A stretch of 64,000 nt of DNA from Candidatus Bathyarchaeota archaeon (lineage in GTDB: Archaea; Thermoproteota; Bathyarchaeia; Bathyarchaeales; Bathycorpusculaceae), in NCBI GenBank assembly GCA_963782525.1, contig CAWAKC010000010.1, forward strand, positions 64,001-128,000, given 5' to 3'. The notes under the pieces are model-generated. The model did no database searches. It saw only the letters and a program-made list of their open reading frames with translations, and had not been told where the DNA came from. The position numbers and the translations under genes are program-made. Positions 1 through 64,000 of this stretch are shown here, piece by piece (position 1 is the first letter of the stretch; each line of letters opens with the position of its first letter).

Positions 1-414
1 ACCTTCAATCCAAATAAATCACGCATACGCGCCATGCGCCTTGGACCCTTAGTGAACCTTGCAGTTACCTGCAGGCACTGTGAAGACCCCGCATGCGTCG
101 CAGCTTGCCCAAGAGACGCCCTAAAACAAGAATGTGACAGCGGCATAATCCGAGTGGACGAAAACGCATGCAACGGCTGCGGATGGTGCATCAGCGCATG
201 CCAATTCGGCGCCATGAACATGCACCCAGACAAAAAAGTCGTATTTACCTGCAACAGCTGTACCGACAACGAAACCAAAGAACCCCAATGCGTCAAATGG
301 TGCCCCGAAGAAGCCCTAACATACGTTACCGCAGAAACCTTAGCACAGAAGTACCGACAGAAAGCAGTCAAGAACCTATTCCAAACAGCAGAAGAAACCA
401 ACAAAGCGAAATAA
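1..414 (+). CDS. 4Fe-4S dicluster (DmsB/HydN-like) electron-transfer protein, 5' truncated by the window edge
   Basis: Frame is open from base 1 (TFNPNKSRIR...). Motifs CRHCEDPACVAACP, CNGCGWCISAC and CNSC...CVKWCP. Paralog of 3130..3630. Confidence 0.9.
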   Translation, partial: TFNPNKSRIRAMRLGPLVNLAVTCRHCEDPACVAACPRDALKQECDSGIIRVDENACNGCGWCISACQFGAMNMHPDKKVVFTCNSCTDNETKEPQCVKWCPEEALTYVTAETLAQKYRQKAVKNLFQTAEETNKAK

Positions 415-506
415 ACCCAAATTAGCGCTTTTTTGAAGCGCGTTCTTTTTTACTTTTGTTTGCTTGTATTTATTTTATTATTAGGACAATAGGTTAGTGA
501 ACAACT

Positions 507-686
507 TTGTCTCACACTAAAGGACGCAAAAATAAGGGTGACCCACAAAAAATTCTTACATTCTTGAAGACAATTGAACCTTTAAATGAAGAGAGCGCCA
601 AAAAAATGATTGCCGAAATAGAAGAAGGCAGGAAACGAGCAGTTCAAAGGAATTCTGATTGTGGGGCCGGTAGCCTTAAAAAATGA
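507..686 (+). CDS. Small hypothetical protein (59 aa), possibly antitoxin-like
   Basis: Manual translation from TTG507 gives MSHTKGRKNKGDPQKILTFLKTIEPLNEESAKKMIAEIEEGRKR... It is below the ORF-track cutoff. Confidence 0.3.
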   Translation: MSHTKGRKNKGDPQKILTFLKTIEPLNEESAKKMIAEIEEGRKRAVQRNSDCGAGSLKK

Positions 687-757
687 AACGCTGATAAATC
701 GTGACAAAAAAATTTTTGAAAGTACACAAATAATTGTGCTCGACTAATTTTTTATGA

Positions 758-1045
758 TTAGCCACCAGTAACAAGCGACATCAAAATGATGCTGTCTCGG
801 TCTTTGAGAGGCGTGTTTATACCTTGGAGTTGGTCCATCAAAATACCGTTGACCATCGCAACAAAGGATGCTTTCATCTCCTTTTTGACTGGGTCATAGA
901 CGTCTTGAGTGAATGGTTTGCCATAGTCTGCAGCGATTTTGTCGAGCAGTTCAGACAGTACGGTTTTGTCTGGTAATGTGAATTCATCTTGGCTTGTGTT
1001 TGTGTAGGATTTTACTAAGCTGATGTAGTGTACGTTTATTTGCAT
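758..1045 (-). CDS. moaD: MoaD/ThiS-family ubiquitin-like sulfur carrier (SAMP)
   Basis: Beta-grasp pattern MQINVHY...MVNG...LKDRDSI and a C-terminal GG. ATG1045 follows GGAGG. Divergent from AOR. Confidence 0.85.
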   Translation of the reverse strand: MQINVHYISLVKSYTNTSQDEFTLPDKTVLSELLDKIAADYGKPFTQDVYDPVKKEMKASFVAMVNGILMDQLQGINTPLKDRDSIILMSLVTGG

Positions 1046-1270
1046 TTTTTGGTCCTCCTGCTCTGGTTTAGTGTTGTTGTTGGGTTCTGATATTTCTTTT
1101 CCCAAAAAAAACGCGTTTTTGCTTGCGAAAACCTGTTTAGCGTTATTCCTAACTATGCATGACGCTTTCCTCAACTCCTAGAACGCCATGAATTTTCCAG
1201 CAAAGAACCCATTAACTTAATATATTCTTCAACAGCACTAAATATTCTAAACTCTTGGAGAGAACAAGGT

Positions 1271-3127
1271 TTGCTAGGTTACGCTGGAACAATCTTATAT
1301 GTTGATTTAACCACAGGCAAAACTCGCACCGAAAAATTAAGCGACGACGTCGCCAAAAAATACATCGGCGGCATCGGCCTTGGCATGGAACTCTACTTAA
1401 CCAACTCAAAAGCAGGCGTGGACCCCTTGAGCGCAGAAAACCCGCTTGTACTCACAGTTGGGCCAATCTCTGGAACGATGTTTCCGACAGGCGGAAACGG
1501 ACACGCCTTCATTTCAAAATCACCAGAAACTAACGCTGTCGGAGAAGCTGTAAGCCACGGCACCTTCGGCACCGAACTCAAACGTGCAGGATACGACGCA
1601 GTAATCCTGACTGGTAAAGCAGAAAAACCTGTTTACCTCTGGATTGACGATGCATCTGTCCAACTGCTTGATGCATCGCAAATCTGGGGTAAATCACCCT
1701 TTGAAACCGAAGACGCCATCAAAAACGAACTCGGCGACTACTACGTTCGCGTAGCCTCAATCGGTTTAGCAGGCGAAAAACTATCCAAAATCGCCAATAT
1801 CATTAACGAGAAAACCCGGGCTGCAGGCCGAACAGGGCTTGGTGCAGTCATGGGCAGTAAAAACCTCAAAGCAATCGCGGTCCGAGGAACCCGCGACATA
1901 GTCGTTGCGAAACCTGACGATTTCATTACGATGGTTAAAGAGTTTCATGAGCGCATGAAGGGACCAGCCGCACAGAAATACCGAACACTCGGCACATCCG
2001 AAAACATCATGACTCAAAACGCACTTTTCTGTTTACCCACACGCAATTTTAACAACGCTCATTTTGAGAACGCTGAAAGAGTCAGCGCCGAAACACTCAA
2101 CGAACGCTACATTGTAAAAATCATCGCTTGCAATTCATGTGCTATGCGATGTGAACACGAAGCAGTCATAAAGGAAGGACCCTACAAAGGCACACTTGCA
2201 CGTATGGAATACGATAACGTTTGGGCTTTAGGACCCAATTGTGGCGTAGACAAACTAGACGCTATAATTAAAGCCGCTGAACTCTGCAACTACTACGGCT
2301 TAGACGCCACAAGCGCAGGCGTAACCGTTAGCTTCGTCATGGATTGCCACGAAAAAGGTATCTTAACACACGAAGACCTCGGTGGATTAGATGCTCATTT
2401 TGGAAACGCAGATGCTCTAGTGCAACTTATCGAGAAAATTGGCAAACGCGAAGGAATCGGCGACATGTTTGCAGACGGCGTAAAAGTTGCTGCAGAAAAA
2501 ATCGGCAAAAACTCAAGCGAGCTTGCCCAACAGATTAAAGGCTTAGAAGTTACAGGCTACGACTTACGTTGCCTAAAAACCGCAGCTTTAGCCTCAGCAG
2601 TTTCCTTCCGTGGAGCAGACCAAAACCGAAGCGGCGCCTATACCGTTGACTTAAAGGGTAAAGTTGACCGCTTGAAAGCTGAAAAAGGCCGCGGCAAAAT
2701 CGTCAAAGACGCCGAAGACATCTACGCATTAATCGATTCACTCATCATCTGCAAGAATGCCAAAGGCACGCTCTACAAGGAACTCGCCGATATGGCTAAA
2801 CTCTACAGTTTAGTCACAGGCTACGAAATGACACCTGAAGAACTCAGCGCTGCAGGTGAACGTATAAACGCCATCGCAAAACTCATCAACGTCCGCGAAG
2901 GCTTTAGCCGAAAAGACGACACCCTCCCCTGGAAAGTTATGAATCAACCCATCACCGACGATGGACCGGCCAAAGGCGCCGTTGTAACCCAAGACGAACT
3001 CGACCTCCTTCTAGACGACTACTACCAAGCCCGCGGCTGGAACGTCGAAGGTATACCAACTAAAGCTAAACTCAAAGAACTGGGTCTACAGGAATTCTCA
3101 AGCATAATTGAAGGAAAAGAGGCCTAA
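1271..3127 (+). CDS. aor: Tungsten-dependent aldehyde:ferredoxin oxidoreductase family protein
   Basis: GYAGTILYVDLTTG, AAGRTGLGAVMGSKNLKAI, CNSCAMRC, and C-terminal YYQARGW...KLKELGL. Confidence 0.93.
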   Translation: MLGYAGTILYVDLTTGKTRTEKLSDDVAKKYIGGIGLGMELYLTNSKAGVDPLSAENPLVLTVGPISGTMFPTGGNGHAFISKSPETNAVGEAVSHGTFGTELKRAGYDAVILTGKAEKPVYLWIDDASVQLLDASQIWGKSPFETEDAIKNELGDYYVRVASIGLAGEKLSKIANIINEKTRAAGRTGLGAVMGSKNLKAIAVRGTRDIVVAKPDDFITMVKEFHERMKGPAAQKYRTLGTSENIMTQNALFCLPTRNFNNAHFENAERVSAETLNERYIVKIIACNSCAMRCEHEAVIKEGPYKGTLARMEYDNVWALGPNCGVDKLDAIIKAAELCNYYGLDATSAGVTVSFVMDCHEKGILTHEDLGGLDAHFGNADALVQLIEKIGKREGIGDMFADGVKVAAEKIGKNSSELAQQIKGLEVTGYDLRCLKTAALASAVSFRGADQNRSGAYTVDLKGKVDRLKAEKGRGKIVKDAEDIYALIDSLIICKNAKGTLYKELADMAKLYSLVTGYEMTPEELSAAGERINAIAKLINVREGFSRKDDTLPWKVMNQPITDDGPAKGAVVTQDELDLLLDDYYQARGWNVEGIPTKAKLKELGLQEFSSIIEGKEA

Positions 3128-3129
3128 AC

Positions 3130-3630
3130 ATGGTAAAGATACACGAAAGAAAATTCGTTTCCACCGACCCAGAAAAATGCGTCGGCTGCCAAATATGCGA
3201 GTACGCTTGCTCCTTCACCAAAGAAAAAGCTTTCAACCCACTCAAATCACGAATCCGCGTCGTGCGCGTTAATCAGTTAGCTAACATGGCAGTTACGTGC
3301 CGACTGTGCGAAGAACCAGCTTGCGTTGCTGCGTGCCCAAGAGATGCACTTACACAATCCAAGGACACAGGCAACATCGTACTCGATAAGGACAAATGCA
3401 ACGGCTGCGGCTGGTGTATCGAAGCCTGCGATTACGGCGCTATAATGCTCCATCCAGAAACCAAAGTTGTCTACGTCTGTGACATGTGCAAAGACAAACC
3501 CGAAGGCCCCCAATGCGTTAAATGGTGCCCCGAAGAAGCCATAACCGTTGTTACAAGCGACGTACTGGCACAGAAAGCAAGAATCGGCGCCATCAAAAAA
3601 CTCTTCCAAGAACCAGAAGAAAAGAAGTAA
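3130..3630 (+). CDS. 4Fe-4S dicluster protein (AOR partner subunit)
   Basis: Four Cys clusters (CVGCQICEYAC, CRLCEEPACVAACP, CNGCGWCIEAC, CDMC..CVKWCP). Starts 2 nt after the AOR stop. Confidence 0.92.
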   Translation: MVKIHERKFVSTDPEKCVGCQICEYACSFTKEKAFNPLKSRIRVVRVNQLANMAVTCRLCEEPACVAACPRDALTQSKDTGNIVLDKDKCNGCGWCIEACDYGAIMLHPETKVVYVCDMCKDKPEGPQCVKWCPEEAITVVTSDVLAQKARIGAIKKLFQEPEEKK

Positions 3631-3728
3631 ATCGGGCTTTTTGCACAAACTTATTTTTCACATTAAGTCTTTAATTCTTAAATTGCAATAGGATGCTCAT
3701 CTGTCAATCCGCTTGATGATGTACATTG

Positions 3729-4361
3729 CTAAACTTCGACATGGAACGTCGTGTATCCGATTGAGGTAGTGTCTTCAGTTACTTGTGGAAAAGTTGCTTG
3801 GGTTTGATTATCTAATGTGACTTCGAGCGAGTGCCAGGTGAACCTCGAAACCTCAACCACATATTCGTTTAAGCTATTGGGCGAGTTGTAGATGCTTACG
3901 ACCGCTTCCCATTCGCCGTTTGCTCCCTGCCCACTCCAGAAACACAAGTATTCCATTGATTTCTGATAATAATTATTCCATGAGGCGCTTGTGGAGTTTC
4001 GCATTGAAATCCATTGGAGCATTCGGTCTCCAGTGAAGTTAGGATCAGTATTAGATAAGTTTAGGCGGTCTTTAATGCTTTCAAAGTTATTCAGTTCTAA
4101 CGAATTAAATTGTACCAAGTCAGCCCCAGTGTTTATTGGGTTGTTAGCTGCCAAGGCTCCATTTGAGAAACCCGTTTTGTTTCCGTCCGAAAAGCCAGCA
4201 GTATACCCATCATGGTATCCAACGCTGTTGCCAGGAGTAAAACCCGCGTTGTAACCCAATTCATATCGTGTTTGAGCATAATTTTGGGAAATTGTCCAAA
4301 CAGTAGCGCTTGCTACCAATAGAGCGATTAAAAGCAAAGCAATCGAAAACCGTTTCCTCAC
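3729..4361 (-). CDS. Secreted or membrane-anchored hypothetical protein with a GxxxG repeat tract
   Basis: N-terminal basic plus hydrophobic signal; GYNAGFTPGNSVGYHDGYTAGFSDGNKTGFSNG. Confidence 0.65.
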   Translation of the reverse strand: MRKRFSIALLLIALLVASATVWTISQNYAQTRYELGYNAGFTPGNSVGYHDGYTAGFSDGNKTGFSNGALAANNPINTGADLVQFNSLELNNFESIKDRLNLSNTDPNFTGDRMLQWISMRNSTSASWNNYYQKSMEYLCFWSGQGANGEWEAVVSIYNSPNSLNEYVVEVSRFTWHSLEVTLDNQTQATFPQVTEDTTSIGYTTFHVEV

Positions 4362-4479
4362 GTGTAGTCCCTCACTCGCTATTATTGAACGGGTATTGAT
4401 ATAACGGTTGCCGACCCTTTTTCTGCAAAAGCTATTAGATAGAATACATTAAAGTTAGGAAAATAAAGGTGCCAAAGGT

Positions 4480-5280
4480 TTGCTTGACCAACTTCTCACA
4501 ACAATAATTCTTGGATTAATTCAGGGCTTCGCCGAATGGCTTCCCATCTCAAGCACAGCTCACCTGAAAATCACGGAGCATTTCTTAGGTTTTCAAGCAA
4601 CCCCGCTCTTCAACGTATTTCTACACATAGGTACCCTCGCCGTCGTAGTTTTCTATTTTAGGCATGACATCAAAATTGTCCTAACAGCTTTGGTTCACAG
4701 GGATTTCCATTCAGAATATGGACGATTCATCCCACTTATAATTGTCGCAACCATACCCACAGGAATAATCGGTTTCCTATACGATGAGTACTTAGCCGAC
4801 AACTACCAAACCCTCCTAATCATTGGTATCACCTTCCTAATCGGCGCTGCCTTACTGTACTCCTCAAAGTATGGCAAAGAAAACCAAACCCAAATCTCAT
4901 ACCGAAAAGCCCTCGTCATGGGCGCCGCGCAGGGAGCAGCCAGTTTTCCAGGACTCTCCAGAAGCGGATCCACCATATCGAGTGGGCTATTGCAAGGCGT
5001 GAAGCGAGAGATGGTTTTCAAATTTTCCTTCCTGCTATCAATCCCAGCGATCATAGGTGACTTGGCTGTTGAAGCTTACCTGCAGCGGGGAAGCTTTGCT
5101 CAAGGCGTCGGCGTCAGTTCAGTTGATCTTTTAATTGGTTTAGTGTTCACGGTTGTTGCGGGTTACTTAGCAATCGTGCTCGTAAAAAAACTGGTGCTAA
5201 CGAAACGGTTCTATTACTTTGCCGCCTACACGTTTACCCTCGGCGTAATCTTGATTACTTTGGCACTCTTAGGATTCTAA
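4480..5280 (+). CDS. uppP: Undecaprenyl-diphosphate phosphatase (BacA/UppP family)
   Basis: GLIQGFAEWLPISSTAHL and PGLSRSGSTI signature motifs; multi-TM. Confidence 0.93.
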   Translation: MLDQLLTTIILGLIQGFAEWLPISSTAHLKITEHFLGFQATPLFNVFLHIGTLAVVVFYFRHDIKIVLTALVHRDFHSEYGRFIPLIIVATIPTGIIGFLYDEYLADNYQTLLIIGITFLIGAALLYSSKYGKENQTQISYRKALVMGAAQGAASFPGLSRSGSTISSGLLQGVKREMVFKFSFLLSIPAIIGDLAVEAYLQRGSFAQGVGVSSVDLLIGLVFTVVAGYLAIVLVKKLVLTKRFYYFAAYTFTLGVILITLALLGF

Positions 5281-5292
5281 GAAGGGTTAGAT

Positions 5293-5475
5293 TTGTCAGG
5301 CGAATTTGAAAACCAAATAAGAAAAATAACAGACAAAAAATCCGCAGAAAAAATAATCGAAGTAGTCAATGCGGCAGGACAAGAATTTCCCTGTTTAACC
5401 TGCCCATCGAACGATGAATGTGGCAGTTTTCAATGGTTCACTAAATGGTTTGGAAAAGTAAGCCCCCAACCGTAG
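5293..5475 (+). CDS. Small hypothetical protein with a CxxC-x4-C motif
   Basis: 60-aa ORF filling the gap exactly; CLTCPSNDEC. Confidence 0.6.
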   Translation: MSGEFENQIRKITDKKSAEKIIEVVNAAGQEFPCLTCPSNDECGSFQWFTKWFGKVSPQP

Positions 5476-5477
5476 CG

Positions 5478-7265
5478 TTAAATGATTTTTTCCAAATCCG
5501 CGATGAACCGTTCAAACACCTTCAAACCGCCCTTCCAAAAGCTTGGGTCTGCCACGTTTAACCCAACGAATTCACCGATTTCCATCGGAGACACGCTGCC
5601 CCCCGCCGACAACGCCTTGACGAATTTGGGCACAAACGATTTGCCCTCCCCCAGATATCGCTCATACAGCGAGTACACGAACATTTGGGCGTAGACGTAG
5701 GGGTAGTTGTAGAAGCGGTAGTTTGCCATGTAATAATGAGGTTTCATGGTCCATTCAGCTTCCATTTCGGGGAACCAGCTGACGGCGTCGCCGAAGATTC
5801 GGTCGCGGCTTTTGGTCCAGTGACTGCAGATGGTTTTGTAATTCAAGTACTCGCCTTTTTCGATGGATGCGTAGAGTGCCTGCTCAAACCAAACCCGCGC
5901 CGTAACTTGGAACGTTGTCATCCCAGCCTCATCCAAAACAATACACAGAAGCGCTTTGCGTTCTGCATCTGATTTTGCGCTATCCAACAACTTGTAGGTT
6001 AATAGAAGTTCACCGAAAATCGACGCTGTCTCGGCTACAGTCGAAGGCACAGACATGTTGAGCAGTGTTTGATTTCTTGACGCGTACCAGTCATGGGTTG
6101 CGTGCCCTAATTCATGAGCCAACGTGAAGACGGCGGTTAATGTACCGTTGAAGCTTTGCAGAATGTAGGCAGATTTGCCGTTGTAGTAGCCTGCGCAGAA
6201 GGCACCGTTGCGTTTCCCAAACCGCGGCGTGGCATCGATGTGATTTTTGGCAAATATTTCTTTGACTGCAGTTGCGTATTGAGGGTCGAATCGACCGTAG
6301 GCGTCTATGACTAGGTCTTGGGCTTGTTGAAAGGTAAATTTAAGTTCGGGAGAATCAGGCAATGGAGCCACAATGTCATGGTTACCCAGCGTTGGTAAAC
6401 CCATAAGTTTGGATTTCAATTTGAGGTAGCGTCGATAAGATGTTGCGCTTTCCTCGACCGATTTTAGGAGGTTAGAAATTATATTTTCTTGGGTATCGTT
6501 GCTGATTAAACTGGACTCCATGGGCGAGGCGTATTTTCTTCTTTTAGAAACTGTTACCCAATCGTTGCAAATAGCTCTTAGTGCGGCCGAGAACACTTCG
6601 CCATCTTTTCCGAGCAATCCGTAGATTGAGCGGTTGGCAGATTCTCGTGTAGCACGGTCCGGATGAGGAAGTAACCCGTTGGCTTCGCCATAGCTGAGCG
6701 TCTTTTTCTCGCCCAAAACTATCACCTCAAAGATGCGGGTGTTGAGCCATTTACTCTGCAATTCCTCCCAAGCATTCACGCCGAACTGATCCTTCTCTAT
6801 TACGAGTTGTTCTTCAACTTCGGAGAGCTGATGTTCAACACGGCGCCGAGCACGCTCCAGCATATGCTTGTAATTGGATAGGGTTGGCTCATTGATTATT
6901 TGTGGTCTGCTCTTGACCAATGCGCCAAGTTCCAGTGAATAAAAAGCCAGTTGTTTGCTAATTTTCGCTGAGAGTTTTTCTACCCTGTCATTTAGTGCTT
7001 GAGCTTGGGGTTGAGTCATGTCTGCTGCAAACGAGAGGCTCGAAAACAAGGGTAGGTCGCTGAATTTGGCTTCAAACTCCTCAACATCCTTAAAACACCG
7101 GAATAGCTCCTCCGCTGATAAGTTGGCTATTTTGCCTCGATAAGTTTTCTCAAACGCGTTTGCCATTCCTGTGGCTTCTGCGATGGCTTGTTCAATTTTG
7201 GGGTCCGTTATGCTTGGAAAAAGTTCGGTTAGATCCCATGTTGCTTGTGGAGTGGTCAAATTCAA
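5478..7265 (-). CDS. pepF: M3B oligoendopeptidase F
   Basis: N-terminal WDLTELF, GKRNGAFC, TLAHELGHATH zinc motif, AETASIFGE, FYNYPY. Confidence 0.93.
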   Translation of the reverse strand: MNLTTPQATWDLTELFPSITDPKIEQAIAEATGMANAFEKTYRGKIANLSAEELFRCFKDVEEFEAKFSDLPLFSSLSFAADMTQPQAQALNDRVEKLSAKISKQLAFYSLELGALVKSRPQIINEPTLSNYKHMLERARRRVEHQLSEVEEQLVIEKDQFGVNAWEELQSKWLNTRIFEVIVLGEKKTLSYGEANGLLPHPDRATRESANRSIYGLLGKDGEVFSAALRAICNDWVTVSKRRKYASPMESSLISNDTQENIISNLLKSVEESATSYRRYLKLKSKLMGLPTLGNHDIVAPLPDSPELKFTFQQAQDLVIDAYGRFDPQYATAVKEIFAKNHIDATPRFGKRNGAFCAGYYNGKSAYILQSFNGTLTAVFTLAHELGHATHDWYASRNQTLLNMSVPSTVAETASIFGELLLTYKLLDSAKSDAERKALLCIVLDEAGMTTFQVTARVWFEQALYASIEKGEYLNYKTICSHWTKSRDRIFGDAVSWFPEMEAEWTMKPHYYMANYRFYNYPYVYAQMFVYSLYERYLGEGKSFVPKFVKALSAGGSVSPMEIGEFVGLNVADPSFWKGGLKVFERFIADLEKII

Positions 7266-7358
7266 TGCCTCAGGTAGGTTAGTATCGGCTGGGTTATTTT
7301 GCGTTTTGTTGTTCCAAAAATCTTAAATGGATTACTTTGTAGGTAAGGATGGACCTCG

Positions 7359-8045
7359 ATGATGCGGTCAAATAGCAAGTTAAAGATTCTGTCTCTCTGC
7401 GGCATATTAGCCCCAATAGTTTACGTTGTAGCTCTGATAGTTGGCAATATCTTGGACCCATCGTATTCGCAGGTTGGAAAAACTGTCAGTGAACTCATCG
7501 CGAAAGGCGCACCAAATCGCGACCTCTTAAATGCCATATTCATCATCTACAACATTCTAACTATTCCATTCGCCCTTGGAATGTCTTATGGCCTGCGAAA
7601 GGGTTGGGCGAGAAACGTTATCTTTGCAGCCTTAGTGATCAACGGCATTTTAGGTGTCGCTTGGACCCTTTTCTTCCCACTCGACGTAGGCGGCAAATCC
7701 GTATCGTTGACCGGTCAGCTTCACCTCATCGTCGGAGCACTGGTGGTTCCGCTCATCTTTGCGCTGGAGCTTTCATTTTGGCGAAGCGCAAAAAAAGACA
7801 GCCGATGGAAAGGCTACGACAAGTTCTCCTTGACAATCTTCGCAGTGACCTTTGTGTTTGGGCTTGCAACGGTGGCGGTTGTTAACTCCGACTATCGTGG
7901 GTTGCTAGAACGCATAACCACAGGGTCATTTCTGCTCTGGGTTGAAGTCCTCGCCATAAGACTCTTCAAATCAACTCAATCTTCAATGTTTGGCTCAAAC
8001 CCAAAACTAAAATTCTTTTCAAAAAAAGACGAAGTTTTGTTTTAG
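7359..8045 (+). CDS. DUF998-like membrane protein
   Basis: PSYS...TVSEL.AKGAP, FPLD, LH and GLLERI motifs; about 6 TM segments. Confidence 0.75.
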   Translation: MMRSNSKLKILSLCGILAPIVYVVALIVGNILDPSYSQVGKTVSELIAKGAPNRDLLNAIFIIYNILTIPFALGMSYGLRKGWARNVIFAALVINGILGVAWTLFFPLDVGGKSVSLTGQLHLIVGALVVPLIFALELSFWRSAKKDSRWKGYDKFSLTIFAVTFVFGLATVAVVNSDYRGLLERITTGSFLLWVEVLAIRLFKSTQSSMFGSNPKLKFFSKKDEVLF

Positions 8046-8284
8046 GAGCGAAATTCTCTTTCGGTAACGTCTATCTGCTTTTCCAACTTTTCCTTATAAT
8101 TTAACACTTTGTTTTCTACAACGCCATCTTGTCTTGCGTTGAGGCTCTTCAAGAGTTCCTTGTCGTTCATTTTCACCAATGTCTCAGCAAGTTCCATGAC
8201 GAGTTTGCGGAGTTCATGCAGCTCCACGGCTATTGCTCTAAGGTTTCTTCTTTCGTCATCGGTGAAAACCTTTCCAACCATCAA
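8042..8284 (-). CDS. Hypothetical helical protein
   Basis: 80-aa ORF with GGTGA RBS; coiled-coil-like. Confidence 0.55.
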   Translation of the reverse strand: MMVGKVFTDDERRNLRAIAVELHELRKLVMELAETLVKMNDKELLKSLNARQDGVVENKVLNYKEKLEKQIDVTEREFRS

Positions 8285-8355
8285 GTCACCAATTAAAGTT
8301 ACATTTTACAAGCGTTGAGATGTAATAAAGTGTTCCTAAAACCCAAAGGTTTGGT

Positions 8356-8505
8356 TGGTGCTACGGGCAGGATTTGAACCTGCGAACCCCTGAGGGAAAG
8401 GATTTCCCATTTGGGCGCTTGAGTCAAAGCGTCGAGATCTTGAGTCCTTAGTGGAACACGCAGATGCGTATTCTTTCACCTTTGACCTAGCTTGGTTACC
8501 GTAGC
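8356..8505 (-). tRNA. trnL: tRNA-Leu(CAA) with two introns (27 nt at 28/29; 35 nt at 37/38) and encoded CCA
   Basis: Acceptor GCTACGG/CCGTAGC+ACCA, T-arm GCAGG-TTCAAAT-CCTGC, long variable arm. Removing 8474-8448 and 8438-8404 gives an 88-nt cloverleaf with AAGGA-CTCAAGA-TCCTT. Confidence 0.93.
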
Positions 8506-8515
8506 ATACCGTAGG

Positions 8516-9189
8516 CTAAAACAATCGACTTCTGTCATTTAACATTTTCCACTTCATATAACGTGTATTATGCGCATCTTTGATAGAGCCAACCTCTTCC
8601 ATCCATCGAATAACTTGTTGTGGCCGAGTCGTATAAGCAACTTGTAAAGGGGATTTGTTCTTGCCGTTAGGCGGAAAATATTCGTAAGTTCTGAATTCAA
8701 AACCTATTCTACTGGCCAAATCAACGAACCCATCCCTAAGGTCCTTGCTTTTAACTTGAATTTCAATTCTTGGTCCACGATTTACTTGGACGCTAAAGCA
8801 GCCATCTGTACTAAACAATCCGCATAAGAATTTTTTGGGTTATACTTTCTTTCCTGGATTCAAAGATTTGGTTTGGGACACTGACTGTTCCTGCTTTTCT
8901 GCCTAGTGGAAAACCATAATCTCGGAAGAAAGCCAAGCCTGAGGTTGCACACTTCTTATCATAACCGCTCTACCTGAGGGACATTTAATAGGTCTGTTAG
9001 GTTCAACTCCCAAGATATTTCTAACAAAGCTCAATTATTCTTACAAGCATTTCTTTTGTCGTCTTGCCCACAGCTTATTCCCCATTTATCTGAAAGCCAT
9101 CCGTCGCCCGCATGAAGTCCTAGAAGTAATGCTACGTCTTCGTTGAGTTCTTTTAGTGATAGATGGTAAATTATGTGTTCATATTGCAT
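8516..9189 (-). pseudogene. Two-motif LAGLIDADG homing endonuclease, about 4 frameshifts
   Basis: Piecing frames together gives MQYEH...VALLLGLHAGDGW (motif 1), FFRDYGFPLGRKAGTVSVP and FLCGLFSTDGC (motif 2). The ORF track sees only 8516..8818. Confidence 0.8.
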
Positions 9190-9313
9190 TTTTATCTAAA
9201 AGTAAGGGGGGTGAATTGTTTTATAAACTCTATTTCAAAATCAGGCCTTTTATCTGATTACCTTCGTTTCATGCTACCGCAAAAGTAAAACACCAATGCA
9301 GCTGTAATTAGAG

Positions 9314-10195
9314 GTGATGCAGATCCAGCACAGAATTATACTTGGCAACAGCCAGCAAATGCCTGAACTTGCGAACGCGAGCGTGCAGTTGATGGTGACT
9401 TCGCCACCTTATCCCATGATACAGATGTGGGATGAGGTCTTCGGGAAGGCTGACCCTGAAATTGCAGAATTATTCCAGAAATTAGCTGCAGACGGCAGTG
9501 ATGAAACTGTGCGGCAAATCTACGCTGTAATGCACAACTATTTAGCCAAGGTTTGGGCTGAAACCTACCGGGTCCTCGTTGACGGTGGAATTGCATGCAT
9601 AAACATTGGTGACGCAACCCGAAGCATCAACAGTAAATTCCAGCTTTTTCCAAACCATTCCCGCATAACCGAGATCTGCGAAAAAATCGGCTTCACAACT
9701 CTACCGTATATTCTATGGAAAAAACCCACAAACAAACCAGCATATAAGGGCAAAGGCGCTTTTTTGGGCTCAGGTTTCCTTCCTCCAAACGCCTACGTTA
9801 CGCTGGATTGCGAGTTCATTTTGCTTTTCAGAAAGGGGAAACTTCGAAAGTTCGAGCCAAAAGATGTCCTGCGTTATGAGAGTGCTTTCACTAAAACGCA
9901 ACGGAATGAATGGTTTAGCCAAATCTGGAACTTGAAGGGCACAAGGCAAACTGCAAACGAGCTGGAACGAAGAACCGCAGCTTACCCGGAAGAAATTGCA
10001 GAGCGGTTGATTCGGATGTTTAGTGTTAAAGGCGAAACTATACTTGACCCGTTCTTGGGTTCAGGAACCACAGTTAAAGTTGCTATTGAAAATGGTCGCA
10101 ACAGTGTTGGATACGAAGCTGACAAAAACCTCTTGCCTGTAATAACCAATAAAATAGGTCACCATGACGCAGATGTAGCAATAATCAAACGATAA
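9314..10195 (+). CDS. Site-specific DNA methyltransferase (N4-C/N6-A, beta class)
   Basis: Catalytic TSPPY near the N-terminus and SAM-binding DPFLGSGTT near the C-terminus. Confidence 0.92.
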   Translation: MMQIQHRIILGNSQQMPELANASVQLMVTSPPYPMIQMWDEVFGKADPEIAELFQKLAADGSDETVRQIYAVMHNYLAKVWAETYRVLVDGGIACINIGDATRSINSKFQLFPNHSRITEICEKIGFTTLPYILWKKPTNKPAYKGKGAFLGSGFLPPNAYVTLDCEFILLFRKGKLRKFEPKDVLRYESAFTKTQRNEWFSQIWNLKGTRQTANELERRTAAYPEEIAERLIRMFSVKGETILDPFLGSGTTVKVAIENGRNSVGYEADKNLLPVITNKIGHHDADVAIIKR

Positions 10196-10242
10196 TGATT
10201 AATACCGTCCTTTCAATAAATTCGGACAATAGGTCCTACTAA

Positions 10243-10560
10243 TTGAGCAAAAAAACCTCAACCAGCAAGAAACCCATGGGTTTTGGTAACACTTCTCGAA
10301 GGTTCACCCAAACAGAAAGACGCGTAAAGGGCAGTATTGCTAAGGACCGTTTTGCTCTTGACCAAGCCATGCAGGGGAATGATTGCCAAAAGATTCGGAA
10401 GGACGGCGATTTTGTGGTTCAAAAAAGGGATTTCTTTGGAAATAAAGTTGGCGAGCCTACAACTTATGAGATTAAAAATGGGAATTCCAAGTTGACTGAA
10501 GCTCAAGAGAAAAGGCGGCGGCAACTGGGTAGAAATCGCTATAAAATTGCTAGGTATTAA
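10243..10560 (+). CDS. Small basic protein with a PD-(D/E)XK-like nuclease motif (VRR-NUC/Hjc-like)
   Basis: GDFVV...YEIKNGNSKLTEAQ resembles the D...ExK-x-G-x-S-x-L-T-xx-Q pattern. Confidence 0.55.
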   Translation: MSKKTSTSKKPMGFGNTSRRFTQTERRVKGSIAKDRFALDQAMQGNDCQKIRKDGDFVVQKRDFFGNKVGEPTTYEIKNGNSKLTEAQEKRRRQLGRNRYKIARY

Positions 10561-10843
10561 TGGGTTGGAATGCATTTGTTTTAGTGTAATTAGTTTTGCG
10601 CCAAGCAATGGTTCACTATCCTCTTCATAAAAGAAACATTAAAAAAAAGCCTTGGTTTATTAAACGAGAGTTTTCCCAAGCATTTTACCTTCGACTAAAC
10701 TGAAACGTTCAATGTTTGCTCTTTAGGAGTAAATTTTTCCTTCTTTTTCTATTTTCCTTCATGCAAAGATAAGGCAAAAAGTTTTTTCAACTAGATGCAA
10801 TATGAATGTTTATTAGAGATTCAGTTTAGACTCATTATGCATA

Positions 10844-10856
10844 AAAAAGTTTATAT
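10844..10856 (+). promoter_or_regulatory. Putative BRE-TATA promoter of the rpo operon
   Basis: AAAAAG followed by TTTATAT, about 160 nt upstream of rpo2. Confidence 0.45.
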
Positions 10857-11013
10857 GCAGCGTAGGCGGCTTGTGTTTGTGCTCTTAGAAAAGTTAGTTG
10901 ACCCTTTTTCGAGTTGGAACTATCCAGCATCGGAGGAAATGAAAAAGTGAAAACACAATTAACCAAAACTCACAGGCATCATTATATGTTAAATTTATGG
11001 GAGAACTGAAAAC

Positions 11014-14000
11014 TTGACTAATGTACAAAAAGAAGATATCCATTATCTTTTGAAAACTTTCTTCAACGAGAAAGGCTTAGTTCGTCAGCATCTTGACAGT
11101 TACAACGAATTCATCGACCATGGACTCCAAGAAGTCGTGGATGAAGTCGCAGAAATCCCTATCGAAGTTCCCGAAAGCCCCTACAAAGTGAAGCTCGGAC
11201 AAATCTGGGTAATAGACCCACAGTCACGCATTACTGGTCCATACGCCACCGAAGTAGATGGAACAAAACATGAAATTTACCCAATGGAAGCCAGACTACG
11301 CAACTTAGCGTATTCTGCACCCATCGCATTGGAAATGACTCCTGTTGTGGACGGAAGAGAACAGGACACTGAACTTGTTTACATCGGCAACATCCCTGTT
11401 ATGCTCAAGAGCAAACTTTGCTTCCTCAGCCAACTCAGCAAAGAAGAGCTCATCGCTGCAGGAGAAGACCCAGATGATCCAGGCGGATACTTTGTCGTTA
11501 ACGGCAGCGAACGCGTTATCGTCGCGATGGAAGACTTGGCACCTAACCGTGTTATCGTTGACATTGACGAGAAAGGCACTTCACCGGTTTATCAAGCAAA
11601 AATTTTCTCAACAACCGTTGGTTTCCGAGCAAGAATAGAACTTAAACTCAAGTCAGACGACGCAATCTACGTTACCATGCCGGGAGTCCCAACAGAAATC
11701 CCATTCGTCGTCATCATGCGCGCATTAACCATGGAAAAAGACAAGGACATTGCGGAAGCAGTTTCCCTCGACAGCGACACCCAAAGCCACCTATCCGCTT
11801 CATTCGAGAAAGCCATCGGCGTAGACACACCTTCAGACGCCATACTGTTCATAGGCAACCGCGTTGCCCACGGTCAAGTCGAAGAATACAGACTTCAAAA
11901 GGCAGAAACTGCACTCGACAAAAACTTCCTTCCACACTTGGGAAGAAGCGACAAAAACCGCCGCGAAAAAGCCATATTCCTAGGCGAAATGGCATACCGC
12001 GTTATCCAACTAAAAACAGGCAGACGTCAACCAGACGACAAAGACCACTTCAAGAACAAACGTCTACGACTTGGTGGTCCATTGCTCGCAGACCTTTTCC
12101 GCGTCTCCTTCCGCAATTTAACACGCGACATAAAATATCAGCTTGAACGCATAGGCGTTAAAGGCCCAATCATCACCGTTTCCGCAGCTGTGCGCCCAGG
12201 AATCATTACAGAACGTTTCCAACATGCATTAGCAACGGGCAACTGGGGCAGAGGCAGAGTCGGAATCACACAGCTCCTCGACAGAACAAACTACATCTCA
12301 ACCCTCAGTCACCTTCGCAGACTCCAATCACCCTTAAGCAGAAGCCAACCTAACTTCGAAGCCCGAGACTTACACCCAACTCACTGGGGACGCTTATGCC
12401 CTAACGAAACCCCTGAAGGCTCAAACTGCGGGCTCGTAAAAAACCTCGCATTATCAGCCTCCATCGCAGTCGGCGTAAACCCAGACAAAATCAGGCAGTT
12501 ACTCTTTGAAATGGGCACCGTACCAGCATACGAAGCAAGCATTGAACTGCGTATCTCAGGCGCTAAAGTTTTCGTCGACGGCAACATTATCGGTTACTGC
12601 AATAACCCACAAGAAATGGTGCAATCCTTCCGTCAGAAACGCAGAGTAGGCGAAATATCAACAGAAGTAAACGTAACTTACTTCTCAAAAGCTCAAACAG
12701 AAACCGAAGAAGTCCACGCAAACTGCGACGAAGGCAGAGTCAGACGCCCACTCATTATCGTTGAAAACGGCGTTGCAAAACTTGGATCAAAACACTTTGA
12801 GAAAATCGGCTTAGGCGAATGGACATGGGAAGACGTTGTCAAGAATGGATTAGTTGAGTATTTGGATGCTGAAGAAGAAGAAAACGCCTTCATTGCATTA
12901 TCCTACGATGCAATAACTCCTCAAAATACACACGTAGAAATTGCAACATTCACAATCCTTGGAATTTGCGCATCAACTATTCCCTATCCAGAACACAACC
13001 AATCACCACGAAACTCATACCAAGCTGCAATGGCTAAACAGGCCCTCGGCGTCTACGGAACGAACTTCCACCACCGCGTCGACTCACGCTCACACATTCT
13101 ACATTACCCACAAGTTCCCATGGTGCAAACAGAAAACATGGATGTCATGGGCTACAAACAGCGCCCAACTGGACAAAACTGCGTCGTCGCCGTGCTTAGC
13201 TTCGAAGGATACAACATGGAAGACGCCATCATATTCAACAAGGCATCTATCGAACGCGGCTTAGCACGCTCAACCTTCTACCGCATCTACGAAGCAGAAT
13301 GCCGCCAATATCTCGGTGGCTTAAAAGACAAATTCACTGTTCCAGAACCAGGCACCCGCGGCTACAGAGGCGAACAATATTACAGGCTCCTGGAACCCGA
13401 CGGAATAATTGGTTTAGAATCCCAAGTGGTCGGCGGAGATGTCTTAATAGGCAGAATCAGTCCTCCTAGGTTCCTTGAAGAATACAAAGAATTTGAAGTT
13501 AAAGGACCCTCAATGCGTGATACATCCGTGGACATGCGTCCCTCCGAAACAGGCATCGTGGACGGCATATTCGTTACGATGTCAGGGGAAGGAAGTCAAC
13601 TCGTTAAAGTCCGCGTAAGAGACCAACGCATCCCAGAACTAGGCGACAAATTTGCATCAAGACACGGACAGAAAGGAGTTATTGGTTTAATCGTTCCCCA
13701 AGAAGACCTGCCATTCACAGATGAAGGTATCGTTCCAGACCTAATAATCAACCCCCATGCAATCCCCTCAAGAATGACCATCGGTCAATTCATCGAATCG
13801 CTCTCAGGCAAAGCCGCATGCGCAAGAGGCAAACCAGGCGACGGTACGCCCTTCTCAAACGAAGGACCTGATGAAGTACGCAAAAACCTAGTAAAACTCG
13901 GCTTCAGCCAAACCGGAAGCGAAGTCTTCTATAGTGGCGCCACAGGCGAAAAATTCGTTGCTGACGTTTTCGTGGGAATTGTTTACTACCAAAAACTACA

Positions 14001-14379
14001 CCACATGGTTGCAGACAAAATCCATGCCAGAGCCCGCGGTCAAGTACAGATGCTCACACGTCAGCCAACTGAAGGACGTGCAAGAGGCGGAGGTCTCAGA
14101 TTCGGAGAAATGGAGCGAGACTGCCTCATTGGACACGGCGCTGCCATGCTACTAAGAGATAGATTGTTGGAAGAATCTGACAAGTACACGCTCTACATCT
14201 GCGAGAATTGCGGACAAATCGCTTACTTCGACATGAAGCAAAGGCGCTATGTCTGCAAGATCTGCGACGAGAAAGCAAAGATTTCGCCAGTCATCGTGTC
14301 TTACGCTTTCAAGCTTCTGCTGCAAGAACTGCAGAGCTTATGCATTACACCAAAATTAAGACTAAAGGAGAAGGCTTAA
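11014..14379 (+). CDS. rpoB: DNA-directed RNA polymerase subunit B (Rpo2, unsplit)
   Basis: GGYFVVNGSERV, ETPEGSNCGL, GDKFASRHGQKG, RFGEMERD, C-terminal Zn ribbon. Confidence 0.99.
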   Translation: MTNVQKEDIHYLLKTFFNEKGLVRQHLDSYNEFIDHGLQEVVDEVAEIPIEVPESPYKVKLGQIWVIDPQSRITGPYATEVDGTKHEIYPMEARLRNLAYSAPIALEMTPVVDGREQDTELVYIGNIPVMLKSKLCFLSQLSKEELIAAGEDPDDPGGYFVVNGSERVIVAMEDLAPNRVIVDIDEKGTSPVYQAKIFSTTVGFRARIELKLKSDDAIYVTMPGVPTEIPFVVIMRALTMEKDKDIAEAVSLDSDTQSHLSASFEKAIGVDTPSDAILFIGNRVAHGQVEEYRLQKAETALDKNFLPHLGRSDKNRREKAIFLGEMAYRVIQLKTGRRQPDDKDHFKNKRLRLGGPLLADLFRVSFRNLTRDIKYQLERIGVKGPIITVSAAVRPGIITERFQHALATGNWGRGRVGITQLLDRTNYISTLSHLRRLQSPLSRSQPNFEARDLHPTHWGRLCPNETPEGSNCGLVKNLALSASIAVGVNPDKIRQLLFEMGTVPAYEASIELRISGAKVFVDGNIIGYCNNPQEMVQSFRQKRRVGEISTEVNVTYFSKAQTETEEVHANCDEGRVRRPLIIVENGVAKLGSKHFEKIGLGEWTWEDVVKNGLVEYLDAEEEENAFIALSYDAITPQNTHVEIATFTILGICASTIPYPEHNQSPRNSYQAAMAKQALGVYGTNFHHRVDSRSHILHYPQVPMVQTENMDVMGYKQRPTGQNCVVAVLSFEGYNMEDAIIFNKASIERGLARSTFYRIYEAECRQYLGGLKDKFTVPEPGTRGYRGEQYYRLLEPDGIIGLESQVVGGDVLIGRISPPRFLEEYKEFEVKGPSMRDTSVDMRPSETGIVDGIFVTMSGEGSQLVKVRVRDQRIPELGDKFASRHGQKGVIGLIVPQEDLPFTDEGIVPDLIINPHAIPSRMTIGQFIESLSGKAACARGKPGDGTPFSNEGPDEVRKNLVKLGFSQTGSEVFYSGATGEKFVADVFVGIVYYQKLHHMVADKIHARARGQVQMLTRQPTEGRARGGGLRFGEMERDCLIGHGAAMLLRDRLLEESDKYTLYICENCGQIAYFDMKQRRYVCKICDEKAKISPVIVSYAFKLLLQELQSLCITPKLRLKEKA

Positions 14380-14380
14380 C

Positions 14381-17300
14381 ATGTCACAGGAAGAATTGAT
14401 TCATAAAATAGTAGATGAAATCTCATTCGGTTTAATCTCACCTAAAGACCTCCGTAAACAATCAGTCGTAGAAATCCAAACACCTGACACTTACGACGAA
14501 GACGGTGCACCAATCACAGCAGGCTTAATGGACGGCAGACTCGGGACCCTTGAACCGAGACAAAGATGCAAAACTTGCGGCAACACAGCCATCCGTTGTC
14601 CGGGGCACTTCGGCCACATCGAACTTGCTGTACCAATAGTCCACATCGAATTTACCAAAATCATCTTTGACCTCCTAAAAGCAACCTGCCGCACATGCGG
14701 GCGAATTCTCCTCTCAGAAGACGCATCCAAAAAAGCACGCCAAAGACTAGAACGCTTTAACGAGCTCTTAGGAACGATTCCAGATGAAATTTACAAGGAA
14801 ATCTTAACCGACATCAAAGCCAAACAATGCCCCTACTGCGCAGCAGCACAATTCAAAATCACCTTCGAGAAACCAACCAAATTCATAGAGCAAACTGAAG
14901 CAGGATCCGAACCCCTAACACCAAGCATGATACGCGAAAGACTCGAACGTATTTCCGATGAGGACCTGGAAATTTTGGGGTTCAACCCAAAAGTTGCCCG
15001 TCCAGAATGGATGGTTCTCCAAGTACTCCCAGTCCCACCAGTTTATGTGCGTCCCTCAATCACTCTGGAATCTGGTATTCGCTCAGAAGATGATTTAACT
15101 CACAAGCTCGTAGACATCATCCGCATCAACCAGCGTCTAAAGGAAAACATGGAAGCAGGTGCACCAACACTCATCATCCAAGACCTCTCTGAACTTTTAC
15201 AGTACCACGTTACAACTTACTTCAACAACGAAGCATCCGGTATTCCGCCTGCACGTCACCGCAGTGGCAGAGCGCTAAAAACTCTCAGCCAACGTCTCAA
15301 AGGTAAAGAAGGACGCTTCAGAAGCAACCTCTCAGGCAAACGTGTCGACTTCTCAGCCCGCACAGTCATCTCACCCGACCCTAACCTTGACATAAACGAA
15401 GTAGGTGTTCCACAAGACGTCGCCATGAGACTATCCGTCCCAGAAAAAGTCACAGCTTGGAACATCGAAGAAATGAAGAAATTCGTGATTAACGGTCCAG
15501 AAAACTATCCAGGCGCACTCTATATCATCCGCCCAGACGGAAAACGTATCCGCCTCGAATTCGTCGTTGACCGCACAAAAATCGCGGAAGCAGTCGAATT
15601 AGGCTTCATAGTTGAACGCCACCTCAAAAACGGCGACATAGCCATCTTCAACCGACAGCCCTCACTTCACCGCATGTCCATCATGGCACACTTTGTACGT
15701 GTTTTGCCCTACAAGACCTTTAGACTGCACCTTTGCGTTTGTCCACCATACAACGCAGACTTTGACGGCGACGAAATGAACCTACACGTTCCACAGAGCG
15801 AAGAAGCCCGGACCGAATCACTCTTGCTTATGCAGGTGCAAGACCAAATACTCTCGCCCAGATTCGGCGGACCAATCATCGGCGCCATCAGAGACTTCAT
15901 CACAAGCGCATACTACTTCACAAGAAGAAGCAACTTCCTAACCAGAAGCCAAGTTAACCGGCTCCTTACTGCTACAAACTATACCGGGCCAGTACCAGAA
16001 CCAGAAATTACGACGCCCGAACCCATGTGGTCAGGCAAACAAATCTTCAGCTTATACCTGCCAAAAACACTCAATTACTCACTAAAAGCTAACATCTGCC
16101 AAGGTTGCACAAAATGCGAAGAAGAAGACTGCAAACACGACGCTTACGTAGTTGTCAAGAACGGTCAACTCGTCTCAGGCATCATCGACAGACGGTCGAT
16201 CGGCTCTGAACAATCCGAAAGCTTACTTCACAGAATCATCAAAGACTACGGTACACAAGCGGGCAGAGAATTCCTAAACAAAGTCACACATTTACTCAAA
16301 CAATTCATCTCGATGCGAGGCTTCAGTTACACCTACGACCAACTGGTCCTATCGCCACGAGCACGCAGCCGCATGGCAAAAACCATGGACCGCATCCAAA
16401 AGAAAATCGACGAACACATCGAAAACTTCCGCAACGGAACTTTACCACGCTTGCCAGGACAAACACTCGAGGAATCATTCGAAATCTACGTTATGCATGA
16501 ACTCGCCGTAGCCAGAGACGAATCAGGCAAAATAGCAGACGAAGACTTCACATTGGAAAATGCAGGCATTGTCATGACCCGTGCTGGTGCAAGAGGCTCA
16601 AGCTTAAACATCGGTCAAATGGCCGCTTGTGTCGGTCAACAGTCAGTCCGAGGCAAACGTATCCTAAGAGGCTACGCTGGAAGAGCACTGCCACACTTCG
16701 TTGATGGCGACCCAAGCCCAAGAGCAAGAGGCTTCGTCTACAACTCTTACCAAACAGGCTTAGACGCGATTGAATTCTTCTTCCACGCTATGGGTGGCAG
16801 AGAAGGTCTAGTCGACACAGCCGTCCGCACACAACAAAGCGGTTACATGCAAAGACGATTAATCAACGCCTTAGAACACATTCGATTAGAGTACGACAGC
16901 ACTGTCCGTGACTCTGCTGGCGACATCATCCAATTCCGCTATGGCGAAGACGGTGTGGACCCTGCAAAAAGTGATCACGGCAAAGCAGTCAACGTTAGCC
17001 GATTAATCGACCAGATTAAAATCGGCGAAGAAAAAGGCGAAATCGCATCTGCAGAACACATTAAGAAGCAGCTCAAGAATGTTGAAGACCAAATAACACC
17101 TATCCTGCTAAACCAGCTTAAAACAAACTTTGCAAAGAACAAACTCACAGCAAAAAGCGTAACAAAAGCAGCAACCCAAACAGCTGAACAATACAAACGT
17201 GCCCTTATGGAGCCCGGAGAAGCAGTCGGAATCGTTGCAGCCCAATCAATCGGTGAACCAGGCACACAGATGACTCTCAGAACTTTCCACTATGCAGGTG

Positions 17301-18211
17301 TCAAAGAACAAAACGTCACATTAGGTTTACCCCGACTCATCGAAATCGTGGACGCACGCAGAATTCCCTCAACCCCAATCATGACCATCTACCTACAAGG
17401 AGACCACGCAAAGAGCAAAGAAGGCGCAGTTGAAGTTGCACGCAACATCATCTACACTTCAGTTGAAAACTTGGCCTCAGCAATCTACGAAGACCCAGTT
17501 CGCGAAGCAATAATCATCGAATTGAACAAGCAGATGATGGATGACAGAGCTATCACAATGGATGAGCTGAAAGAGCGGATGGAACTGCAGAATGCAACTG
17601 TAACCGTTACAGACACAACTGTCGAGATTAAACCCAAGAAAGCAGAACAACTCAAACGCATGCTTGCCAAGGTCCCAGGTTACCAAGTAAAAGGTGTCCC
17701 AGACATTAAACGTGTCCTAGTTACCGAAGAGAGCGGTGAATGGGTAATACGCACTGATGGCTCAAACCTCTCCAAAGTTCTCGAAGTAATAGGTGTTGAT
17801 ACTTCACGAACAACCACCAACAACATTCACGAAATCGCTAAAACCCTGGGGGTCGAAGCATCCAGAAACGCACTCGTCCACGAAGCCAAAGGAGTCCTCG
17901 AAGACCAAGGCTTAGACGTTGACGTGAGACACGTAATGCTCGTAGCAGACATGATGACCACTACAGGCGACGTACAGCAAATCGGCAGACACGGAATCAG
18001 CGGCAAAAAAGCCAGCGTCCTCGCCCGCGCCGCATTCGAAATTACAGTTCCAAACATAGTTGAAGCCGCCGTCAAAGGTGAAAGTGATCCTTTGGCTGGT
18101 GTAACAGAAAACGTTATAGTTGGGCAATCAATACCAATCGGCACTGGCCTAGTTGAACTGTACATGTCAACATTTGAAACGCAAGAAAAAGAAGGAGGAA
18201 AAACAGAATGA
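14381..18211 (+). CDS. rpoA: DNA-directed RNA polymerase largest subunit, A' and A'' fused (Rpo1)
   Basis: NADFDGDEMN catalytic motif plus A''-type AAQSIGEPGTQMTLRTFH and GVTENVIVGQ in one 1276-aa ORF. Confidence 0.98.
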   Translation: MSQEELIHKIVDEISFGLISPKDLRKQSVVEIQTPDTYDEDGAPITAGLMDGRLGTLEPRQRCKTCGNTAIRCPGHFGHIELAVPIVHIEFTKIIFDLLKATCRTCGRILLSEDASKKARQRLERFNELLGTIPDEIYKEILTDIKAKQCPYCAAAQFKITFEKPTKFIEQTEAGSEPLTPSMIRERLERISDEDLEILGFNPKVARPEWMVLQVLPVPPVYVRPSITLESGIRSEDDLTHKLVDIIRINQRLKENMEAGAPTLIIQDLSELLQYHVTTYFNNEASGIPPARHRSGRALKTLSQRLKGKEGRFRSNLSGKRVDFSARTVISPDPNLDINEVGVPQDVAMRLSVPEKVTAWNIEEMKKFVINGPENYPGALYIIRPDGKRIRLEFVVDRTKIAEAVELGFIVERHLKNGDIAIFNRQPSLHRMSIMAHFVRVLPYKTFRLHLCVCPPYNADFDGDEMNLHVPQSEEARTESLLLMQVQDQILSPRFGGPIIGAIRDFITSAYYFTRRSNFLTRSQVNRLLTATNYTGPVPEPEITTPEPMWSGKQIFSLYLPKTLNYSLKANICQGCTKCEEEDCKHDAYVVVKNGQLVSGIIDRRSIGSEQSESLLHRIIKDYGTQAGREFLNKVTHLLKQFISMRGFSYTYDQLVLSPRARSRMAKTMDRIQKKIDEHIENFRNGTLPRLPGQTLEESFEIYVMHELAVARDESGKIADEDFTLENAGIVMTRAGARGSSLNIGQMAACVGQQSVRGKRILRGYAGRALPHFVDGDPSPRARGFVYNSYQTGLDAIEFFFHAMGGREGLVDTAVRTQQSGYMQRRLINALEHIRLEYDSTVRDSAGDIIQFRYGEDGVDPAKSDHGKAVNVSRLIDQIKIGEEKGEIASAEHIKKQLKNVEDQITPILLNQLKTNFAKNKLTAKSVTKAATQTAEQYKRALMEPGEAVGIVAAQSIGEPGTQMTLRTFHYAGVKEQNVTLGLPRLIEIVDARRIPSTPIMTIYLQGDHAKSKEGAVEVARNIIYTSVENLASAIYEDPVREAIIIELNKQMMDDRAITMDELKERMELQNATVTVTDTTVEIKPKKAEQLKRMLAKVPGYQVKGVPDIKRVLVTEESGEWVIRTDGSNLSKVLEVIGVDTSRTTTNNIHEIAKTLGVEASRNALVHEAKGVLEDQGLDVDVRHVMLVADMMTTTGDVQQIGRHGISGKKASVLARAAFEITVPNIVEAAVKGESDPLAGVTENVIVGQSIPIGTGLVELYMSTFETQEKEGGKTE

Positions 18212-18522
18212 TAGACATAGATAAAGCATTAGCGTCTGCAGTGAAAACAGGAAAGGTATCCTTTGGAACCAACGTTGCATTGCAAAACGCCAAAACCGGC
18301 AAAGCTAAGATGATTGTTTTAGCTTCAAACTGTCCAAAAGACATAAAAGAACAAATAGAATACTATGGAGAAATCTCTAAAGTCCCCGTCATAACCTACA
18401 AAGGTGGATCAATGGATCTAGCTGAAGTCTGCAAAAAACTCTTTATTATTTCTGCCCTTAGCATTCGCGAAACCGGGGATTCAGATATTCTCAAAGTAAC
18501 CGAGGAAACTCAGATACAATAA
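18208..18522 (+). CDS. rpl30e: 50S ribosomal protein L30e
   Basis: AVKTGKV.FG, KAKMIVLASNCP, GDSDIL; canonical position after rpo1. Confidence 0.96.
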   Translation: MIDIDKALASAVKTGKVSFGTNVALQNAKTGKAKMIVLASNCPKDIKEQIEYYGEISKVPVITYKGGSMDLAEVCKKLFIISALSIRETGDSDILKVTEETQIQ

Positions 18523-18545
18523 TAAAAAATGGAGGAAAAAAAAGA

Positions 18546-18980
18546 ACGAGTGGCATAAAAATTACCTGCGACGAAATGCGATACATTGCCCTATTTGAAA
18601 GCATCAGCGGTGCAAGCGTAAAAGACTGCATAGTCGACGAAGTTGAGCAACGAGCGATATTTGTCGTCAACCAAGGACAAGTGGGCGTTGCCATCGGCAA
18701 GGGCGGAAGAAACATCCATACCTTGGAACGAATGACAGGCAAAAAACACGAAATCATTGAGTACAGCGAAGACCCAGCAACATTCATGAAAAATGCTCTA
18801 AAACCTGCAGCTGTTCGTGAAATCCGCGTCACCGAACGCACTGATGGCAAAAAAATGGCAGTCATAACCGTCAACCCCAAGGATAAGGGCGTCGCGATAG
18901 GTAAGAACGGCAAGAACGCCGAACGTTTGCGCTTTTTGGCAAAACGGTACTTTGATATTCAGAACGTTAGCATCTCCTAA
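18546..18980 (+). CDS. nusA: Archaeal NusA (two KH domains); start probably upstream of ATG18576
   Basis: IKITCDEMRYIALFESI N-terminus; AIGKGG and AIGKNG KH motifs. Confidence 0.95.
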   Translation, partial: TSGIKITCDEMRYIALFESISGASVKDCIVDEVEQRAIFVVNQGQVGVAIGKGGRNIHTLERMTGKKHEIIEYSEDPATFMKNALKPAAVREIRVTERTDGKKMAVITVNPKDKGVAIGKNGKNAERLRFLAKRYFDIQNVSIS

Positions 18981-19117
18981 GTAGTCCGCTTAAACGGCTA
19001 TTAGGCGATGAAATCGTCGCTGATTCAGTCTGTATTGTTAAACCTAAATGGCATGTAAACTTCATACTGCGGAATCTTATTTTCCTTTAACAATTTATTT
19101 GTTTTTAGTCAAGAAAC

Positions 19118-20793
19118 GAGACCGTGTAAAAAATAGCGCAGCGGCCAGTTGTTAACTTGAAAAAGTACTTAATACTTTTTGAGATTTTACTTTCTCTTAT
19201 TCTTTATTTTTTAACAAGCGCTTGGATTAGAGCTTCAACCCCAAGAATGTTTAGAGCTCTCCTCAAATTATAAGAAAACAAAAGCAACCCAACCTCCCCA
19301 CTAACCTTGCGAAGACCTTTAAGCAGCAAATATGGAGCACCAAACGCTCTCTTCAAAGTTCCAAACGTATGCTCAATCACTTTTTTGCGTTCACCCATAA
19401 TCTCTGGATGCAATTTCATCCGCTTTCTCATATCATCGACAACTTCTTCGTGCACCCACCGCCAAATTACCCGACCTACCTTATTGCCTGTGCACTTAGT
19501 CATAAAAAATTGGCATGAAGAGCAAACACCTTTCTGGCATCTGTAAATACGCATCTCAATCCCTTCACGAACGCTCAAACAATAAAACAAAAGACGCCGC
19601 CCAGCTGGACAAACATACACATCAGCACTCTTATCATAACGGAATTTGTCAGCAGTAAACTCCGGAGACACAAGACCGCCACCGCTTCCAGATCTCTTCA
19701 CTGCAACATAAGGCGTAACCCCACTGTCGACACATTGCTTAATCTGCATGAAGTCAAAATAACCTTTATCAGAAATACAATCAATCTGCTCTACTCCTAG
19801 TGTTTCTTTTGCGCTTATAGCTACTCCGCTGAGCTGATTTAGGTCTGAAGCTTCGTTAGTCACCAGGTAGTTGACGATGAGATGGTTTTTTGAATCCACT
19901 GCTGCCTGCATGTTATAGCAGGATTCAACTCTGCCATGATTCATCATCTGCCGACAATCCAGATCAGTTAGAGCAACTTCCTTTTGACCACTCTTTTCTA
20001 TTTTACCAAGGATTTCTTGGCTCTTTTCTTTTTTCTCAAGCAACGCAGCCAATTTGTCTACCATAAAAGCCTTCGCCACTTCACCTGACTCGCTACTTGC
20101 TTGTTGCTCGTCAGATGCTTCCTGCTCATCTGCAGCATCTAACTCGTCTAGGTAGTGTTTTACTGATTTTTCCATGACCTTTATTCTCTTTGCAAGCGCT
20201 CGTTGGGTAAAGGCTTTATCATTGGAGTTGACGGCCCGAAGTTTGGTGCCATCTACGGTTACTTGTTTTGCTCCATAGAGACTGAGATCTTTTAAGAAAG
20301 CTACAAAATCTTTGAACAAGGCGCATATGGCTGCTGGGTTGTCTTTTCTAAAATCCGCTATGGTTTTAAAATCGGGTGCTAAGCCTTTGAGCAGCCACAT
20401 TGCCTCAAGGTTTGTTTTGCATTCTCGTTCTAGCTTTCTGCTTGATCGGATGTGGTTTAGGCCTCCGTAGAGATAGAGTTTACAGAGATCTTTTGGGTTG
20501 TATGATGGTCTTCCAAGGTCTTGTGGTGTTGAGTGGGTGAAGCCTAACTTTTCCATGTCCAGCGTGTTTACGTAGGCGTCTATGAATCTGACTGGGTTGT
20601 CTGGTTCTACGTATTCTTCTATGGTTTTGGGCAGTAGGAACGTTTGGTTTCTGGATAAGCCTTCTACATAGCTGTCGGTTTCATCGTTCATTGTCTGCTC
20701 ACTTATTTTGGTCTTGTTTGTTATGGGCGAAGGGTCTAGATTTAAGGTTAACGGCATAATAGACGAGTTAGAGCAGACTTTTCACACAGTCTC
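19118..20793 (-). mobile_element. Complete IS1182-family insertion sequence
   Basis: Imperfect TIRs GAGACCGTGTAAAAA and GAGACTGTGTGAAAA. 4-bp target duplication AAAC at 19114-19117 and 20794-20797. Confidence 0.9.
19204..20691 (-). CDS. tnp: IS1182-family DDE transposase
   Basis: GRPSYNP..LYLYG, SSRKLERE, PDFKTIADFRK, VDGTK, DKGY, YVCPAG, IEHTFGTLK. Confidence 0.95.
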   Translation of the reverse strand: MNDETDSYVEGLSRNQTFLLPKTIEEYVEPDNPVRFIDAYVNTLDMEKLGFTHSTPQDLGRPSYNPKDLCKLYLYGGLNHIRSSRKLERECKTNLEAMWLLKGLAPDFKTIADFRKDNPAAICALFKDFVAFLKDLSLYGAKQVTVDGTKLRAVNSNDKAFTQRALAKRIKVMEKSVKHYLDELDAADEQEASDEQQASSESGEVAKAFMVDKLAALLEKKEKSQEILGKIEKSGQKEVALTDLDCRQMMNHGRVESCYNMQAAVDSKNHLIVNYLVTNEASDLNQLSGVAISAKETLGVEQIDCISDKGYFDFMQIKQCVDSGVTPYVAVKRSGSGGGLVSPEFTADKFRYDKSADVYVCPAGRRLLFYCLSVREGIEMRIYRCQKGVCSSCQFFMTKCTGNKVGRVIWRWVHEEVVDDMRKRMKLHPEIMGERKKVIEHTFGTLKRAFGAPYLLLKGLRKVSGEVGLLLFSYNLRRALNILGVEALIQALVKK

Positions 20794-20867
20794 AAACTTT
20801 TAGTCAACAAACCTTGTCAAGAACTCTTTTATTACAAACGCGTTTTAAAGAGAAGTGGTGACAGCAG

Positions 20868-22374
20868 TTGAAACTAATAAAATGCGTTATAGTTTTTGCT
20901 GTTTTCACTCTTTTGATAATTAGCATCCCAACTTCTGCTTTTTCTCTACAAGGAGCTAAAGCGGACCAATCCAATATATCGTTATCTGACAATTGGTCGA
21001 TGTTCAATCATGACCTACAACACACAGGAACAACAAACTCAACACTCTCAGACGGCAACCTGCTCTGGGAATTCAACACAGGGGATAAAATGCGGTCATC
21101 TGCCGCAGTGGTCAAAGGCGTTGTCTACGATGGCACAAACACTGGTTACGTCTATGCTTTGAATGCTGCTACAGGCTCAATAATCTGGCAATGATACAGC
21201 GTCAGCGCCGTGGAGTCGTCTCCTGCAGTAGTTGACGGCATCGTGTACGGTGGCCTACTCTGGGATAATCACAACGGGTATGTGGTTGCTTTGAACGCCA
21301 ACAATGGTCAATTGATTTGGCGATTCGCAACAAACACGGCATAGAATCTTCACCTGCAATCGTCGACGGTGTGGTCTTCACTGGCTCATACCTCGGCTAC
21401 ATCTACGCCCTAAACGCCACCAACGGAGACCAAATATGGTCCTATCTAACAGGCGACCAAACATATTCCTCACCCGCCATAATCAACGGCATCCTCTACC
21501 AGGGCTCAGGAGACGGCAACGTTTACGCTTTAAATGCTTCAAACGGAACACTGATATGGTCATTCCAAACTGGAACTCAAATCTACTGTTCGCCAACAGA
21601 GTTGTTGAAAACGTTGTTTATGTTTGCTCAGACGCTGGCAACGTTTATACTTTAAGTGCAAGCGATGGCTCAAGGATTTGGCAAGTTAACATCGGCTGCG
21701 GTGACCATGAAGACGCTTCAGAAATCGTAGCTAATGGCATTGTATACATATGTTCACGCAACGGATACTATGCTCTCAATGCAACCAATGGCGCGCAAAT
21801 TTGGTTCTTCACTTCCCCATACACACCACGTCAATTTACAGGCTACTTTTATTCCACTCCCGCAGTTGCAGACCATATTGTGTACATTGGCACAATAGAT
21901 TGTTACGTATTTGCATTAAATGCTTCCAATGGCTCCATCATCTGGCTTTTTCACACAGGGGGCTTCATATTTTCATCGCCTGCAGTTTACAACGCTGTAA
22001 TCTATATTGGTTCATTTGACGGCAAAATCTATGCTTTAGGCAACCCATCAGTAGCAGTCCAGGCGCCGCCACCAGTTCCAACCCCCTCAACCAACGGTAA
22101 CCCCTCAACCATCGCCAACCTCAACGCCCACCCCAGCAGCAACAACTACACCAACTCCTCAACCTACTGCAAATCCGACAAATTCCCCCACAACAACTTC
22201 TACACCAATACAATCCACATCCACACCTGAACCAACAATCGCAACCAAATACTCAGCGTTGGGTCGAACACAAACGGATCCGCAGAATCGATTATTCTGG
22301 GAATAACTTTCGCCCTTGCAGCATTAGCGTTTCTAACACTGTTTCATGTTTACAGAAAAGACAAAGCAGTATGA
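20868..22374 (+). pseudogene. PQQ-like (BamB-type) beta-propeller surface protein, disrupted
   Basis: SSPA...VYALNA.NG..IW repeats run across three frames, with an in-frame TGA at 21192 and several frameshifts. P/T linker and TM tail end at TGA22374. Confidence 0.85.
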
Positions 22375-22407
22375 GTTAAAGCAGCAAACCCAATTTTTTT
22401 ATTAGGC

Positions 22408-22656
22408 TCAGGTTGACCTTGTTTCATAAACTATAACTGCATCCGACTTAATCTGCATGACTAAGTCGTGGCCTTCCACAATTTTTCTTAGGTTACCCAT
22501 GCTTTCTTTAGAAAGGTTTGCTTTAATGTTGATGTGGTATCCATTGTAAAGTGGATACATGGCTTTTTGTGGAATCAAAGTTATGGTGCTTCCGTCAAGC
22601 CCCGGGCACCTGTCCACGATTTCTCTTAGTAAGATGGCGATTTCTGCGAACTTCAT
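22408..22656 (-). CDS. Hypothetical protein (82 aa)
   Basis: Clean ORF with an AGGTTG RBS-like upstream sequence; alpha/beta pattern. Confidence 0.65.
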   Translation of the reverse strand: MKFAEIAILLREIVDRCPGLDGSTITLIPQKAMYPLYNGYHINIKANLSKESMGNLRKIVEGHDLVMQIKSDAVIVYETRST

Positions 22657-22866
22657 GAATTCAACCTATTAACAATTTGTACATAACACAATAAAAGGCT
22701 TTTAGCTGTACCTCTTTTTTTTATGTTGAAATGTTAGATTTTTTTCATAATTATTGTTAAATGTTCATTATTTTCATTACGGTGATGGCGAGTGTGTGTA
22801 TTGAATCGTAAGTTAGCAGATATATTTATTAGATTGCCTTCCCTTTTCTATGGATAGGGATCCATT

Positions 22867-24333
22867 GTGAATAAGGGTAGACTTTCAGGCTTAATTTTGA
22901 TTGCATTTATAACGCTTACCCTTTTAGCTGTTCCCAGTTCCAATGCAACAACAACTAACAACACCACATTAAACCTTGATACGAATTACAAGAGTTGGGT
23001 TGATGGTTCAGCTTTCCAATACCAAGTTCACCCAAAAGCATCCACTATTAGTTACGGTGAAGGCATCTTGGCTAATACTGTCTTTGAGTTACGTAATGCA
23101 TACGACCTAAACCCTCTCTATTCAGCAGGATACACAGGAAAAGGTCAAACAGTCGTTATAGTTGATGCCTACGGTAGCCCAACAATATATGAAGATTTAC
23201 TAATGTTTATCCAATGGCAAAACGCAAACGGCGTAAACCTACCTTGGAAAACAATAAACGAAATCAAAAATCACTTGCATATATATTACCCCATGGGTAA
23301 ACCGGTCTTCGATGCAAACGACCCGAATCAACTGAGTTGGAGCACCGAGACAACCCTTGATGTTGACATGGTTCACGCAATCGCACCCAACGCTGACATA
23401 GCGTTAGTTATTGCGCCAAACAACAATGACAGACCATTAAACTATGCCGTACTTTACTCAATAATTCACCACCTAGGTTGCGCAATATCGCTAAGTTGGG
23501 GTGAAGCAGAATCAGCAATAACTGGACAAAGTCAAATACGGGAAGTAAGAATCTCGGACACAATTTTCAAATTAGCAACGTTGGCGGGCATAACAGTCTT
23601 CGCGGGTTCAGGCGATTGGGGTGCATCAAACGGGGCGGACTATAACAACGCGTTTTTCCCAGCATCAGACCCGTATGTAACAGCGGTTGGGGGAACTAAC
23701 CTGTTTATGAATTGTGCTGATGGCTTTATGGAGGGAACTAACTCCTGGGATAGTCAAAACCATGTTGGCGTGCAGTACTCGTACGAAATTGTAGGTAATG
23801 ACTATCAAGCTATGGTTGCCGACGGCTTCCCAGCTCCATTTGACATGGTTACGGCAGGCGGAGCGATGAGTTCCTTATTTCCTTTGCCAAGTTGGCAGAA
23901 AGGAATAGCCCTGACTGATATAGCAGGCAACACTATTATCCCAAATGGAAGATGCACATCCGACGTTTCATTTAATAGTGGTGTCTATGGTGCCTTAGGT
24001 ATTATTTTCTTGAGTGCAGCTTCCCCCGGTTCTCCAACACTTAATATTGTTGGTGGAACTAGTGCGGGTTCTCCTTTTTGGGCGGCTCTAACTGCAATAG
24101 CAAGCCAGTATGCCGGTCATAGCCTTGGATACTTAAACCCAGAGTTATATGCACATAGGGAGACTCTTTACAAAACGGGTGCTATTCATGACATCAAATC
24201 TGGCGACAATACATATCCCACAGGTAACAATGTGATAGGCTACAGCTCTACGAAGGGATGGGATTCACCCACAGGCATAGGGAGCCCTGACGCTGCGATT
24301 CTAGTACCAAAATTGAGAAGCATAGTTGGATAA
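22867..24333 (+). CDS. Secreted S53 (sedolisin/kumamolisin) peptidase
   Basis: Signal peptide; ETTLD (catalytic E/D), SGDWG, GGTSAGSP (catalytic Ser), GWDSPTGIGSP. Confidence 0.92.
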   Translation: MNKGRLSGLILIAFITLTLLAVPSSNATTTNNTTLNLDTNYKSWVDGSAFQYQVHPKASTISYGEGILANTVFELRNAYDLNPLYSAGYTGKGQTVVIVDAYGSPTIYEDLLMFIQWQNANGVNLPWKTINEIKNHLHIYYPMGKPVFDANDPNQLSWSTETTLDVDMVHAIAPNADIALVIAPNNNDRPLNYAVLYSIIHHLGCAISLSWGEAESAITGQSQIREVRISDTIFKLATLAGITVFAGSGDWGASNGADYNNAFFPASDPYVTAVGGTNLFMNCADGFMEGTNSWDSQNHVGVQYSYEIVGNDYQAMVADGFPAPFDMVTAGGAMSSLFPLPSWQKGIALTDIAGNTIIPNGRCTSDVSFNSGVYGALGIIFLSAASPGSPTLNIVGGTSAGSPFWAALTAIASQYAGHSLGYLNPELYAHRETLYKTGAIHDIKSGDNTYPTGNNVIGYSSTKGWDSPTGIGSPDAAILVPKLRSIVG

Positions 24334-24691
24334 TAAAAATTAGAGTAAATTGGAAATTACTACAGCAGCTTTTAGATACTATTCACATTCAGAAGAAAGT
24401 TACATAAAATGGCTTTTGTTCTTCTTAGAGAAGTCGCCCGCTCTAAAGTATCAACCATTTGCAAAGTCAAAGAGCTTATCTTCTACATGAATGCGAACAA
24501 CAGAATAAGTTTTGCCGTATATGCTGAAATACATTTAATTGGCAAATATTAGGCAAAAGGAAGCTCTAATTATCGTAAACAAGAGAAAAAGAAAGAGGAT
24601 TTTGTGCGGGAGATATCCCCTTTTTGTCTGGAATTGTTTTAATAAGGCGCTTTTCAATAGTGTGAACGCTTCAAAATAGAGGCAAACAATC

Positions 24692-26608
24692 TTGTTAATC
24701 CAAGAAGTTATCCTTGAAAATTTCATGAGTTACGAATACGCCAGAGTACCGTTTAAACAGGGTGTTAACATAATTGGGGGACCCAACGGAGCAGGAAAAT
24801 CTTCGCTGCTTTTGGCAATCTCCGTTGGTTTGGGGCAGACTTACACTGAGCGTTCTCGCAAACTCAGCGACTTAATCCGCTGGGGACAAGACCAAGCCAG
24901 AGTCACTCTAATCCTAGATAACAGCAAGCAAGGAAACAAACGACCCGTCGCAAAATACAGCAAAGACCAGCTCTTCCTAACTCGAGTTCTGCGTCGAGAC
25001 GGCAAATACTTTTTTGAACTTGAAAACCGTGTTGCCAGCAAGCAGGATATTGAACGTTTGCTCGGTAAATTCGGTGTGGATCCAGACAACATGCTAATCA
25101 TAATGCATCAGAACATGGTGGAGCAATTCAGCGTTCTTAGTAATGTAGAGAAACTGCGTATGGTTGAAGCAGCCGTTGGCCTGGAACCTTTCCGAGAGAA
25201 CGTTGTTCAGGCCAAAACCAAACTTATGCGCATTCTGAGCCAAGAGGAATCTGTGGGCAAACTCTTGGAGCAAGCGCAGCAAACTCTTGCCTACTGGCAT
25301 GAGCAATATGAGAAGTATCAAGAGAAAAAACAGTTGCAGCTTAAACGGCGATTTTTGGACCGTGAACTTGTTTGGGCAGAAGTTGAAAAACGAGAAGCCA
25401 TAATCAAAGAGTTACAGGCAAAGTTCAATAAGAACCAGCAAACACTGGGCAAAATCGAAGACGATCGACAAGCGCTTATCAGCGAGTTGGATGGGCAGCA
25501 AGTTGTGCAGCAATCCCTCAAAGGTGATGCAAAATTAGTTTTCGATGAACGTTTGAATCTTGAACGTGAAATCGCTCAGAATGAATCCATTTTATACCTG
25601 ATTGAGCCGTTGTTAACCGAAGCCCAAGCTTTGGAATCTCTCACAAGCAAAGGTCAGTTTAAACTGCTTAGAACTGAGAACCTCAAAAAAAGGCTTGAAA
25701 CCGCGAAAAAACAAATCGCTAAGGCAACGGAAGAAGTTAAAGAAAATCAGAAAAAGATGCTCAAACTTGAAGGTTCAACCGACAAAATTTCGATTGAGGC
25801 TTTGGATAAACGTGTAGCTCTTGGTTTGCTGGAGTTTAAACGGGCAAACGCCATTGCCGACATGAAAAATATTGAGAAATCAATCAAAGAAGCCGGAGAA
25901 ACACTAAACAACGCTATCGCGAAGGCCCAGCCAAATGGCGAACGTATCGCGGTCCTAAAATCCAATGCTGAAATCCAAGACGAAATCGGCTTAACCAACG
26001 GACACTTAGCCGCTTTAGCGGATGTATCAGAGGACATCGAGCGACAGTACGAATCTTACTCGAAGCTTTACTTGGAACTTAAGGAAAAAGCACAGTTAGT
26101 AGCTGAGAACCGCGAGAAAACCTTAGAAGAAGTCAAAACTCGCATGCAATCTTGGCGCACCGTTATGGAGAACCTGCTTGAACGGGTAAACGTAGAATAC
26201 CAAAAAATTATGAGCCAAACCCGAGCAACTGGTGAAGTTAAACTTTCAAGTGCCCAAGACATTGAAACCGCTGGATTGGAAATCTACGTTGGATTTAAGG
26301 GAAGCAAACCAGTTGCGCTTGATGCTTACACTCAGAGCGGCGGCGAACGCACCACCGCTACGATGGGTTTCCTCTTGGCTTTACAGCAGCACGTACGTTC
26401 ACCTTTCCGAGCTGTCGACGAATACGATATACACATGGACCCCAAAAACCGTGAAATGATAGCTAAAGTCCTCGTTGCAATGATTAAGGATGCCAGCGCC
26501 CAATACGTCGTCATCACACCCAGCCAAATCACCTTTGCCCAGCAAGACGCCAACGTTATTACAGTGCAGAACCTTGAAGGAAAATCAGTCGTGCGTGAGG
26601 TTGCCTAA
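24692..26608 (+). CDS. SMC5/6-like (ClsN/ASRP-type) SMC ATPase with short coiled coil
   Basis: LENFMSY, Walker A GPNGAGKSS, Q-loop IMHQ, signature QSGGER, SPFRAVDEYDIHMD; about 320-aa coiled coil. Confidence 0.9.
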   Translation: MLIQEVILENFMSYEYARVPFKQGVNIIGGPNGAGKSSLLLAISVGLGQTYTERSRKLSDLIRWGQDQARVTLILDNSKQGNKRPVAKYSKDQLFLTRVLRRDGKYFFELENRVASKQDIERLLGKFGVDPDNMLIIMHQNMVEQFSVLSNVEKLRMVEAAVGLEPFRENVVQAKTKLMRILSQEESVGKLLEQAQQTLAYWHEQYEKYQEKKQLQLKRRFLDRELVWAEVEKREAIIKELQAKFNKNQQTLGKIEDDRQALISELDGQQVVQQSLKGDAKLVFDERLNLEREIAQNESILYLIEPLLTEAQALESLTSKGQFKLLRTENLKKRLETAKKQIAKATEEVKENQKKMLKLEGSTDKISIEALDKRVALGLLEFKRANAIADMKNIEKSIKEAGETLNNAIAKAQPNGERIAVLKSNAEIQDEIGLTNGHLAALADVSEDIERQYESYSKLYLELKEKAQLVAENREKTLEEVKTRMQSWRTVMENLLERVNVEYQKIMSQTRATGEVKLSSAQDIETAGLEIYVGFKGSKPVALDAYTQSGGERTTATMGFLLALQQHVRSPFRAVDEYDIHMDPKNREMIAKVLVAMIKDASAQYVVITPSQITFAQQDANVITVQNLEGKSVVREVA

Positions 26609-27435
26609 TGCAGTCCATTAAACATGACAAGAAGTTGGGTAAGGAAAAGCTGGAACGTATAATTGAAATGTGCATAGCCATCGAAAACCACACCGTTGAG
26701 CCATTCACTTTGAACGTTGATGAAATCATCAAGATAGTTCATGAGTATTTTCCAAACTGGGCAAACCCTGAAGAATTAAAACTTGACGCAGAAGCCCTCC
26801 ATCACTTAGCAACCGTAATCAAAATGCAGAGCGAATGGGTAAAACAACGCTCAAACTCACTCTACACCGATCCCTTCCTCTTAGAAGAAAAAATCCGTCA
26901 GACTGGCAAACAGGGGATGGTTGAAGTTTTTTTGGGGGCTTGGAGTCCGCTGATCGAGTTTGAGCAACTTAGTCTTCACAGTTTAGCGCAGGGACTATTG
27001 TATTGGGAAGCGTTGGCGCCGATGGGCGACCGATGGAAAGATATCGACGTTTCCCAGGTTGCCATGGGTTCCGTGAGTCGTGACGAACTTGTCAAAGAGC
27101 GTGTTCTAAGTAACCGTGAATTCTCTGAGGAACTCGAATGTTACTGGCAGGAACTCAAAGTTAAAGTCACAGAAAAAGGCGTAGGCGGCAAGATTGCATA
27201 TTGGGATTTCATTGGCGCCGATGCATTTGAAGAAACCGTGCAACGTGCATTCCTAACTAGCTTCCTGATAACTTACGGTTACGCTACTTTGGAAATCGAC
27301 AGATTGGAAGAAACAGTCTTCGTATTACCTTTCGATAAACCCCGAAAAGACGCCCTGACAGAGCAATCCACTTCCGTCCCAATTGCGGTTTCAATTGAAA
27401 TTTGGCAAAAATGGAAGCGAGGCGAACAAGTTTGA
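26608..27435 (+). CDS. Kleisin-like protein (ScpA/Nse4-like)
   Basis: N-terminal EPFTLNV...LATVIKMQSE resembles the kleisin N domain. C-terminal YWDFI...FEETVQRAFLTSFLI.YGY resembles the Nse4 winged helix. TAATG coupling to smc. Confidence 0.7.
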   Translation: MQSIKHDKKLGKEKLERIIEMCIAIENHTVEPFTLNVDEIIKIVHEYFPNWANPEELKLDAEALHHLATVIKMQSEWVKQRSNSLYTDPFLLEEKIRQTGKQGMVEVFLGAWSPLIEFEQLSLHSLAQGLLYWEALAPMGDRWKDIDVSQVAMGSVSRDELVKERVLSNREFSEELECYWQELKVKVTEKGVGGKIAYWDFIGADAFEETVQRAFLTSFLITYGYATLEIDRLEETVFVLPFDKPRKDALTEQSTSVPIAVSIEIWQKWKRGEQV

Positions 27436-28085
27436 GCAGCAAGAAAAAAGGTGTTTACGGCAGCAAAGTCAAGAAAGCAACCCAGATGCTCTTCTACAAA
27501 AGACATCAGAAACCTGGCGTAAAAGGCTGGGAGCTCCATAAGGCGTTGGGTTCGGATTACCCCAAAGTGCTTGACCTTGTTGAAGATTACCTCAAGCCGC
27601 TTGATTTGCAGGTTAAAATCGTATTCGAAGAGGAAAAAACCCCTGAGAAACCTACCATTGAGGAGCTTGATAAAGCACGGTTCTTTGTCGCATTGTCGAA
27701 TGGCTCAGTAACTAAGGATAAGTTGATGGGTTGGCGCATTGACGATTTAGCTGGTTTAGCAATAACCATATCCTACATCATCAGCAAAAAAGGGCAAGCA
27801 GCACGCAAAGATGTCGAAAAACTGCTGGGCGAGAAGATGCCGAACTGGAAAATCGGCTTAAACCTTGACCGCTACATCCGCTACGGCTACCTAATGCAGG
27901 ACGAGAAAAGACAACTGTTTTTGGATTGGCGAACACGCGCCGAAGTGGACCAGAAAGCCTTACTCAACATGCTGCTTAACGCGGAAAAACAAACCGAAGA
28001 AGCCGCCGAATCCAAAGTTGAGCCCGACCCAGAAGAAACAGAGGAAGCGCCAGAAGGAATCAACACAGAAGAAGAAACCGAGTAA
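27432..28085 (+). CDS. KITE-like tandem winged-helix protein (Nse3/MAGE- or Nse1-like)
   Basis: TTGA overlap with the kleisin gene. Two WH-sized units, GLAITISYII, YIRYGYL and LDWRTRAEVD, resembling MAGE motifs; acidic tail. Confidence 0.65.
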   Translation: MSSKKKGVYGSKVKKATQMLFYKRHQKPGVKGWELHKALGSDYPKVLDLVEDYLKPLDLQVKIVFEEEKTPEKPTIEELDKARFFVALSNGSVTKDKLMGWRIDDLAGLAITISYIISKKGQAARKDVEKLLGEKMPNWKIGLNLDRYIRYGYLMQDEKRQLFLDWRTRAEVDQKALLNMLLNAEKQTEEAAESKVEPDPEETEEAPEGINTEEETE

Positions 28086-28110
28086 CCTAACACAATCAAA
28101 AATGCAATTG

Positions 28111-28659
28111 CTATACGGTTAGCACCGCAACATAACAATTAATATTATCTTCATCCCCAAAAGCAACAACCTCTAATCCGCTGCCTTCCAAAACATCCAT
28201 AAACTTCTCAAGCGGAAACGCCTTTTTCAAACCAGTTACCACAAAACGGCCGCTCAGTTTGGTAACCTGTTTTAACTCGCCCAACGTTTCTGTAGGCTTG
28301 GGCATGTTTTGTAAAACCGTAAAAGCGAAAACCGCATCAAAAAAGTCTTCCCTAAAGGGCAAATGGTCTGCATCCGCCTGTAACACAAATGTGTTTTTGT
28401 AAACATTTGCTTTTTTCTTCGCTTTTAGTAACAGTTTATGGGAAACATCCACCCCCACAACTACTTCAGCTTTCGACGAGACTGCCTTGAAAAATAATCC
28501 TGACCCGCACCCGACATCCAGAACAGATTTGCCTGCCACATCGACGTTTTCGAGTGCCTTCAAATATTTTCTCTGTTGTTCCTCTGCATACTGCTCATCG
28601 TAGCTGTCTGATGTGACGTCGTAGCGTTGCATGATTTTGCGCTTATCTCTCCAAGTCAT
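28111..28659 (-). CDS. Class I SAM-dependent methyltransferase
   Basis: VLDVGCGSG, GVD, ADADHLPF..FD. Confidence 0.9.
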   Translation of the reverse strand: MTWRDKRKIMQRYDVTSDSYDEQYAEEQQRKYLKALENVDVAGKSVLDVGCGSGLFFKAVSSKAEVVVGVDVSHKLLLKAKKKANVYKNTFVLQADADHLPFREDFFDAVFAFTVLQNMPKPTETLGELKQVTKLSGRFVVTGLKKAFPLEKFMDVLEGSGLEVVAFGDEDNINCYVAVLTV

Positions 28660-28725
28660 CAAGGCGTTATCCTTCAAGAATTCTTATCTACCCAATGCCT
28701 GCTAAAATAGTTGGCGAAAACACGG

Positions 28726-29514
28726 ATGCAACAACCCAACAAAATAGCGGTACTAACTGAACCTACACTTGCGGATGCGGCTGTGCTCATCGAAAAAGCC
28801 TTTGCGCAAAGACGAACTCTAGTCGTCGCAGGCAACTGTCATGTACACTACGCTGGCAGAGCAAATTCTAAGCTTGAACCCGGCGAACGTCTTCTTATCA
28901 TCAAATCTGACGGCTCTCTCCTTGTGCATCGACCAGTCGGGTACGAACCCGTTAACTGGCAGCCCGCAGGCAGCGTCTTCCACGTCCAGATCAAAGACGG
29001 CGAGCTTGAGGTTCATGGTGTTCGCCAAAAACCTAGAGAAAGCGTTCGAGTGGCATTTGACAAAATCTTCATGGTTTCCGCGCTCAACCTTTCTGATTCT
29101 GGAGAATTCCTCTTACATGCCAGCGAAGATGATATGCACCGAGCTATTCTGCTTAAGCCTGAACTGCTTGAGGTTGGTTTTAAACCGATTAGCTGGGAGA
29201 AAAAAGTTGAGCCGGGCTTTGTGGACATTTATGGCGAAGATAAGGATGGCAAACTTGTCATAGTCGAAGTGAAACGTAAAACCGCTTCTAAAGAAGCTGC
29301 TTTGCAATTGGCAAAGTACATTGCACCCATCAAAGCCAAGGTTAATCGTGAAGTCCGCGCCATCTTAGCTGCGCCTAGCCTTGCCAAAGATGTGCAAAGA
29401 GTGCTAGTCACACTTGGATTGGAGTATAAAGCGTTGGATCCTAAAGTGTGCGCTGAAGTGCTCAAAAAAGCTGAGAACTCTAAGCTGGAAACTTTTTTTG
29501 GCGAAAAAATTTAG
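28726..29514 (+). CDS. nucS: Mismatch-specific endonuclease NucS/EndoMS
   Basis: CHVHYAGRA.S.L, IIKSDGSLLVH, PVNWQP, VDI...IVEVKR, QLAKY. Confidence 0.95.
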   Translation: MQQPNKIAVLTEPTLADAAVLIEKAFAQRRTLVVAGNCHVHYAGRANSKLEPGERLLIIKSDGSLLVHRPVGYEPVNWQPAGSVFHVQIKDGELEVHGVRQKPRESVRVAFDKIFMVSALNLSDSGEFLLHASEDDMHRAILLKPELLEVGFKPISWEKKVEPGFVDIYGEDKDGKLVIVEVKRKTASKEAALQLAKYIAPIKAKVNREVRAILAAPSLAKDVQRVLVTLGLEYKALDPKVCAEVLKKAENSKLETFFGEKI

Positions 29515-29520
29515 CGTGCA

Positions 29521-29932
29521 TTATGGCTTGCTGGTTTTATGCTAAGTCAGAGCGCTGTAGACTGAAAACACCAAAAGTACAATCAAAACCGCAGCTGGAA
29601 ATGGACCCAGAAAAATGTAGAAGAAAATGGCAACTGTCAAGCGACAAGTCTATTTGTATCTTTGAGGCTGCGTTTCCCAAAATACAAGGCCGCTAATCTG
29701 CTAAGCCGAATGTGCATTTTTTGCAGTTATAGCAGGGTCTTAGGCAGCTGAGGAATTTTAGGATGCCATAGATGCCGATGAGTGCAGCCAAGAGGAATAT
29801 CGCGCCGTAAGTCCAGTTGACAAGCCAAAAACCCAAAGTGTCAAGTTCAATCCAAGCTGCGACAGCTATATTGCCAAAGTATGGCGAAGGTTTTTGGGAA
29901 CTCTATGGTTTGCTGATTTTTTTCGCTTCCAC
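29521..29932 (-). pseudogene. Decayed membrane protein with a Cys cluster
   Basis: Broken frames read TM segments and CLRPCYNCKKCTFGL...RLAALYFGKR; several indels and stops. Confidence 0.55.
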
Positions 29933-30172
29933 CCGCTTATTTGGTTGTGGATGATTGATAATAAGTTTCCACTGCAATCCGCCTAATGGCACTGATTTTC
30001 AACATGTTACTGACTTGGTGAGGTCCCAAAGAGAAGATCTGAGGTGTTCAGTCGTTTGTTAGGTTGGATAGAACAGCTATTAGGATCTAAACATCCTGAT
30101 AGTTTTTTAAAAACTATGTACAACTAAATTTTTACAACAAAAATGCAGTGCAAGAGCAAAAAACTTGATCGT

Positions 30173-30739
30173 TTATGCTTTTGGTTTGCCGTTTTCTTCT
30201 GGCACAAAAACTGCGGCTGCCACAGTCGTGGTCCATAAACCGTTTTTATCGCCTGAAGCAGACTGGGTTACATTGGCTGTTTTGATAATTAATCCTGTGG
30301 TTTTGAAGAGTTGTTTCCGTTCGTCCCAGGCGGTTTCAGGGTCAAACTGTATACCCATGGTTGTTGCAAGCATGGTTGCTGCGAGGTCTTCTGCGTAGTC
30401 GCCTGCAGTTTCATCGGTTTGTCCAAAGCTGTGGTGTTCGCTTAGGTAGCCGTATTGGTTTTTGCCGCTGGGAATGGCGACGCCGACGGATGATGCGACG
30501 AGGCGGTGTGGTTCGTTGGTTGCGTTGCGGGCGATGACGACAAAGGTGATTTCGCCGGGTTGAATCATCTTTAAGCCTTTTTCCCGAGTAAGCAGTTCAC
30601 ATGCAGGTGGAACAATGCTGGATACGGCAACGAGGTTGCACATTTGAATGCCTGCATCGCGCAGTGCTAATTCGAATGATTGGAGTTGCTCTTTATGTTT
30701 GCCAACTCCTTTTGTGAAAAAGAAGTATTTTGGTATCAT
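30173..30739 (-). CDS. pdaD: Pyruvoyl-dependent arginine decarboxylase
   Basis: [20 protein letters not shown] (S-S cleavage site) and YGYLSEH. Confidence 0.92.
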
Positions 30740-30915
30740 GTCGGTGTCGGAAAATAGGATTGCTGAATGTATTAATTAGTGTTTTGTTTGCAAACAATTG
30801 TTTTCGATCCATTTCGTTTTTTACCTTGTTACTAAATAGGAGTCATTGCGCTCAATAGTTCTGTTTTGATAAATCCAATTAACGACTAATTCCAAGAAGC
30901 TTTGTATTTAATTTT

Positions 30916-31713
30916 CTAGGTCTCTTTTAATTCTGCAGAGTGTGTCCATGTGCTCTCAAAGTAGCTTTGAGCTAACGCAACAAGACTTGGATTTTTCGAC
31001 CATAACGCTGTGGCAGTGGGTAATTGAGCCTCTGCTACCATTGTAATGAATGCTTCTTTATTATCGATGACTGTTACAACTGCTGGCTGCGATGATGTAA
31101 TAAATTTGACCTTGAAATTTGTGTTCTTGGAAAGACGTTGCGTGATATGGCGAGCAGCTTTTCTTTGGATATGCTGTTCCACTACAATATTGATTTTTAC
31201 CCCTTTCCTCAAAGCTTTCCTGTATTCATCTGCAAATTCAAGAATTGCCTCAGAAAACCTTTCCCGCGAAGTAACAACGCAAGCGCTAATACTTGCTCTT
31301 GCCAAGGATAACTTCAACCTTTGAACAATACCCTCTTTTCCATAAACCATAACAGAGCAGGTATCTTCCTCTTGAGACTCTATTGCTTCATTGCACCTTA
31401 ACTCATCTAGTAATTCTTCAGTTTCTTTAATCAAGAGGGTTTGTTCTGTCGTTTTGCGTTTGATCATGTTTGGTAATACTAATACTGCTGGAACTGCTTG
31501 GTAGCTAATTGGCCTGGTCATCAGCTTTTCAACCATGCCTTGTTTTTCAATGGTCGGGATTATTCGATAAATGTCAGGTCGAGCGATTTTTGATGTACTT
31601 GCAAGTTGCCTTGCGGTTGCAGGTCCGCATTGGAGAAGAGCAAGGTAAAGTCTTGATTGGTCTACTGTCAATCCCAGATTTGTCAAGGTTTGTATTTTTC
31701 CTTCCATTCTCAT
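30916..31713 (-). CDS. TrmB-family transcriptional regulator
   Basis: LTNLGLT..QSRLYLALL, IARPDIYR wHTH; C-terminal PLD-like effector domain. Confidence 0.88.
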   Translation of the reverse strand: MRMEGKIQTLTNLGLTVDQSRLYLALLQCGPATARQLASTSKIARPDIYRIIPTIEKQGMVEKLMTRPISYQAVPAVLVLPNMIKRKTTEQTLLIKETEELLDELRCNEAIESQEEDTCSVMVYGKEGIVQRLKLSLARASISACVVTSRERFSEAILEFADEYRKALRKGVKINIVVEQHIQRKAARHITQRLSKNTNFKVKFITSSQPAVVTVIDNKEAFITMVAEAQLPTATALWSKNPSLVALAQSYFESTWTHSAELKET

Positions 31714-31887
31714 AAAAAATTCACGTTTACCTGTGATTTTTCTGGTCGACAAATATTGTATAATTACTTCGTAATTTAAGACTTGTGAAAAAACGTCGAT
31801 TGTCAGTAGAACCTCTATCTCCAATATTTTAAAAGTAAACTAACCGATGGAAATGTGTTCTTATAAAAACAGGAGAAAAGAAAAAAA

Positions 31888-34689
31888 ATGCGATTTTCTA
31901 AAAATAAAACTGAAGCTATCTTGATTGCGATGTTTCTAATTTTAACCATTACAGGCACATGCATATTTTTGCCAACTGCTATGTCACATACACCACCAGT
32001 TTATATGCCAACCAACGCCTATGTAAGTTGTGCACCGCCCGTCATCGGTGTTGGTCAAACCACTGCCATTGTTGTGTGGCTTGACAGGACCTCGCCTACA
32101 TCAACCGGTACCAGCGGTGAAAGATTTCCAGGCTTCTTGCTAACGATCACGCAACCAGACGGAACTAATACAACAATTGGACCATGGGATGCTGGAAGTG
32201 CTATTGCAAGTGACTTTAAGTCATTTACCCCCACTGAAGTCGGCAATTACTCGATTGTGTTCAGCTGGCCTGGGGCAACTATAGTCGCAGGCAACCAGCC
32301 TTATGTCAACACACAAGCTGACGTAGGCGATGTTTGGCTACCCGCTACAAGCAAACCATGCACACTGACCGTGACGCAAGAACAGGTACCTAATTATCTA
32401 GAAGCCCCTTTGCCAACAGACTATTGGACTAGACCGATAACTGACATAAACCGACAATGGTACACCCTTGCAAGCAACTGGCTACAAGGAACATGGCTAC
32501 AATCAAACATCCAAACTGTAGGTACCGGACCAATGAGTGCTCACGTCCTTTGGGCTCGACCCATACTGCCGGCATATCCCGGAGGCATCGCTGACGCAAA
32601 CTATGGGCCTCTAAACGCAAACATCGAAGACTATTTGAGTCCATGGGGAGGCTGCATAATAATGAACGGCATAATCTACTACAATACACCACAAAGCGCT
32701 GAAACAGCCCACTACGGCTTCTATGCAGTGGACCTCCATACTGGACAACAAATATGGTACAACAATGGAACAAACCCCATAACCATGGCTGCATATACTG
32801 GAGCAGGCGGAGTTGACCCCGCAGTCAGTCAAACCTATCCCAAACTCTCATGCGGACAAATGGTGGAAATCAACAACGTCAACGGAAGAGGAGTCGCCTC
32901 ATACCTTTGGGAACAAGGACCAGCCACAAGCGCAGACCGTCCAGGTTACACCACATGGTATATGCTTGATCCCAGCACCGGCGCACTTTATCTGACCTTG
33001 CACAACGTTCCATCTGGCACAGGTGCAACAGATTCACAAGGTGACTTACTGGTATACACTTACAACTCTGCCACAGGCAATATCTTATGCTGGAACTCAA
33101 CACAAGCCATTCCTCCAGGAGGACCACTAGGAACTGGACAGCAAACATGGAGACCCCCCATTGGTGCAGTCATCGACACAATGAATAATACTCTATTTAC
33201 GCCGGGCGCATGGTCATCATCAGTTGATGCCGCCACTTTAGCAGCAATCAGTGCAGGACCCCTAACTCCATACACAATGAACGTATCTGTAGCTTCAGGT
33301 CTACTTGGAAGCATGACTATACTCAAAGATGCTACTCGTGAACCAGTCGGAATCTTCGGCAGCCAAATCAATTCAACCTATACTGGTGGAACCGCAACTC
33401 CCTCAGCTGATGTATTTACAGTTTGGAAAGTAAGCATAAACGACCACGCAGCTCCCTACAGTCCCTACCCCAACCTGGCAGGTACTCTCAACAACAACCT
33501 AGGATTTACCGCCACTTTAGATTACAAGAAAGATATCACTGCCCCAATCACTGGCAAGAACTACACTTGGAGCATCAGTCTTGGCGGACAAGCTGATCAA
33601 GCTGGAGTATTCTTCGTAAGATGCACTCAGACAAGCCAAATATGGGCATATAGCTTACAGACCGGACAGCCACTTTGGGGTCCAATCGAAGGTATCAAGG
33701 GCGGCGACGCAAACGACCAAATGATATACTACAGCCAAAGCGCAGTCGTCTATGGCAATAAACTACTTGTAACTGATGGTTACCAAGGAACAATCACAGC
33801 ATATGATGTGCAAACTGGTAACTTCATTTGGCAATATACGGCTTCAGCAGTACCCTACAGTTTTGAAAGCGCATACGGAGCTAACATGCCAATCAGCCTC
33901 GGCGATATTTGCAATGGAATGATATACACCTGGTCAAATGAACACTCGCCCACTAACCCACTGTGGCGCCAATCGTACACGCGCTGTATCAACGCAACCG
34001 ATGGAACACTCTTATGGAAACTATCTACTTACATGGACTTTATTGGAACACCTTCAGCTATCGCAGATGGGTGTCTTGTAACTGCAAGTGACTATGACAA
34101 CTTGATCTACTGCATTGGCAAAGGACCAAGCGGCACAACAGTTACAGCGCCACAGAACGGCATAACAGCGGGAAACAGCTTTACAATTACAGGCACAGTC
34201 ACCGACCAATCAGCAGGCGCATTAGCATTCGCAACCAAATACGGTCTCACAGGCGGAGTTGCAGCAGTATCCGATGATAGCCAAGAAGCATACATGATGT
34301 ACCTCTACGAGCAGCAGGTGAAACCTTCGGATGCAAGTGGAGTTCCAGTAACCATAAATGCCATCGACCCTAACGGCAACGTGGTTACTCTCGGCACAAC
34401 AACCAGCGACGTAAACGGCTTCTACAGCTTCCAAGTGAACCCAGACATGCTTACCGCGGGCACAGGAACCTACACAGTTATCGCTTCGTTCGCAGGCTCT
34501 AACTCTTATGGTTCATCAAATGCAGAATCCGCTTTCACAGTCAACTCTGCAGCACCAACTGCCTCTCCCCAGCCAGTAGCCTCTCAGCCACCTACAGACA
34601 TGTACATTCTAGGCGCAGCAGTTGCAATTATTATTGCAATAGCCATCGTCGGAATTGTGCTATTCATAACAATCAGGAAACGACCGTAA
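31888..34689 (+). CDS. Large PQQ-like beta-propeller surface protein with C-terminal TM anchor
   Basis: Signal peptide, PLPTDYWTRPI, YAVDLHTGQQIW, EHSP, YDNLIYCIGKGPS.TTV, TM plus RKRP. Confidence 0.85.
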   Translation: MRFSKNKTEAILIAMFLILTITGTCIFLPTAMSHTPPVYMPTNAYVSCAPPVIGVGQTTAIVVWLDRTSPTSTGTSGERFPGFLLTITQPDGTNTTIGPWDAGSAIASDFKSFTPTEVGNYSIVFSWPGATIVAGNQPYVNTQADVGDVWLPATSKPCTLTVTQEQVPNYLEAPLPTDYWTRPITDINRQWYTLASNWLQGTWLQSNIQTVGTGPMSAHVLWARPILPAYPGGIADANYGPLNANIEDYLSPWGGCIIMNGIIYYNTPQSAETAHYGFYAVDLHTGQQIWYNNGTNPITMAAYTGAGGVDPAVSQTYPKLSCGQMVEINNVNGRGVASYLWEQGPATSADRPGYTTWYMLDPSTGALYLTLHNVPSGTGATDSQGDLLVYTYNSATGNILCWNSTQAIPPGGPLGTGQQTWRPPIGAVIDTMNNTLFTPGAWSSSVDAATLAAISAGPLTPYTMNVSVASGLLGSMTILKDATREPVGIFGSQINSTYTGGTATPSADVFTVWKVSINDHAAPYSPYPNLAGTLNNNLGFTATLDYKKDITAPITGKNYTWSISLGGQADQAGVFFVRCTQTSQIWAYSLQTGQPLWGPIEGIKGGDANDQMIYYSQSAVVYGNKLLVTDGYQGTITAYDVQTGNFIWQYTASAVPYSFESAYGANMPISLGDICNGMIYTWSNEHSPTNPLWRQSYTRCINATDGTLLWKLSTYMDFIGTPSAIADGCLVTASDYDNLIYCIGKGPSGTTVTAPQNGITAGNSFTITGTVTDQSAGALAFATKYGLTGGVAAVSDDSQEAYMMYLYEQQVKPSDASGVPVTINAIDPNGNVVTLGTTTSDVNGFYSFQVNPDMLTAGTGTYTVIASFAGSNSYGSSNAESAFTVNSAAPTASPQPVASQPPTDMYILGAAVAIIIAIAIVGIVLFITIRKRP

Positions 34690-34914
34690 GCAACAGAAAA
34701 AAAAAACAATATTCCTTCCTTTTTTTGTTTTTACACTTAAGCTTTAACATTAATGGGCAGTTTAATTACGGGCATTTGCGCTTCTTCGTAAGTCTAAACG
34801 TTCAGAAGTTTTTAGAACGCCTAAATTTGTTAGATTTAGGTATAAAGTTATACGTTTGTGTTTTAAAACATAATATTACCCAAAAACAATACATCTCTTG
34901 ATTGAGGAATTAAA

Positions 34915-36105
34915 CTGGCGCCGCACCAAAGTGTGTTCAAAGACGAATCCAAACTTGACATAAACTACATCCCAGCGAAGCTGCCACACCGTGAAACCCA
35001 ACAGCGTCTCCTCATGGAATTCTTCAACTTTATCTTGCGCTGCCCCGAAAAGATGGCTCAGCGTGTCATCTTGACAGGAGATGTAGGTACAGGAAAAACA
35101 GCGCTCGCCCAGCATTTCGGCGCAAACATCACATCAGAAGCTAACAAACGGGGCATAAAATTCCGCTACGTTCACCTTAACTGCCGCGAATACCGAGGGA
35201 GTCTTTCGCCCATTCTGCATCGCGCTGTCACTGTTTTTCGCCCAAATTATCCAGCTCGTGGGTATAGTTCCGATGAGATCCTTGGCACGCTTATGCAGGT
35301 TTTGGATGAAGAAAATGCAACCTTGATACTGACCCTAGACGAATTCGACAGCCTAATCGAGAAAGAAGGCTCCGACGCTGTGTATAAGCTGACGCGGCTG
35401 CAGGAGATGCGGCAGGGCAAACCACAGCGGTTGTCATTCATCTTTATTATGCGTGACTTAGCTGCGATTGCACCCTTAGATGAGAGCGCCAAGAGCACCC
35501 TTCAACGAAGCATCATCCGTCTGGAAAGATATGGCAAGCCACAACTCATCGACATCTTAAACGACCGCGTCGCGATGGCGTTTGAGTTGGGTGCGGTGCC
35601 TGAGGACGTAGTGGATTTGATTTCGGAGTTAGCTTTCTCTGAAACTGGAAACGCCCGTTTTGGAATTGAATTGTTGTGGCGCTCAGGTAAATATGCCGAT
35701 GCAGAAGACGCTGGTTGCGTTGAGCCTGAGTGCGTTCGCATGGCGGTTTCACGTATTATTCCTGGTTTACGCCGAAGCGAACTATCAGGGCTAGGGTTAC
35801 ATGAAAAACTGTTTTTGCTTGCGGTAGCGCGATATTTTAGGGAGAATGAGCAAGCCTATGTTTCCCTCTCCGAAGTTGAAAAGGCATATGCGGTTGTATG
35901 CGAAGAATTCGACGAGAAACCAAACGGTCATACCCAAGTCTACAACTATGCTCAGTACCTCTCAAAGCTCAGCGTATTAAAAACTGAGGTCGCAACCGCT
36001 GAAACCCGTGGACGAACAACTATGCTGTCCTTGCCAACCATACCCGCGGTAGAGTTGGAGAAAGAGTTGTGTGTGGGTCTGAGATCTGAAAGAGGGCGTG
36101 CTTAA
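34915..36105 (+). CDS. cdc6: Orc1/Cdc6 replication initiator
   Basis: LDINYIP.KLPHRE, Walker A GDVGTGKT, Walker B LDEFD, GNAR, C-terminal WH with RGRTT. Start is CTG34915 or GTG34933. Confidence 0.95.
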   Translation: MAPHQSVFKDESKLDINYIPAKLPHRETQQRLLMEFFNFILRCPEKMAQRVILTGDVGTGKTALAQHFGANITSEANKRGIKFRYVHLNCREYRGSLSPILHRAVTVFRPNYPARGYSSDEILGTLMQVLDEENATLILTLDEFDSLIEKEGSDAVYKLTRLQEMRQGKPQRLSFIFIMRDLAAIAPLDESAKSTLQRSIIRLERYGKPQLIDILNDRVAMAFELGAVPEDVVDLISELAFSETGNARFGIELLWRSGKYADAEDAGCVEPECVRMAVSRIIPGLRRSELSGLGLHEKLFLLAVARYFRENEQAYVSLSEVEKAYAVVCEEFDEKPNGHTQVYNYAQYLSKLSVLKTEVATAETRGRTTMLSLPTIPAVELEKELCVGLRSERGRA

Positions 36106-36107
36106 CT

Positions 36108-36368
36108 ATGCAACTTGAGGAAGTTTTTTCGTCAAAGTCCCGCATGAAAATTTTAAAACTTATCTATCAACTGGGGCAATTGAACGTTTCTGATGTTGCG
36201 CGTCGTTTAAAACTCAATTTTGCATCAACTAGTAAGCATCTTAACCTTTTGGAGTCTGAAGGTATTCTCGAAGAGCGCACGTATGGTCGGGTGCGCATGT
36301 ACAGGTTTAGTGATGGCGCGAAGGCGAAGGCTGTAGTAGTTTTGATTGAGACGTGGGAAAAACAGTAA
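36108..36368 (+). CDS. ArsR-like winged-helix protein coupled to cdc6
   Basis: FSSKSRMKILK...NVSDVARRL...HLNLLE.EGIL...GRVRMY. Confidence 0.85.
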   Translation: MQLEEVFSSKSRMKILKLIYQLGQLNVSDVARRLKLNFASTSKHLNLLESEGILEERTYGRVRMYRFSDGAKAKAVVVLIETWEKQ

Positions 36369-36573
36369 CTTTTGAAATGTGATTTAGGTTTTTTCTTGTT
36401 TTCTGGTATTTATCTACTTCTTGTCAGGAGCTAAAAAGCTGGCAGAATCAAACGAACTTTTACTTACACCCAAGACAAGCAAGCGGTTGTGATTGTTTAT
36501 GCACGCCAACAAATCTATTTAAGAAATTAACCCGCCTATAGTTAATCTGAAGAACTATCAAGGAGATTTTTAA

Positions 36574-36915
36574 ATGCTTGAAGGATGGGAATGGATTATC
36601 ATCGGTGTTGTTGCAATCGTTATCATCATGTGGGGTCCAGCGAAGATTCCACAGTTTGCACGGGCATTAGGACAAGCCAAGGGCGAATTCAGCAAAGCTT
36701 CAAAAGAATTCAACAACGCTGCCCTAACAACCGAGAATTCTGCAGCGTCGGCCCAGCAAGTTGCGTCGCCTGCTCCTCAACCAGCAACCATAAGGACTAA
36801 AGATGAAATGTTGCTTGAAACAGCCCAGAGACTTGGAATCCCTACTGAAGGTAAAACACGAGATCAAATATCCGAAGAAATATCCGTGAAAGTGAAAATT
36901 TTAGGCGCCGAATAA
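36574..36915 (+). CDS. tatA: Twin-arginine translocase TatA/E subunit, copy 1
   Basis: EWIII...WGPAKIPQFARALGQAKGEF. Confidence 0.9.
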   Translation: MLEGWEWIIIGVVAIVIIMWGPAKIPQFARALGQAKGEFSKASKEFNNAALTTENSAASAQQVASPAPQPATIRTKDEMLLETAQRLGIPTEGKTRDQISEEISVKVKILGAE

Positions 36916-37073
36916 TGGCTATTTCAGCCTTTATTTTTTCTTGGCAAGAATTAATTGAATCCCTAAATTTCCTCTAAAAATAAGTCAGTAGACTGAACTA
37001 TAGAGGATTCTATTCTCTTCCATGTTTCCATAAATAGAAATTTAGATACAAACTAAAAAAAATTGAGAGTTAA

Positions 37074-37973
37074 TTGACAATGCCGGAAGGACAAAGTTTC
37101 TTCGAAGGTTTCTGGGGGCACGTTACCGAATTCATAAAGCGTATGAAAATAGTGCTAGCAGTTTTTGTTGTTTCGCTCTTTGTGATGCTTGTTCTTCCAG
37201 GTAATAGCGACTTCTTTGCAACGACCAACAATTACAAACCCTTAATGTCTGTACTTTTAGTGTATATTGGTAACATGTTTTTGCCCCAAGGGGCGCAACT
37301 TTTTGCTAACTCTATGTCTGACCCTATAACACTCTATGCTTATGCAGCCGTGGTCTTTGCTGTCGGCTTCACCTTACCAGTATTTGCTTACGAAGCCTAC
37401 AAATTTATTGACCCAGCATTGTATCAACATGAACGAAGAGCGATTTTGCCATTTGTTTCTATAGTGACTGTTCTCTTCGTGATTGGCGCTGTTTTTGGCT
37501 TTTTCTTTCTGGCGCCTGCATTTATCCAAGGCTTCATACCTTTCTATACCGCCGTAAATGCAGTGCAATTATTCCCGATCATGGATTTTTACAATACAAT
37601 CTTTTTTACCATAATTGTTAGCGGTTTTCTCTTCACTATTCCTGCGTTCTTTGTGCTTCTAGTCAAATTCGGGATTTTGCATACAAAATCGATCACTAAA
37701 CAAAGAAAGTACATCTATGCAGGTCTTGCAATTGCCGCGATGTTCATCTCGCCTGGCGCAACACCTATTGGCGATTTGTACTTGTTTGTAGCTTTGCTTG
37801 CGTTAGTGGAAGTAAGCTTGTTTGTGGGAAAAAGATATGAAAACAAAATGGGGAACGGCAGCGCCCAGTCTCTATTATCAAAATGGTTTTCGGTTTCAAC
37901 CTGTAAGTTCTGCAATTCTACCCTTGAGGAAAACCAGCAATATTGCCCCAACTGCAAACGTTATCTTATATAA
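37074..37973 (+). CDS. tatC: Twin-arginine translocase TatC with C-terminal Zn ribbon
   Basis: FWGHVTEFIKR, YEAYKFIDPALY..ER, ISPG; ends CKFC...CPNC. Confidence 0.9.
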   Translation: MTMPEGQSFFEGFWGHVTEFIKRMKIVLAVFVVSLFVMLVLPGNSDFFATTNNYKPLMSVLLVYIGNMFLPQGAQLFANSMSDPITLYAYAAVVFAVGFTLPVFAYEAYKFIDPALYQHERRAILPFVSIVTVLFVIGAVFGFFFLAPAFIQGFIPFYTAVNAVQLFPIMDFYNTIFFTIIVSGFLFTIPAFFVLLVKFGILHTKSITKQRKYIYAGLAIAAMFISPGATPIGDLYLFVALLALVEVSLFVGKRYENKMGNGSAQSLLSKWFSVSTCKFCNSTLEENQQYCPNCKRYLI

Positions 37974-38302
37974 ATTTTGAAAGTCATCGCTAATTATGAC
38001 TGTATGTTGGCAAGAACAAACTCTCAAAAGAATCAAGCGCTAATTATCAGACAAGGAGTTTTTGGAATGTTCACAAAGAAGGCAAGAATAATTAGCTATC
38101 ATTTTTGCAATATAAAAAAATTCGAGAAAGAAATAGCAGTTGCAAGAAAAAAACAAGTAGATGATTTGATGCTCCGAGCAAATTGATTCAATTATTGTCT
38201 TGAGATCTTAACATTTTAAGATTCTATTCCTGATTTGACCCCGAGTAAATAAGAAATGAAAACTTTTAAACAAGTTTTAATATATTCAGAAACAGTGGCA
38301 AC

Positions 38303-38518
38303 ATGAGTAGATTAGGCTAGCGGGGTGGTTCTTTTTCTTTAATTGGTTTGGCGTTATTTGCTGTATTGTTTTTTGAGGAGGTTTTCAATAATTTGAATTA
38401 TTATTACTATCATCAAGTAAACTTTGTTTTGCTTTTGTTGATTGGCTTTTTATCATTGTTCATAGGCTCAATGTTAGTATTTTGGAAAGTAGAACAAAAG
38501 AAACAACTCTCTTCTTAA
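38303..38518 (+). pseudogene. Small two-TM protein interrupted near the start
   Basis: MSRLG*RGGSFSLIGLALFAVLFF...LLLLIGFLSLFIGSMLVFWK; TAG at codon 6. Confidence 0.35.
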
Positions 38519-38572
38519 ATTATAAAATGCTGAATCAGAAGAAAGTTTAGAACTTTCTAATTGAACGTTTTG

Positions 38573-39376
38573 TCATTTCCTACGATTGTAGAAGAGAAAT
38601 CCCATAATTACTATTGCGGCTGCTGCTGCTGCGATTGCTCCAATTATCATTGGATAGAGGTTTAAGTTTTGTACGCTTGAATTCAGGGCGTCTTGGTGCT
38701 GAGCTGGTTGATTAGTTGTCTGTGGAACAGTTGGTTGAGGGGTTGGCTGAACTGTTGGTTCTGGAGTGGGGGATGTTTGCGTTGTGCTTGGTTGCTGCAG
38801 ACGTGGCTGGTTAACTATGATTTGTGCTGCATCAGGGTTTGGGGAAATGGGGGCGAGGGTGGGGTCATTTATTGATATTGCGGTAATCTTACTTATCCAT
38901 GCTGCACCGTTTGCATTAGGAATAACCAAACGAAGAATCTCGGGTAAGGGGGTGCCTTCCAACTCGTAAGCTACGATTACATTCTGGGGTATATCGTCGG
39001 AGAGTTTGAGGCTGGTTGTGTATCCATCTGAGGCGTAGAAGTGAAGATTTGCGTTCTGATCAGTAAATCCGGCTTCGGCGAGTAATTCCCTAAGTGACAC
39101 GCCGCCCCACAGACCGGTTTCAATGAGTCTGCCATAACAGCTTAGGTCAGAATACACGGTGGTTTTGGGCATGGCGTAGATGTCATTTAAGGATAAACTT
39201 ACCGGGTTGTTGACTCCGTTGCTGTCGAAGGTGTTTATTTGGAGTATTCCTGTTGAATTTCCACTTTGGCTGGTGCCGCCGGAAGAATCAAGGGCGGAAA
39301 CGCTAAGCAAAGAGCTTAAGGATAATATTGCGATGGATATTAGTATCAAGAATATTTGGGGGACGCTTTTTTTCAA
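38573..39376 (-). CDS. Membrane-anchored molybdopterin-binding (sulfite oxidase/MsrP-like) domain protein
   Basis: Signal peptide from TTG39376; LSCYG, WGGVSLRELL, ASDGY, LRLVIP...G..WISKIT.I; P/T/Q linker and TM tail. Confidence 0.8.
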   Translation of the reverse strand: MKKSVPQIFLILISIAILSLSSLLSVSALDSSGGTSQSGNSTGILQINTFDSNGVNNPVSLSLNDIYAMPKTTVYSDLSCYGRLIETGLWGGVSLRELLAEAGFTDQNANLHFYASDGYTTSLKLSDDIPQNVIVAYELEGTPLPEILRLVIPNANGAAWISKITAISINDPTLAPISPNPDAAQIIVNQPRLQQPSTTQTSPTPEPTVQPTPQPTVPQTTNQPAQHQDALNSSVQNLNLYPMIIGAIAAAAAAIVIMGFLFYNRRK

Positions 39377-39414
39377 TGTTTGTTTCCTCTTATGGCGTAA
39401 ATAAAACAGTATTA

Positions 39415-39430
39415 TATGACACATGTCATA
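39415..39430. promoter_or_regulatory. Palindromic operator TATGACA-N2-TGTCATA
   Basis: Perfect 7-2-7 inverted repeat abutting the TATA-like box of the Mo-domain gene. Confidence 0.5.
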
Positions 39431-40263
39431 CTCTTAAATATTGTCTTCTAACAAACTTGAACAGAAAAATAGCGCACATTTACAGTTAAATCAGAAATCC
39501 TTTCCAAATTGTCAAGATGACATAATCTGTTAGAAAACATGAATAACTCCGATAATTATGGTCATAGCTTGGACGATGAGAAAATCTCCTCACTCCATCT
39601 TACTTCACCCACAAACAATCACCTCTTCTCTTTTCGCAGTCGAAAACAAGAAGTAAACTCTGCCTCAAAAAATACTGAACTGGTCTATACTTTATAACCT
39701 TACCATTTTGAGCCTAAAATATGTCAAAGAAAAAATGCAAGTCATTTTCAGAAGAAAACTTAGTTCTTTGATAGCTTTCTTTTATGAATGACAAAAAGCA
39801 ATTCCTTCTTTCTCAAAGACAAACTGTTCACAACTAAAGACTTGTTCAAAATTCGTTATGAAATCAGATGGTCGAAAAGACAAATCGCTAATCGGCTAGT
39901 CAAAATTCAAGTAAAACTCATAAGCAGAATAGACTTATAATTGTAATGGAGAAAATGTGATGTCAAAAAAACAAAACGAAGAAGTTGGGATAGTTGAAAC
40001 TATTGAAGTGGTTGTTAACAAGAAACGTGCTAACGCAAATTTTGAAATAAAGCATGATGTAAATGGAAAAGAAACTATGGCTATTACATGCATATAGATG
40101 AAAATGGTAAAGTAATAAAAATAGAAGTGCCCTGGGAAAAAGTTAAACAACTAAAGAAATAAATTCGCTGAAATATTTTTTTTCAACAGAATATCTATGG
40201 GAAAACCCTATTCTTTCAAAAAGTTAAACTGCACGAGAATGTGTAAAACAGTTATGCATAGAA

Positions 40264-40449
40264 GTGTCTTGGTCTGTTTGTTGTCACTGCCATAATCATG
40301 ATAGGTTTGCCGATTTTCCAGTCATCGGAACGCCATTGCCAACCCCAGAGTTTCCAACACTTATTGCTGTTGCAATAGTTCTCATAATAACCCCATTAGG
40401 AATATTGTTCTTTAAAAAGAAAGGGTTTAGCCTAAGGAACGTATCTTAA
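40264..40449 (+). pseudogene. Orphan PEF-CTERM-like sorting-signal fragment
   Basis: PLPTPEFPT + TM + FFKKK with no upstream body. Confidence 0.55.
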
Positions 40450-40947
40450 TTTAGTAAAGTCGATAAATACAACATCAAGTCCTTCTCCCAGCATGAAGCA
40501 ACAATTCTTAAATCAGCTTACATAAAATAGAAGAAGTGAAGGAACTTTAATGAACAAAAATTCAAGCACCGAGATTATAGAACAGAATGGCAAACAACTC
40601 AAAGAGAAATATGGTATCGAAGTCTATAACTTGTTTCATGGTCTATCATGTACCAAGTTAGACAAACAACAAGGATATTTCGTATTGACGTTAATGGATG
40701 AACTTTTGAAAGCAAAATGACTTGTAATCTCCGAGCCAAGCTGTGTTTTTAACAAATATTCAGATTCAGACACACAAACTCTCGAAGAAATGTGACTAAA
40801 CATTCAATCAATTAGCTCACACAATGATTCTTTTCAATTTATTGAGAAACTTGCTTTTGAGGACCATGATGCTCTATCTAAAGTCAACAGTGTTTATGCA
40901 AGGAAACGGAAACGTATACACAGTATAGAGAAGTGTGGAAATTATTT

Positions 40948-41134
40948 ATGCGGCACAAAGATATCAAATGCACTTGAAATGATTCATCTTGAAAAAGTCA
41001 TTTTCCAATCGAACGAAAACAACGAGTGGACAGTGAAAGGCGTCAAGACAGTACAAGAAGCAGAGTTGATAAGTGCAGGATTTGAGTATGTCAGCGATAT
41101 GGAAGGCTTCAAACTCTTCCGCAAACGTAAATAG
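40948..41134 (+). pseudogene. C-terminal remnant of a tyrosine integrase
   Basis: RHKDIKCT...IHLEKVIF...EWTVK.VKTVQEA.LISAGFEYVSDMEGFKLFRKRK*. The catalytic Tyr region is degenerate. Confidence 0.75.
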
Positions 41135-41395
41135 TTTGGACAATGTGCTATAACTTTGGACGATGAGAAAATCGAGGTACGATGAAGCTTAAGGTGGGGA
41201 AATTAAACGCTGGCGGCTTGTGAATACTTTTTCCGCTATTGAGTCCACAACTAAAAATATTGATATTTTATTTTGAGGTTATCGACGTAAAAAGTGACTG
41301 GTAGGAGTTTGAAACTACACAGAAGTTGAAGTATATCACACAACACCCATCTTTTTTGCATTTAATCCCTATTTTTAGGTGGAAGCAAGTTCTAA

Positions 41396-41409
41396 ACTCA
41401 AATTTGAGT
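41396..41409. promoter_or_regulatory. Perfect palindrome ACTCAAATTTGAGT at the BRE of the eL22-like gene
   Basis: 14-bp palindrome 3 nt before TTTTATAA. Confidence 0.4.
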
Positions 41410-41447
41410 AGCTTTTATAAATAGAAAAATTCCATATCATACACGGA

Positions 41448-41792
41448 GTGAAAGACTTGCTGTTTAAACATAAGAGCCTTGTAAAAGTTGACATGGCGGA
41501 TTTAGATGGTGAGAAAGAAAACCTCGCAAATTTCTTGCAAAGCCACTATAAGTTAAATTCATCAACGACTTCCAAAGGTTTGGAACTAAACACGGATGAT
41601 GTTACGATTATTTCATTGGCAAGTTTGGTAAACAAGTTTGTCTATCACAAAAATCTAAACAGCTCACATTGGGTTACAGTAGAAAATAACGTGGTTAAAA
41701 TCAATAAGTTCAAAGGTTCCAACAAGAAAAAAGAAAAACACGAGAAAGAAAAATCCCCGCATCAAACGGCAACACAGAGCTGGGGACTATAA
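41448..41792 (+). CDS. Ribosomal protein eL22-like protein (divergent)
   Basis: VKVDM..L...LANFLQ...LASLVNKFVYHKNL...WV...VVKI follows the eL22 secondary-structure and motif pattern. Confidence 0.5.
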   Translation: MKDLLFKHKSLVKVDMADLDGEKENLANFLQSHYKLNSSTTSKGLELNTDDVTIISLASLVNKFVYHKNLNSSHWVTVENNVVKINKFKGSNKKKEKHEKEKSPHQTATQSWGL

Positions 41793-41981
41793 AACACATT
41801 TCTTCCCAAATACGCTGTCTTAGGTGAAATGAGCTTTTCCAAAAATGAAACCACCCCGTTGATCAATTCCAAAAGATTTGGTCAATTTTTATGCTTGGGT
41901 GGGTGCTGTTCCAGCTTTGGAACGGTTTGTTCCTTGAGTAGAACTAAATAGCCAACTCGGCATCTCATCGAATGGTGAACT

Positions 41982-43007
41982 TTGATGGGAAAATGGCTTG
42001 AAAAATATGCAGGTTCCTGGAAATTTTGGATTTTAATCGTCGCATGCACCTATTTAGCATACGCCCTCTACTACGCCGCAAGCGGAATGCGTGACAGCAT
42101 AGGCATGATCTCTAACCAGTACATTTACTCTTCACTATCGGCTAACCCTTGGTGGTGGCTAGTTCTCTTCTACAGTAGTGAAGGCGTGGCTGGTTCGATA
42201 GCGATTATTGTTCGAGCAATAGCCGGAGCTTTAGCTGTTTATGGCACATTTCTATTTTGGAGAAAAAAAGAAACAGCAATGCCCCGATTACGAAAAAGCG
42301 TCAGCGCCGTTCTGCTACTCGAAGCTGTTTTCTTTTGGACTTTGATAGCTTCGATAATCGCTGCTGCAGCCTACAATATAGCATATGACCCGAGCTTATT
42401 TTATTTCGGCCATACTCCAGAACTGCTCCTGCTCTACGTTACATTGATTCCGTGCCTTGCGATTGTTCTAGTGGTTCCCCCGCTTCTACTCAAACTCCGA
42501 GCATCCATCAACCAGGGAGCCTCCACTCAAGAAATTCTTAAATGGGTCAGTTTAACAGGGCTTGGATACTTGTTTGTGGTTTTCTGGTTCAACTTTTCCA
42601 TGATGTGGACGGGTATAACAGTTCCATATACAAAGGTCTATGAACAGTTTGGATTTGCTTTTGTTATGCAGCCTGCTAACCTGTTCAGTTTTTGCCTTAC
42701 CTTATTTGGCCTACTCGCCGTGGCAGTAACAGCATTAACGACTGCTCTGCCGCTAATCAAAAAACAGACGACGAAAATAAATTTGACACGTGTTGGCTTG
42801 GTTTTAGTGGGGTTAGGCAGCTACTTTGTCATAACCACCATCTACTACTACCTAACAGGAGGCTACAATGCCCACCCGAGCGTCTGGTATGAGGTTATAG
42901 GCCCCCTGCATAATCCAAACCTGTGGGTGATAGCGTTTGTTTTCCTTGGCGTCCCCCTCATACTTTTAGGCAGAAACAAAAAGAACTCAATTCCCCATAA
43001 CTCATAA
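41982..43007 (+). CDS. Multi-pass membrane protein
   Basis: About 8 hydrophobic segments; GGTGA RBS. Confidence 0.8.
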   Translation: MMGKWLEKYAGSWKFWILIVACTYLAYALYYAASGMRDSIGMISNQYIYSSLSANPWWWLVLFYSSEGVAGSIAIIVRAIAGALAVYGTFLFWRKKETAMPRLRKSVSAVLLLEAVFFWTLIASIIAAAAYNIAYDPSLFYFGHTPELLLLYVTLIPCLAIVLVVPPLLLKLRASINQGASTQEILKWVSLTGLGYLFVVFWFNFSMMWTGITVPYTKVYEQFGFAFVMQPANLFSFCLTLFGLLAVAVTALTTALPLIKKQTTKINLTRVGLVLVGLGSYFVITTIYYYLTGGYNAHPSVWYEVIGPLHNPNLWVIAFVFLGVPLILLGRNKKNSIPHNS

Positions 43008-43255
43008 CCAGATCATACAATTTTTTTCTTCTCTGATTACCCTCTTGAGCTGAGGTTTAATTGAGGAAGCGCTGTAAACGGGTAAATTTGGATTCCATTT
43101 ACTTAGCGCTGTCTAATCTCAACTGAAAACAACATAATCTGAACCAAAACTTAAGACGCATTCATCCAGAGGATGCCGAAAAATGATAAATCTCAAATGT
43201 TAAGATTTTCAGCCTATACCCTATCTTTTATAAATATAAAAAAATAAGGTGCCAA

Positions 43256-43588
43256 CTAATCGGTGCCTAAAATTTTCACTTTCACGGATATTTCTTCGGA
43301 TATTTGATCTCGTGTTTTACCTTCAGTAGGGATTCCAAGTCTCTGAGTTGTTTCAAGCAACATTTCATCTTTAGACTTTATTGCAGATGCAGGTTTAGAT
43401 ACCACAGCAACAGTGTTTGTATTGGCCATAGTTGTGGCTGCGGCATCAGTGAATTCTTTCTGTGCTTTGGCAAATTCGCCTTTAGCTCTGCCTAAAGATT
43501 TAGCAAACTGTGGAATCTTTGCGGGACCCCACATGATGATAACGATTGCAACAACACCGATGATAATCCATTCCCATCCTTCAAGCAT
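43256..43588 (-). CDS. tatA: Twin-arginine translocase TatA/E subunit, copy 2
   Basis: Same N- and C-terminal sequence as 36574..36915. Confidence 0.9.
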   Translation of the reverse strand: MLEGWEWIIIGVVAIVIIMWGPAKIPQFAKSLGRAKGEFAKAQKEFTDAAATTMANTNTVAVVSKPASAIKSKDEMLLETTQRLGIPTEGKTRDQISEEISVKVKILGTD

Positions 43589-43774
43589 TTAAAAAATACT
43601 CCAAAAGGTTTTTCTTAGCTAACTCTTAGGCGGTTGAATTCTTAAATATCTTTGTTGGTGTACGTCAAAAATCACGACCGCTTGCGAGCTAGCTGTTTCT
43701 ATTCTGTGAAGCAGATAAATATACGATTGTGTTATCTTTGAGAAAGAAAAAGTTCGCTTCCTGGAGAAAAATCA

Positions 43775-44992
43775 ATGAAGTATCTGCTCGTTGTCGGAGA
43801 TGGAATGGCTGATTACCCAGTGCCAGAATTGGAAAACAAGACACCGCTTCAAGTAGCCTACAAACCCAACATAGACTCAATAGCGGCAAGAGGCAGAAGC
43901 GGCTTAATCAAAAACGTGCCAGATGAGATGGCTCCAGGCTCAGAAACAGCAATTTGTTCAGTGTTAGGTTACGACCCACGCATTTATTGTACTGGTAGAG
44001 GACCGTTGGAAGCGCCTTCAAGAGGCATAAAATTGGGCGAAAACGACACTGCGTACAGATGCAACCTAATTACCGAGAAAGAAGGAAAAATCCTCGATTA
44101 TTCCGCTGGACATATAACCACTCAGGAAGCAACCCAGCTAATAGCAGCCATAAATGGTGCGTTAGGAAAAACAAACCAGATAGAATTCTATGCAGGTTTA
44201 GATTATCGGCATTTCTTGATTCTACGCAACTTCAGCGATTCAGAACAAATCCAGTGCATTCCACCCCATGATGCCATAGGACAAGCAGTTGCGGAAGTTT
44301 CTCCAAAAGCCAAATCGCCGAACGCTGAAAAATCAGCCAAACTACTGAGGGATTTAATTGAAGCGTCCAGAAAAATCCTGCAGTCACATTCCGTGAACGT
44401 TGCGCGAGAAAAAGCAGGGAAACGACCAGGAAACTTGATTTGGCCCTGGGGAGGAGGCAAAAAACCTTCCATGCCAACACTTAAAGAAAAGTATGGGCTG
44501 AAACAATCCGCTGTTATTTCCGCGGTTGATTTGGTGAAGGGCATTGGAACTTACGCTGGCATGGAAATCATTACTGTTGAGGGTGCAACGGGCTTAGATA
44601 ACACGAATTATGAAGGCAAAGCCGATGCAGCATTAAAAGCACTGAAGACAAACGACTTGGTTTTTGTGCATATTGAAGCACCCGACGAAGCCGGGCATTG
44701 TAAAGATTACAATTTGAAAGTCAAAACAATTGAGGATATAGATAAACGGATGCTCGGCAGGATTCTCAAAGGTTTAAGTGAACCTTACGCAGTTGCCATC
44801 TTGCCTGACCATCCAACACCCATCAAAATTGGAACACACACAAGGGAACCTGTACCTTTCGCAATTTCGTCGCCTTACCTGAAACCTGACGGCGTTAAAA
44901 AGTTTGATGAGTTCTCCGCAAAAAAAGGCGGTTACGGTTTAGTCGAGAATGAATACCTGATTTCTCTTCTTCTAAAGTCAGGCAAACCTTAG
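43775..44992 (+). CDS. apgM: Cofactor-independent phosphoglycerate mutase (ApgM family)
   Basis: GDGMAD, GSET, GRGPLEA, HIEAPDEAGH, DHPTP...HT.EPVP. Confidence 0.92.
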   Translation: MKYLLVVGDGMADYPVPELENKTPLQVAYKPNIDSIAARGRSGLIKNVPDEMAPGSETAICSVLGYDPRIYCTGRGPLEAPSRGIKLGENDTAYRCNLITEKEGKILDYSAGHITTQEATQLIAAINGALGKTNQIEFYAGLDYRHFLILRNFSDSEQIQCIPPHDAIGQAVAEVSPKAKSPNAEKSAKLLRDLIEASRKILQSHSVNVAREKAGKRPGNLIWPWGGGKKPSMPTLKEKYGLKQSAVISAVDLVKGIGTYAGMEIITVEGATGLDNTNYEGKADAALKALKTNDLVFVHIEAPDEAGHCKDYNLKVKTIEDIDKRMLGRILKGLSEPYAVAILPDHPTPIKIGTHTREPVPFAISSPYLKPDGVKKFDEFSAKKGGYGLVENEYLISLLLKSGKP

Positions 44993-44995
44993 CAT

Positions 44996-45313
44996 TTATT
45001 CGGTTTTTGGGCATTCCTTCGAATCGATGGCTTTTATGCGTTTAGTTATGGCAGTTTTTATTTCCGGATCATCTTCGCTGTGGACTGCGTCGACCAACAG
45101 TTTTTTGGCTGTGCAGAGGCTTTTTTCTCCGAAGAGTTTAGCGAATTTGCTGCTGCGTTTTTCTAGTATGCGGAAATATCTTGGTAGGACGCAGACGAAG
45201 TTTAAAGGGTATTTTTTGCTTTTGTCTAGGTCAACTACGACTAGTTGGATGCGGTTTAATTGTTGGCTTGAGTTTTTTATTGCGTATATTTTTAAGTTCA
45301 ATTTTCCCCTCAC
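44996..45313 (-). CDS. Hypothetical basic protein
   Basis: 105-aa ORF; VVDLDKSKKYPLNFVCVLP. Confidence 0.65.
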   Translation of the reverse strand: MRGKLNLKIYAIKNSSQQLNRIQLVVVDLDKSKKYPLNFVCVLPRYFRILEKRSSKFAKLFGEKSLCTAKKLLVDAVHSEDDPEIKTAITKRIKAIDSKECPKTE

Positions 45314-45444
45314 CCATGCCTAATTAGTAAATTTGTGGTGACTACAAGTTAAACTTCTTGTTATAACTTACCCTTGCCCTCTGATTCATATTAAACTTTT
45401 CCAAAAACACTCCCAAAAGCCCAAAAAAATTTCTACTCTTAACC

Positions 45445-46770
45445 TTAAGTCTGCGAAAAAATATTTCCATTCAAAACATTGTTCAAGAAACCGCTCTCTT
45501 CATTTACCCCGAACCTCTGTGTCCCAATTGCTTGATCATCAAAACATCTGTTATTATTTATCGTGTTGTTAGAAGAAGCAATGCATATCCCATCGAAGTT
45601 GCATGCCGATTTTTTTCCATTATCATAAACCACGTTTGAATCAATCAATGTATTTGTTGAGTTTTTGAAAAGGAAGATTCCGTCTTCCCAATTCCTAAAC
45701 ACAGAATTAGAAGAAATTACTGTGCCCCTCGTCAAAGAACCCATAACAGCTATACCAGCGCCTTCCCTAAAGATGGCTGAATTATTAACCACTGAATTAC
45801 CAATGATTTGGGTCTCTGCAGAATTACTTTCAACACCAATTCCAGCAGCTCCATTATTGAAAACAAAATTTCCAGAAACTACCGTGCCATTACTTTGCGC
45901 TACAGAAATTCCATCCACAACATTATCGTGACAAGTATTATTAAACACGAAATTTCCAACTGTCCCACCCGACTGCAAAGTTGCACCGATTTCTATGCCG
46001 TCTCCTAGAGTGCCCATTTGACCACTTCTAGACACAAAGTTGTTTCCAATCCTATTGTAATTTGACCCGTCAGAAACGGTAATTCCAGACCAATAAGTCA
46101 AATCTACCTTATTGTTTGTAATGGATGATTCAGTGGTGTTCCAAACGGCAATACCGAAACCATACCGCGCAGCATTGATAGAATTGTTATCTATTGTGAT
46201 GTTGGATGAATAGAGGGTCGTAATTCCATTATAGTATGTGTTGCTTATTTCACAATTTTCAATAAGGATATTCTGGCTTTTTGTCACGTATATCCCAGAC
46301 GTTTTATTTCCTAATTCAACATTGATTTGCAAATTGCGAATTGACCAACCGTTTACCCCTGAAACGGTAAACGCGCTGATGGCTGAGCTCGAAATAAGGA
46401 GTACAGTATCGGTTCCTTGCCCTTCGATAAAGACGTTGTTAGCTTGCTTGGTTATCGTGTTTGTTAAAGCAAATATTCCTGCTCCAAGAACTATGTGCGA
46501 ATCATTGTTAATCAGGGAATTTATCGTATAACTTACATTTGTCGACGAAAAAATTATTGTGTCATCTGTTTTGTTTATTGCTTGATATCCATCGAAACCA
46601 TCCGGTTGAACCAAAAAAGTTGTTCCGTCAAAATCGAGCGCTCTCACTATCGTTTCTTGAGAACTTAAGTTAGGTGTCGCAGCCGAACCTTCAACCGATA
46701 TAAGAGTCGGTATAATGACAACGATTGTAAGTGCGAGGCATGCGATGACGAAAATTGCCTTAGGTTTCAT
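45445..46770 (-). CDS. Secreted right-handed parallel beta-helix (NosD/CASH-like) protein
   Basis: Signal peptide; IEGQG..TVL; repeated GI.V..S.N..I.NN rungs. Confidence 0.85.
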   Translation of the reverse strand: MKPKAIFVIACLALTIVVIIPTLISVEGSAATPNLSSQETIVRALDFDGTTFLVQPDGFDGYQAINKTDDTIIFSSTNVSYTINSLINNDSHIVLGAGIFALTNTITKQANNVFIEGQGTDTVLLISSSAISAFTVSGVNGWSIRNLQINVELGNKTSGIYVTKSQNILIENCEISNTYYNGITTLYSSNITIDNNSINAARYGFGIAVWNTTESSITNNKVDLTYWSGITVSDGSNYNRIGNNFVSRSGQMGTLGDGIEIGATLQSGGTVGNFVFNNTCHDNVVDGISVAQSNGTVVSGNFVFNNGAAGIGVESNSAETQIIGNSVVNNSAIFREGAGIAVMGSLTRGTVISSNSVFRNWEDGIFLFKNSTNTLIDSNVVYDNGKKSACNFDGICIASSNNTINNNRCFDDQAIGTQRFGVNEESGFLNNVLNGNIFSQT

Positions 46771-46921
46771 TGATGATCTAGGCGTATTGCGTATTAAGTA
46801 TTAATAAATGCTGTGCGTTTGAAATAAGTATCGAAATTATAGAAAACTCCCAAAAAGCTCTCACAAAAAGTCCAGATTATCGACGGAAAGATCCAAGAAA
46901 TTTGAGAAAATTTCAAAAATT

Positions 46922-47521
46922 TTATTCAGTGGTATGCATTTGCCGTTTCCCCACTACCTTTGCAGGGTTTCCTGCCACAATTTCATACGGGTTAACGCTT
47001 TTTGTAACCACGGCTCCCGCTCCAATTATAGCGTGATGCCCAATGGTTACTCCCTTCAAAATAATGGCTCGACAACATATCCACGCGTAATCTTCTATCA
47101 CAACAGGCTTAATCTGTTCTTCTAAACCGTCAACAGGATGGAAATCCCTATCCATAATTACCACATCCCAAGCTATCAAAACCCGCTTTCCGATATCGAC
47201 AAATTCACCTGCTCGAATTTGCGTGTTATTCCCTATTTGAGTTTCCTGCCCAATTCGCAGGTAACTTTTTTTTCGAATTCCTTCACACCAAAGTTTTATG
47301 TTTGGATACAAAAGAACAAAATTTTCAAAATCAATAACTCCATTGTAAATTTTTAAATCTAAACCCCGACCAACACAAACAAATGCCTTCTTTTTAAATT
47401 TTAAACTTATTAAAGTTCCACGGAAATATCCAAAGGTAATAGAAATTCGTTCTCTGACTCCTCTGTATTTACGAATGTTCTTAACGTAAAGTCTGTAAAG
47501 GAAAAGTAAACGATTAGGCAC
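46922..47521 (-). CDS. Hexapeptide-repeat (LbH) sugar O-acyltransferase
   Basis: IMDRDFH, PVVIEDYAWI, IIGAGAVVTKSV, AGNPAK. Confidence 0.9.
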   Translation of the reverse strand: MPNRLLFLYRLYVKNIRKYRGVRERISITFGYFRGTLISLKFKKKAFVCVGRGLDLKIYNGVIDFENFVLLYPNIKLWCEGIRKKSYLRIGQETQIGNNTQIRAGEFVDIGKRVLIAWDVVIMDRDFHPVDGLEEQIKPVVIEDYAWICCRAIILKGVTIGHHAIIGAGAVVTKSVNPYEIVAGNPAKVVGKRQMHTTE

Positions 47522-48598
47522 TCATTTCATCCTCTCAAAAAGATCCTCATATTTTTTCACAATATGTTCCCAATCAAAATGTTTTATGCATTTTAAACTC
47601 TTCTTGCGCAAGCCTTCTGCGAGCTTCTCGTCAGATAAAACGTGCACCAACTCATTTGCCAAAGCTGATGGGTCGTTAGGTGGGACCAGAAGGGCTGAAT
47701 CTCCTACTACCTCCGGAATTCCACCAACTCTGGTTGTAACAATGGGAAGCCCATAAGCCATCGCTTCAAGGTAAACAACCCCAAAACTTTCTGTTCGTGG
47801 AGAAATACAGAGTAAGCTACAGTTTTTTAAGAGTTGAGATTTTGTGGGGTTAGTAATCGGTCCTTTAAATTCAACGTTTCTGCTAATTTTCAGTTTCTTT
47901 GTGAGATCTTTCAGCATCTTTTCATCTTTTCCATCGCCCGCAAACCACAATTTAACACCTGGAACTTTGGAAATAACTTTTGGCATAGCTTGAAGAAGGA
48001 TATCTTGGCCTTTATGAGCTGTATCCAATCTTGCCAAGCACAAAATAATCTTACTTGGAAAATCTACTTTTGGTACGTTAAGCGGTGGCAGAGTAATTCC
48101 GTTAGGAATTAAGCTAATTTTCTCAGGACTCACACCTCTTTTTGTCAGATGTTGCTTTTCCAATTTCGTCGTGGCGACAACATGGTCACATAATCTTAGT
48201 GGAATACTTCTTGAAAGATCTCCAAATGGATAGATTTTGGCAGTCGGATCACTGTGAGTTGTTATTAGTGTAGGTTTGTTGGAAAAAACTGAAGCATATG
48301 TTGGAAAAAAACCGTAGGCATGCGCATGGACAACATCTGCATCGTTTTTTATAGCTGATAACAACATTTTTGGCGATATTCTTCCAACGTCATATTTTAG
48401 TTTAATAAGTCTAAAGTTAAAAATGCGATGAATCTTGACTCCGTCTATAACTTCATTTTTTGTTGTGCCTTTCTCTCTTCCGCAAATTACTTCGACTTCG
48501 AACCCATCCCTTACTAAGCGTTTACAAATTTCATGAGTGTTAACCTCAACTCCTCCAAGGAAAGGCAAATAGTGTTCAGTCAGTTGAAGTATTTTCAT
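47522..48598 (-). CDS. GT4 glycosyltransferase
   Basis: GGVE, HKGQD, ESFGVVYLEAMAYG..GGIPEVV. Confidence 0.93.
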   Translation of the reverse strand: MKILQLTEHYLPFLGGVEVNTHEICKRLVRDGFEVEVICGREKGTTKNEVIDGVKIHRIFNFRLIKLKYDVGRISPKMLLSAIKNDADVVHAHAYGFFPTYASVFSNKPTLITTHSDPTAKIYPFGDLSRSIPLRLCDHVVATTKLEKQHLTKRGVSPEKISLIPNGITLPPLNVPKVDFPSKIILCLARLDTAHKGQDILLQAMPKVISKVPGVKLWFAGDGKDEKMLKDLTKKLKISRNVEFKGPITNPTKSQLLKNCSLLCISPRTESFGVVYLEAMAYGLPIVTTRVGGIPEVVGDSALLVPPNDPSALANELVHVLSDEKLAEGLRKKSLKCIKHFDWEHIVKKYEDLFERMK

Positions 48599-48622
48599 TT
48601 TTATGGCACCCCAGCCAATTTT

Positions 48623-50122
48623 TTAAACCGGGATAGAGACGTAATAAATTTCTATCTCCTTGATTGATTGTCCATAGAAAACAGCCATACAAGTTCCATT
48701 TTCTAGAATGTAATTCAAAGTGGAATTGTCAGCTAAATATGCCCATCTGGGAGAAGTAATGAAGTAGTGTATACCTTGCCCTTGGATAGAGTTTAAGGTA
48801 GGATAGGATTCCTTATTTACGATCTGATAGTTGGTAGACAAGAATTGATATGTATATTGTGGAACCCAAATCTTTTCGCCGTTTGAAATGTTTGTCTGGA
48901 CCCAATTAATTGATTGACTTACTGCAGTGTCATTGCCGCCATCGACAAATACCCAGACCATTGTATTGTAACCAATTACGACGAAGAGCAGCATTAACCA
49001 TGCAAATAACACTTTCTTGTTTCGGTAAATTTGTTTAAACGCAAATTTAGAAATAATGTAGCCTGCGATGATTGCCGCAGGTATAGTAATATAAATAAAA
49101 AATTGTGAATTGTGGGCTCCAATGGCGCCGAAGAAGATCACCGCGCCTATAAACCAAGAAGTCAGCAGTAGAGTAAATTTGTTTCTTTCTCTTGTTAAGA
49201 AGTAAGCTGAAGCGAGGGTGGCGATTCCAATCAAAATGTAAGTGATGAGGTACATGTTGACTGTTGAAATTAAATCCGTAGTGAAAGCCGAATAACCTGG
49301 GGTGGTGTACCCTTGATCTCTGACAATCCAAAGTGCTCGTTCCAAAAGGTAATACTTGGTTCGTAAGAAAGTTGAAGCGTCAATTGAGAGCGCCCATATA
49401 ATGTATCCAAGGTACATGATGAGGCCGGTTGCTATGAACGTAAGTGGTCCTTTAATCTTGATTTTTGTTTTTGCTGCAAACTTGGTAAGCCACCAATACA
49501 TGGCAATTATGACTATAACAAAGAGGGCTAATTCTTTGGTTAGCATCGCCAAACCGAAGAATATTCCACCTATGACATAATTCTTTAGATTATTTTCGGA
49601 ATTTGCTCTTGCAAAAAAGACCAAAGCGACTATTGCAAACAGCATTACAAGAGACTCTAAGAGGCCTATTCTGCTATACTTTAAGGCGTACGGTTCAAGC
49701 ATCAACACAAATGCTGTTGCAGCACCAACTCTAATTTCACTAATTTTAGTAATCCATATGAACACCACAACCACAGCCAACGAAGCGTACAAACAGGATG
49801 TCAACCTGGCAGTGAACACGTTGGATAGAGTTAGCTCACTGATTCCTGTTAATTGGAAGAAAATACTTTGTAAGGCATAAAATAATGGTGGGTGAATAAA
49901 CCATGGAGAATTAAGCTCAACTAGATGACCGAATTGTGGTAGCTTCAGGGCCACATTAGTATACAGGACTTCGTCGCCGAATATGTCTGGACTTGAAGAA
50001 AGTCCGTACACTCTTAGAGCGAAAGCTAAAACAAATAAGGTGACGCTAAATAATACGATTAGCTGATTTTTAACTAAAATTTCTTTAAAGTTACTCCTGC
50101 GATCACCGATCGATTCTTTCAA
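48623..50122 (-). CDS. GT-C (ArnT/PMT_2, GT39/83-like) membrane glycosyltransferase
   Basis: DEVLY, HPPL, TARL, AMLTKE; many TM segments. Confidence 0.87.
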   Translation of the reverse strand: MKESIGDRRSNFKEILVKNQLIVLFSVTLFVLAFALRVYGLSSSPDIFGDEVLYTNVALKLPQFGHLVELNSPWFIHPPLFYALQSIFFQLTGISELTLSNVFTARLTSCLYASLAVVVVFIWITKISEIRVGAATAFVLMLEPYALKYSRIGLLESLVMLFAIVALVFFARANSENNLKNYVIGGIFFGLAMLTKELALFVIVIIAMYWWLTKFAAKTKIKIKGPLTFIATGLIMYLGYIIWALSIDASTFLRTKYYLLERALWIVRDQGYTTPGYSAFTTDLISTVNMYLITYILIGIATLASAYFLTRERNKFTLLLTSWFIGAVIFFGAIGAHNSQFFIYITIPAAIIAGYIISKFAFKQIYRNKKVLFAWLMLLFVVIGYNTMVWVFVDGGNDTAVSQSINWVQTNISNGEKIWVPQYTYQFLSTNYQIVNKESYPTLNSIQGQGIHYFITSPRWAYLADNSTLNYILENGTCMAVFYGQSIKEIEIYYVSIPV

Positions 50123-51054
50123 GTTTCGTAGCCGTCCTCGATTTTTTTGGTAGATTTAGCAACTGTCCAGACAGTGTGATTCTTCTTTAATGCTAAATCA
50201 AAAATTGCCAGAGTATTAACCAACCCTTCGATGAAAATGACCACAGACAATTTTATGGTGTCACGGGGGCGTTCTTTTATTTCTTCTTTGAGAACGTTGA
50301 AGCTTTTCGCCGGATCTTTGAGCATCATGTTCTCAACTGTTTTAGGATAGTCATTTGTGCATTGTTTCACGCGAAAATGGCCGTATACTACTCGGCGCCT
50401 TTGTCGAATATAATCGGAGATGTTGGTTGGAGCTTTGATGTATACTTTGGCTTCGTCACAGTACTTTACTTTGTTGCCCTTCATCGAAGCTTCAACTGAT
50501 ATGTATGCGTCGTCGTTTACCACGTCGATTGGGATTTTCTCTACAACGCCGTGTCTGAGAACCATGAATTCTCCAGAAGCATGGTTACCCAAATTCAAAT
50601 CGTCCAGGTACTTTAGTGTCCTATTGTGTATTCGCCACATCAAGTGACTCATGTAACCAGAAAATCCATCTTCAGTATTAGTCGGCACTGGACTTCCGCC
50701 CAATACGCCTATGCGGGAGTCCTCAGAAATTTTCTTAACCATAAAAGATAATGTTTCCTTGGCTGGAATAACATCTGCAGGTATCAGGAAAACATACTCG
50801 CCTTTGTGATTTTCAAGAATCTTGTTAATTGCAGAGGATTTTCCAACGCGTTCTTCTTCAATTATTAGGCGTATTCGTTTGTCTTTTTCTGCGAATCGCT
50901 TTACAACTTGGGGTGTTGAATCAGTGCAGCCAGAACATACAACTAAGATTTCGCTGTCTTCGTTGAGGTTTTGCTCTGTGAGCAAGTTATTTAGCAGGGA
51001 CCCAATATTTTGCTGCTCATTATAGGCACAAATGCCGATGCTGATTTTAGTCAA
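50119..51054 (-). CDS. GT2 glycosyltransferase
   Basis: ICAYNE, CTDST, GKSSAIN, NDD, RQRRR. Confidence 0.9.
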   Translation of the reverse strand: MTKISIGICAYNEQQNIGSLLNNLLTEQNLNEDSEILVVCSGCTDSTPQVVKRFAEKDKRIRLIIEEERVGKSSAINKILENHKGEYVFLIPADVIPAKETLSFMVKKISEDSRIGVLGGSPVPTNTEDGFSGYMSHLMWRIHNRTLKYLDDLNLGNHASGEFMVLRHGVVEKIPIDVVNDDAYISVEASMKGNKVKYCDEAKVYIKAPTNISDYIRQRRRVVYGHFRVKQCTNDYPKTVENMMLKDPAKSFNVLKEEIKERPRDTIKLSVVIFIEGLVNTLAIFDLALKKNHTVWTVAKSTKKIEDGYET

Positions 51055-51784
51055 CTTTTACCCTCCTGAAACTGAGAGAAACCATCGCTACAGCAAAACT
51101 GAATGTTTCTTTGGTTCCCAGTTTTGATTTGGCTTCTTTGCGTTCATTGAAGGTTATGGGGACCTCTTTTACTTTGAATCCAAACTTAGCTGCAAGGTAC
51201 AGAATCTTAATTTGGAAGGCGTATCCATTCAGTTTAGATTGGGTAATTATTTTTTCGAATGCACCCTTGGAATAAACTCTGAAGCCTGAGGTGACATCTT
51301 TTGGTTTTAATCCGAGGACAGCGCGGGCGAAGCGGTTTGCTCCCCAGCTTATGAGTTTTCGTCGCCAATTCCAGCCGACTATGTTTCCTCCTTGGATGTA
51401 GCTGCTGCCTATGACGATGTCATCTTGGTTTAGGCTTTGGAGTAGCTTTGTTATTTCTTGAGGGTTGTGGCTCATGTCTGCGTCCATTTCAACGATACGC
51501 TCGTATGATGATGCGCTAAAGCCGTCCCTATAGGCCGAACCTAAAACCATCTTACTTGACCTAACTATGAGCTTGGTTTTGGCATAATCTTTGGTGAGTT
51601 GTCTAACCATGCCAGCGGTGCCGTCTGGGCTGTTGTCGTCAATAACAACGACTTCAAAGGTAAAACCTGTCAGGTTCTTGTTAATCGATTCGATTAGATC
51701 TGTAATGTTATTTTTTTCCATGTACGTTGGAACTAGTACGCTGACTGTTTGCAAACTTTTAGCGGGCGGTATCCTACCTAACAT
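51047..51784 (-). CDS. Polyprenol-phosphate mannose synthase (DPM1-like GT2)
   Basis: PTY.E, IDDNSPDGT, MDADMSH, DVTSGFR, EVPITF.ER. Confidence 0.9.
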   Translation of the reverse strand: MLGRIPPAKSLQTVSVLVPTYMEKNNITDLIESINKNLTGFTFEVVVIDDNSPDGTAGMVRQLTKDYAKTKLIVRSSKMVLGSAYRDGFSASSYERIVEMDADMSHNPQEITKLLQSLNQDDIVIGSSYIQGGNIVGWNWRRKLISWGANRFARAVLGLKPKDVTSGFRVYSKGAFEKIITQSKLNGYAFQIKILYLAAKFGFKVKEVPITFNERKEAKSKLGTKETFSFAVAMVSLSFRRVKVD

Positions 51785-52337
51785 GGTATTTTCCTCATTC
51801 TTTGAGTGCCAAAAGATTAGAACTGCATATTGATTGGTAGAGATGTCTCTTGGAATCATCATCTGGCACAGTAACTACTGCTTGATAGTCTGCTTTGTAC
51901 TTTCCAATTCTCCTCTAAAGACAACCAACTTAGCGCTTAATAGGTAAATCATTTGGCAAGTTAGTGTTGTTGTCATGTTATATATAAAATCTATTCCTAG
52001 AGACAATATTGTACATTACCCAAAATTTTATCTTTTTGTTTTTCATCTCCGTCCAATTTTTTTATGAAAACCTTAATGATTCAATTAGGGTTAATTTACG
52101 AATTAATTTTAGAGTCTATTGATGAGCTATTCCTTAGAGTCAATTAGCCCTGATCCGCACAAACTTTTTTCGACAACTCTTTGATCAAACCGACGTTTAT
52201 CTTGTAAACACAACGGCAGATACCCATTGGAACCAAGAGGAAATTTGAACGGTGCTTTCCTTTAAAAAATAGATATATTAATGCAAAAAATAAATAGCAT
52301 AACCAAGTTAGAGCTCAACATTAACGAGGCATATACT

Positions 52338-53621
52338 TTGAAGTTAATCTTCGTTGCAATAGATGGAATGGGAGATTTGCCGATTAAATCTTTAGGCAAC
52401 AAAACACCCCTTGAAGTTGCAGAAACTCCAAATTTGGATGCGCTTGCAAAAACAGGTAAGATTGGTTTGATGTACTCCGTGAAGAAGGGTGTGGCGCCTG
52501 AGAGTGATGTGGCGGTTATTTCGCTTTTAGGTTATGACCCATTCAAGTACAGCACAGGCAGAGGAGTTATTGAAGCTGCGGGTGCAGGCTTGAAGATGAA
52601 GGATGGCGATTTAGCCTTACGATGCAACTTTGCCACGTTGGGTGAGGGAAAAAATATTCTTGACCGGCGTGTAGCCCGTAGCTTAACCACCGAAGAAGCT
52701 ACTGAACTCAGCAAAGCAGTCAACAAAGGAATAAAACTTGCGTCATACCCTGCAACCTTCGAGTTCCGCAACACCCTCGGGCACAGGGCAGTATTGCTTA
52801 TAAAAAGTAAAGGTAAGCCTCTTTCAAGCGATATAACCAACAGCGACCCAGCCTACACAATCGTCAACGGCATAGGCGTTGCAAAAGCTGAAGTTGAAAT
52901 GGTGTTGCAAACCTGCGAACCCACCAACAAGACAGAAGCAGCAAAAGTCTCAGCCGACTTGGTAAATGAATTCATAACAAAATCTCATGATCTCTGTGAA
53001 AACCACCCCATAAACGTAAAACGTGCGGCTGAAGGAAAGCTGAAAGCAAACGTTGTTTTAACCCGCGACGCAGGGCATTTGCTTCCAAAATTCTTCAACA
53101 TAAACGAGCATTACCATGTTAACTTCGCCTGTTTAGCAGATATGCATGCAGAACGCGGCATTGCACAGCTTGCGGGTATGGATTCCTCTTTGCTTCCGCC
53201 GCCTTCAGGAAACCTCCAAAAAGACTGCGAATTCAGAGTAAAAGCGTTGCTCGATGCCCTGCCAAAGCATGATTGCTTCTACATTCACCTCAAAGGACCA
53301 GACGAACCTGGACACGACGGCAACTGCACCTTAAAAACTCAGATTATCTCAGCGATTGACAAATACTTCTTTGGACCACTTCTAAAACAGATTTCGCTTA
53401 AAGACAACCTTATCTGTGTAACCACTGACCATGCAACGCCTTGCGCTTTGAAAGTGCACAGTGACACTCCCGTTCCGGTATTGATTTCAGGTGATCACAT
53501 GGGCGATGGAAAAGCAGTCAAGTTCTGTGAGAAAGAATGTGCTAAGGGCAGTCTCGGCACCATCGAGCGTGGATGTGAGTTGATGCCAAAACTTATGAAG
53601 CTAATTAAAAAGCGGGATTAA
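52338..53621 (+). CDS. apgM: Second ApgM-family phosphoglycerate mutase
   Basis: IDGMGD, PESD, LRCNFAT, HLKGPDEPGHDG, DHATP..HS..PVP; TTG start after GAGG. Confidence 0.88.
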   Translation: MKLIFVAIDGMGDLPIKSLGNKTPLEVAETPNLDALAKTGKIGLMYSVKKGVAPESDVAVISLLGYDPFKYSTGRGVIEAAGAGLKMKDGDLALRCNFATLGEGKNILDRRVARSLTTEEATELSKAVNKGIKLASYPATFEFRNTLGHRAVLLIKSKGKPLSSDITNSDPAYTIVNGIGVAKAEVEMVLQTCEPTNKTEAAKVSADLVNEFITKSHDLCENHPINVKRAAEGKLKANVVLTRDAGHLLPKFFNINEHYHVNFACLADMHAERGIAQLAGMDSSLLPPPSGNLQKDCEFRVKALLDALPKHDCFYIHLKGPDEPGHDGNCTLKTQIISAIDKYFFGPLLKQISLKDNLICVTTDHATPCALKVHSDTPVPVLISGDHMGDGKAVKFCEKECAKGSLGTIERGCELMPKLMKLIKKRD

Positions 53622-53698
53622 TTATGTTTCCTAAATTTTTCTTTTAAGCATTTAGAAATAAAAAATAGAGAAAAGGGATTTTTTATCCCTTGTTTGTT

Positions 53699-56273
53699 TT
53701 ATGGTCTTTTCCTAAACATCGATAGTACTACAACAATGAGGACTATAATGATCAGAACGAATAGTCCAGCGATTGCGGGGACAAAGTAGGTGTCAGCGGC
53801 TGATGCGGGCTGCGGTGATGGTGCTGCTGTTGCTGCTAGAGGTAGGTCATATGCCATCGTTGTTTCTGAGGATGAGCTAAAGTACGAGTTTGATCCGCTA
53901 AATGTTGCAGTGATTGTGTATGTGCCTACGCCTGCTGTAAGCATGTTTTGGTCAGCTAAGAAGGCGAATTGACCGTTAGTGTCAGAGTGTGTGTCGCCGA
54001 GGTGAACTTGGTTGCCGTTGGGGTCAGTAGCGTCGATTGACACTGGGACTCCTGTTGCATTCGTGGGTTTTGCCTGTTGCTGGTAGAGGTATTCCATCCA
54101 TTGACTCATGCTTGCGTCTGAGATTGCGGGTGTGCCTGCTGCGGGTACTCCTAAGCTTGTTTGACCTGGTGATTGATCAGTGACTGTGCCCGATATCAAG
54201 ACCTTAGCTGGGTTGTTTATGGCTGGTGCCGTTGTTACGGTTGTTTCTGTTCGTCCTTTGCCAAAACAGTATATCTGGTTGTCGTAACCGTTGAGTGCGA
54301 CCATATAGCCATCGCTGAATCCTGGGAACTGCCACCATCCTTGTTCTCTAAAGATCACTTCTCCAGTCGTTTCATTTAGACACACGACGTATTCTCCTCT
54401 GTATAGCGGAGAGTTAGGAGAGTGCTCGCCTGTTGTAGCATATAATTTTCCGTCAGCAACTGTCATTTCAAGTGTACCTGATAAGCCGCCGAAAGGATAG
54501 TCACCGTATGGGGTTTCAAGTCCGCTGCTTGGACCATTGTATGTCCAAAGATATGCACCTGTTTTTACATTGTAAGCGCTGATGGTTCCGTCGTAGCTAG
54601 TTGTGAACAGAAGATCCGCTTTTGGATCAATGTCACAAGTCATGTCATAGGATGCCCATGCAGTACTGTTTGCTCTTGGCGAAATTTCCCATATTTTTTC
54701 TCCTGTTTTAACGTTGAAGCCAGTCCATTTCTGGTCGCCCCAGGTTGATAATGTCATGACTCCGTCGGCGATGTTTCCTCCGTTAGTGTAAAGGTACATG
54801 TATCCGAACAAGCCAGTTTCGTTTGTCTGCCAGATCATTGCACCCGTGTTTGCATCGTAGCCTGTTAACTCCACTAGGGGTTCAGTTGTATTTAGTTTGT
54901 CGTTATAAGTGACCAAGACGCCATCGTCGTAAGCAAGGTGATATAAAGACTGCGAGGTCGGAGCCGGCATTGATACGTTATACATTATTCCATTTGGCCA
55001 GTTGTATACGGTCGTTGAAGAGGGTCTCCATTCTAAAACACCAGCGCCACTCGTTGAGGCGCCCCCGACAGCTTGTGTTGAATTCCACATAATCAGACGG
55101 TTGTTGCTGAGAATGAACGCAAGTAGATCCCCTTGTGAGTCATATGCGTATGCGCTGCCAGCAATGCTGTTGTTGAATGTAGAAATCAAGTTGCCAGTGG
55201 TCGCGTCCATCATCGCGTACCTTCCAGTTGCGCAGTTCCAAAGATATGCCTAGTGCGCCGTTTTGGTTTCCCGTTTCGTATAGTAGTGTTTGACCTAGAG
55301 TAAGCCCGTTGACAGTGTATAATTGACCACCAGCCGTGGTGGAGGTGTTGTTTTGGAACCAAATTGTTTGGCCAGTGCGTAGGTCAACAGCATAGTATCC
55401 GTAAGCAGGTGGGGTTTGTTTGCTGTAGTACAGAATTCCGTTGATGATGATGGGTGTAAAGTAGACTTCGTAAGACTGCCCAGTATAGTAGGTATTCTCG
55501 CCTAAACCACCAGCTACAGTTCCTCCACTCGTAATCGGCTTTGTCCATACTATGTGGCCTGAATTAGGCGCAAGTCCATTAGGCTGGTATCGATTAGTTG
55601 CTGGTGAGCTGGGTGATGCTACACCGCCAGAATTACCCGTTGCTAATAGCCAGTCTCCACCGTATGAAGCCCATTCCTTGTTGAGAGCGTTTATCGGTCT
55701 AGTCCAGTAATCGGTTGGAAGTGGCGCAGATGGATAGGCTGCAAGTGGTTCTTGCTGCACAGTGAACGTTGCCACGTTGCTTAAGGATGGTTGATAGTAG
55801 AGGTTTATGACTCCGACGTTAGTTGCAGGCCAAGCGGTTGTGGAGCGTGGAGTGTCGTTTATCCATTGTCCAGGGAAATAGAACTGAACTTTGTATGTGC
55901 CCAATTCTGTTGGATTGAAAAGAATGTAGGCGTTGCTGATAGGGTCGGCTGTGTATGGTCCCATGGTTTGGTTTTTGCCGTCTGGATCTGTGATTGTTAG
56001 CGTATAGCCCTTGAAGAGGTCACCTATGTTATTTGTGGCTGAACTGACGCCGCTGCCGTTTGCGTTCATCGATATTTCTGTCATAAACATGACAATTTCG
56101 ACTGATTGCCCTAAACCTGGATTGGGTGAACTGATAGCTACCCAAGCGTGTGTTGGAACGGAAGTTGTGAATAATGCGTTTGCGTTTGGAGTTAGTAATG
56201 CTGCGGATGAAGAGATTGCTAATATTAGAATCAGAGCGATTGCAATTTTTTTGTTTTTATCTTCTATTTTCAT
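53699..56273 (-). pseudogene. Large PQQ-like beta-propeller surface protein with one frameshift (about 55249)
   Basis: ORFs 55140..56339 and 53699..55213 join after removing one G (CTA GGCA TAT CTT TGG). Paralog of 31888..34689. Confidence 0.85.
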
Positions 56274-56378
56274 TTTTTTTCCTTTCCTAAAATTATTTTT
56301 TGGATGAGGCAAATTTATTTTTTTGGGAAAATGCCGCATCCTAGCAGTTCCAACGTAAGTGATGTATTTAAGGGGGTG

Positions 56379-56397
56379 TTGGTGGGATTTCCACCAA
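56379..56397. promoter_or_regulatory. Palindromic operator TTGGTGG-N5-CCACCAA
   Basis: 7-5-7 inverted repeat just upstream of the minus-strand TTAAATA box (56365-56371) of the beta-propeller gene. Confidence 0.55.
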
Positions 56398-56474
56398 TTG
56401 CCTGAGTGGTTTTTTAGTATTTCATAAGTGAACTTTCAAAAATTATAAATAATAAAAAAAATAAATTTAGATTA

Positions 56475-58274
56475 ATGGCGGCAAATTCAAGTTTGCACAG
56501 AGAAGAGAATATTAAAACTTTAGTTAGTCTGGGAATTAATGGTACACAAGCAAAAATTTGTTTAGCGCTTGCTCGGATTGGGGCGTCTACAATAAGTGAA
56601 CTCGCAGATGCTGCTGGGGTTGCTCGCCCGGACACCTATCGTGCAGTGGTTGAGCTCGAGAAAAAAGGGTTACTCGAGAAGATTGTATCGGCTCCAGCAC
56701 GGTATGAGCTTCTTCCTTTACCAGAAGTTTTATCCATACTGACAGAGCGGAAAGAAAAAGAAAATCGAGAATTACATGAAAAAACAGCCAACTTACTCAA
56801 GGAATATGAAAACTTGACAGATAAGCAATCTGTCGGCGGGTGTCAATTTGTTTTGGTTCCAAGCGGAAGGGCTTTTTCAAATCGTTTGCAAAAACTGATT
56901 GAAATCTCTCAAAAAAGCATCTGCATCATTACAATTCAAAAGACACTCGCGCAATTTCTTGATTTAGTACTAGTAAAAAATAGGGTGACAATCGGGAAGG
57001 AAGTACATGTCAGAATAATAACTGAAAAACATAGAAATAATTCTTTAACAAAAAGAATTTTTGGTCTGCAACAAGAGATCCATTTGGAAACAAGGTTCCT
57101 CGATATTATGCCCCCCTTCTCGTTGGTTACTTTCGACGAAAAAGAAATTCTTCTCTCAACACAAACTAAAAACAGAGATGATAGCTTCGTAGTCTACTCA
57201 AACAACGTCAGCTTAGTAGAATTGTCGCAGAGCCACTTTAACGACTCATGGTTCTCAGCAGACGAACCTCCTGGTTTAACTTTTAAACGGACCAAACTAC
57301 AATTTGACTATTTATGTGCAAACATGCTTAACGGCTTTGCCTACTGTAAAATGATATTCAAGAACGGGAAGCCGACAGATTTTATTTATCTCCAAATTAA
57401 CGAGGCTTTCGAAAGAATAACTGGACTAAATCGAGGACAAGTCATCGGCAAGGGAGTTTTAAAAGTAATACCTGGAATTGAAGGAGCAAACCCAGAATTA
57501 TTTGAAATATATGGCCGAGTTGCCTGCAGTGGAAAATCAGAAGAACTTGAAGCCTTCGTTAAACCCTTGAACCTCTGGCTGCATCTCTCAATTTACAGTC
57601 CGAAAAAAGGGTATTTCGCTGTAATATTTGAAGACATCACAGAGCGCAAGAAAGCGGAAGAAGAACGCGAAATTATGATTAACTTTCTAAAAATAGCTAA
57701 TTCAACAACCGACACGCGTGATTTGATCAGAGCTACCGTCGATTTTTTCCAGAAAGAATCCTGTTGTGAAGCGGTAGGAATTAGGCTTAAGGAGGGAGAT
57801 GATTATCCGTATTATGAAACGAGGGGTTTTCCCCAAGAACATGTCAGATTAGAAAACAAACTTTGCAAGACAGATGATTCTGGATGTATTGTTAGTGATT
57901 TTAAGGGCGATCCACTCATGGAATGTATGTGTGGAAACGTCATATGCGCACGGTTTGATCCGACAAAAAAGTTCTTCACGAAAAAAGGAAGCTTTTGGGC
58001 AAACGACACAACACGCCTCCTTGCGACCACCACTCCTGCCGACCGCCAAACCAACACCCGCAACCGTTGCAACGGGGAAGGGTACGAATCGGTGGCGCTT
58101 ATTGCTTTGCGCGTTGGGAATCACAAGTTGGGACTGTTACAGTTGAACGATAAGCGGAAGAACATGTTTACGCTTGAAAAAATTGAGATGTGGGAACGAA
58201 TAGCGGATAGTTTAGCACTTGGATTATCCAAAACCATCGCTGAAGAATCCCTCTACAAATACGAGCACATGTGA
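56475..58274 (+). CDS. TrmB wHTH/effector + PAS + GAF regulator
   Basis: TrmB N-terminus (VARPDTYR), PAS (DFIYLQINEAFERITG...FEDITERKKAEE), Cys-rich GAF (GYESVALIAL..LGLLQLND). No kinase domain. Confidence 0.8.
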   Translation: MAANSSLHREENIKTLVSLGINGTQAKICLALARIGASTISELADAAGVARPDTYRAVVELEKKGLLEKIVSAPARYELLPLPEVLSILTERKEKENRELHEKTANLLKEYENLTDKQSVGGCQFVLVPSGRAFSNRLQKLIEISQKSICIITIQKTLAQFLDLVLVKNRVTIGKEVHVRIITEKHRNNSLTKRIFGLQQEIHLETRFLDIMPPFSLVTFDEKEILLSTQTKNRDDSFVVYSNNVSLVELSQSHFNDSWFSADEPPGLTFKRTKLQFDYLCANMLNGFAYCKMIFKNGKPTDFIYLQINEAFERITGLNRGQVIGKGVLKVIPGIEGANPELFEIYGRVACSGKSEELEAFVKPLNLWLHLSIYSPKKGYFAVIFEDITERKKAEEEREIMINFLKIANSTTDTRDLIRATVDFFQKESCCEAVGIRLKEGDDYPYYETRGFPQEHVRLENKLCKTDDSGCIVSDFKGDPLMECMCGNVICARFDPTKKFFTKKGSFWANDTTRLLATTTPADRQTNTRNRCNGEGYESVALIALRVGNHKLGLLQLNDKRKNMFTLEKIEMWERIADSLALGLSKTIAEESLYKYEHM

Positions 58275-58379
58275 CTTCGGTAACCCCTTTGTTTCCCATA
58301 GAAGCACTTGTTGTAGGCACAGTACAGTCACAACTTCTAAAAAACCTGCTTAAACGCTCAATACTCGAGGATAAAAGTT

Positions 58380-58961
58380 ATGAAAATCGCCATCATCGGC
58401 AAAGGCAATGTCGGAACCGCATTATCAAAGGGCCTAAGCAAAGCAGGACACGAAATAAAGTTTGGTCACCGAGACCCCGAAGAACCCGTCGCCGAAGCCG
58501 CCAAATGGGGCGAAGTAATCATACTGGCAGTACCTCACGAAAACGTCAACGACGCCATAAGAGAAATCCAACCGCAGGCCAACGGAAAAATCGTAATCGA
58601 CGTAACGAACGCTATAGGAGAAGATTACGGTTTAGGCATTAGTTGCACAACTTCCACCGCTGAAGAAACCCAGAAAAAACTTCCCAAAGCAAAAGTCGTG
58701 AAAGCATTCAACACCGTTTTCGCTCCAAACCAAAACACAGGGAAAGTTGCTGGCGAACAAATAACTGCTTTCATGGCGGGAAACGACTTGAAAGCTAAAC
58801 AGACGGTGGCACAGTTAACTCGTGACATCGGTTTTGACCCAGTCGATTGCGGACCATTAAAATCAGCGCGTTACCTGGATGCTATGGGGATTTTAATTAT
58901 CAATTTAGCGTATACTCAAAGCATGGGGAACAAGATGGGCTACAAACTGATAAAAGCATAA
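58380..58961 (+). CDS. NADPH-dependent F420 reductase-like dinucleotide-binding oxidoreductase
   Basis: IIGKGNVG, ILAVP, IVIDVTN, VVKAFNT, D.GPL.SAR. Confidence 0.87.
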   Translation: MKIAIIGKGNVGTALSKGLSKAGHEIKFGHRDPEEPVAEAAKWGEVIILAVPHENVNDAIREIQPQANGKIVIDVTNAIGEDYGLGISCTTSTAEETQKKLPKAKVVKAFNTVFAPNQNTGKVAGEQITAFMAGNDLKAKQTVAQLTRDIGFDPVDCGPLKSARYLDAMGILIINLAYTQSMGNKMGYKLIKA

Positions 58962-59259
58962 CAAAAAATCCAAATCTATTGCATGAAAAAGAAGTTGCTG
59001 CTACAAACGATTTTGACATCAACTGTTGCATATATCAAAACTAAAACAAAATTACCGAATCTGCCTTAGCAAGTTAATTGGTTTGAATCAGTAGGAACCA
59101 GAGAAGTTGTTGTTGCAAATGATTCTAAACACTTGTTGCAGCAATCAAATCTAAACTCATTGACATTAATGCATGTTATTTTAGTTTTTTTTGGGACCTT
59201 AACTGCAGTCGGAAGTCTTATATTCTAAGAATACAGATATGAGAATAGGTGATTTTTTT

Positions 59260-59667
59260 ATGGTAGAGAGCAAAACTACTTTTCTTAAGCCTTGTTTGAA
59301 GAAATATCTTATAACTTGGAGCCTCATTTTGGGGCGCGAGGAACTTGAAAAGATATCAAGACGTCCAGATGTTCTGCAAAAAGGGCTCAAATACGTGAAG
59401 AAAACGAGCAGGCAGAGTGCGCTTGAAATCTACCGGATAGGTCAGATGGAGGAAGTGACTCATTTTGAACGAATCTCCCCTCAAGCCACCCCTGCCGCAG
59501 CGCACCCCCGCGGAATAGCAATTGCCCAAGCAACCTCAATAGAGGAAGTGAGAACTATGGTGAACTACTGGGTAGAAGGATTCGGGTTCGGAGGAGTTCC
59601 CGTGAGTAACTATCTTGAATATGACATCAAACCCTTGATTGATATTACCGCAGGAGGCAAACAATAA
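59260..59667 (+). CDS. Hypothetical protein, possibly dimeric alpha/beta-barrel (DUF3303/muconolactone isomerase-like)
   Basis: KYLITW...GIAIAQATSIEEV...LEYDIKPL pattern. GGTGA RBS before ATG59260; TAATG coupling to the next gene. Confidence 0.55.
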   Translation: MVESKTTFLKPCLKKYLITWSLILGREELEKISRRPDVLQKGLKYVKKTSRQSALEIYRIGQMEEVTHFERISPQATPAAAHPRGIAIAQATSIEEVRTMVNYWVEGFGFGGVPVSNYLEYDIKPLIDITAGGKQ

Positions 59668-60599
59668 TGTCAGTTTTCAACGTTGTCGGAGTCGTCAGGT
59701 ATGGGCAAGCTATTCTTCAAGCAGATACGGTAAATTTTGCCTCAAACAGCAAACTGGTGCTAGCACCTTCAGAGAAAAACATGATTCCCCCAAAGTCACT
59801 AACGATAATTGCCAACACCATACAAATCGCAGGCCACGCAGAAATAACATATGACTTTGACGGGTTACCCGGCTTCGATTCAGACACACCCGCACCCCCA
59901 CAAACTGCCACAGTACCAAACGGTTCAAACGGCAGCTCAAGCCCAGGCGAAGGCAGCTACCCCCAAGCAAACAATGGCGGAAACGGACAACCAGGAAAAA
60001 CAGGCATCAAAGGCATCGCCGGTCAAGACGCACCAGAACTAGAAATCTTTGTTGGCAAAGTCGTACAAGTCAACCCAGACGCCATAACCGTGAACTTTAA
60101 AGGACAAGACGGCGGAAAAGGTGGAACCGGCGGCATCGGCGGAAAAGGCGGAGACGGACAGAAAGGCGCTGCATCACAAACCAGCGATTCATGGTATGAT
60201 GGCGACCAATGCGACCGCGAACCAGGACGAGGAGGAAACGGAGGCAAAGGCGGGGACGCCGGTTTTCCAGGCAGAGGCGGCCAAGGAGGAAACGGTGGCA
60301 TAGTCAAAGTCTTTGCAATAAAAGCATCCCTTCCGGCAGTCCAAGGCTGGAAATACATCGTAAACGGAGGCAAAGGAGCTGACCCAGGTGACCCAGGAAA
60401 AGAAGGCGCAGGCGGAGCAGGCGGTCCACAAGGAACCCAAAACGACCCATGCCCCTCAAGACCCGAATACCACGGAACAGACGGACCCCCAGGACAATTA
60501 ATGAATAACGCCGACCCTAACTGGCAGAACACATACAAAGGAAAAGATGGTTTAGACGGGGATGTAGGAACATACGAACTAACAGGAGTACCAAACTAA
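59667..60599 (+). CDS. Glycine-rich (GGxGGxG / GxxG) protein A
   Basis: Tracts such as GGKGGTGGIGGKGGDG alternate with short hydrophobic beta-strands; no signal peptide. Confidence 0.8.
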   Translation: MSVFNVVGVVRYGQAILQADTVNFASNSKLVLAPSEKNMIPPKSLTIIANTIQIAGHAEITYDFDGLPGFDSDTPAPPQTATVPNGSNGSSSPGEGSYPQANNGGNGQPGKTGIKGIAGQDAPELEIFVGKVVQVNPDAITVNFKGQDGGKGGTGGIGGKGGDGQKGAASQTSDSWYDGDQCDREPGRGGNGGKGGDAGFPGRGGQGGNGGIVKVFAIKASLPAVQGWKYIVNGGKGADPGDPGKEGAGGAGGPQGTQNDPCPSRPEYHGTDGPPGQLMNNADPNWQNTYKGKDGLDGDVGTYELTGVPN

Positions 60600-60606
60600 G
60601 GAGGAT

Positions 60607-61665
60607 ATGAGTAAAATGATCGTAACCGAAATATTTACCGTAACCGGCAACACCGATGTCGACGACGACATAATATTCTGCAGAAGATTAGTATTCGTAG
60701 GACCAAACGCTCAACTTGTAATCAAACCCAAGAAAGGCGCACCACCAGGCGCTCAACGCATCCTCAAAATAGTAACCAATGTCATCGACTCAACATTAGC
60801 CGGAGGCTCAGGAGAAATAACATACAACCTCGACGGAGACTACTTCCCAGCATATGAACTCCCAATAGGCGATTCCGGTCTTGACCCCGAGACACAAGCC
60901 AAGACTGGAGACGATGGAACCCCAAGCTTCAACCAAGGCCCAATTCCACTCCCAGACATCGCATCACCAAACTTCGACTTAATTCTAGACCCAACTCACT
61001 TTGTGGGTAATTACCCAAGAGCTTTAGATGGCGGCAGCGGCAAACCAGGCGGCAGAGGCAACAAAGGAGTGACTGGAGTCAACGCACCTATCGTGGAAAT
61101 CTGGGTCACAGAAATCGACGGAAAATTGGTTCTCGACCTTAAAGGGCAACAAGGCGGCATCGGCGGAAAAGGAGGAAACGGCCAGATCGCAGGCAACGGA
61201 CAAGGAGGATCGCTTGGAGTTCCAGGAACAGACACAACATGGCTAGGCATTCCAAACCTCACTTGCATACAAGGACCAGGATTGGGTGGCGATGGCGGTA
61301 AAGGAGGAAACGCAGGATGCGGTGGAGACGGTGGAGACGGCGGCAATGGAGGCACAGCCAAAATATTCTACACTAGTAGCGTAAACATGGCCAATGTGAC
61401 ACCAAACCTCCAAAAAGGCAAAGGCGGACAGCCTGGATCACCAGGAATAGCGGGCAAAGGGGGGAAATCAGGTCCACCTGGAGCCAATCCTCCACCATGT
61501 CCATCAGCTTTAGTCTCCCAAGATGGTGCAGACGGCGACCCATGCCTCTCAGACACTGGAGATAAACGCGGCGGAGTAGCACAACCCGGGGCAGACGGCA
61601 TAGACGGAAAGTATTACACTTACCCAATCAAAGCCATTCCCCAAATGCCCGGACTCTTTCCCTAA
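60607..61665 (+). CDS. Glycine-rich protein B (paralog of A)
   Basis: AGGAGG RBS; same block order as A (EITY..DG, AP..EI.V, KGQ.GG, C..PG.GG, GGNGG..K.F). Confidence 0.8.
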   Translation: MSKMIVTEIFTVTGNTDVDDDIIFCRRLVFVGPNAQLVIKPKKGAPPGAQRILKIVTNVIDSTLAGGSGEITYNLDGDYFPAYELPIGDSGLDPETQAKTGDDGTPSFNQGPIPLPDIASPNFDLILDPTHFVGNYPRALDGGSGKPGGRGNKGVTGVNAPIVEIWVTEIDGKLVLDLKGQQGGIGGKGGNGQIAGNGQGGSLGVPGTDTTWLGIPNLTCIQGPGLGGDGGKGGNAGCGGDGGDGGNGGTAKIFYTSSVNMANVTPNLQKGKGGQPGSPGIAGKGGKSGPPGANPPPCPSALVSQDGADGDPCLSDTGDKRGGVAQPGADGIDGKYYTYPIKAIPQMPGLFP

Positions 61666-61712
61666 AAAATATCCACGGTTAGCTCTTTAAACGCTAACCG
61701 CAAACCCTTTTT

Positions 61713-62831
61713 TTATTTTTGCTGTAAACTAATTCCTCTATCTTGAATTTCATCAGAAACCACTTTTCTAAACAAGATAGTTCCCTTAATTGATTCTTCG
61801 ACTTCGAGCTCGGTAACTTTGCCAAGGATTGTTTCCATGTCGGCAAGAATCTCTGGACATGTTGCCTGAACTGATTTTTTGAAGGGCTCAAAGGGGACAT
61901 AGAAGGATGGTTTTCTACCTTTTCTCGCTTCTTCAAGTACCACAGGGCATCTTGAGAGTGAATATGCCCAGAACCTGAGGTAAAAATTCGCATTCGGATA
62001 ATCTTTCTTAGCAATCAATGCGTTTGCGACCAGCTCCCGGTATTCAAGCTCTAGGGGAGAGATAGAATATGCGAAATGACCTTTTGCCCTCATACTTACC
62101 CCAGAAAGTTGGCGTCCATCACACCTCAACCGCACATTATCGTAAACTCTGCGAAGCGCAGCAAGCGAGAATGATGGGTCGACATCCAAATGCAGATTAC
62201 CCCTTAACAGTGGTTCCAGCTCGCAATTGGTTTCCCCAGCCATATGCTCGAGTTTAGTCACTGGGCGAGTCAAAAGACTCATAGTGCTGCGTTTAAGGCA
62301 GTCCGCCAAGGCTGTGATATAGTAAGAATGGGCTGTCTGCAAAAAGAAGAGAGCAGCCGAAGGAAAATCCAGATTCTTTCTTGACTCTTCAAGAGCAGCA
62401 TCGCCAAACCCTATCTGGTGCCCAATTCTTTGCTCCCACACAGCCTTATCGTAAACACTCAACTTTATACTATCAATCAGGTCCCTAACGGGTTCAGATC
62501 GCAACCAGACCGGCTCATACTCGAGCAGAAGATGAGGAAGAACTTTGTAACTCGCAGCCTCGAGGGAGTCAACCATCTTTGAAACCGGTATCCATAGAAT
62601 GTCTACGAACACTCGTCCCATTTGGCTCTCCACTGTTATTCTCTCCGGGTATTCTTCGGGCCCCTCCCAGATCGATATTAAATCGACATCTGACACTTCA
62701 GGGCAATCCTCATCCAAAAAAGGTTTTCTAACTAGAACACCCAAAGATCGGGGTTCAAGCAAACTAGACGCCTTCTTTGCAGCTTCAAGAAGGCTACGGT
62801 TATCTAAGGTAAGAGGACTGTCTTCAAGCAT
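61713..62831 (-). CDS. Pol-beta-type nucleotidyltransferase-like protein with helical C-terminal domain
   Basis: SDVDL plus downstream VDI acidic triad; helical C-terminal half; TAATG coupling to the cyclase gene. Confidence 0.5.
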   Translation of the reverse strand: MLEDSPLTLDNRSLLEAAKKASSLLEPRSLGVLVRKPFLDEDCPEVSDVDLISIWEGPEEYPERITVESQMGRVFVDILWIPVSKMVDSLEAASYKVLPHLLLEYEPVWLRSEPVRDLIDSIKLSVYDKAVWEQRIGHQIGFGDAALEESRKNLDFPSAALFFLQTAHSYYITALADCLKRSTMSLLTRPVTKLEHMAGETNCELEPLLRGNLHLDVDPSFSLAALRRVYDNVRLRCDGRQLSGVSMRAKGHFAYSISPLELEYRELVANALIAKKDYPNANFYLRFWAYSLSRCPVVLEEARKGRKPSFYVPFEPFKKSVQATCPEILADMETILGKVTELEVEESIKGTILFRKVVSDEIQDRGISLQQK

Positions 62832-63907
62832 TATAGTTCACCTTTCAAAGATTTATTTTCGAACTCTGAGAGTGCCGCGAAAACTGTTGCTGTTGTGAAT
62901 AGACGCTTGTGGTCTTTGATTGCAGCGTTTATTGCTTTTCCGTCTTGGTTCCAGAAAGTCTGGTTCCAAGGGTCCATCATCGATGGATAAGGTATCCTCA
63001 GAATATGGTTGGTGCTCCAGCTTCCGTCTGATAGCTGGTGATTCAAAAGCCATCTTACGCAATTTAGTATCTTCTCTGAGAAGTTCGAGTTAGCTTCAAC
63101 CATAAGACCTTTCAATGCCAGAGCTGTTGAGAAAGGCCAACCTTCAATGGGTTGGATCGAATCGCTCCAGCTCCCATCTGCCAGCTGCGTTTTCGCAATC
63201 CAATTCTGAGCATTGCCAAAAATTTTTGCATTATTGTCTCCTGCTGCCTTTAGGGCTTCCATGCAGTTAACGGTGGCATAGAGTTTCCCGCTCCACCAGT
63301 AAGGATTCCAGTAGCCTTCCACAACTTGACCTCTTCTAATATATTCTAACGCCTTGCCGACACCTTGAGTCGAACCATTCTCAATCAACGCCTGGGTGGC
63401 CACCGCAGTGACACACAACTGGGAGGATGCCCAGCCTTCAAACGATACGGTTCCATCCAACATCATGTAACGCCCAACGTGACTTGGATTAGCATAAGTT
63501 CTAAAGCCGCCATCAACTGGACTTTGATGCTTTAACAGAAAACTAATGGCCTTCTCACGGCTGACTTGACTTTGTATCCCAAGCTTTGCGAGGAAACGAA
63601 GGCACCAAGCGGTCGAATCTCCATCGGAGGGAACACCAAAACCATAGCCCCAGCCTCCAACATCGCTCTGATGAGCAAGGACGCTGTGACCGATCGTCTC
63701 AAGCCACTTCTTCTCCTCAGGATCGTCAAGGTGACAAATTATGTTGTGTCCCACGTACCCAGAAACCCAATAAACACTCTCACCTGCCAAAGTGAGAAAA
63801 TCAGACCAAAACCCATCCGGGTTACGGCTGTCTTTTAAAAACTTGAAAGTTCTATCAAGTGAGATCCTTAACCTATCAGAATTTTCTGAATTTCTTCGAA
63901 CCGCCAT
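62831..63907 (-). CDS. Monodomain class II terpene cyclase (prenyltransferase/squalene cyclase alpha-alpha barrel), MstE-like
   Basis: Six QW-type repeats (NPDGFW, QSDVGGW, QSPVDGGF, QVVEGYW, QLADGSW, QLSDGSW); DGDST acid motif; LRIPYP; FTTATV. Confidence 0.8.
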   Translation of the reverse strand: MAVRRNSENSDRLRISLDRTFKFLKDSRNPDGFWSDFLTLAGESVYWVSGYVGHNIICHLDDPEEKKWLETIGHSVLAHQSDVGGWGYGFGVPSDGDSTAWCLRFLAKLGIQSQVSREKAISFLLKHQSPVDGGFRTYANPSHVGRYMMLDGTVSFEGWASSQLCVTAVATQALIENGSTQGVGKALEYIRRGQVVEGYWNPYWWSGKLYATVNCMEALKAAGDNNAKIFGNAQNWIAKTQLADGSWSDSIQPIEGWPFSTALALKGLMVEANSNFSEKILNCVRWLLNHQLSDGSWSTNHILRIPYPSMMDPWNQTFWNQDGKAINAAIKDHKRLFTTATVFAALSEFENKSLKGEL

Positions 63908-63909
63908 AT

Positions 63910-64000
63910 TTAATCCATCTGACCCATATTTATCGGAAATTCGACTTGACTTTTACTCCAGACTTGAATTCTCAAAGGTGAGATTGTATTATTGAAGGGA
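63910..64000 (-). CDS. 3' end of an upstream gene of the cyclase operon (truncated by the window)
   Basis: Open frame ...PFNNTISPLRIQVWSKSQVEFPINMGQMD* ends 2 nt before the cyclase ATG. Confidence 0.5.
   Translation of the reverse strand, partial: PFNNTISPLRIQVWSKSQVEFPINMGQMD

Follow-up and report, generated by a model that had tools for sequence, protein, structure and literature searches.

What does a class II terpene cyclase do in an archaeon, and with which other genes does it work? The usual view of class II terpene cyclases is that they produce free lipids or natural products. The question was raised by an open reading frame (ORF) in the window, the 64,000-nucleotide stretch of DNA analyzed here, which comprises positions 64,001 to 128,000 of contig CAWAKC010000010.1 (assembly GCA_963782525.1, Candidatus Bathyarchaeota archaeon). 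An initial annotation had described its product as an MstE-like monodomain class II cyclase and had suggested that it forms a meroterpenoid from a geranylgeranyl-aromatic substrate. The ORF and its motif are as follows.

62831..63907, minus strand: cyclase P0001, an ATG-to-stop ORF of 358 aa, predicted to be a monodomain (beta-only) class II terpene cyclase.
63605..63655, minus strand: catalytic motif of the cyclase, GWGYGFGVPSDGDSTAW, residues 85-101, with the DxD formed by D95 and D97.

The 358-aa ORF was recovered at exactly the coordinates first given, and it lies on the minus strand, which the initial annotation had left unspecified; the plus strand across the same interval is stop-rich. 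The six QW repeats described at the outset were located as six QW-like repeats starting at residues 23, 76, 123, 189, 236, and 286. The motif had been written GWGY-x5-DGDSTAW, one residue short. It reads GWGY-GFGVPS-DGDSTAW, with a spacer of 6 residues and with D95 and D97 intact. G85, W86, Y88, P93, D95, D97, and S98 were invariant in 48/48 cyclase sequences from three groups, namely, 16 archaeal, 20 bacterial MstE-like, and 12 distant triad cyclases (see below).

The cyclase was compared with PDB chains using phmmer. The end-to-end alignment to MstE given in the initial annotation was borne out, with an E value of 1.8e-35 for 6sbg and query residues 12-346 on residues 23-360 of the 367-residue chain. 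D97 pairs with the second Asp of the MstE motif (D95-G-D97-S versus D-A-D-T), and Y147 pairs with Y157 of MstE, with Y or F at that position in 16 aligned archaeal-clade sequences. The top solved relatives were the monodomain chains 8pak (3.8e-42) and 8paj (1.5e-41), of 361 and 365 aa, and the 346-aa "Prenylcyclase" 6ij1 (3.7e-34), all three matching end to end; a literature search found no paper naming these three entries. Residues 12-355 of the protein align with chains 346-367 aa long, and it has no gamma or alpha domain. A two-domain squalene-hopene cyclase matched at 7e-13 over residues 183-303 only. The possibility that prenyltransferase beta subunits would be the best hits was checked, and Rab geranylgeranyltransferase beta subunits reached E values of only 0.4-0.8. 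Pfam assigned SQHop_cyclase_C (3.7e-16), and the NCBIfam cyclase models all scored far under their cut-offs (69 bits versus 322.7).

Searches returned 194 homologues of the cyclase. In a tree in which a Rivularia homologue represented the cyanobacteria, MstE itself being left out, the archaeal-type cyclase clade (23 rows, SH-aLRT 100) joined bacterial MstE-like sequences, the nearest being an Anaerolineae sequence. The ORF thus almost certainly encodes a genuine beta-only MstE-family class II terpene cyclase in a Bathyarchaeia genome, with the general-acid DxD (D95/D97) and the barrel aromatics intact, and the class first proposed for it stands on the retained DxD and the solved monodomain relatives.

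The archaeal location also held up. The host is a soil or sediment Bathyarchaeia metagenome-assembled genome (95.8% complete, 2.7% contaminated), and the cyclase contig is 233 kb long. A gene for RpoH/Rpb5_C lies 1 kb from the cyclase, whose nearest relatives (96-79% identity) carry the title Candidatus Bathyarchaeota. Several archaeal sequences are already noted in the MstE clade in the accessible text of a 2025 MBE paper (PMC12414744), and functional Asgard diterpenoid cyclases are reported in the accessible part of a preprint. The family assignment alone is therefore not new. Archaeal members of the MstE clade are noted in print solely as sequences.

A different picture of the cyclase emerged from its neighbors, which are listed below.

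59239..59667, plus strand: p142, a small soluble conserved protein of 142 aa with no family match.
59667..60599, plus strand: Gly310, a glycine-rich paralogue of Gly352 (same cluster).
60183..60227, plus strand: conserved loop of Gly310, SDSWYDGDQCDREPG (W176, C182), a candidate acceptor site.
60607..61665, plus strand: Gly352, 21% Gly, its beta-like segments separated by GGX/GXY-type repeat blocks.
61228..61266, plus strand: conserved Trp...Cys loop of Gly352, TDTTWLGIPNLTC (W212, C220).
61713..62831, minus strand: n372, a 372-aa orphan protein, a probable KNTase-like nucleotidyltransferase.
62679..62693, minus strand: SDVDL motif of n372 (D48, D50), which with D77 (62601-62603) forms a possible metal-binding carboxylate triad.
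63972..64000, minus strand: 3' end of m139, a 139-aa membrane ORF whose remainder lies outside the window (L002 7972-8391).

Five genes constitute a module, in which the cyclase and n372 are convergent with p142 and with Gly310 and Gly352, both of them soluble proteins. The n372 gene was found directly downstream of the cyclase in 28/29 archaeal-type loci versus 0/50 bacterial loci, and it was not detected in three bacterial genomes with MstE-like cyclases that were searched (Paracoccaceae, Anaerolineae, and Rivularia). Its start shares 1 nt with the cyclase stop (TAATG), and the two genes are predicted to be translationally coupled. Gly352 and Gly310 were each present in 25/29 loci, with contigs that end too early accounting for 3 of the 4 misses. 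p142 was detected at a fixed position in 25/29 loci by blastp or 27/29 by clustering; its stop overlaps the Gly310 start by 1 nt, and its true start is likely M8 at 59260. The flanks of the archaeal-type loci are not conserved. m139, which has at least three hydrophobic segments and no Pfam match, lies within 6 kb of the cyclase in 12/29 loci in variable position and orientation and can be seen as a sixth gene with loose ties to the module. PADLOC, PHROGs, NCBIfam, and Pfam returned nothing for p142, Gly310, Gly352, n372, or m139, apart from a chance-level collagen-like match at 0.014. No isoprenoid gene was recognizable in the module.

The distribution of the module is patchy. The cyclase was found in 9/301 genomes of the class and n372 in 8/301, the same genomes; the ninth holds a broken cyclase remnant only. 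Within the genus the cyclase is present in 2/15 genomes, and in a phylum-wide sample in 1/401. The premise of novelty in the initial annotation is weakened by the paper and the preprint mentioned above. Some homologues are named Thaumarchaeota, and we considered ring formation in core lipids of the crenarchaeol type; this was ruled out by presence in so few genomes. The cyclase is, very probably, one enzyme of a self-contained, patchily distributed accessory module, as its gene neighborhoods indicate, and not of an MstE-type UbiA/aromatic-acid pathway; a distantly related triad occurs in bacteria.

That triad was seen among 30 metagenome loci carrying distant n372 relatives, in the order n372-like gene, glycine-rich gene, DxD cyclase-like gene, so that the genes of the two enzymes flank the glycine-rich gene. 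The glycine-rich gene came next to the n372-like gene in 24/26 loci with room for it, and the cyclase-like gene lay beyond it in 15/16 loci with room. GGWSYF...PPD-x-DS is kept in 16/16 of the distant cyclase-like proteins detected, and the flanks are varied bacterial genes. The archaeal and distant triad cyclases occupy different branches of the family tree, and the association may therefore have arisen twice or involved replacement.

The glycine-rich proteins link the two sets of loci. Gly352 has no hydrophobic segment, and none of its 96 homologues has an annotated function; Pfam families were assigned to just two weak, distant matches. The archaeal and distant glycine-rich proteins are homologous, real queries giving 6e-20 and 5e-14, compared with 5.9 at best for 20 local shuffles per query and 6.8e-5 and 6.2 for reversed sequences. 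HMMs built on the N-terminal part only yielded weak matches to 2 distant proteins, and it is the core and the loop motif that support the homology. In an alignment of 21 archaeal and distant proteins, at least 80% keep the Trp and the Cys of the loop, and a W...C motif occurs in 25/29 distant glycine-rich proteins, many of them as SDTSWPGTGCDRQPG. It could be that the Trp/Cys loop is purely structural.

The partner n372 belongs to a rare family, with only 74 representatives among 1.84 billion proteins. It matched nothing in Pfam, NCBIfam, PADLOC, PHROG, or PDB, three PDB profile searches were also negative, and 37/37 family members gave no Pfam hit. D50, D77, H100, R135, E261, R265, and R286 are invariant and D48 nearly so; the third Asp sits 27 residues past the S-D-x-D-L strand motif. 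In the Atlas, from which the window's own n372 was absent, feature neighbors carry NTP_transf_2, KNTase_C, and Polbeta, those with NTP_transf_2 and KNTase_C at 0.95. Comparison by hhalign with bona fide nucleotidyltransferases (NTases) of the host genome aligned the SDVDL motif only (12 columns, probability 4.5%, not significant), and n372 has R-x-P where NTases carry G-S. Its motifs and neighbors suggest that n372 is a probable KNTase-like nucleotidyltransferase, an assignment without statistical support.

Clues to the chemistry came from the closest relatives outside the archaeal clade. These are fusions of about 670 aa with up to 43% identity to the cyclase, whose N-terminal half carries Q-x-x-D-D-x-x-D. 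This signature has been described for Trp prenyltransferases such as Ord1 (Q216/D219), among other places in the accessible part of a review (PMC13290415). Radical-SAM genes flank the gene of the next-closest relative, near which a PqqD-domain protein and such a fusion are encoded. The same part of the review describes C domains of NctPC and ChrPC that cyclize prenyl groups (C10-C20) set on peptide Trp, and states that Gly beside Trp aids access (PMC13290415). By hhalign, n372 shows no relation to the N-terminal domain found in these fusions (probabilities of 0.1% and 1.1%), and tblastn found no P domain (Trp prenyltransferase) in the module or in the host genome.

We are inclined to see the best explanation of the locus as a whole in an account that joins the cyclase, the module, and an isoprenoid on the Trp loop. 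By analogy with the peptide systems, we tentatively propose that an isoprenoid may be cyclized on the Trp loop of the co-encoded glycine-rich proteins. Polycyclization of a C15-C20 polyprenyl chain would start when D97 of the cyclase protonates its terminal double bond, and this chain, or the final carbocation, would be attached to the conserved Trp (or Cys) loop of Gly310/Gly352. The Trp indole would fill the role played by the dihydroxybenzoate ring in MstE and by the peptide Trp for the NctPC and ChrPC C domains. n372 would act on this substrate as well, by a metal-dependent nucleotidyl (or diphosphate-dependent) transfer, and the product would be a protein bearing a cyclic terpenoid. The initial idea, in which a polyprenyl chain is cyclized onto an aromatic ring, may still hold for the kind of chemistry, provided that a protein tryptophan supplies the ring. 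The module has no recognizable prenyltransferase and n372 looks NTase-like, which weakens the reading of the glycine-rich proteins as substrates. It is possible, if more doubtful, that we are dealing with an undescribed protein terpenylation system of archaea and bacteria, in which a stand-alone MstE-type cyclase and a KNTase-like enzyme would act with no canonical prenyltransferase to place a cyclized C15-C20 terpenoid on a Trp (or Cys) loop. The acceptors would be dedicated, soluble, glycine-rich proteins 300-650 aa long, and the cyclization carbocation might be quenched directly on a side chain.

Other readings of the locus were considered. One, which we hold to be unlikely, is that the cyclase acts either on an isoprenoid diphosphate in free form or on an unsaturated precursor of archaeal lipids and that n372 joins a nucleotide to the product, yielding a terpene-nucleotide or -nucleoside for which the glycine-rich proteins would serve as carriers, scaffolds, or targets. 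The Rv3377c/Rv3378c pair, which makes 1-tuberculosinyladenosine, offers an analogue, and geranylgeranyl diphosphate (GGPP) is on hand in any archaeon. No squalene or phytoene synthase was present in the host genome when searched for, and head-to-tail substrates of C20 or less are therefore favored. These substrate lengths, the coupling and strict co-occurrence of the cyclase and n372 genes, and the NTase-like features of n372 would all fit. A small-molecule pathway does not explain, however, why the glycine-rich gene in the middle of the distant triads is as conserved as the enzymes. In addition, MstE takes an aryl-terminated substrate and the NctPC C domain a Trp-linked one, not a diphosphate, as far as the accessible parts of the reviews describe them, and the patchy distribution excludes a role in core lipids.

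A conversion of a free geranylgeranyl-aromatic acid, supplied by a UbiA enzyme encoded elsewhere, to a polycyclic meroterpenoid, with the neighboring genes unrelated or acting downstream, comes closest to the initial proposal and appears rather unlikely. It is consistent with the full-length homology to MstE, the conserved DxD, and the match of Y147 to MstE Y157, which holds the aromatic ring. The host genome also has 3 polyprenyl synthases and 5 UbiA-family genes, the latter all off the cyclase contig (contigs C2, C7, and C9). To our knowledge, UbiA genes are universal in archaea, and a control search found them in 14/14 genomes, so that their presence in the host tells little. No UbiA or aromatic-acid gene was found in the 20 kb examined around the cyclase, and none is conserved across the 29 archaeal-type loci. 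Past base 64000, where such a partner had been suspected, lie the 139-aa membrane ORF, genes for RpoH and for a TOBE/ModE-like regulator, and further unrelated ORFs. The host's 5 UbiA and 3 synthase proteins matched none of the locus ORFs by phmmer, the archaeal queries being uninformative for bacterial loci. The strict co-occurrence with n372 and the glycine-rich genes would be left unexplained, and the pathway first suggested gives way to a cyclase tied to four orphan genes.

The last of these readings but one concerns role only and fits any chemistry: the module might be a conflict or defense island, or some other niche-specific accessory system that has spread horizontally. Its patchy presence, variable flanks, and one degraded copy, and hosts labeled from several lineages, point in this direction. 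Against it, none of the five proteins matched PADLOC or PHROG, and neither an integrase nor a tRNA was seen nearby; the window also contained no Rfam family. Relatives were absent from viral contigs, phage records, and plasmids, save for a 26%-identical cyclase, in an unrelated context, on a Deinococcus megaplasmid; none of n372 was found on plasmids. The locus G+C follows that of the host over a range of 0.35-0.71, suggesting long residence. Taken together, we consider this role rather improbable. Least probable by our reckoning is a barrel that has taken on non-terpenoid tasks with the glycine-rich proteins, either a Trp...Cys cross-link after activation by n372 or binding and chaperoning, for which LanC-type alpha/alpha-toroid cyclases are a loose analogy: the self-contained triad of two enzymes and a conserved protein with a W...C loop, in a module without an isoprenoid gene, would suit it, but all three groups keep the terpene-cyclase acid motif and aromatic residues without exception, the protein is homologous to MstE-type cyclases and not to LanC, and nothing points to a zinc site.

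One archaeal and one separate bacterial cyclase clade are each locked to an NTase-like enzyme and to glycine-rich Trp...Cys proteins. If attachment of a terpenoid to these proteins is indeed their function, terpene cyclase chemistry would extend beyond small RiPP peptides to whole proteins. Full-length proteins with a cyclic-terpenoid modification would be a first, as would an assigned function for an archaeal MstE-clade cyclase. Archaea would gain a new lipid-like protein modification, and four orphan protein families a functional setting. Should protein terpenylation prove wrong, the triad would still mark an unexplored terpenoid pathway without a known prenyltransferase.

The known systems differ from this one in instructive ways. 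MstE, the merosterolic acid synthase of Scytonema sp. (PDB 6sbb-6sbg), has the same single barrel of about 360 aa and an equivalent of Y147 in Y157; the DxD that both have in place of the canonical DxDD is described for the MstE type in the accessible text of PMC12414744. According to the available parts of reviews, including PMC12414744, MstE cyclizes free geranylgeranyl-dihydroxybenzoate; the archaeal cyclase, in contrast, lacks a UbiA or aromatic-acid partner and is linked instead with n372 and the glycine-rich proteins. Squalene-hopene and other beta-gamma class II cyclases share the superfamily, the QW repeats, and the beta-domain acid motif, whereas the archaeal cyclase matches them only partially, lacks the gamma domain, and has DxD instead of DxDD. 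Kanamycin-nucleotidyltransferase-like two-domain NTases resemble n372 in its length of about 370 aa, in S-D-x-D-L with a third Asp, and through the Atlas neighbors, but n372 has no Pfam or PDB match even by profile and has R-x-P for G-S. ChrPC and NctPC have an MstE-like C domain, like the cyclase studied here, and the module proteins offer a conserved Trp in a Gly-rich setting; the likeness of the approximately 670-aa fusions to ChrPC and NctPC is one of architecture and motif. Unlike in those peptide systems, the cyclase of the archaeal module stands alone, and the putative acceptor is a protein of 310-352 aa rather than a short peptide.

The cyclase ORF, P0001, reads from ATG to stop on the minus strand (62831-63907, 358 aa) in the ORF listing, and the plus strand of this interval contains many stops. 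The six QW repeats noted in the initial annotation of this single-domain protein are present in QW-like form, their first residues being 23, 76, 123, 189, 236 and 286. Its motif also stands, except that the spacer is of six residues and not five (GWGY-GFGVPS-DGDSTAW, with the Asp pair D95 and D97). Pfam gave SQHop_cyclase_C (3.7e-16) plus SQHop_cyclase_N, Prenyltrans and TED_complement, and all NCBIfam cyclase models scored far under their cut-offs (e.g., 69 bits vs 322.7). The end-to-end likeness to MstE, the solved monodomain cyclase of Scytonema sp., was confirmed by comparison with PDB chains.

Matches of P0001 to PDB chains (E-value, extent)
8pak (361 aa): 3.8e-42, end to end
8paj (365 aa): 1.5e-41, end to end
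MstE 6sbg (367 aa): 1.8e-35, query 12-346 on chain 23-360
6ij1 (346 aa): 3.7e-34, end to end
Two-domain squalene-hopene cyclase: 7e-13, residues 183-303 only
Rab geranylgeranyltransferase beta: 0.4-0.8, below significance

G85, W86, Y88, P93, D95, D97 and S98 are invariant across 16 archaeal cyclases, 20 bacterial ones and 12 from the distant bacterial triad described below. P0001 is shown by its sequence to be a genuine member of the MstE family of cyclases, and its acid motif is intact. An MstE-like gene in an archaeon is not new by itself, since archaeal members are already in print: a 2025 MBE paper (PMC12414744) describes a clade of monodomain, MstE-type cyclases with a DxD motif and includes in it several archaeal sequences, one from Methanosarcina acetivorans, and functional diterpenoid cyclases of Asgard archaea are reported in a preprint, in a separate clade that also has lone Bathyarchaeia and Nitrososphaerota sequences. 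A literature search of limited coverage found no paper naming 8pak, 8paj or 6ij1, and no published report of the gene association presented here. The genes concerned are the following.

59239..59667, plus strand: p142, 142-aa protein
59667..60599, plus strand: Gly310, glycine-rich protein
60607..61665, plus strand: Gly352, glycine-rich protein
61713..62831, minus strand: n372, 372-aa orphan
62831-63907, minus strand: P0001, cyclase

The cyclase/n372 and p142/Gly310 pairs meet at TAATG junctions with a 1-nt overlap, and Gly352 is preceded by a GGAGG spacer. None of the five proteins contains a hydrophobic 19-mer. When one genome per species was searched with A1, an alignment of 16 homologues, 78 loci came up. 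Twenty-eight were of archaeal type (49-96% identical to P0001), titled mostly Bathyarchaeota/Bathyarchaeia, with some Thaumarchaeota, Nitrososphaerales and Nitrososphaeria, one Methanoregulaceae and one Candidatus Desulfaltia; the other 50 (<=41% identity) had bacterial titles. With the window's locus included there are 29 archaeal-type loci, and in 28 of them n372 is the next gene after the cyclase; blastp and a profile each found it in 0/50 bacterial cyclase loci. The paralogous Gly352 and Gly310, convergent with n372, are present at 25 archaeal-type loci each; of the four loci lacking them, three stop too early to contain them. p142 was detected ahead of the glycine-rich genes at 25 loci by blastp and 27 by clustering, which revealed no further conserved gene around the module across the 29 loci. 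These counts show strict linkage of the cyclase with n372 and with the glycine-rich proteins, whose Trp...Cys loop (W176/C182 in Gly310, W212/C220 in Gly352) is invariant. The sole locus without n372, L028 of genome G232, has a degraded module: its cyclase breaks off near residue 269, the glycine-rich genes are missing as well, and a p142 fragment abuts. Module genes are broken into two or three ORFs at L003, L007, L018, L020, L024, L025 and L029, which could reflect assembly indel errors or real decay.

The host MAG (2.87 Mb, 12 contigs, 95.8% complete, 2.7% contaminated) holds the window as C10:64001-128000, and the homologues closest to P0001 (96-79% identity) lie on contigs titled Candidatus Bathyarchaeota. 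Among 301 genomes drawn evenly from the class, 9 contain the cyclase and 8 contain n372, the same set minus G232, which has a broken cyclase only; in the genus, the cyclase was found in 2/15. In a phylum-wide sample, 1/401 genomes, the window's own, carried the cyclase. This patchy distribution indicates that the module is accessory and not part of core lipid synthesis. Within the phylum to which the Methanoregulaceae MAG belongs, that MAG alone has the cyclase, and the three weaker matches from this phylum are two-domain DxDD cyclase-like proteins. At L095, L096 and L097 (G756, G753, G772, binned as archaea), frames of 572-656 aa resemble two-domain squalene-hopene cyclases with canonical DxDD (PDNDD, PDVDD). 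No module relatives were found in viral contigs or phage records, and no n372 relatives on plasmids.

Scanning metagenome contigs with distant n372 relatives (~27% identity), one cluster of which is named Dinoroseobacter, gave 30 loci. A glycine-rich gene came next after the n372-like gene in 24 of the 26 loci with >=600 nt downstream, one additional such gene being recovered by clustering only. With the A1 profile, a cyclase-like gene then followed in 15 of the 16 loci with >=900 nt past the final glycine-rich gene, and the sixteenth had a cyclase-like phmmer match (1.4e-4). All 16 cyclase-like proteins detected carry GGWSYF...PPD-x-DS, and one matched the PDB class II cyclases 7xkx (2.5e-11) and 8pak (3.6e-7). 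The flanks are varied bacterial genes (TonB receptor, RelA/SpoT, OmpA, UPF0182) with no isoprenoid genes, and G+C is 0.50-0.75. These loci show that the same three-part association exists in a distant bacterial version.

The glycine-rich proteins of the two sets can be taken as truly related, since real queries gave 6e-20 and 5e-14, whereas none of 20 locally shuffled copies per query did better than 5.9 and reversed queries gave 6.8e-5 and 6.2. Their N-terminal domains alone match weakly. When 8 archaeal and 13 distant proteins are aligned, their common core runs from a beta-like segment through a GGX block, the W/C loop and a second GGX block to another beta-like segment, with a Cys further on. 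The sequence of the loop is SDSWYDGDQCDREPG in Gly310; many distant proteins have SDTSWPGTGCDRQPG, and the W...C motif is found in 25/29 of the distant set.

n372, p142, Gly310, Gly352 and m139, a 139-aa membrane ORF near the module at variable positions in 12 archaeal-type loci, had no match in Pfam, NCBIfam, PADLOC or PHROG. The n372 profile retrieved only 74 representatives among 1.84 billion proteins, none of 37 members contained a Pfam family, and no PDB chain was found by profile. D50, D77, H100, R135, E261, R265 and R286 are invariant and D48 nearly so; the S-D-x-D-L strand and third Asp resemble those of Pol-beta nucleotidyltransferases. Against real nucleotidyltransferases of the host genome, the profile aligned 12 columns (probability 4.5%). 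Querying the protein Atlas with a stored distant homologue gave feature neighbours at 0.95, in which NTP_transf_2 (30-80% of members), KNTase_C and Polbeta are annotated. A nucleotidyltransferase function of n372 is a lead, not proof.

In the proposed mechanism, the cyclase would use D97 to protonate a terminal isoprene double bond and would cyclise a C15-C20 chain. We tentatively place that chain, or the final cation, on the Trp (or Cys) loop of Gly310/Gly352, at less than even confidence; apparent weak points are the missing prenyltransferase and n372, whose fold and role are putative. A substrate in the form of a free diphosphate or lipid, coupled to nucleotidyl transfer, would suit the nucleotidyltransferase lead and seems rather unlikely. 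Less likely still is a free geranylgeranyl-aromatic substrate. It has the precedent of MstE, which according to a review uses geranylgeranyl-dihydroxybenzoate and holds the aromatic ring with Y157, and the host genome has five UbiA-family genes and three polyprenyl synthases, all on other contigs; searches of that genome found no squalene or phytoene synthase. The initial annotation had proposed this pathway and suggested looking for UbiA or aromatic-acid genes past base 64000. Neither flank contains any, Pfam having covered part of the ORFs past 64000: beyond that base lie m139 (no Pfam match), RpoH and a TOBE/HTH regulator, then more ORFs, an alcohol dehydrogenase and a HAD hydrolase, and the opposite flank has a TrmB-PAS regulator and an F420-type oxidoreductase. 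The neighbourhood of P0001 is not a meroterpenoid cluster. A repurposed barrel is improbable given the intact acid motif. A conflict or accessory role of the module is compatible with all these chemistries.

Other features of the flanks are as follows.

53699-56339, minus strand: two large ORFs (504 and 399 aa)
56475-58274, plus strand: 599-aa TrmB-type HTH regulator with PAS region, upstream of the p142 operon
58380-58961, plus strand: F420-dependent NADP oxidoreductase-like protein, immediately upstream of that operon
L002:8924-9523, plus strand: RpoH, 199 aa, ~1 kb (~0.9 kb) past the window end

The regulator and oxidoreductase are not kept with the module at other loci. The first of the two large ORFs has a PQQ_2 beta-propeller match (3e-10) and a hydrophobic C-terminal tail, so both are probably surface proteins. 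RpoH has two domains, a C-terminal RNA_pol_Rpb5_C (2e-29) and ~120 N-terminal residues matching restriction-endonuclease-like families (NA-iREase1 3.5e-6, Mrr_cat 8.1e-6), a layout that recalls eukaryotic two-domain Rpb5. The long form is kept: 27/31 relatives give a match, and in other families of the order the alignment spans residues ~20-199.

For a first tree, 55 of the 78 loci and the window were supplied, fragments and close duplicates having been excluded beforehand; two sequences were removed for internal stops, leaving 54 rows. A single branch (SH-aLRT 100) separates the archaeal-type sequences (23 rows) from the rest, and an Anaerolineae sequence adjoins them (support 93). A second tree (48 rows) places the cyclases of the distant triad in a separate clade (support 100) remote from all others, with a mean path of 6.1 vs 3.4 between archaeal and bacterial MstE-like sequences; the two triads therefore use cyclases from separate branches of one family. 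The Anaerolineae locus (L031, 4552-12893) is RiPP-like in setting, as it has two radical-SAM genes, a PqqD-domain protein (403 aa) and a second cyclase of fused type (690 aa, class I-like domain plus cyclase). Its MstE-like cyclase ORF, between the radical-SAM genes, starts with a Cys-rich SPASM-like stretch.

A search for longer forms gave 18 proteins (636-744 aa), which align with 92-97% of P0001 at <=43% identity through their C-terminal, cyclase half. The N-terminal ~330 aa have no Pfam match, are unrelated to n372 and were absent from the host genome when searched. This half contains Q-x-x-D-D-x-x-D in the L054 fusion as well as in 3/4 fusion sequences inspected. In a Rivularia sp. chromosome (L064, 4840-7008), a 722-aa ORF with an MstE-like C-terminal half and ~380 N-terminal residues lacking a Pfam match may be a prenyltransferase-cyclase fusion of cyanobacterial type. 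As described in PMC12510300 and PMC13290415, trans-IDS-like tryptophan prenyltransferases have a Gln just ahead of the second Asp-rich motif (Ord1 Q216/D219), and a glycine beside the Trp aids access. In ChrPC, a trans-IDS-like P domain places a prenyl on an internal Trp and the C domain cyclises it; NctPC is a fusion of an ABBA-type P domain with a C domain of MstE-like type, and the latter cyclises the geranylgeranyl that NctPC put on Trp (same sources). Likened to ChrPC and NctPC by architecture and a motif, the fusions, as the nearest outside relatives of P0001, point to peptides.
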